Shown one piece after another: positions 1 through 64,000 of a DNA stretch of 64,000 nucleotides; positions within the stretch are counted from its first letter, which is position 1, and each line of letters starts with the position of its first letter. The position numbers were made by a program, and so were the translations under genes. The notes under the pieces are model-generated. The model did no database searches, was not told the DNA's origin, and saw only the letters and a list, made by a program, of their open reading frames with translations. This DNA comes from Octopus vulgaris (Eukaryota). Where the stretch lies: the NCBI GenBank assembly GCA_951406725.2, contig OX597820.1, forward strand, positions 110,484,001-110,548,000, given 5' to 3'.

Positions 1-32207: not shown

Positions 32208-32972
32208 AACAAGATGCCCGAGCTAAAGTCACGCCACAAAGACGGCGAATAAACACGATTTTATACGACACAGAAAGTGAAATAAACGGCAATAAATAAT
32301 AAATAATCGAAGCAAAAACAGGGAGTAAACAAGCGTTGACAGTTGCTGTTAGTGGTGCTGTTCGCCTGTTATTACGTTGGTGAACGTAGGTAACACGTAT
32401 TTAGTGGTTGAGAGAGGTGTGTGTGTGCATGGATGTGTATGAAGTGTATGTGTGTATGTGTCTGAATCAACGAAGACTTGCACCAACAAGTAAAGACTTC
32501 CACAAACTAACGAGATCAGCCTGTCAAGAGTCGACCAACACAGACAGGTTCTTTTAAATACACCATTCACACAGAGACATACACACACATACATACATAC
32601 ATATACATATGTATGTATTCACTCACACATATATTATAGAAGTATGTGCACGCGAATGTGTGTCTATGTATATTGTATTAAAATGCTAAAAAAAAATCAG
32701 TTTTCTTTTCTAGCTCTGTTTTGTTCTACTGTTGTGTTTTTCACCTAAAACCATATTTCAATGCAGCCAGAATCAGCTCAGGCACCGCTTGAAGTTATTT
32801 TTAATGACAGCAGCCTGAAATTGTTTTGATCGATCTATTATTCATCTTGCCCACAGCCTTAAAAAGGTGACATTTCGTGTCTTATTTTCGTTTTAATATA
32901 TTTCTTCCAATTGCCAATTACTTTAAAAGTAAGCAGCAGTAGAACTCGAGTTGATGAAGATATTACATATAC

Positions 32973-33120
32973 CTGTGGCTTAGCGAGAGCAAGGAAGAGA
33001 GCCGCCGCCACACTGCACAAGTTATCTTCAGGTGATGATGATGAGGAGGAGGAAGATAATAGGAAGTGAGGCGGCTGTTTTTAGCAGCTTATCTCATTCA
33101 TTCGCGATCCTGTTGGTAGT
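32973..33120 (-). other. Candidate non-coding first exon of a host gene
   Basis: GC/CpG-rich, pyrimidine-rich leader ending CAG|GTATAT at 32973/32972, just downstream of the CCAAT boxes; 5' limit approximate. Confidence 0.4.
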
Positions 33121-33189
33121 AGTGAGCGTGTGTGTGCGTAATGACTGACAAACAGAGAAATAAAAGTAAAAATAAACAAAATGAACGAC

Positions 33190-33330
33190 CATGTACATAT
33201 TCCATTAAGCGAACGACAGACCGTGAATTCGACCAATCATACGCGTTGTAATTGATGTCGTCATGACAATTCAAATTTTTGTCCAATCAAAACCGTTTAT
33301 ATTTCCTCGCTCGCCCACTTACATTATTGA
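33190..33330. promoter_or_regulatory. Probable promoter with two CCAAT boxes
   Basis: gaCCAATca (33233) and gtCCAATca (33283), with local CpG enrichment against a CpG-poor background. Confidence 0.5.
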
Positions 33331-34229
33331 ACTCGTTTTTCTTCTCATTCGTATCTCAGCAATCTTTCCGTTATTTCTGCTAGCATCTGTGTCAGTGTGA
33401 CTGTTGTAATAACAGTGCCCTTTCAAAACAAACGACTAAACACGACATTAAATATACAACATTATAGCTTCTGTAATATAGAGTGCTTTTATATTTCAAA
33501 AATAACTTATGAAATCCTTTTCAGTTGCTCCTTCGCTAATAGTAGTGGCCTGACGGTTTGAATTCTTAGAAACAAAAATTCTCAACTCATTTTATGTCAA
33601 GACATAAACAAATACACGTGTATCACTGCCTTAGCAAGTTGAATAATCATTGGGTTCTTTTATAAATTTCTTTGCATCCCAGTAAACTTCATATATTTAT
33701 GTCAAAAGAATTCAGGTCATGATGGCAGATAAATTTATAATCATCCTTAAAACTCAGATATTTTACTTTTGTTATTTATTGAATTATTTATTGTTTACTT
33801 CCTTTTTCTTTCTTTTTATCTTTCTGAACAAGTGGTCATTGTGACAAGGAATCTTTAATAAAAATTAGAAGAAAGTAACAATTCCTTCTCAGTTTCATGA
33901 AATTTTGTATGTTTTATTTTTTTACCAAAGAATATTTCAATAGAGCAAGAAAAATATATCCTTCAGTATCCATGTTCTGAATTCAGACCCTATTACGATT
34001 GACTGCCTTTTCTCTTTTTCTCCTTCGAGAGTCCAGTAATGTACCTGGAATTGATTAGTTCGACCATCCCGTCGTCACCTTCCATAAAAAGCTTTGGCTG
34101 TTCAGTAATGATGTTACATAGTTGAGGAATTTTGTACACTTGCCAATCATAGCTGAATTTCTCCAACAGGTGAAATAACCTGCTATAGGTCAGCATCCCA
34201 TCCACAAAGAGATTTAACTCTCAGCAACT

Positions 34230-35200
34230 TAATACTACAGAATTAATAACTTGAATTCTGCCCCAGACTCCCACGATCAAGCTGCTTTGCCCAAATGGTT
34301 TAGGGGTCTAAGTCTGCACAAGTGCTAGTCTTTATCTCTTTCCTGTTTTCTTTCCTCCTTCCATGCTTGTTTACCTTTGGTAGGCAACATCCTCTCCTCT
34401 CCAACATGGACTGATTCCAACAGGGAGATGGATGAAGCTATGTCACAATGAAGAAGAGCTGGGTTTGTCAGTTCTGGTTACAGTGGCAGATAGACGGAAA
34501 CAGAGAGTGTGGGACAATCTGCACTCAGCTCAGTTTTCAAGGTGTCGCCTACTTTCAGCTAGTGCAAAATTCTCAGGGGACTGGATTGATGCCCTGCCTG
34601 TGGCCAACATCAGAGTTCTACTCACTTTAGATGAGCTCTGCATCTCCATCACACTGAGAGTGAGAGATGACTTCTGTAGGGGACTGAGATTCCACTGTGG
34701 TAGGCCCCTTGACCCCACAGGTCTTCATAGTCTGTCGTAGTTTGTCACACCAAACTAAACCTAATCATTAAGCGAGCCCTGGCTCAGATTAATATCCCCT
34801 CAGTTCTGGAGCCATCGGGGTTATCCAGAAGTGATGAAAAGAGACCAGGTGGTCTTAGCCTCTGTCCCTGGGTTAGAGGTAGGCACCTCATTTGGGACAC
34901 CACAGTCTTTGATTCCTTTGCTCCCTCCCACATCCTGGATGCTGGAGTTAACGGGAGAGTCACTGCTTCCATAGCCGAACAGAAAACTCTGAAGTATCGA
35001 GACCTGACAGTGAACTCTCTCTTCCAATCTGTGGTGCTTGAGATGCTCAAAGGGGCTGGACCACTAACCGCAAAGTTCTTGTCAATGTTGGCAGCTTGCC
35101 TCACCGAGGTATCACATGATGCTCATGAGGGCACTTGACTTCCCCAATGCCTTAGCCTCACCATCACCCATGGTAATGCTCCGAGTGTGCTGGCTTGCTT
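34230..35200 (+). mobile_element. CRE-clade non-LTR retrotransposon 3' fragment (zinc knuckle plus restriction-like endonuclease)
   Basis: QAALP..GL, SGDWIDALP, CG..LD..GLHSLS, LN.IIKRAL, EP.GL.RSDEKRPGG...PW.RGR.LIWDTT, GNA; frameshifted. Confidence 0.82.
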
Positions 35201-35821
35201 TACGCACCTTGTGGTGTGCAACCAGTTGCTGTGATAAAAAATTTTTTTTTGATTCCCCACAAATGGTTTCAATACAGTTTTTTAACAGAAAGATTTGGAA
35301 GAATTAGATGAAAGTTCTCCAGTATTTTCTTCCATGTAAATAAATGTTTATGCCCATTTAGAAATTTGCCAGCAAAATTTTATAAAATGACAATGTTCTA
35401 AAAGATGTACATGTTTATATGTTATATTTGAAAATAAAAATTTTTTAACTCTAAAGGAAAAAATGTATATGAGTTTTGTTCTTTTAACTTTGAAGTTTTG
35501 TCAGGTGAATACAAGTCCCTCGTTCAAGAACCTGTTTATAAGTAGAAATGTTTATTTACATTTAATATGAAGGCCATATATTTTAAAAGGAGCAGGAAAT
35601 AGGTTTGTAATCATATAGTACCCTGTTTAAATATGCTACAATGAAGTGAGATAGATTTATAAGTGGACAGGTAAGTCTCATGAGCAACATTGTCTCCTCT
35701 CCAACATAAACCAATTCCAACAGAGAGTTGGATGAAGTTCTTCAACACTGGAGTGAATTGGGCCTGTCTGCTCCTGAGAAGGTGGAGGACTGTCAGAGTC
35801 AGAGAGCATAAGGACAACATA

Positions 35822-38800
35822 CAAGGGTTGTATAAAACCATCAAAAGCTTGTTTATTTTTATGTTTTTGATTTATTATTAGTGTTGCTTAATATGTTTTA
35901 CTAAAATTGCTGTTTCTTTTCAGATATCATCAGAAAAAGGTAATTAAAATTCATTAAAAAGACAGATCTGTCAGACTTTCAAAGAGGTCAAATTGTTGGT
36001 GCTCGTATGGAAAGCACTAGCATAATGAAAACAGCCAAAATGTTTGGTGCATCAAGAAGTACTGTCTCGAAAGTAATGTGTTATGTGGACGCCCCCAGAC
36101 GATGAAGTAGGCTAGCCCAATATGTAGATATAGAGGGAGAAGCTTAGACGTCAGTAGCACCAAAGAGCAGAGTAAGAGAGTTGAGTAGAGGTCATCCGGA
36201 CCTGCAACATAACAGTGGCAATGAAGATTTTGTAGCTCATGCAGCCACTGTGTACACTGTGTAGTATTGCAATATAACAGTGGTTAATAAGGCTTGCGAA
36301 AGGTTTAAGCTGGAAGAATTAACACCAGATATGTTCAAGTGCCTAATATTCATTAAAGGGTTTGTGGCAACGGAAGATGCGGAAATTAGAAAAAGAATAT
36401 TATCAAAGTTGAATCAAGATGTGAAACTCACTTTGCAGAATGTGGCTGAGGAATGCCAACAAATAATAAACCTTCGAGATGATACAAGAAAGATAGAAGA
36501 CAAGAATAATAATATACAAATGTGTAAAGAAAGTACAGAAAGAAGATAAAATTTAAATTCAAAACGGTGCTATGGTTGCGGAGATCAACATTTGAGGAAA
36601 GATTGCTCCTTTAAAGATAAAACCTGTTTTAAGTATGGTAAAATTGGACATATACAGACAAAATGCCGGTCAAAGAAAATGGTAAAACAGAAGAAAGACA
36701 ACTCAACACCAAAATGCAATTAGATACTGGTTCAGATGTATCGATAATAAATACGGCAGCATGGAGTAAGATAGGCAAGCCATTGTATAAAAACACTACT
36801 AGGATAGCCTGTGGTGTGTCAGGGGAATGAGTTCAATTCTTGGGAGAAATTTCTCCAGAAATAAAACTTAAAAACAGGATGTGGAAATGTAAACTAATGG
36901 TATCTAAGAATACAATGAATCTGTTCGGGACAGATTTAATGGAAGGATTCAACCTGTGGGATCTATCACTGAATACATTATGTAACAAGGTGAATGTGTC
37001 ACAGTCCATGTTAGAGAAAGCATCGGAAAAAATGAAATTAAAACTGGAAAAGATGTACCCTGATATTTTTTCGAAAGAGCTCGGTATGTGTAAAAAAATT
37101 AAAGTAAAATTTGAGTTGAAAGAAAGTGCGGTACCAGTGTTCAAACCGAAAAGGAATGTACCTTTTGCGGCATTAAATCAAGTTGAGAAGGAATTAAAAA
37201 GATTGGAAGACATGGAAGTAATTGAAAAAGTAGACTACTCTGAGTGGGCGGCTCCTACCGTATATATAAAAAAGAAGAACAACGAAGTAAGAGTATGTGT
37301 GGACTTCTCAACTGGTCTTAATGATTGTTTAAAAAATTACAATTATCCGCTTCCAAACCCAGAAGAAATATTTGCTAAGCGCAATGGTGGGAAAAAATTT
37401 TCCAAGCTGGATTTGTCAGAGACCTACCTCCAATTACTGGTAGATGAAGAATGTGCTAAAGTATTAACAATCAATACTCATAAAGGTCTGAACCGTTTCA
37501 AAAGATTACCATTTGGGGTAAAGGTCACCCCAGCAATATTTCAGCAAGTAATGGATACTATGCTAGCAGATTGTGAGTTCGCGGTCTCATACTTGGATGA
37601 CATATTGATCAAAAGTGAATCAAGGGACCAACATATTGAACATATAGAAGAGGTTTTCAAACAAATATGTGAGTACGGGTTCAAAGTAAGGGAGGATAAA
37701 TGTGAATTTTTTCTTGACAAAAACAAAGTACTTAGGACAGGTGATCGATGAAAACGGATGAAAACCGGACCCATCTAGGATCGACGCGATAAAAAAAAAA
37801 TGCCTGCTCCCACTAACAAAACAACACTACAAGCATTCTTAGGTTTGGTAAGTTATTACCAGTTGTACATACTTAAAATGTATGAGCTAAGAGCTCCATT
37901 GAATCAGTTGCTAAAGAAGGACTCAAAATGGAGCTGGACAAACGAATGTCAGAAATCATTCGAGGAATTAAAAAGCGGTTAACATCAGAGTTATCATTAA
38001 CTCATTTTGACCCAAACCTGAAAATAATTGTGGCATCGGATGCCAGTGAATATGGTGAGCTGTGATTTTGCATAAATTTGATGATGGTAAAATCAAAGCT
38101 ATTGCACATGCACCGGGAGTTCTATTACCAGTGGAAAGAAACTACAGCCAGATTGAAAAAGAGGTGTTATCATTAATCTTCGCAGTAAAAAAATTCCATA
38201 AATTCTTACATGGGAGGAAGTTTACACTGCAAACGGATCACCGACTGTTATTGTCTATTTTTGGTTTGAAAAAGGGTATCTCAATGCACTCAGCAAACCG
38301 CTTACAGCACTGGGGGACTACTCTGTTGAACTACAATTTCCAGATGGAGTTTTTGCTATCAATGAAAATGGGACACGCAGATGGGTTGTCTAGGCTGATT
38401 CCAAAATATTAGGAACCTTTTGAAGACACAGTGATTGCATCGTTAAAACTAGAAATAGAACTGGAGAACATTTTGTGTAATGTAGTATGTGATTTGCTGG
38501 TAATGCTGGAAGAAATTAAATTGAAATCGAAAAATGATAGGTTCATAAATAAGATTTTTAAAATGTTTAGTAACACAAAAAATATAAATGAGCGGGACGC
38601 AGGTTCAAAGCACTATTCAGTATGTGATGAGGTATTATTATATGCACAAAAGACTTTCATGTAGGACATTCAGGGATTGTCCGGATGAAGAGCCTTATGA
38701 GAAGTTACGTTTATTGGCCGAATATGGAAAAGCAAATTGAGAGACTGGTAAAACAGTGTAGGGGATGCGCTATGGCAGCAAAGGCGCCCCCAGTGCAGAT

Positions 38801-40838
38801 TCAGCTGTGACCAAAAACGGATTTGGCATGGTCTAGACTTGATGTGGGTTTCGTAGGACCAATAAATTACTCTCATTATATGATTGTGGTGGATAGCTAT
38901 TCCAAATGGCCTGAAGTGTGTAAATGTTCAAGGTCAACCACAAGTGTGACTATTGACTTCTTGGAAGAACTGTTCACTTGTTATGGAGTCCCAGATACAA
39001 TTGTGTCAGATAATGATACACAATTTATGGCGAAGGAGTTTGAAAGATTCTGTAAGTCAGTTCAGATGAATCATGTGTTAACTCCGCCATACCATCCAAG
39101 GTCAAATGGGTTAGCGGAAAGATTCATCGACACATTCAAGAGAGCCTTAAGGAAGACCAGACAGGAAATCCTTGAAGATACAAATATGACAAAGTTTTTG
39201 CAGGTATATAGAATAACACCAAATCCAAATGCAGAGTCGGGTAGGTCACCCACAGATTTGATGTTTTCCAGAAAAAATTGTTCTATTTTTGACAAATGGT
39301 TGCCGAGTAGGAAACAGAAAATAGAAAATATGGGAAGAAAAACGAATTTTTTTAACACAGGTGACAAAGTGTATTTTAAAATATATAGTAATGGAAAACA
39401 GGACTGGGAAGAAGGAAATATAACTGGACGTCTGGGTAACGTGATGTACATGGTAAAAGGACCAAAATATGAACACAGAAGGCATTTAAACCAATAAAAA
39501 AAAAGACATACCAAAAACCAAGGGAGGCAAGAAGAACCAATGGATTTATGGTATGATTTGTTCCAGGTCCCAGAACCACAAGCAAAAGCAGAACCAACAT
39601 GTAGGTTGAACAAGAAGAGAAAACCTACAGAAATGATGGAAATTAACGCTAAGAGAAAAAGATATGCCAGTTTCTCACTGAAGAAATAAAATTGATAGAT
39701 TCAGGTTTAAAAAACTCAAAAGGGGGAGGTGTTGTGTGGACGCCCCAGACGATGAAGTAGGCTAGCCCAATACGTAGATATAGAGGGAGAAGCCTGGACA
39801 TCAGTAGCACAGAAGAGCAGAGTAAGAGAGTTGAGTAGCAGTCGGGAGTTGAGTGGAGGTCATCCGGACCTGCAACATAACATAATGACAGCTTTTGAGA
39901 AAGAGGAAAAACCTTCTCGCTGAAACAAAACTCCGGAAGACAACCAAAACTTTCACATAGGGACTGTCGGACTCTAACGTGAATTGTTAGAAAGGATCGC
40001 AAAAGTACAGCTCCTAAAATTACTGCACAGCTTAATGACCACTTTGAGAATCCAGTTTCCACAAAACTGTTTGCCGGGAGCTGCACAAAGCCAGATTTCA
40101 TGGGAGGGCTGCAATCAGAAAGCCACTACTTTCAAAAACAAACATTGCAGAGCATTTAGAGTGGAGAATAAAGCCTACAGAACTGGTCCCTAGAGATGTG
40201 GAAGAATGTTATTTTCTCAGATGAATCATCCTTTACCTTATTTCCGACCACTGGCTGAGTATATGTGTGGAGACAGCCAAAAGAAGCATTTGACCTAGAC
40301 TGCTTTCTTCCAACTGTTAAACATGGAGGATGATCTGGGAGAGCTATATCTTGGAAATCTGCTGGCCTAATGGTTTCCATTCATGGCAGAATTAATAGTG
40401 AAGACTATTTAAGCATTTTATCTGATCAAATCGATCCTATGGTTGCAAAACTGTTTCCGGAAGGAAACACAATCTTTCAGGATGATAATGCACCAATTCA
40501 CACAGCTAAAGTTGTTACTAATGGCATGAGGAACATTCTAGTGAAGTTGAACATCTTATCTGGCCACCACAGTCCCCAGATCTCAAAACTATTGAACATT
40601 TATGGTGCATTTTAGAAAAACAAGTAAGGAGTCGATATCCTCCGCCATCATCATTACAAGAACTGGAAACTGTTTTAGCCGAAGAATGGACAAAAATTCC
40701 TTTGGGAACAATTCAAACTTTGTACGTCCATACCTCATAGAATTTAAGCTGCATTTACTGCCAAAGGCGGTCCTACCCCATATTAGAATAAGTTTGTTTT
40801 AAATTTTAAGGTGTTTCCATTATTTTGTCCAACCCCTG
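35822..40838 (+). mobile_element. Tc1/mariner transposon, DD36E (Incomer-like), decayed, interrupted by Gypsy
   Basis: TA target duplication; TIR CA(A/G)GGGTTG(T/G)A(T/C)AAAA at both ends; DLSDFQRGQIVGAR, VIFSDES, FQDDNAPIH, WPPQSPDL.TIE. Confidence 0.9.
36079..39882 (+). mobile_element. Ty3/Gypsy LTR retrotransposon (Mag-like), decayed
   Basis: LTRs 36079-36214 and 39730-39882 (TGT..ACA); TSD TAATG at 36074 and 39883; PBS TGGCAATGAAGAT (decayed tRNA-Ser-like); PPT aaagggggagg; two CCHC knuckles, LDTGS, YLDD, SDAS/NYSQIEKE, integrase DSYSKW/VSDN/SNGLAER. Confidence 0.95.
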
Positions 40839-42058
40839 TAATTTCAAAGGCTACCTTTGACTCCCTCTTCATCCAGTTGGACCAGTTTCCAAGGTGCTGC
40901 TTACTGTCTGCTAGTGCCAAATACTTAGGTGAGTGGGTTGGTGCCATTCCTGTGGCTAACATTGGTGGCCAACTCAGCTTTGACAAGCTGCGTGTCTCCA
41001 TTGCCCCCAGAGTAGGAACAGATGTCTGCATAGGTTTGAGCTCTCATTATGGCAAGTTGTTTGACTCCACAAGCCTCCATAATCTTCCTTGCCACCTGAA
41101 TGCTGGTTGCTTTGCACATCACATGGAGTTGAACCTTATGCTCAAGAGGAGCTTGGCCTGGGCAAACATCCCCTCCATCTTGGAACCATCTGTGTTGTCC
41201 AGATATGATGGGAAAAGACCTGACAGCCTCACCATGTGCCACTGGTTGAGAGGCAGATGCCTTGTCTGAGACATCACAGTTAGCAACTTCTTTGCTTCTT
41301 CTCACATCCCGGATGCTGTGACCAGAGCAAGATCCACAGCTTCTGCGGCCGAGCGGAACAAAATCCTGAAGTACCGCAATCTGTTGGCCAACTACATTTT
41401 CCATCCTGTAGCATTTGAAATGTTTGGTGGGGTCAGACCACTGACTGTGAGATTCCTGTCTTCACTGGCAGCTTGTCTAGCAGAGGTAACTGGTGAAGCT
41501 CATGAGGATGCTTGGCTGTTCCAACGCATCAGCCTCACCATCACACATAGCAATGTTGCAAGTATGCTGGCGTGCCTCAATAGTCATTAGAGAGGTTTCC
41601 TAGCAAACTTCTCTTCTCAACTACACAGTCATTCTTGCACCTAATATGTGTGTGGGAGCGTTTACATTTGTTGTTAAATCAAGTATTGTGTCCAGCAGAG
41701 TTGCCTCCCTTAGCTAAAGACCTCAAAATTGTGCAGCCTGATCTGGCTTTCAAGGTTATTTTTGTAGTAAAAAAGACTTGTTGTGCAAATAACATATTTT
41801 ATTTGGTAGCTGAAAGATTACTGAATCTTTGGATACATCAAAATCGGCAACTCAGTTTTTGAAATCATAAGGATTTTATGCACACACACACACAAACTCT
41901 GTTCTATATATTAAGATTAACTATTTAAAAATTGTGTGTGTGTATTATATAGATATATATTATATATATACATCTATAAATATGTGTGTGTGTGTTCGCT
42001 AGCTTCTGCACGCATTTTTTTTCTCTCCTTGTTTCTTTCTGTGTTTCTTTTCTGTGTA

Positions 42059-42096
42059 TCTTTCTGTCGAAGAGCGTAGGCTTGAAACGTAAAAGA
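42059..42096 (+). ncRNA. Minimal type I hammerhead-like motif with variant core
   Basis: TCTTT-CTGTCGA-A-GAGC GTAG GCTT-GAAA-CG-TA-AAAGA: perfect 5-bp stem I, 4-bp stem II, palindromic ACGT stem III. Confidence 0.6.
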
Positions 42097-42236
42097 CTTG
42101 TTTTATTTATATTCCTGAGCGCCATACTAATACAATTGTTTGTTTATATTCCACCTGCCTTCGACTTTTGTTTATTTTCATAAAGCTTCCCGTTATATAT
42201 ATATATATATATATATATACATACATACATACATAC

Positions 42237-42328
<92 letters not shown>

Positions 42329-42711
42329 GAAATATGTTTCGAAAAGAAAATAGAAACTACACATGGAAAAGACATGGGGAAAGTAAGAAGAAAAATGTGT
42401 AAATGCAAATTGAATATCAAAAAAATAAAGGCATTTTTATGAAAAGTAGCGATAAATAAATACAATTAGATGAATTGTTAAAGAGATTCAAAGTCAAATC
42501 GGTATCATCATTGCTGTTCAAAAGCCAGTGAGCAGCATTTGCATTTTTGCATTTTTTTCTTACTTTAGCCATATTATCATTATTGTTTTTATGTATTTTT
42601 GTATTCTTATTCGTGTAACATCGTCTGTTTTTCCGTCCTTGTTTTGTATACATTCGAGGCTTTCTTCCAAGGAATCTAATGTGCTCGGCTTAGATTTTCC
42701 TTTGGGGCTGG

Positions 42712-42787
42712 CCAGATCGGAGCAATCTCAAGATTAATCAGCCGAAATTGCGAGGATGATCCAGTTCTTGACTGAAGATTGAAGGCT
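42712..42787 (+). ncRNA. Non-circularly permuted hammerhead candidate, family A copy 1
   Basis: GCAA-TC-TCAAGA (42722-33) ... GAAA-TTGC (42744-51) ... TCTTGA-CTGAAGA (42766-78); stems III and I perfectly complementary. Confidence 0.65.
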
Positions 42788-42861
42788 TTGAATGTCCCGT
42801 CCGTGTTTTTTTGTATTGTCTTCTAAATGTTTTGCGTTCTTGTCCCAGTTTGTATTTTTTT

Positions 42862-42929
<68 letters not shown>

Positions 42930-42941
42930 CAGATATATATA

Positions 42942-42989
<48 letters not shown>

Positions 42990-43012
42990 TATATATATGC
43001 ATATATATAAAG

Positions 43013-43136
<124 letters not shown>

Positions 43137-43139
43137 ATA

Positions 43140-44396
43140 TATATAAATTAAATTAGAGATAAAACCACTATTAGGCAAATCAAACGGTGAAAGACATAAA
43201 CCAAAACATAGAAATAAAATTAATTAATATAATATACAAAATAAATAAAATATAAAATTTAAATTTTAAATTTTAAATTTATATTTATAAATTTTTATAT
43301 TTTTATATTTTTTGAATTTTAAATTTATAAACTTTTAATTTAATTTTTAAATTTTTTAATTAATTAATTTTTTTTTATATCAAAAAGTATTAAAAAGTTT
43401 AATATAATATAAGTAAAACCACTACGTACGTTTCATAGCCATAATTCAATGCAAATTACAATTAATTTAAATTCAATTAAAAATTCGAATTATAATTATA
43501 GTCAATCTTCAGGTTAATGATAATAGTTAAATAAATAAGCAAACAGATTTAAACAATATATTTTAAGAAATAGATAAAATAATAATTTTTCTTGTAAAAA
43601 GCTCTATTATCAAATTAGAAACTTAAACCATTAGGATTATGTCATACAACCCAATTATTATGTTAAATATTAATTTTTAAGGTAAAAAAATAGATAGAAA
43701 AATGTATTTATCTATTAAGATATAATATGGCTTTAAAAAACATAATAAACTCACAAATATCCTAAACTCATTTATAGTCAATATGTAATTACCAAATTAT
43801 TTAACAAAATAATCACTATTCATATTTTTAAATTTAAGTTCAAATCTAATAATTATAAAATATTTAAGAATAATAACTAAATTATTATCAATAAATATAA
43901 TAATTAAGATCTAAAATTTACTCTATCAATAAATATATAGACATATAATGAAAACTAAATAAATTAATTAGTCCATTATTACTTACGTAAATATTAAATA
44001 TTAATGTAATATTTTTATGAAATATATTAAAAAATTAAGGATGAAAAAGCAAATTATAAATGAAAAACCTATCTTAAAAGAACCGTATAACTATTTAACG
44101 TTCTATATATTTCGTTGGCTAAATAATAACTTACAAATAACATATAGTTATAATCTAATAATGAAATACATATCTTCAACAACTAAATAATTATACAATC
44201 AAATTAACAATCAGTAGTTATATAGTATCCAATATAATGCAATATAACATAAATTATTAAAATAACTTTAATAAAAAGGTTTACTTAGCTTTCAAAACTC
44301 GTGTCATTAACTAAATTTATAATAAACAGATGGAAAATTCTTTTAACAATGAAAACTACGAATATATTTTATCAATGAAAATTACTAATAAATATT

Positions 44397-44400
<4 letters not shown>
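43140..44400 (-). repeat. Extremely AT-rich Penelope-type UTR/terminal repeat remnant with hammerhead-like motif at 43419-43517
   Basis: Minus strand ac-CTGAAGA-(ttgactataatt...aattatggctat)-GAAA-CGTACG-TA-gt; flanked by (TA)n. Confidence 0.5.
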
Positions 44401-44433
<33 letters not shown>

Positions 44434-44435
44434 AT

Positions 44436-45115
44436 ACAGCAATGCTTGATCTGTAGAAAAAGCGTAGGTAGTAGCTCCATAAGATGCACCCAATGTAAGC
44501 TTTGAACACATTAAAGGTACAGCAATATCAGAGGAAAGCTAAGAAGGAAAATACCTTTTATATGTGGAAGATGCACAGGTACAAAAAACACTGAAATTGG
44601 GTAGAAAATAGACTCCATCAACTGCCAGGCAGGGAAGCTAGTGGCAGTAAATAGTTTCTGTTATCTAGGTGACCAAGTTAGTAGCAGAGTTGAATGCTCC
44701 AAGTGTGTACTCGTGAAAATTATATTAGGCTGGACAAAGTTTAGAGAGATCCTACCTCTACTCTCAGAGTGAAAGTCAAATTGTATGATGCTTGTTTGCA
44801 TACAGCTATGCTACATGGCAGTGAAACATGGGCTGTGATAGCTGAGGACATGTGTAGGCTTGAAAGAAATGAAGCCAGTATGCTTTGCTGGATGTGCAAT
44901 GTAAGTGTGCATGTTTGACAGAGTGTAAGCATCTTGAGAGAAAAATTACACACAAGGGGCATCAGATGTGATGTGCAAGAGAGACAACTGCACTGGTATG
45001 GTCATGTGATGCATATGGACAAGGACAGTTGTGTAAAGAAGTGCCAATCACTAACTGTGGAGAGAACCTGTGGTAGAGATAGACCCAGGAAGACATGGGA
45101 TGAGGTGGTGAAGAA
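44436..45115 (+). mobile_element. RTE LINE fragment with PHD-like finger before RT motif 7
   Basis: CLIC..CTQC...H..(Y)..CGRC, then VNSFCYLG, MLHGSETW, LHWYGHV, RPRKTW. Confidence 0.85.
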
Positions 45116-45176
45116 TGTGTGTGTGTGTATGTATGGAATCTAATGCGATTGGCTTAGATTTCCCTTGGCGGGCTGC

Positions 45177-45252
45177 CCAGATTGGAGCAATCTCAAGATT
45201 AATCAGCCGAAATTGCGAAGATGATCTGGTTCTTGACTGATGACTGAGAGCT
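45177..45252 (+). ncRNA. Non-circularly permuted hammerhead candidate, family A copy 2
   Basis: GCAA-TC-TCAAGA (45187-98), GAAA-TTGC (45209-16), TCTTGA-CTGATGA (45231-43); within a repeat 45135-45325 homologous to 42671-42860. Confidence 0.7.
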
Positions 45253-45332
45253 TTGAAAGTCCCGTCTGTGTGTTTTTTTGTCGTCTTCAAAATGTTTCAC
45301 GTTCTTGTCCCAGTTTGTGTTTTTTTAACGTT

Positions 45333-45500
45333 TGGGCATGGCTGTGTGGTTAGGGAGCTTCCTTCCTAGCTACATGGTTTCGGGTTCAGTCCCACTGCGT
45401 GGCACTTTGGGTAGGTGTCTTTCACTATAGCCCCGAGCTGACCGGAGCTTTGTGATTGAATTCGGTAGGTGGAAGTTACTGCCGTGTGTGTATATGTGCG
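45333..45500 (+). mobile_element. SINE 5' half
   Basis: tggctgtgtggt A box, gggttcagtcccactgcgtggca B box. Confidence 0.75.
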
Positions 45501-45890
45501 TGTAGGTGCTTGTGCCTCTCCGAAAGAGAGAGAGAGGGATATATAATATGAATAATATATATATATATATATATTGTTGTATTTAGGAACGGTCATTTTG
45601 CCAGTTTAGCCAATAAAAACACACGCACTATATATTTGGTGTTACTTTGCTTCAGCGTTATTTGCTTTTTACATTAATCTTAATCTTATTTTGGCCAGAG
45701 TTTTATTGGATAAACTGGCAAAATGACCATTCCTAAATACAACAATATCTGTTTCAACACACGATTTCACATAAAAAATCTTGCACATGAGAACCTCAAT
45801 AGCATACATATATATCTTATAATTCAATACATATAAGATAAGAATACAAGTTATAAAAATCAATACAAATTATTGAAATCATTAAAATCA

Positions 45891-46036
45891 CTCCTTACAG
45901 CTGTTTCAGCCTATGGCTAAAAGTATTTATTTTTATTTTTATTGCCTATAGTTGTCAACATAATGATGTTGTAGGCATTTAAAAATATGGTACTTATATA
46001 TATAACCATAGGCCTCGTCAGAGGTTATAAGGAACT
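45891..46036 (-). ncRNA. Type I hammerhead ribozyme motif with long stem II insert
   Basis: cct-CTGACGA-Ggcctatgg...ccataggcT-GAAA-CAGCTG-TA-agg; intact core, palindromic stem III. Partial second copy at ~46776-46794. Confidence 0.78.
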
Positions 46037-46453
46037 TTAAAAATATTAATATTAATACATTAAACATGATACATGTATTATTTAATATAAATAAATATAT
46101 ACATATAAAATATGAACAAATATCCATATAGACATATACATTTATACACATATACATACATAAGCAAAGTGTATGGACTTTTACGAGTGTAAAATACATA
46201 AATAAACACAATTAAACAATAGGTCCAAGTAGATATACCACACATCATATACATATATATACATATATTGGAACATATAAACATGTCTATGCTTAAGACC
46301 AGATAAATAATAATCAAATATTAACAATAATATTATTATCATTATTACGTATTAAGAATCTGGGTACTTTACCAACAGTATATTGGATAAATACTATCCC
46401 ATAGTGGGTTACACCCATAACCCATATCTTACTTTGTATATATATATAATATA

Positions 46454-46504
<51 letters not shown>

Positions 46505-47253
46505 TATATATATACATACATATATGTGCATACATATATATGTGTATATATATATATATACATACAAAATAAGAAAATGGAGAAATACATCTAAATCAAT
46601 TATCAACTACCAGATAATACCCAATCACATACTTTATTAAACCACTACATATGAACATTAAGGTCAAACATAATAACATAGAACAAAACAGTGTACATGA
46701 AGGAGTAATATGATACAATAAGTACAATATGTATAAGAGAATATAAATAAATATAAATATAAATATAAACTACATCTTACAGCTGTTTCGGCCATGCAGA
46801 TATGGGTGTCTCATTTTACTTATATTAGCCATGTGCGATAGGTCAAAAGTATGTGATTGGGTACTATCTGGTAGTTGATAATTGACTTAGATGTATTTCT
46901 CCATTTTCTTATTTTGTATTATTAATTTGTGGTAAAACATTTTACCTTTGCCCATATAATACAGTAAATGAATTAATTGCATCGCAATTCTTAACATTTG
47001 TTGGGTACTTAACTTTGTTGGGTACTTCACTAGCAGTATATTGGATATATGTTATCCCATGGAGGGTTGCATTTACAACCCCTATCTCAATTTGTATATA
47101 CATACATATATATATATATGCATATATGGATACAGGTTGTCACAAAGTGTAAACAACATGAAATACAAAAATAACATGAAATACGAAGACAAACTTGGGT
47201 ATGCAAACAATGGGAGAAACAAATGGAAAACAAAGCAAGTAACATAAAGAACG

Positions 47254-47332
47254 ACCCTTCATCAGTTGTCAGCTGTCCATCAACTCCCCATTTCAAGCAA
47301 TTAATGACAATGTGAGGCTTTAAAAGGCAGTT
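47254..47332 (-). ncRNA. Non-circularly permuted hammerhead candidate, family B (cleavage-site U replaced by C)
   Basis: CCTCA-CA-TTGTC ... GCTT-GAAA-TGGGG ... GACAA-CTGATGA-A-GGGT. Confidence 0.55.
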
Positions 47333-47630
47333 GCTTCCGCGAGCCAAAATAAAATTTGGGATTTTGTGGAGAGTCAAAGTTGGTAATAAAAACAGGACTG
47401 TGGAGGCAGTAAATTTATAAACCAAATGAAAACAAACATGGAGGGCTATTAGGCCAGATGAGGTAAAGTAGCAAACACTGGAGGAATATTGTCTTTGACA
47501 AGAGAAAAGATAGAAGAGAAGGCAGATAAGAATGCGTCTGGTCTGTGAGACAGACTGAAAGATGATCATGTGAGGAACAGAAAGATGGACGATGATCATG
47601 TGTGAGCAAGAAAGAAAGTAAAGGAGATAG

Positions 47631-47684
<54 letters not shown>

Positions 47685-47964
47685 CGGTGAAGGGGAGAAA
47701 AAAGAATTAGAGAAAGGATGAGAGAGAAAAAAACAAAAGGGGAGAAGAGGAGGAAAAAGAATTAGAGAAAGGAATAGAGAGAAAATGAAAGGGGGAGAGA
47801 GAGAACAGTACAAGGTAGAGTCACATCAAAATTATTAAGATTAAATTTTCTTGGAAATAGATGGATGGCATTCAATCATATAATAATATATATAATATAT
47901 ATATAATATATATAATAATATATATATATATATAATATATATATAATAATAATATATATATATA

Positions 47965-48140
47965 TCATCATCATCATTGTTTAATGTCCGTTTTCCTTGC
48001 TAGCATGGGTTGGACGGTTCAAGCAGGGTCTGGAAAGCCAGGAGGCTGCACCAGGCTCCAGTCTGATCTAGCAGTGTTTCTACAGATGGATGCCCTTCCT
48101 AACGCCAACCACTCCATGAGTGTAGTGGGTGCTTTTTGCG
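47965..48140 (-). mobile_element. RTE-tailed SINE-like repeat, 3' part
   Basis: (CAT)n tail; minus-strand ggttggcgttaggaagggcatcc motif; homologous to 26346-26520. Confidence 0.7.
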
Positions 48141-48402
48141 TAAAAGGTCAATTTTCTAATAACTGTTTTTCTAAAAATAGAATGACTAAGTTTTTGAGTC
48201 AGTGGGAAAAAAAATCAAAACAAAAACAAAAACTGATCTAGCAGTGTTTCTACAGATGGATGCCCTTCCTAACGCCAACCACTCCATGAGTGTAGTGGGT
48301 GCTTTTTGCGTAAAAGGTCAATTTTCTAATAACTGTTTTTTTTAAAATAGAATGACTAAGTTTTTGAGTCAGTGGGAAAAAAAATCAAAACAAAAACAAA
48401 AA
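48063..48402. repeat. 170-bp tandem duplication
   Basis: 48063-48232 and 48233-48402 are nearly identical. Confidence 0.92.
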
Positions 48403-48872
48403 CAAAAAAGCATTTTTGTCTGTGGATTCAGACAATTCCTAGATTTTGTCTTAATTGACAAAAGTGTGAACAAAATCCTCATTTGGAGAAGTATGTTGTT
48501 GCAAATACAGTGGAAACAAAATTGTTGGTCATCATGTCTTAAGGATTAAATCTATATATTTAGAGTAATAAAGTTCTTGGTGAGCTTAGCGGAATAAAGT
48601 TATTTTTAAGACTTAAGTTTCATCCTGAAAAGTAAATTCAAATAATGTATGTATTTTTTTTCTTTGTTCCACCCTCTGAAGTTCCACTTTGCAATCACAG
48701 GATATGTGAGAAACCCTCATTTACAGGTGAGGGAGCATGCTCCAGAGCAGTGATCCCCAAACTTATAATATTTGCTCCCTCTTCACTCGTTGTATCAAAT
48801 GTTTTATAACCTTTTGTATCATATGTTTCAGATTATATAGCCCAGTAAAAAATATCATCATCATTATTATTA

Positions 48873-49070
48873 AGGCAGCGAATTGACAATATTAGCACAC
48901 TAAACACACAGTTTAGTGGCTTTAAGTTTTGAGTTCAATTTCACTGGAGTTGATGTTCATCCTTTTGTAGGGGTCAATAAAATAACTACCAGTAAAGTAC
49001 TGGAGTCAATGTAATTGACTTGCCTCTTCCCTTCAAAACTGCTGGCCTTGTGCCAAAATTAGAATGAATT
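48873..49070 (+). mobile_element. Decayed SINE with Nin/Deu-like central domain
   Basis: ttcatcctttt..ggggtcaataaaataa.taccag; homologous to 61600-61806. Confidence 0.65.
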
Positions 49071-49583
49071 ATTATTATATAATCACAATTAACAGTCAAG
49101 TTGTATAGTTGCTTAATCTGATCTACACATAAGTGCAGATTATCATCCTTGAACTGAGCTTATGTTGGGATAATGTAAGCTTTCAAGTATATTCTTTTAC
49201 TCTCTCTCTCTCTCTCTCTCTCTTTGTGCAACTTCACACACATCTACACAATTAACAAATACAATATTTCTGTATACTTACACATGCATACCATACAGTG
49301 ATAAAGTGTATATGCATGAACATATACTCATATACTAAAGATAAGTAGAAATAAAACTTGTATTATTGACTCAAGTACTTTGTGTTCAGTTCCAGGTCTT
49401 TCAATGTGTAATTCATGCAAGATATGTAAATCTGTTTGATAAGTCAAATCCACTGCAAGCACTTCTTATTGAATTCAGTAAAGAGAAAATAAGATTAACC
49501 AGTCATAATGAGCAAAAGGTGGGAAAAAATGAAAGCCACTTAACATTCTAATATGAAAGAAAAAAAATTTATTTTATTCAATA

Positions 49584-50358
49584 CTAGCAGCATAGCCCGG
49601 CGTTGCCCGGGTATGTAAGAAACTGTGTCGATAAGCAATGCCCTTTACCTTTTTACCCTTTTTTGTACTCATAGAACTGTTATTTTGTAAAATGAAGCCT
49701 AAAAGGCATTAAGGCATTCAAGGCACTGTTCCCTTGCATGCATGAAGAAGTAGGGAACATCTATGTGAACTTTCAAAAAATATCGCAGAAAAATCGGTTT
49801 GCTATGTGTGCCACATATGATGTAATTAACCGATTTTTTCCAGTAATAACGTATCCTATTGGAATCAAAAGGGCCATATAGCTCCTTGGGGCAGACATGA
49901 TGCTCGCTGTGAATTTCAAAAAAAATTCCTGCCAATTTGTTAAAGATATTGTCGAAAATATGTCATCTTGAATTTGAATGCGATTTCCCAAAATGGACTG
50001 ATTTTATCGATTTTTTTCTGATGGTAAGGTATTGCATGGAAAACTAACGTCAGAATTAAGTTCCTTAGCTTCACCATGAGTTTGGTGAAAATCGATTGCA
50101 AGTTGTGAAAACTACAACGGAAAATGTGTTGCATATGATAAGCTTAGATTCTCGATCCCATATCGAGTTTATCGATTTTTTTCAGAACTGGGGGAACTTT
50201 TCAAAATTTTCGCTGCATTAGTTTTGAATTATGACATTGGGCTATGTGTGTGTCAAGTTTCATCAGAATTGGTTGAAAGCCATGGTCAGAGTAAGGGTAC
50301 AACCTGACAGACACACAGACACACAGGCAGACAAACTACCTTTTATATATAGAGAAGA
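49584..50358 (-). mobile_element. Complete non-autonomous Helitron
   Basis: Minus strand A|TC...cccgggcaacgccggg hairpin...CTAG|T; no TSD. Confidence 0.88.
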
Positions 50359-50871
50359 TATCAATTTCCACAAAGCTACTCAATTTTTCACGTGATGAGC
50401 CAATGATGTGAAGGCTTTATGTAGTCACTCAGCCTGCAAGAAAGATCCTTGAAAGACTGTCTTAAACTATACATACAATTATTTATAAAATGGGAAAATA
50501 AAGAATAATAGTAGATAGGTGTAATCTTGGATAAATTATATCCAAAAATTAAAAATAGATGAGAGAGACATGGCTGGAATGGCCTGTGATTATACAGGAA
50601 CAACAATCATGAATTGAAGTGGCTTTCATGCTTTTCCTAGAAATGTATACATATGTGATAATAAAATTGTAAATATACTGTTAAATCAACTTTTGGTGCT
50701 GAAATTTATTATATTGGTTTTTATCATTGTAGCCATACCCTGATACTTCCTTCAAAGATTTTACAAACCACCCTTTAACTCACAGTGCTTCATTCTATGT
50801 TCATTTATCAATCTCTAGTGGCTGGCTAATGTCACGAGAGTTATTCCTCTTTAGGGATTTATTTACCTTAA

Positions 50872-53800
50872 CCCTCCACCATTCAGATTACTCTGTCAAC
50901 TGCAATGCTTTTTATTCACATTGCTTTGAATCAACCATGCATCATCTCATAGCTTTGAGATTCTGATGATGTGATTGTTTATTCTTAGAAAGACATTATA
51001 GGCTAGGTGTGAGAGGGTAGATCTGACCAGTTTGAACATATAATGGAATGGAAGGTTTATGATACCTGTGGAGTATCTCCTTCTTCCATTATAATTATTT
51101 TTGTAGTTTCAAGGATCTGGAACACAAAGAAGAAGTTCACAAGTGGAGTACAGTTCAATAGCCGTTTATTCACAGAGTTCTCGTTTGTGTGGTTTGTTCT
51201 CACTGACCATCTTTATAGCAGCGTGTGATTTGTTTTAACTCCGTACACGTGAGGTTCATTATCTCTGGAGATAAGCATGTGGAGTCAGAGTGAGACAAGA
51301 GTCTGCTGTGAGCTGTTGGCTTTGCAGTGTTTCTCAGTGTTGAGCATGAGAGGAGTGAGAGAGTGAATGTCGGGGTTTCTTGCTTAAATACTGGTTGTCG
51401 GTGAGAATCTTGTTGTTGTCTCACACATGGCAAATGGTTGCAGGCGAGATCTTGTTCTTGTCTCACACATGGCAATAGCTACTGGCAAGATTTCATTCAA
51501 AATGGCGCTGGCTTCTTGTGTCTTGCTACAGGGTCTGCCCCCTGAGAATGTTAGTGTGTAAATAGAAAATAACTGGAGCAGGCACAAGAAAAGAGCAAAG
51601 ATGGTAACCAATCACAAACAACAAGATATGGTACAAAATGTGACAAGTCAAAAGAAAATAATTACAAGAAATATAAATGGGCATGCACAAAATTTTGACA
51701 AAATGTTCAATGGCAAAGCATTGGAAATGTTCAGCAACACAAGAAAGCAATTGTCTGTCACAGGAAACGCAAAAGAGGTTGTCAGATATAAATAGTTCTG
51801 GTGAGTTTTCTGGGCAATGCACAGTATGGCCTGTACTGGTTACATAAGGTTTGTTTGGTGTGGTCAAAGGTGCATGTGCAGGTGGATATGTAGGTGGTTG
51901 TAAAGAATCAAAAGTGGGCGTGGCTGGAGTGTCATCGAAGGGTGTGAAAACCTCAAAATGTGCCTTTTTAAGACTGTCGACTGACACGGTCTCTGCCCGA
52001 CCATTGATGTCGAGACTAAAAGTTTTGGGTGTGCACGATAGCATACAAAATGATCCTTTATAGGGAGAAATGAGCGATCCTCTGACAGAATCATCCTGAA
52101 CAAAAACATGAGTCCATTTGTCAATGTCTGGTGGGACATGAGAAGGAATAGATTGGTCACACAGATGTATGGATGGAAGACTCAAGAAATATGAGCAAAG
52201 TCTAGTGACATACGATGTTGGACCAGGATGTGATGAATTGTCTGGCACTAACATTGTACCAGGAAGTACCAGGGTGGTACCGTAAAGGAATTCGGTGGAG
52301 AAGAAACTGAAGTCTGTCTTAACAGTAGTGTGGCAACCAAGAACGATAGGCAGGAATTCTGTCCAAGACTGCAGATCAGGAGTGGCATGTAGAGTGGCCT
52401 TCTGTTGCCTGTAAAAACGTTCGACCATCCCATTGGAGGCTGGGTGGTAGCTGATCATACAAATGTGATGAACGCCTAGGATTCGTGATAATTCACGAAA
52501 TAAGGAAGTTTCGAACTGGTGCCCATGATCAGTGGTTATTTTAGCTGGGACACCAAAATGATTAATCCAGTTAGAAATGAAAGCTCGAGCAACTGACTCG
52601 GTGGAAATGTCCACTATTGGAATGGCCTCTGGCCAATGAGAGAAACAATCGACGCATGTCAATATGTAAGAGAAACCATGACTGACAGGCCATGGTCCAA
52701 CCAGATCAATGTGGACATGGCAAAGGCGAGTCTCTGGCAGAGAAAACTGTCCAAGAGGAGTGTGAATGTGCCTGTGGATTTTAGAATGCTGGCATTTCAC
52801 ACAAAAGCGTGCTCAAGCGGTGATCATCAAGTGCATATTAGGCCAGAAAAACCGAGCCGTAATTAAGCTTCACTGAGGCAGCAATGCCAGAATGTGACAT
52901 GAATGCAAGGCATCAAAAATGGAACACTGGTGGTACAAACGGTCTTGGAGAACCAGTAGCTGTGTCACAAAGGATTGTGCCTTCAGCAGATGGAAGTGGA
53001 AGATAGGCAAACTTGCAACAGGACAACTTGGTACAAGTTAGATCCAATGTGTCCATAGCTGGCTGATCCTGTGCAATGGCAGTTAAATTGATTGCAGCAG
53101 GAGATGAAAGAGAACACACAGGGAGATAAGAGAGTATGTCAGCAGGTACGTTCTCTGTTCCAAGTATATGCTGAATGTTACTCGTGAACTGGGAATAGTA
53201 GTCCAGGAGATGAAAAACATGAGGTGAGTGTTTGTCCGATTTACATGACAGAGCAAACATAAGAGGTTTGTGATAAGTATAAATCACAAAATCTCAGCCC
53301 TCAAGTTGATGTTGAAAATGACGAACCGACAGGTAGATTGTTTAGAGTTCATGATCAAACATAGTGTAACGACATTCAGCTGGCTTTAATTGATGAGAAA
53401 AAACATGCCAAAGGTCAAGCGTGGTTATCGATGGTATGTTGTAAAGCAACACCAACAGCAGAATCCCATGCATCAACTGTTAAAGAGAGACAAACATCAG
53501 GAACCGGATGTGCAAGCAAAGGAAAAGAAGCTATTTTTCTTCTTGGTTAGCTCAAAAGAAGATAATGCCTTGGCTGATAGAGTGATAGGAGAATTTTTTG
53601 ATTTATTTGCATTCAGTAGTTGAGTCAGGGGAGGTAACTTGTTTGCACATTTAAGTATGAATCTCCTGTAGAAGTTGACAATTCCCAAGAAGTGAGGCAG
53701 TTGACGTAAAGAAGTTGGAGGTGAGATGCATTGAATTGCATCGACTTTTGAGGAGAGAGGTCGGATACCATTAGAGTCAATATAATGAAGTAGGAATTCC

Positions 53801-56800
53801 AGAGAAAACACACTAATTGGGATTGATTTGCCCATTGTAGGTGTGAAGACACTGAAAAAGTTGAGATAAGTGTTAGAGGTGATATTTACGTGTGTCGCTA
53901 GCTATGAGCAAATCATCGACTAAGTGAAAAGTCCATGGACAACTTCGTCAATAAACCTCTGGAATGTGCTCATTGCATTCTGCAAACCGAAGCTCATAAA
54001 CAAGAACTCAAAACTTCCAAAAGGAGTGGTAACAGCAGTTTTGGGAATGTCATCAGGGTTCACTGGAATTTGATGATAAGCCCAGATGAGGTCAACCTTG
54101 GAAAAAATAGTACAACCACGCAAGTTTGAAGAAAAATCCTGGAGACTCCTTATCGAATAGCGATTGGGAACAGTGACTGCATTCAAATGTCTGTAATCCC
54201 CTACTGAATCGCCTTTTCATGCCAAATGTAGAGGAGATGCCCAAGGGCTGCTGGAGGGGCAAATAAGGCCAATTTGAAGCATATGCTCAAATTCAGATTG
54301 AGTCTTTTTGAGCCAATCAGGGGTGAGTTGCTGTGGATGTGAAAAGATGGGTGGTCCAGAAGTAGTAATATAATGGTGAGTCAAGTGTGTGACTTTGACT
54401 GATTTGAAAGTTGGATCTACCAGCTCTGGGAAAGGAGCCAAAAGGGAGTGAAACTGGTCACCAGCAGTGGCAACAAAAAACGACGGGCTGAAAACAGCAT
54501 TTGTAGTAACCGGAGCAGGCATAAACAAAGATGTAGAATCATCCACGAGTCTCTGTTGCCTGACATCTACTAACAAGTGACAGTGGTTTAAGAAGCCTGC
54601 CCCCAAAATGGGGTATGGTAGATCTGCTATAACAAAAACCAACCTAAAATCCTTTCAAAGGTTGAGATCTAGGTTTAATGAGACCTGACTAAGTTTTTAT
54701 CAGGGATAGATTTACCGTGTGCAGGTTAATGGCAGATTGCTTCGGCCTGTCTGAAATAAGACACAAAGGCCAAATAGAACAGCTAGATCCAGTGTCAACC
54801 ATGAATGATTCATTAGACACACAATCCTTAACAAAGAATGCATGATGAGATGAAAAATTTCAGGAAGAATTTGTCGTGCCCAAATCTTCCACAACTAGTT
54901 TCCTGACAGTTTGAACAAACAGGGCTGGATGCATCAATGGGCTTTGCCCTTAAATGTGGCATGGTACCAGCAGAGATTGGAAACTGTTGGAGTAGAACTA
55001 GACGACTGTGACTTAGAATGGCTTCTGCTGCGAGGACGATGAGAGCTGGCATATTGTTGCCACAGTGTGTCCATGCAATGTGTTAATGTATTGACTCTCT
55101 CCAAAATGTCGTCACGTGACAAGTTAGGAGACTTTGCAGTATTAGGGGAAGCTACTATAGGGTCCGAAGAAGTATGGTGAGGTGCAGGCTGCACAGTAAA
55201 CTCTATGATCTTGTACTTCATGGTGGCTATCTGATCAAGCGAATTGGAGTTGGCCATTGTGGTCAGTATCGATTGGACATTCGGTGGAAGATGAGAGAAT
55301 AACAATTTCCTCAGCAGAGGATTGTCCTCAAATGGAGTGATGCTGAGTTCTTGCAGATGACGAAGAAACTCAGATGGTGTCCTATCCCCCCACGTGTTCA
55401 TCCTGCATCAGTGTCCAGAATTTACTCTCTTTTACTCTCTGTGGATTGCGTGTTCCGATGGAGAACCTAGGATTTAACAGCTGCGTAATTCACATCCAGA
55501 TGTGGGTCAGTGATGAGATCTTTCACTGAGTGTGCAATAGGTGAAGGCATCCCACAGAAAAAGGTTTAGCTGCTGCTGGTGAGGCACAGCATGGGTGGAA
55601 AAATACGCATCCAATTGAGCAAACCAAAGTGCGATGTCACCAGGACATGCGAGTAAGCTGGGAAAACTACTTTTGTACAGAGGAAAGAAAAGAAAAGAAC
55701 CAAAGAACCGACAAAAGTGTTGTTGGAATAGTAACATGTATGCAAAAAAAAAATTACATAACAAAATTTTTGATTTTATTATTTTTTTTGTGTACTGTGA
55801 GCAGCAATGAAAATTTTTTTTTGTTTAGTCACCAAACTTGTGTTACAGTCCGCTGAAAAAAACATTATTTTTGTTTTTTTATTTAAGAAGGCATCAGAAA
55901 GTGGCGGGCGAACTGGTCATTTTCTGTCTCAACACATGAGGCATCCAAACATGGTAGTAGACGGGAACAATGACTGGAAGTTGATGGCTAGCTTGCTTGA
56001 AGTGTCCTCCTGTTGTTGTATTTGGTGTATTTACTGGTATCAAGCGTTGACCATCAATATTGCAGGAGAAATTACTCCAAAAGGAGATTATTTGAAAGAA
56101 TACCATGTATTTCCATGTAAGAAGAATGCATTCACTTCTAGTTACAAGTTCAAGGCAAAGAACGTGAATTTTAAAAGTTCACTTGAATGAGAGAAGATAT
56201 CCTGACGTTGGTCCATTGATTTTTTAGTTGAGAATGCGAGCAAAGACTGCCATTCTGCAGTTTGGGTGAGGTGCCTACAACAATAAAGCTTTCAGTTGCT
56301 GAAAATCTTTGGGGGGGGGGGGTCACCATTTTATAATGGAATGGAAGGTTTATGATACCTGTGGAGTATCTCCTTCTTCCATTATAATTATTTTTGTAGT
56401 TTCAAGGATCTGGAACACGAAGAAGTTCACAAGTGGAGTACAGTTCAATAGCCATTTATTCACAGAGTTCTCGTTCGTGTGGTTTGCTCTCACTGACCAT
56501 CTTTATAGCAGCGTGTGATTTGTTTTAACTCCGTACACGTGAGGTTCATTATCTCTGGAGATAAGCATGTGGAGTCAGAGTGAGACAAGAGTCTGCTGTG
56601 AGCTGTTGGCTTTGCAGTGTTTCTCAGTGTTGAGCATGAGAGGAGTGAGAGAGTGAATGTCGGGGTTTCTTGCTTAAATACTGGTTGTCGGTGAGAATCT
56701 TGTTGTTGTCTCACACATGGCAAATGGTTGCAGGCGAGATCTTGTTCTTGTCTCACACATGGCAATAGCTACTGGCAAGATTTCATTCAAAATGGCGCTG

Positions 56801-56863
56801 GCTTCTTGTGCCTCGCTACAAACATAAAACATATAGCATATGGCTATTTTAAATGCTAAAGTG
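50872..56863. mobile_element. TTAA-flanked (piggyBac-type) MITE split by the Gypsy element
   Basis: TTAA-CCCTccacCATT at left and aATGctaaaGtG-TTAA at right; ~200 bp once the LTR element is removed. Confidence 0.6.
51039..56820 (-). mobile_element. Ty3/Gypsy LTR retrotransposon, CsRn1-like, full length but decayed
   Basis: LTRs 51039-51530 and 56332-56820; 4-bp TSD AACA; PBS TGGTGACCCC (tRNA-Trp); gag CWYH..C..PC (CHCC) motif; LVDTGS; KTAVTTPFG; integrase HIDLVGP/TTD.G.QF/YHPASNGMVER. Confidence 0.95.
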
Positions 56864-57647
56864 TTAAATACCATAAAAGTTATTATTTCCATGGGTTTAC
56901 ACAAACACATATAGTAATGGATTTTCTTGAAAGAGAGTAGTAGCATGGAGATTGATTCTCCTTTCTATGATTGTGCCTGGAGTCAATGGTTTGACTGTGT
57001 TACATTGATTTGGCCAGAGAATTGCATTGAGTGAGATGTCAATGGAAAAAACTCAGCTACTTACATTAAAATTTCATGAATAGGAATTTAATGGGGTGAA
57101 CAACTAGAATGGTCATTATTGAAATCACTGGAGATTTTTACCACTATGTAAGTGCATCTGAATAAATGTTAATATATACGTGTGCGCACACACACACACA
57201 CATGTGCATGCACACACATAATGGCCTTTGTACACTAAATTTCACTTAAAAACATTGTTCTTTGTAAGACTACCATAGAAGATAATTGCTTAAAATGTTG
57301 CACAGTGAGATTGAACTCAGAACTATGTGGCTACAGAGCAACACCCTTAACGACATGGCCATTTTTGCATCTAATTAAATAGAATGAAATATGTATATGC
57401 AAAAGTTACAAGGATAGAATAAGAGATAGATATCCAATATCAGCAAGAAGATAAATAGTTCTGGTTGGCATTAACTGAAAAGAAATACCAAAACTAAAAA
57501 ATGAAAATAAACAACACAAAACAGCACAACAAAATTAAAATAACACTTGCTAGTCACATAAAATTCCACGGGTCTTACGTTTCAGTAAACAGCTTCATTA
57601 ATTTACACATTAACAGCTATTCTAGATCACAAACCTGTGAGTATGTA

Positions 57648-58040
57648 TTGTGGCTGTGTGGTAAGAAGTTTGCTTTCCAACCACATGGTTTCGGATTCAG
57701 TCAAACTGTGTGGCACCTTGAGAAAGAGTCTTCTACTATAGCATTGGGCTGATCAAAGCCTTGTGAGTGGATTTAGTTGACAGAAACTGAAAGAATCTTG
57801 TCATACACACATGGGTGTGCATGCGTATGTTTTTGCGTCTTTGTTTGTCCCCCACCACTACTTGACAACCGATGTTGGTGTGTTTACATCCTTGTAACTT
57901 GGCAGTTTGGCAAAAGAGGTTGATAGAAAAAGTACCAGGCTTAAAAAATACTGGGGATGATTCATTTAACTAAAAATTCTTCGTGGCAGTGCCCCCAGCA
58001 TGGCTGCAGTCAAGGACTGAAACAAGTAAAAGATAAAAAG
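57648..58040 (+). mobile_element. Older diverged copy of the tRNA-derived SINE
   Basis: Collinear with 16566-16960 including the tail. Confidence 0.85.
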
Positions 58041-58949
58041 ATACACACATACACACACACACATTTATATTGATGTGTGTGTGTGTGTGTGTGTGTGTGA
58101 ATATATGCATAGATAGATATATACATACATATGTTTATTTATATATGTATAAACATGAACATACATCTACAGGTCCTGAACTTTCCAGAAAGTCTCAGCC
58201 ATCCAACAAACCTTTATTGTTATACCTGCTTGGTGAAAATGTGTAGGACACTGACAGTGGACGATATTTATAGCACAGAAAAACCAAGTAAGACATAGGA
58301 TGAAATGATGAGGTAAGACCTAAAGATATTGGGTTTCAGACATAAAGTAAACGTTGATGAATAGAATTGAAAATAGTTGTTATATACCATTGTGCACACA
58401 TATTTGATCCACGTTAGCACAGTACAAGCTCTACAGTTATTCAACCTGCTAGAATTAACAGCTAAATCTCCTTCAAATTTCATCCAATTATTTTTAAAAT
58501 AGGATACATTTAGCTAATGTAGTTATAAATACACTACATCTGGAAAGCCTTTGATCATATGTTCAGAGCTGATCTGGTATCAAACAACAGCTATTACTAC
58601 AGGCCCTACAATGAACCAGAATAAATACAGTACAGTATTTTGTTCAATTTTGTTCTAACAATTCTAATAACAATGATAATGATTTCTTTTATTTTCCACG
58701 AGAGCAATGGATGAGGAGGTCAATAGAAAGACAAACATAAAGTGCAGAGATTTATGTAGAATGGATCATAAGAAAAAAATACAAGTACATATGTTATACA
58801 ATATTAACAAAAGAAAAAAAGTATACTTGATATCAATCAGTAGGAAAAAATATGATAGTGATGTGATCTTCCTGATACAGGAGGACCTCTAGGGCCACTC
58901 AAGGAACCCCACCAAGAGCAAGTGCCCTCCTGATCTCTGAGTAGTGCTA

Positions 58950-60662
58950 TCTACTCTTAACATTTTCATGACTTTGCCTCACCTTTCAGTAAATTCACTT
59001 ATGGATACACCTCCCTCTCCACCCTCACTTTCTTCTTCAAATGAAATTTGAAAAGTTGATAAGGGCTCTACCAAAGAGGAATGTCTTTGTCTTCATAACT
59101 TTTAACCTGTTCACCGCTCAACCTCTTTCACTGTAGCCACCAGATAAAGGCAAAACTGCCTTTCTGTTTAGATAAAGGAGGATGATGTGACAATCACCCC
59201 TATGGATTCAGCTGATAGGCATGTACACATGTGACAGCAACCGTTTGACATACTGCACAATGAGTGCATGCAAAATGTTTGTCGCTTTGCCTGCATCTCA
59301 AAGAAGCCCATCTATGCTTGTAGAGTTTACCACAAACTGGTAGCAACCCTCAATAGCACTGTCAAGCCAAGGACTTCTGGAGCTTATCCATGGTGGTTGC
59401 CAATTAGATAGTCCTCTGGAGCAAACTAAACATCTCATTTTCATTCATGAGAACATCACTCTTCCTTTCACTAATGCTCTATAAATTGCTAGAGTGGAAC
59501 ATCCACTAGTCCTGTTTCTCAACTGAGAGAGAGCAGTAAGCCCTTGATAACATTCTAAGTAGGGGCAAACCCAAGGCATGTGCTTCCTTCAAGTAAATAA
59601 GTGCACCCTTCTAAATAATGCTATTATGCCCTTTTTTCCTGGAATTGTATTCCCTTCCTTTGAAAAATCTCTAGGACCTCACCTGCTAGGTGACAATTAC
59701 TAGTCTTGGTCTTTACTTCATCCCAGACAGCAGCTCCAAAAAAAAAAAAAAAAAGAGCAGAGTGGCAGAAAGACATGTTTCATGAACATTGCCCACATAT
59801 ATTTACTATTTGGGAATCATTGCAGGTGGTGCAGCCTGAGCATGTGTTTGAGAACCAACATCCTTGGCATGCTTAAGCCACCATGTAGAGGGTGGTGGCA
59901 GCAGATGGACCAATATGACCTGTGTCCCTCCAACAAAAATCTGAATAACAGACACCAGTCTGATCAGGCAGTAGTGGAACAAGTTACCATGGTCAGGTGA
60001 TAAACAATAACAGAAGCGACATATACATTCACCACCTCTTTTCGTCCTTTCAGGGACAACTTTCTTTCTCCTGATTTCTAGATAAGACTGACCATTCTGT
60101 TTGTCATCTTATCCCAGTTCTTGTCTCCCTGAACGTTGAGACCAAATCAGACCCTAAACTGTTTAACTGGTCTGTCAGCCCACATTCAACAATGCTGTCT
60201 AAGAGCATGGATCTGTCTTTCCAGGACCCAGTTGCAAGCTCACCAATTTGTTAACGTTGATCTTGGTCCTTGTCACCATCTTGTATTGCTTTAGAAAGGT
60301 GTTAAATGTTTCCACTTAGGAGACCTTTAACACTATGATGGTGACATCATCCATGTATGCCAACCTGACACTCCCATGTCCCACTTAGAAAGGAATTCCA
60401 CTCAACTGTTACAACTTCTGCAGCAACAGCTTAAGAGCTAACATATACAGAAGAGGTGAAAATGGGCAGTCCTACCGGACCATGCATGGTGAAGCTGTTT
60501 TGAGAAGTGACTGTTTACTTTGACCATTGAGTAGGTGTCACAGTACATTGCAGCAATCCTACTTCTGAAAATGAATCTGAACCCGCCCAATTTCAGGATG
60601 ATTTTCAAGTAACAATGGTCAACCCAATTGAATTTTGACAGATCCAAATTGATCAGGGCCTA
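58950..60662 (-). mobile_element. Decayed L1/Tx1-like LINE RT and C-terminus
   Basis: ALINLDLSKFNWVDH.YL, AYMDDVTI, VWFGL; limits approximate. Confidence 0.65.
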
Positions 60663-60961
60663 AATCAAAGGTTCTCAAAGTGGGTGCTACTGCCCCCTGG
60701 TGGGCATTGAGACAACCCAGGTGGGTGTTGGTACCCAAGGGTGGTACGGTGGGGTGTGATTGGGGTAGAGAAAAAAAGGAGGCTTTGGGAGGAAGGGAGA
60801 GGCTGTTAGTTTCATTCTATCCATGCAAGTATGAAAACTTGTCTGATTTTCTTTCCTCCATTTAACAGGGCTGGCATTCATCAAATTTTTGCAACTTTTT
60901 TTGTGTTGCTTCTATAGAATTATCAAGTGTTGGTTGTGGCATTTGCAAACACACATACAAA

Positions 60962-61012
<51 letters not shown>

Positions 61013-61021
61013 ACACAGCCC

Positions 61022-61063
<42 letters not shown>

Positions 61064-61599
61064 ACACAGTCTGCTGGGGTGGCGCCTTGACATCCATGAG
61101 TTTAAGGGCCCAGAAACAAGAAAGTAAATGAAATAAACTTTTTAGCAAATTCCCTAGGGAGATAAAAGTAAAACCGAAAGAGATCAAATAAAATGAAACT
61201 AAGAAACATCAACAATCACAACAGTGACAAGAAGAAGCAATGGTGATGAAAGGTGTGTGTTTGTACATACATATATACATACACATATATACATACATAC
61301 ATACATACATACATACATACATACATACATACATACATACATACATACATACACACACTTGCATAGTCAGTTTGCTTGGCCTCTTTATATAAAATTGGAA
61401 GTGATGGTGTTTTAGAAAATGAGAGGGAGATGGGGAGGAGGGAAAGAGAGGAATAAATTAGAATAGAAGGTGCAGGGGTGATAGAAAAGGAGAGAGTGGG
61501 ATATAGCAAAGATAGAGAAGGAAAAAGAAAGTAGGAGTGTTTTAGTGGTTTGCAGAGGAAGAGAAAAGAAAGAAGTAAAAAGTTTGAGAGGGAGGATGA

Positions 61600-61806
61600 A
61601 GCAGTGAGCTGGCAGAAACGTTAGCAGTATGCTTAGCGGTATTTTGTCTGTCTTTATGTTCTGATTTCAAATTCCGCAGTGGGCCAACTTTGCCTTTCAT
61701 CCTTTCGGCGTTGATAAATTAAGCACCAGTTGCATACTGGGGTCAATCTAATCGACTGGCCCCCTCCCCAAAATTTTCGAGCCTTGTGCCCAAAGTAGAA
61801 AAGAAT
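61600..61806 (+). mobile_element. SINE with Nin/Deu-like domain
   Basis: gagctggcagaa head, ttcaaattcc B-box, gcctttcatcctttcgg.gt.gataaa.taag.accag core. Confidence 0.75.
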
Positions 61807-62092
61807 ATGTTGTTTTTTCTTTTTTAGTGACCTTTAGGTGGGGAAGGAAAATAATATTTTGTATTCAAGCTTTTTAATTGGAAGGCCAGATGTTTGTTTT
61901 TATTTTCTCCAATAAGAATTATAATTACATTTCAAGTCTTGCTTTTTTAATTCTTTCATATTCATTAATGTAAGGGAGAGAGAATGGTTGTATGGATGTA
62001 ATCGTTTTTTTTTATATTACTAAGATTCCAGATGTTTTTGATTTAGCTGTGTATGTTTGTATTTATGTATATGTATATCTATCTATCTATCT

Positions 62093-62237
<145 letters not shown>

Positions 62238-62263
62238 CTTTATTAAAAAGCAGCAAAAATATC

Positions 62264-62313
62264 ACAAAAACTGTTACTTAGAGTTTCACGTTCCCATTCA
62301 TTGGACAGTTTTG
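62264..62313 (-). ncRNA. Minimal hammerhead motif, decayed copy of the 21915 family
   Basis: aaaactgt-CCAATGA-ATGGGAACGT-GAAA-CTCTAAG-TA-acagtttt. Confidence 0.55.
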
Positions 62314-62319
62314 TTTAGA

Positions 62320-62356
<37 letters not shown>

Positions 62357-62357
<1 letters not shown>

Positions 62358-63924
62358 TCGCATTATGACCCATCGTTGCCGGGTCATAGTGCTAGTGCAT
62401 GTATATATGTGTATATATATATGTGTACATATTACATGTACATCTATATATATATACATCTACACATAAAATACAAAATACAAAGTTATATCTTGATATC
62501 GCTAGTGATAACAATACTCAAAATATATAACAGACTGGAATTGTAGGCCCGTCTCTTGCAATTTCGATCAATTGTATCTTGTCCTCCCTCTTGTATAGAA
62601 GTGTGACTACAATCCAGCCTACCTCTACTTCTGGGGGAACATTTAAAATTTTTATCCGGGACGTCCTATGTCCCAGATATAAAGGTAAAAATAAAATATT
62701 TCTACTTTGCAAGGTTCGAGTCGAGTACTCCCTTGCACGCTCTGTTGACTCGAACCTTGCTTCTATTGTGGCGAATTTACCGCCTCTAGTTAGATATATT
62801 TCGTAGTCGCACCAAGACACTTTTCGATGGTGCTTTCCTCCAGGTCTTCAAATCTTTTTTTCTCTACATTGTATACTTTATAGACAGTAGTCTTTTCTTT
62901 AATTTAATTTTTTATTTCGTTTGGTGGTGTTATCCTAGATTCACCATCTTTGTCGGTGATCAATCCATATTTCTTCCATTTTAATTTCAATGAGTTCGCG
63001 CCCACCGACGGCTGCAGCGAAATTCATTTTTGGACTTTCTTCTATTGGAGGCATTCTAACAAAAATGCTTCCGTGTAAATGGTGAAAATATCATCAATTT
63101 CCCCAAACAGAGACACAATTCAATTTTTAAACAATAACCAAAGCTCCTTCTCCCAAAGGGGGAGGGTTACAGTTTATAATTATTTAACAAATGCAACACA
63201 ACAATGTTTCCTTTACGAGGGACCAACAAACGTGATAACAATAGTTAAACAGTAATAATAATGACAAAAAAAACCTTACAATGAATCAGAAAGCAGTAAG
63301 CAGTTGAAGCTTTAGTCCTTTATGTATAAGAAATAAACCAACAGCAGTACTCTGTAGAACCGGCTGTTCGAGAAAACAGATATTACATACAGCTAAACTT
63401 CATATAGATACTTAATGCTAGTTAATTAGCAGATAATCTAATGTAAAAGCACAGCTCCATCTGGACTATTCCATTTCTGCACGCTAGTTTTATTTTTAAT
63501 TTATTCCCATTCATGTGAAACCACTTATTCAAGTTCAAGTCATTGATGCAATTTTATACCAATTGCTAGTTTTACTTTTGTTATGTTACGATTATATTAT
63601 ACTTTAGTTTGATTTTAATTATTACTTACAACATATAATTCAATTGTTATTATTATTTTTATTGTTAAAGTGAAAGTATCTGACATAAAATAGAGAAATG
63701 TTTTTGTTTCACTTTTAACACGTAATACTGAAATAGTGGAGAAGATATGATATCGCTATGGGCTCGCTCTAGGCAAGAAGTTGAACATTTTTTTGCCCAT
63801 GAAACTACATGGACCCTAAGTAAGGCATGTGTAAAATTTGAATGAAATTGGTTGTGTAGTTCTCAAGTTTTAGGGAAACACACAGACAGACACACACACA
63901 TTCTCAGTTTTATATATATAGAGA
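62357..63924 (-). mobile_element. Probable non-autonomous Helitron containing a LINE ORF1-like segment
   Basis: 5' A|TCTCTATATATATAAAA at 63924; palindromic 3'-type end at 62356-62396; linking the two ends is inference. Confidence 0.5.
62530..63380 (-). mobile_element. Tx1/L1-like LINE 5' UTR and ORF1 N-terminal fragment
   Basis: YLTRGGKFATIEARF..PLYLG.R.SRIKILNVPPEV resembles the RRM-like region of LINE ORF1; assignment from recall. Confidence 0.5.
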
Positions 63925-63930
63925 TATATA

Positions 63931-64000
63931 CTAGCAAACGCACCAATCCTTTGGATGGTTTAAGTTGCTTTCATGGTATTTTTTTCACCAAATAATTGAA
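63931..64000 (-). mobile_element. 3' end of another Helitron running off the window
   Basis: CTAG|T at 63931 with hairpin ACC(A)ATCC-TTT-GGATGGT ~11 nt inside. Confidence 0.6.

Follow-up and report, generated by a model that had tools for sequence, protein, structure and literature searches.

A Candidate Kink-Turn Hammerhead Ribozyme Split at A9/G10.1 in a Likely Naiad-Type Repeat of Octopus vulgaris

Introduction

The closest described relatives of the RNA presented here are the permuted hammerheads of Eckert et al. (2023; PMC10085705), in which three blocks, S, G, and C, assumed to be uninterruptible, occur in six permutations. In the text of that paper available to us, types SGC and CSG were validated by cleavage assays (CSG-1 and CSG-2 co-transcriptionally); CSG is known from two unique sequences of soil metagenomes and SGC from metatranscriptomes and metagenome searches, none of them from the genomes of known organisms, among which one GCS candidate in a bacterium is the sole source of permuted types. 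CSG-1 runs from a joining helix through stem I-CUGAUGA-stem II, the joining helix again, and stem III-site-stem I to a UUAA linker followed by stem II-GAAA-stem III. That paper leaves open how stem III is brought, at its far end, to the I/II helix, and neither "kink" nor "k-turn" occurs in the main text.

A second set of relatives comes from Penelope-like elements (PLEs). Minimal PLE hammerheads need dimers formed through a short palindromic stem III, and the link between positions 9 and 10.1 tolerates an extra base, 1-nt insertions being the only interruption documented in the accessible parts of these sources (PMC4209133; bioRxiv 10.64898/2026.07.22.740005). A cut-and-circularise model has been proposed for other PLEs (Cervera and de la Pena 2014, PMC4209133). 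Naiad PLEs, which are TA-targeted, form tandem and inverted copies, and occur in Octopus, are described in the available text of Craig et al. (2021, PMC8557442) as devoid of canonical hammerheads, with "core" or "half-core" flags only.

Here we analyze a window of Octopus vulgaris DNA (the whole stretch of 64,000 nt) which, with a probability of about 0.82, encodes a predicted self-cleaving hammerhead close to the 3' terminus of what is probably a non-autonomous PLE of Naiad type. Its strands begin with the 5' strand of stem II, followed by one strand of the k-turn helix, the cleavage site, GAAA, the other strand of the k-turn helix, and CUGANGA.

Strands of the Motif in the Window

A first-pass annotation made from the letters of the window had reported all three hammerhead strands in the order site, GAAA, CUGA, with perfect stems I and III, a short linker from stem I to stem II and a cut 3' of C45192. 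Each strand was found where it had been placed, in a ribozyme copy at 45135-~45333 whose stem I (6 bp) and stem III (5 bp) are both perfect; the predicted position of cleavage is upheld. The annotated span, 45177..45252, takes in the core strands and leaves out what we now identify as the 5' strand of stem II. The features, all on the forward strand, are:

45135..45333 (+): 5'-truncated copy of a non-coding, TA-targeted tandem repeat, family F1 (from repeat comparison)
45135..45168 (+): rest of a conserved hairpin just 5' of the ribozyme
45171..45175 (+): 5' strand of stem II, GGCUG, with G10.1 at 45171 and no covalent join to A9 (from pairing across families)
45177..45186 (+): non-bulged strand of the k-turn, with the 5' strand of the NC helix, G3n (45184) and G2n-A1n (45185-86)
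45187..45192 (+): stem III strand GCAA and U16.1 at 45191 (GCAAU, 45187-91), then C17 at 45192; predicted cut between 45192 and 45193
45193..45198 (+): stem I strand UCAAGA, positions 1.1-1.6
45199..45203 (+): linker from stem I to stem II, UUAAU
45204..45208 (+): 3' strand of stem II, CAGCC, with C11.1 at 45208
45209..45216 (+): G12-A13-A14-A15.1 (GAAA, 45209-12) and stem III strand UUGC (45213-16)
45217..45229 (+): bulged strand of the k-turn, with GAA bulge (45217-19), G1b-A2b (45220-21), U3b, and the 3' strand of the NC helix (GAUCUGG, 45223-29)
45231..45243 (+): stem I strand UCUUGA (45231-36) and core CUGAUGA, C3-A9 (45237-43)
45255..45266 (+): second GAAA and conserved GWCCCGUC block, a possible competing helix
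42671..42862 (+): second copy in the window, family F2, 87% identical, with its ribozyme at ~42706-42778 and N7 = A

The ribozyme part of the F1 copy is identical to most F1 copies fetched. A descriptor of this layout was run on the window, on the locally shuffled window (2.54 Mb), and on 120 real loci plus the window. It matches both window copies (G12 at 45209 and 42744), gave a single match in the 2.54 Mb of shuffled sequence, and found 95 matches in the 120 loci plus window, two of them weak and outside the families. The proposal that the strand order is none of types I-III agrees with the Rfam search of window 43000-47500, in which the hammerhead family had no match at E ≤ 10, and with the lack of conservation of the second GAAA. 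The minimum-free-energy fold of the motif does not recover the predicted structure (z=+0.57), a miss to be expected of a nested fold, since five of the six helix pairs cross. Downstream of the core, the conserved block GWCCCGUC (45259-45266) is able to pair with the G-run over G10.1. In F1 this gives the helix GGCGGG/CCCGUC (-8.9 kcal/mol), which takes up bases of stem II (-6.8) and, after transcription of the tail, may slow cleavage.

Conservation across Five Repeat Families and the Position of Stem II

Copies of the motif in the 2.8-Gb genome (first search: 1,663 first-look candidates, 40 of them scored) were assigned to families F1 to F5. The related families F1-F4 came from successive searches, with 30 loci fetched for each, chosen by likeness to the query, and majority bases were taken per family from 30 (F1), 30 (F2), 31 (F3), 30 (F4), and 49 (F5) copies. 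On this majority basis, every pair of stem I (6/6), of an upstream stem II (5/5), and of stem III (5/5) is Watson-Crick in every family, and the core CUGANGA/GAAA/UH is invariant in all five, positions N7 and H17 excepted. The alignment-based pair count covers stems I-III of F1-F4; because MAFFT misaligned F5 against F1-F4, all five families were counted on anchored columns. Among 12 F1-F4 copies, hand-picked as fairly intact out of 121, 99% of cells in stems I-III are paired and both partners have changed in 8 of the 16 pairs, as against 16-45% pairing in slid controls for the same copies. F1-F3 being close kin, independent compensatory events are fewer than these cell counts and correspond to the changes between families. 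The covariation across genomic copies that the first-pass annotation had named as a check is present: compensatory changes preserve the pairing of stems I and III, and the core is conserved.

The strand that precedes GAAA pairs with a strand 38 nt upstream, as GGCUG/CAGCC in F1-F3, GGGCA/UGCCC in F4, and GACACC/GGUGUC in F5. In the F1-F4 alignment this upstream stem II is 98% paired with three compensatory pairs, and with it stems I, II, and III all abut the core with covariation. Hammerheads carry an R10.1-Y11.1 pair at the base of stem II, usually G-C. The upstream stem II opens with G10.1-C11.1, a G-C pair, in all five families.

The first-pass annotation had drawn stem II from bases after CUGAUGA, either as UCAG/CUGA (with a CC bulge) or as AGC with GCU, which would make the RNA a plain type-SGC hammerhead. 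This reading leaves the link between A9 and stem II unbroken, as is the case for every type described in the available text of PMC10085705, and UCAG/YUGA does pair in F1 and F2; yet the first pairing holds in 58% of cells with no compensatory pairs (F1-F4) and is broken in F3, F4, and F5, and the second, in the register examined, has its downstream GCU/GGCU broken in four of five families. Neither supplies G10.1-C11.1, and their predicted duplex energies are -2.0 and -0.9 kcal/mol against -6.8 for the upstream stem. Stem II in registers directly contiguous with the core failed in all five families, and a continuation of A9 by stem II after an insertion of 0-2 nt was not found across the families. 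We therefore regard the plain SGC reading as scarcely likely. We also considered a canonical type I/III reading built on the second GAAA (45255-58): CUGAUGA, a weak 3-bp hairpin, and GAAAGUC do stand in canonical order in F1, but the second GAAA reads GAAU in F2-F4, which places it outside the core, it is absent from F5, and stems I and III cannot form, so that the probability of this fold is practically negligible.

We thus retain the upstream stem II. Because its 5' strand lies upstream of the core, A9 is not joined to G10.1, and the RNA would therefore enter and leave the core at that point. Block C is consequently split, which distinguishes the predicted fold from plain type SGC and makes it a circular permutation of type CSG.

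The Kink-Turn

Stem III had been thought to be extended by a k-turn, and the pattern is present in the window: a 3-nt bulge and tandem G.A/A.G pairs, flanked by C and NC helices. Both the tandem pairs and the bulge are invariant in the five families. As in the standard kink-turn (PMC5061560, PMC4382518; available text), the bulge is followed by G.A and A.G between two helices, and here the element sits inside a small predicted self-cleaving ribozyme. The 3b.3n pair is U.G, C.C, or U.U depending on the family. By the rule given in the accessible part of PMC4382518, folding in ions goes with 3n=G or 3b=C; F1-F3 (3n=G) and F4 (3b=C) follow it, whereas F5, with U.U, does not. The NC helix of F2 contains one C.A mismatch.

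Comparison with Published Permuted Hammerheads

The NC helix of the window k-turn corresponds to the helix that joins stems I and II in types SGC and CSG. As far as the accessible text of PMC10085705 describes them, CSG-1 and the window RNA have identical connections, and both have a UUAA linker (also found in CSG-2) and G10.1-C11.1; the order stem II 5' strand, joining helix, S, linker, G is that of CSG. They differ in where the chain ends. In CSG these ends lie between stem III and the joining helix and the CUGANGA-stem II block is intact, whereas in the window RNA the bulged strand of the k-turn links the points that are ends in CSG, the chain is open after A9, CUGANGA is 3'-terminal, and no intact block C stands at the 5' end. 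Since the connections are those of CSG-1, opened after A9, we infer that the window RNA is a circular permutation within the SGC/GCS/CSG class at a fourth opening. Type SGC (HRIMA-1 and variants, same source) likewise shows the order site, GAAA, CUGANGA, a short linker from stem I to stem II, and a helix joining the other ends of these stems; its stem II follows directly after CUGAUGA(U), and its descriptor CUGAUGA(U)G does not fit the window RNA.

The minimal type I PLE hammerheads and non-LTR retrozymes resemble the window family in having a hammerhead in a terminal repeat and tandem non-autonomous units, but in the available descriptions they have the canonical C-G-S order and, unlike the window RNA, neither pseudoknots nor a k-turn. 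Our literature search, for which most subscription journals were out of reach, returned no published hammerhead opened at A9/G10.1, no permuted hammerhead in Naiads or animal genomes, and no natural hammerhead with a k-turn; permuted Naiad hammerheads are not mentioned in the part of the retrozyme preprint (bioRxiv 10.64898/2026.07.22.740005) accessible to us.

The Repeat Element and Its Copies

Genome-wide, 2,901 sites match exactly a 32-letter pattern taken from the core of F1-F3 (control pattern, 0). Copies end at a common 3' end ~90 nt after CUGAUGA, are 5'-truncated, and sit in (TA)n; head-to-tail arrays have units of ~720-820 nt (five units in locus L199), and inverted pairs occur in L028, L039, and L044. 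The retroelement context proposed from the window alone is borne out by these TA-targeted, 5'-truncated, tandem copies. The sequence common to F1-F4 stops within ~0.9 kb; the repeat is non-coding and ~0.7-0.9 kb long. No autonomous ORF lies upstream of F1-F4 within the 1.5-kb flanks of 120 loci, and the F1-F4 shared sequence lacks an ORF with N-terminal GIY-YIG, CxC, and C-terminal RT. F1-F4 are therefore a derivative or parasite rather than an autonomous Naiad member.

Four of 24 sequencing runs guessed to be RNA were compared, as assembled contigs. In one run contig, position 2520 is followed by 1700, as would be seen equally with a circle and with a tandem in the genome. Contig depth peaks over the ribozyme (L015:2372-2427) in all four runs compared, with loose ends on both sides, which suggests that more repeat families share the ribozyme core.

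At the unit start (L015:1709-1941; also L030 and L199), a donor-like GTAAGT is followed by a long pyrimidine tract and, in L015 and L030, by an acceptor-like CAG, a layout that resembles the 5' UTR intron of Penelope elements; no joint matching a spliced unit-start intron was present in the contigs of the four runs. Another repeat family contains, at L015:975-1005, a canonical minimal Penelope-type hammerhead-like motif, made of the core, an extra A, a 4-bp stem II, GAAA, and a short palindrome, with the first core positions off-consensus in this copy.

Relation to Naiad Elements

The window family shares with the Naiad PLEs of PMC8557442 (available text) the (TA)n targets, 5' truncation, and tandem and inverted copies, and differs from them in being non-coding and 0.7-0.9 kb long. 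Read by eye, the 3' ends of Naiad_Obim and Naiad_Ovul have the window-type architecture with a k-turn and different stems. A 16-mer from this motif has 449 exact matches in the genome (control, 0), which define family F5; its Naiad label rests on the match to Naiad_Ovul/Obim. The ribozyme architecture at the 3' end is thus common to Naiad_Obim/Ovul, F5, and the window family. In L196 and L198, broken reverse-transcriptase frames precede F5 on its own strand at a distance of ~0.8-1.2 kb; a 292-aa frame upstream of F5 matches RVT_1 (Pfam) at E=2e-4, under the curated cut-off, and three longer F5 stretches contain no endonuclease (GIY-YIG) domain. The window family lacks an ORF, and what links it to F5 is the fold, so that its mobilization by Naiads is an indirect deduction. 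The F5 copies in L123 and L137 (~1500) share an identical start after TTACAG, just before the 3' strand of stem II, which could be a splice acceptor or a shared truncation.

Naiad consensi were surveyed by eye at the places listed for CCGAAA (the first 60 of 87), CTGATGA (60 of 62), CTGAGGA (25 of 25), CTGACGA (23 of 23), and CTGAAGA (30 of 43), and at six 3' ends; such searches miss motifs split by line ends or with other 11.x bases. Among the matches listed, at least 18 of 54 consensi end in the split form (11) or in intact CSG (7), all 18 with different stems as judged by eye. The split forms come from three Acropora, two Octopus, and one Euprymna entry and from five among the ctenophore, cnidarian, and arthropod entries, these five placed by file position only; one of the 11 has a 2-bp stem I. 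The seven intact-CSG consensi are all nematode, by name or file position. No such motif was seen in the other 36 of 54 consensi, among the matches listed in these limited searches by eye, nor by eye in the bivalve part of the file. Spider, ostracod, and hemichordate consensi, whose CUGANGA contexts are unclear by eye, were excluded from the 18; those of spiders and ostracods (Craig 2021 File S5, parts 16-19) contain CCCCUGACGA or CCCCUGAAGA motifs with GAAA nearby, and these arrangements may be further hammerhead wirings.

Outside Octopus, the bend of the Naiad forms consists of a bulge, an extra hairpin, or possibly a reversed k-turn; several split forms have no k-turn, and in one, almost straight, the III-X helix is nearly continuous. 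The k-turn is thus one of several bending solutions among Naiads, conserved in the Octopus vulgaris families.

A near-straight III-X helix, as in some Naiad forms, would be difficult to close in a single molecule, which raises the alternative that activity requires a dimer or successive tandem units, two copies together forming stem II or the X helix. Head-to-tail arrays are indeed present, and such activity is described for other PLE hammerheads in the accessible parts of PMC4209133 and bioRxiv 10.64898/2026.07.22.740005. On the other hand, stem III of the window RNA is a full 5-bp, non-palindromic helix, a k-turn is sensible only in a compact monomer, and CSG-1/2 were validated by co-transcriptional cleavage (PMC10085705, available text). 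We consider an obligatory dimer very unlikely.

Truncated Copies and the Predicted Cut

In the fold that we favor, the k-turn would fold the arm of stem III back and bring its far end to those of stems I and II; this bend and the 5-nt linker would together replace the contact between loops I and II. The RNA would then cut 3' of C45192, and cutting of tandem or read-through transcripts would yield unit-length RNAs, to be copied by a Naiad reverse transcriptase from a fixed 3' end. Cut linear RNA should give copies starting at or just 3' of the cut, and uncut or religated RNA should give longer copies and head-to-tail arrays.

The 5' starts of TA-flanked copies were counted on minus-strand rows, each locus once, with anchors that differ between counts. 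With one anchor, 54 loci start in the 13 positions upstream of the predicted cut and 74 exactly at U45193; with other anchors, 630 starts fall in 45179-45209 and 34 in the 13 positions 45217-45229. Among the matches listed, 26 distinct loci, read by eye, comprise one that starts upstream, five at the cut, and 20 within 45195-45208, six of the 20 at 45202, an AT microhomology. The starts thus pile up over 16 nt 3' of the cut. The sharp 5' edge of this distribution at the predicted cut is indirect evidence, and fits a template cleaved in vivo. With five starts at the cut and six at 45202, part of the pile-up may come from TA microhomology and from stalling of the reverse transcriptase, for which stem II is a possible site. 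Copies that extend past the predicted cut outnumber those that stop there, and uncut or religated RNA is therefore copied as well.

These distributions also bear on the possibility that the motif is a conserved pseudoknotted protein-binding structure (a signal for recognition or stalling of the reverse transcriptase), derived from a hammerhead and no longer cutting in its present wiring. The breadth of the pile-up, which includes the stem II strand, the many copies reverse-transcribed through the site, and the U.U pair of F5 at 3b.3n, with neither 3n=G nor 3b=C (rule in the accessible part of PMC4382518), would agree with it. However, the families differ at N7, at H17, and in all stems but not at the catalytic positions, and the starts have their sharp 5' edge at the predicted cut, where the template-strand partners are already unwound. 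A non-cutting structure therefore appears unlikely, and a self-cleaving hammerhead remains our preferred reading.

Implications

Taken beyond the window, the comparisons make it quite probable that Naiads of several animal phyla carry active, pseudoknotted hammerheads of the CSG class, including the fourth opening, inside the CUGANGA-stem II block, with a natural k-turn as hinge. Naiads would then be the main natural home of non-circularly permuted ribozymes, truncated copies would record cleavage in vivo, and in circular or tandem RNA the whole element would be an insertion between A9 and G10.1. If so, a gap in Craig et al. (2021, PMC8557442; available text), where Naiads seem to be without the hammerhead that other PLEs carry, would be closed, non-circularly permuted hammerheads would pass from rare metagenomic sequences to high-copy animal retroelements, and the scheme of three blocks and six permutations in the accessible text of Eckert et al. 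(2023, PMC10085705) would be broken. The sharp bend may also answer the question, left open in that text, of how stem III meets the I/II helix. Experiments could then address what cleavage does in PLE retrotransposition, and RNA switches could readily be built on a hammerhead whose free ends lie at A9/G10.1 and whose k-turn proteins can bind.

Other Sequences in the Window

A decayed fragment (44780-45115) lies directly upstream of the ribozyme copy. By eye, it resembles the C-terminal part of an RTE-type LINE. Directly after the copy comes a SINE-like repeat (45334-45480), with relatives of 75-79% identity at 16576, 20649, 3937, and 57651, and farther on an inverted repeat of ~177 nt (45571-45747), MITE-like, which has a weak match to MIR4208 under the gathering score. 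Outside microsatellite tracts, ORFs are found at 5730-7592 (+, 620 aa), 13127-14677 (-, 516 aa), 51526-52812 (-, 428 aa), and 36831-37751 (+, 306 aa).

What the first reader, a model, noticed from the sequence alone, without database searches (positions are those of the whole stretch)
47254..47332. Unrelated repeat family with the same permuted architecture and spacing
Seen, minus strand: CCUCA-CA-UUGUC-auuaauu-GCUU-GAAA-UGGGG-...-GACAA-CUGAUGA-A-GGGU. The stems differ entirely from family A yet still pair (UUGUC/GACAA; CCUCA/UGGGG with one G.U). Site-to-GAAA distance is 16 nt in both families, GAAA-to-CUGA is 25 vs 24 nt, and both linkers contain the palindrome AUUAAU. An imperfect outer helix (CUGCC/GACAG) sits in the same place. 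This cross-family covariation is the strongest support that the fold is real. This copy has C at the U16.1 position and is probably dead.
Basis: partly seen in the sequence, partly recalled or inferred. Interest (0 to 1): 0.82.

Follow-up and report, generated by a model that had tools for sequence, protein, structure and literature searches.

The report
Rewired hammerhead ribozyme in animal retroelements
This is a decayed copy of a jumping-gene repeat whose family carries every catalytic base of the self-cutting hammerhead RNA in a scrambled order, with the chain broken inside the catalytic core; I found this layout in no paper, it also sits at the tail of a retroelement group reported to lack standard hammerheads, and cutting itself is untested.

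Summary
Observation confirmed, model corrected. The site is a mutated copy of a ~760-nt dispersed repeat. The 30-copy consensus restores UA at the site and UGAGG, as predicted. The site–GAAA–CUGANGA order is the published 'SGC' permutation (PMC10085705), reported there only outside the genomes of known organisms. But the conserved stem II partner lies upstream of the site, not after CUGAUGA, so the chain is open between A9 and N10.1, which that paper assumed unbreakable. Six families in this genome share four helices with different sequences; shuffles give none. One family ends a Naiad-type Penelope-like ORF. By eye, 9 of 54 published Naiad consensi show the same layout and 5 the CSG form, although Naiads are reported to lack canonical hammerheads. 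AUUAAU is not consensus. Cleavage is untested, and no ORF was found on this family itself. The scan's own unchecked notes report A9/G10.1-opened hammerheads in phages and rearranged hammerheads in Penelope-like elements of other genomes. New variant of a known kind; interest 0.8.

The parts
47331..47336 (-). Stem II 5' strand (N10.1-N10.6), the 5' start of the ribozyme; 10.1 is A here, G in the consensus
   Evidence: (G-C at 10.1-11.1 in 19 of 30, A-U only in this copy)
47326..47330 (-). Fourth helix (P4, stem I-II bridging helix), 5' strand
   Evidence: (26-30 of 30 paired per position)
47312..47317 (-). Stem III strand ending in position 16.1 (47312), which is C in this copy and U in 28 of 30 copies
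47310..47311 (-). Predicted scissile bond, between H17 (47311) and N1.1 (47310)
   Evidence: inference from hammerhead numbering; not tested
47305..47310 (-). Stem I strand 3' of the site (6 nt)
   Evidence: 96.8% of cells paired
47301..47304 (-). UUAA linker from stem I to stem II; recurs in families A and F, absent in C, D, E
47295..47300 (-). Stem II 3' strand (N11.6-N11.1); 11.1 is U here, C in 25 of 30
47286..47294 (-). GAAA (G12-A15.1, 47294-47291) and the other stem III strand
47273..47278 (-). P4 3' strand (one bulged A)
47266..47271 (-). Stem I strand 5' of the core
47259..47265 (-). CUGAUGA core (C3-A9), the 3' end of the ribozyme in the proposed wiring
47254..47258 (-).
   Evidence: (-5.4 vs -6.9 kcal/mol, copy L006)
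47120..47878 (-). Whole family B unit (~760 nt, no ORF seen), between (TA)n tracts; partial tandem in L024 with cores ~750 nt apart
45171..45243 (+). Family A (subfamily A1) copy with the same four-helix layout, all core bases intact; predicted cut between 45192 and 45193
42706..42778 (+). Family A (subfamily A2) copy, same layout; N7 of the core is A instead of U

Best explanation
The site is a dead copy of a non-coding, retrozyme-like repeat of the Penelope-like (most likely Naiad-derived) kind. Its family carries a hammerhead ribozyme wired as: stem II 5' strand, P4, stem III + UH site + stem I, short linker, stem II 3' strand + GAAA + stem III, P4 partner, stem I + CUGANGA. This is the type-SGC circle opened at a new place, between A9 and N10.1. 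Shown: order, four helices, covariation across families, intact core in young copies, tandem units, position near the 3' end, and linkage of a sister family to an EN-RT ORF. Inferred: standard hammerhead chemistry cuts 3' of H17; in a tandem transcript two cuts release one unit (or set the ends of the full element's RNA), which a Penelope-like RT/endonuclease copies into (TA)n. Inferred, about even odds: the active form is a strand-swapped dimer of two tandem copies, each P4-stem III hairpin offering its loop to the other's two tails.
For: Consensus restores the site and stem III. Upstream stem II is 5 of 5 Watson-Crick in 6 of 6 families, always starting G10.1-C11.1, against a mean of 2.0 for non-cognate strands; for A, B and C it was not used to find the family, and the chance per family is about 0.4-0.9%. 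The upstream duplex is more stable than any downstream one in 7 of 7 representatives. A1 and A2 differ at N7, the one free core position, and keep the rest. Nulls are empty. Family A has 2188 exact matches to a 30-mer covering site to stem III and a 5-unit tandem with one intact motif per ~723 nt. Family C (273 matches, control 0) follows an RT end in 11 of 25 loci; L158 holds EN (iE 1.4e-11), then RT motifs, then a decayed motif. By eye the layout ends 9 of 54 published Naiad consensi from four to five phyla. An extra nucleotide between 9 and 10.1 is normal in PLE hammerheads (PMC4209133) and tolerated in CChMVd (PMC3705267).
Against: No cleavage or expression data: no holder is on record as RNA and only contigs could be laid. 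Families D, E, F were found by a descriptor that asks for a stem II, so they are not independent for that helix. B, D and E keep a downstream G-run giving 4-5 contiguous pairs, mostly wobble. 8 of 30 B copies have U at 15.4, nearly all giving a U-U mismatch in stem III. Both-sided changes within family B mostly reflect CpG decay and kinship. Pseudoknot-free folding does not give this fold and is no better than shuffles (z -0.8 to +1.4). No ORF lay upstream of 30 B or 20 A loci, so their Naiad origin is by analogy; Naiads here are old and broken while A1 is 98-99% identical, so its helper enzyme is unidentified. Pfam support for the family C RT is below cut-off (E 1.3e-5), absent for 6 of 6 further fragments, and an RT profile from this genome's Neptune-like element gave no hit.
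Confidence: 0.7

Rival explanations
1. Ordinary type-SGC hammerhead: stem II is made by the G-run one base after CUGAUGA, and the upstream strand is an off-switch or folding intermediate.
For: B, D and E give 4-5 contiguous downstream pairs after one bulged base, the bulge that PLE hammerheads have; 28-30 of 30 B copies keep each of four such pairs. SGC RNAs are proven to cleave (PMC10085705).
Against: A1, A2, C and F have only 1-2 downstream pairs, and by eye none in the Acropora, Morbakka, Pomphorhynchus, Beroe and part-19 Naiad ends; the young, amplifying A1 has none; the upstream strand always supplies G10.1.
Confidence: 0.13
2. A hammerhead-derived fold kept as a protein-binding or priming signal for the Penelope-like RT, with little or no self-cleavage, or cleavage only with protein help.
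For: A lizard PLE hammerhead cut only with the element's protein and was not needed for insertion in vitro (PMC11167929); metazoan PLE mini-hammerheads cut poorly; the backbone break may cripple the core.
Against: Every catalytic position, a non-G at H17 and the G10.1-C11.1 pair are kept in all families while stems turn over, which is hard to explain without selection on catalysis.
Confidence: 0.13
3. Chance complementarity in a repeat-rich genome, amplified by transposition.
For: MFE z-scores are not significant; helices are short; copies within a family are not independent.
Against: 0 descriptor hits in 8.8 Mb of shuffles and in reversed real DNA; six families and several phyla with different stems; fixed place near the element's 3' end.
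Confidence: 0.04

Closest known systems
Type-SGC (HRIMA-1) and type-CSG hammerheads, Eckert et al. 2023, PMC10085705
   Same: Same non-circular order of site, GAAA and CUGANGA; stem I joined to stem II by a short linker; a helix joining the other sides of stems I and II; similar size.
   Different: There block C (stem I strand-CUGANGA-stem II strand) is assumed uninterruptible; here the stem II strand is at the 5' end and both P4-stem III links are closed. They report no SGC or CSG in genomes of known organisms after searching RefSeq; here thousands of copies in an animal genome.
Naiad Penelope-like elements, Craig et al. 2021, PMC8557442
   Same: (TA)n targets, 5' truncation, partial tandems and inverted copies; family C has EN before RT and matches the 3' motif of the published Octopus Naiads.
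   Different: Reported to lack canonical hammerheads, with some 'HHR_core' or 'HHR_half_core' flags; here those ends fold as complete reverse-order hammerheads. Families A and B have no ORF in the copies seen.
Type I mini-hammerheads of canonical PLEs (PMC4209133) and non-LTR retrozymes (bioRxiv 10.64898/2026.07.22.740005)
   Same: One ribozyme per tandem non-coding unit near a PLE-type end; a weak point between positions 9 and 10.1; possible dimer action.
   Different: Those are circular-order type I motifs with a tiny palindromic stem III; these have full 4-6 bp stems, a fourth helix and reverse order. This genome's Neptune-like element carries the ordinary mini type.

Membership tests
Hammerhead ribozyme (class) | Core CUGANGA, GAAA and UH | tested here: met
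   21 of 30 family B copies keep all core bases; intact in A1, A2, C-F representatives. Not met in this copy (C16.1).
Hammerhead ribozyme (class) | Stems I, II, III abutting the core with covariation | tested here: met
Hammerhead ribozyme (class) | Site-specific self-cleavage 3' of H17 | not testable with these tools
   searches gave contigs only
Hammerhead types I-III (Rfam models) | Circular order of blocks; Rfam score | tested here: not met
   0 gathering-level hits in 4 loci; none among the 150 of 456 rows shown for the window
Type-SGC hammerhead | Order site, GAAA, CUGANGA | tested here: met
Type-SGC hammerhead | Helix joining stems I and II | tested here: met
   P4 duplex -5.7 to -12.9 kcal/mol in 7 of 7 representatives
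Type-SGC hammerhead | Stem II strand directly after CUGANGA (intact block C) | tested here: not met
   1-2 pairs in A1, A2, C, F; only a weaker wobble-rich option in B, D, E
Naiad PLE | N-terminal GIY-YIG before RT | tested here: inconclusive
   Met for family C in L158; no ORF in 30 B or 20 A loci
Naiad PLE | (TA)n insertion, 5' truncation, partial tandem and inverted copies | tested here: met
   shared with other PLE clades, so not diagnostic
Non-LTR retrozyme | Tandem non-coding units with one ribozyme each | tested here: met
   L187 five units; L046, L047, L050; L024
Non-LTR retrozyme | Type I hammerhead | tested here: not met
   reverse order
Non-LTR retrozyme | Circular RNA product | not testable with these tools

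The most novel reading that the evidence does not exclude
A natural, active hammerhead with no covalent A9-N10.1 link: a fourth opening of the reverse-order circle, working as a strand-swapped dimer so that only tandem transcripts are cut. Reverse-order hammerheads (this form, and CSG in nematodes) are an old standard feature of Naiad retroelements across animal phyla and of their non-coding passengers, which number thousands per genome.
Probability: 0.4. Interest if true: 0.9.

Novelty: new variant of a known kind. Interest (0 to 1): 0.8.

Why it matters
The six-permutation scheme for hammerheads rests on three unbreakable blocks; this layout breaks one, inside the core. It would move non-circularly permuted ribozymes from a metatranscriptome rarity into animal genomes at thousands of copies. 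It offers a concrete answer to why Naiad elements seemed to lack the hammerhead of other Penelope-like elements: the descriptors assumed the wrong wiring. A 73-nt young, intact, high-copy version (family A1) makes the questions of cleavage, monomer versus dimer, and ribozyme role in PLE transposition directly testable.

Tried and rejected
AUUAAU as a shared dimer palindrome: rejected. A canonical type I reading from the GAAA downstream of the core in A1: that GAAA is GAAU in A2 and I saw no matching stem I. Link to the active Neptune-like element (781-aa ORF, C-terminal GIY-YIG): no same-strand A/B/D sequence beside 30 GIY-YIG loci or in 5 longer loci. Rfam: only microsatellite look-alikes in the rows shown, nothing at gathering level. 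The repeat finder was swamped by (TA)n. MFE folding cannot show pseudoknots. One search had my column slip for two helices; one search is the valid count and used 16 of the 30 copies (the window and 15 plus-strand loci). Expression: no RNA holder listed; four contig sets laid on L046 give no ends, strand or level. A random 200-kb sample held two decayed family B loci and no A, C, D or E core, too few for a density; a second sample could not be obtained. Forgia et al. 2023 (PMC10162972): six search terms, no occurrence. Arthropod Naiad ends in supplement parts 16-19 contain CUGANGA in other arrangements that I did not resolve.

Full report
Observation. The stretch is part of a dispersed repeat, here called family B: a search of the window's own 2.8-Gb genome gave 1891 first-look candidates, 40 scored, 30 fetched. 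The consensus of those 30 restores UA at the site and UGAGG in stem III: U16.1 in 28 of 30, A17 in 30 of 30, A at 15.4 in 19 of 30; 21 of 30 keep every core base. Of 18 genome-wide matches to a degenerate 32-mer, only this copy has C at 16.1 and A in the linker. AUUAAU comes from CpG decay (CG 14, CA 9, TG 6, gap 1), and its first A pairs in stem I.

The order is known. Site, GAAA, CUGANGA is type SGC of Eckert et al. 2023 (PMC10085705; I read parts 1-6 of 8 of the main text, not the supplements). They showed cleavage, described a helix joining stems I and II, searched RefSeq, and state that apart from one bacterial GCS candidate no RNAs were found in genomes of known organisms. Their scheme assumes that CUGANGA and its neighbouring stem I and stem II strands cannot be separated.

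The wiring is not. In the consensus, the strand before GAAA has a perfect partner upstream of the site (GAGCAA with UUGCUC), starting at 47336, outside the reported interval. Family A, with two copies in the window, shows the same (GGCUG with CAGCC), as does a third family C (GACACC with GGUGUC). A descriptor then found families D, E and F in flanking DNA. Across A1, B, C, D, E, F the upstream stem II is 5 of 5 Watson-Crick in 6 of 6, always opening with G10.1-C11.1, with up to four different pair types per column; non-cognate strands average 2.0 (maximum 5, between the related D and E). D, E and F are biased by how they were found; A, B and C are not, and the chance of such a partner is about 0.4-0.9% per family. 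A fourth helix, P4, forms in 7 of 7 representatives, and the upstream stem II duplex beats any downstream one in 7 of 7. The descriptor found nothing in 3.84 Mb and 5.0 Mb of shuffles or in 875,236 reversed bases. In 16 family B copies 92.3% of cells pair, against 27-53% for slid controls; I give little weight to its both-sided changes. Subfamilies A1 and A2 differ at N7, the one free core position. So the molecule begins at N10.1 and ends at A9. Joining SGC into a circle and cutting it at that bond gives exactly this order, with P4 as the published stem I-II helix (inference).

The carrier. Family B is a ~760-nt unit without ORF between (TA)n tracts, in partial tandem in L024. Family A is a 720-820-nt unit with tandem and inverted copies, 98-99% identical in A1, 2188 exact matches to a 30-mer and a five-unit array. 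The site lies about 143-155 nt (19 of 20 A loci) and 163-223 nt (27 of 30 B loci) from the 3' microsatellite. These are Penelope-like habits. Craig et al. 2021 (PMC8557442; passages of the paper and of the preprint, supplement S1 part 1, passages of S2, S4, S5) report that Naiads target (TA)n and lack canonical hammerheads, though some have a core or 'half core' that fits no descriptor. Reading by eye around CUGANGA matches not split by line ends, I found the split-core layout at 9 of 54 Naiad consensi (Beroe, three Acropora, Morbakka-2, Pomphorhynchus, a part-19 entry that by file order is probably Darwinula-4, and two Octopus) and type CSG in 5 nematode entries; the rest showed none or unresolved arrangements. 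This count was not computed. The Octopus motif has 273 exact matches in this genome, control 0, which also marks the genome as an octopus (inference). Motif words follow an RT end in 11 of 25 loci, and L158 carries an endonuclease match (iE 1.4e-11 to a profile from this genome's other PLEs), RT motifs and a decayed motif in that order. Pfam support is weak. For families A and B no ORF was seen, and they are not part of the active Neptune-like element, which has an ordinary mini-hammerhead variant. Their Naiad origin and their helper enzyme are therefore inferred, not shown.

Mechanism. Standard hammerhead chemistry should cut 3' of H17. The break at A9/N10.1 falls where PLE hammerheads keep a bulged base (PMC4209133, passages) and a viroid hammerhead tolerates one (PMC3705267, passage); the invariant G10.1 fits the metal site made by the A9 phosphate and G10.1 (recalled, no call). 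In a tandem transcript two cuts free one unit, as proposed for retrozymes (bioRxiv 10.64898/2026.07.22.740005, parts 1-2 of 5). Geometry is the open problem. P4 caps the far ends of stems I and II, while stem III points away on the other side of the core (recalled geometry), yet here both strands tie P4 to stem III. A monomer needs P4 plus linkers to span that distance; by eye Acropora has about 10 bp of P4 joined without a linker on one strand to 12 bp of stem III, which a monomer cannot easily close. Two copies swapping tails close the ring for any helix lengths, and tandem repeats supply the second copy. I put monomer versus swapped dimer at even odds. A caution: a lizard PLE hammerhead needed the element's protein and was dispensable for insertion in vitro (PMC11167929, passages). 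No data here bear on expression or cleavage, and pseudoknot-free folding gives no support.

Novelty. Nine searches of the held library returned no paper on non-circular hammerheads in animals or in Naiads, or on a break at A9/N10.1; a November 2026 paper still cites only 'alternative permutations' (PMC13725137, passages). Subscription journals and the Eckert supplements were not seen. Rfam has no match. My reading was noted before I opened the scan's own notes; these unchecked notes describe phage hammerheads opened at the same bond, rearranged hammerheads in Penelope-like elements of other genomes, and twister folds in other Naiads, none on this DNA. Verdict: works like a hammerhead; not a member of types I-III nor strictly of SGC; a new variant of a known kind. 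Fold real and selected about 0.9, cleavage by intact copies about 0.75, full best explanation 0.7, interest 0.8.

Noticed in passing
PMC8557442 supplement S5, nematode Naiads (parts 13-15): Five nematode Naiad 3' ends read by eye as type-CSG hammerheads, several with a helix flanking the core; CSG was published from only two metagenome sequences.
   Followed up: partly
PMC8557442 supplement S5, arthropod Naiads (parts 16-19): CUGANGA preceded by a C-run and flanked by a long helix; in one part-16 entry site and GAAA lie upstream with a local hairpin in place of stem II, perhaps a further variant.
   Followed up: no
L184, L185, L186 (G000 C17, C5, C6): Young Neptune-like Penelope element, copies 97-99% identical, with an intact 781-aa RT-EN ORF, an upstream ORF of 378-479 aa and a mini-hammerhead variant lacking C3 in its terminal repeat; a candidate helper for the young non-coding families.
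   Followed up: partly
L022:1960-2045, L144, L107:2975-3060: Three more repeat families (D, E, F) with the split-core layout, one copy each seen; B, D and E share a G-run after the core.
   Followed up: partly
L187 (G000:C1:79499421-79502343): Five-unit tandem of family A, period about 723 nt, units over 99% identical, each with an intact motif: a ready template for a dimer test.
   Followed up: partly
window 36078-39882 and 51039-56820: Two broken LTR retrotransposons with RT- and integrase-like ORF pieces; terminal repeats 83% and 98% identical. Ty3/Gypsy-like by recalled motifs.
   Followed up: no
window 44400-45120: Fragment that looks like the 3' part of an RTE-type LINE RT (recalled motif), directly before the family A1 copy.
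   Followed up: no
window 43140-44400: Very AT-rich 1.2-kb stretch with no long frame under the invertebrate mitochondrial code; unidentified.
   Followed up: partly
window 48063-48403: Two head-to-tail 170-nt copies, 98% identical, of a common dispersed repeat.
   Followed up: no
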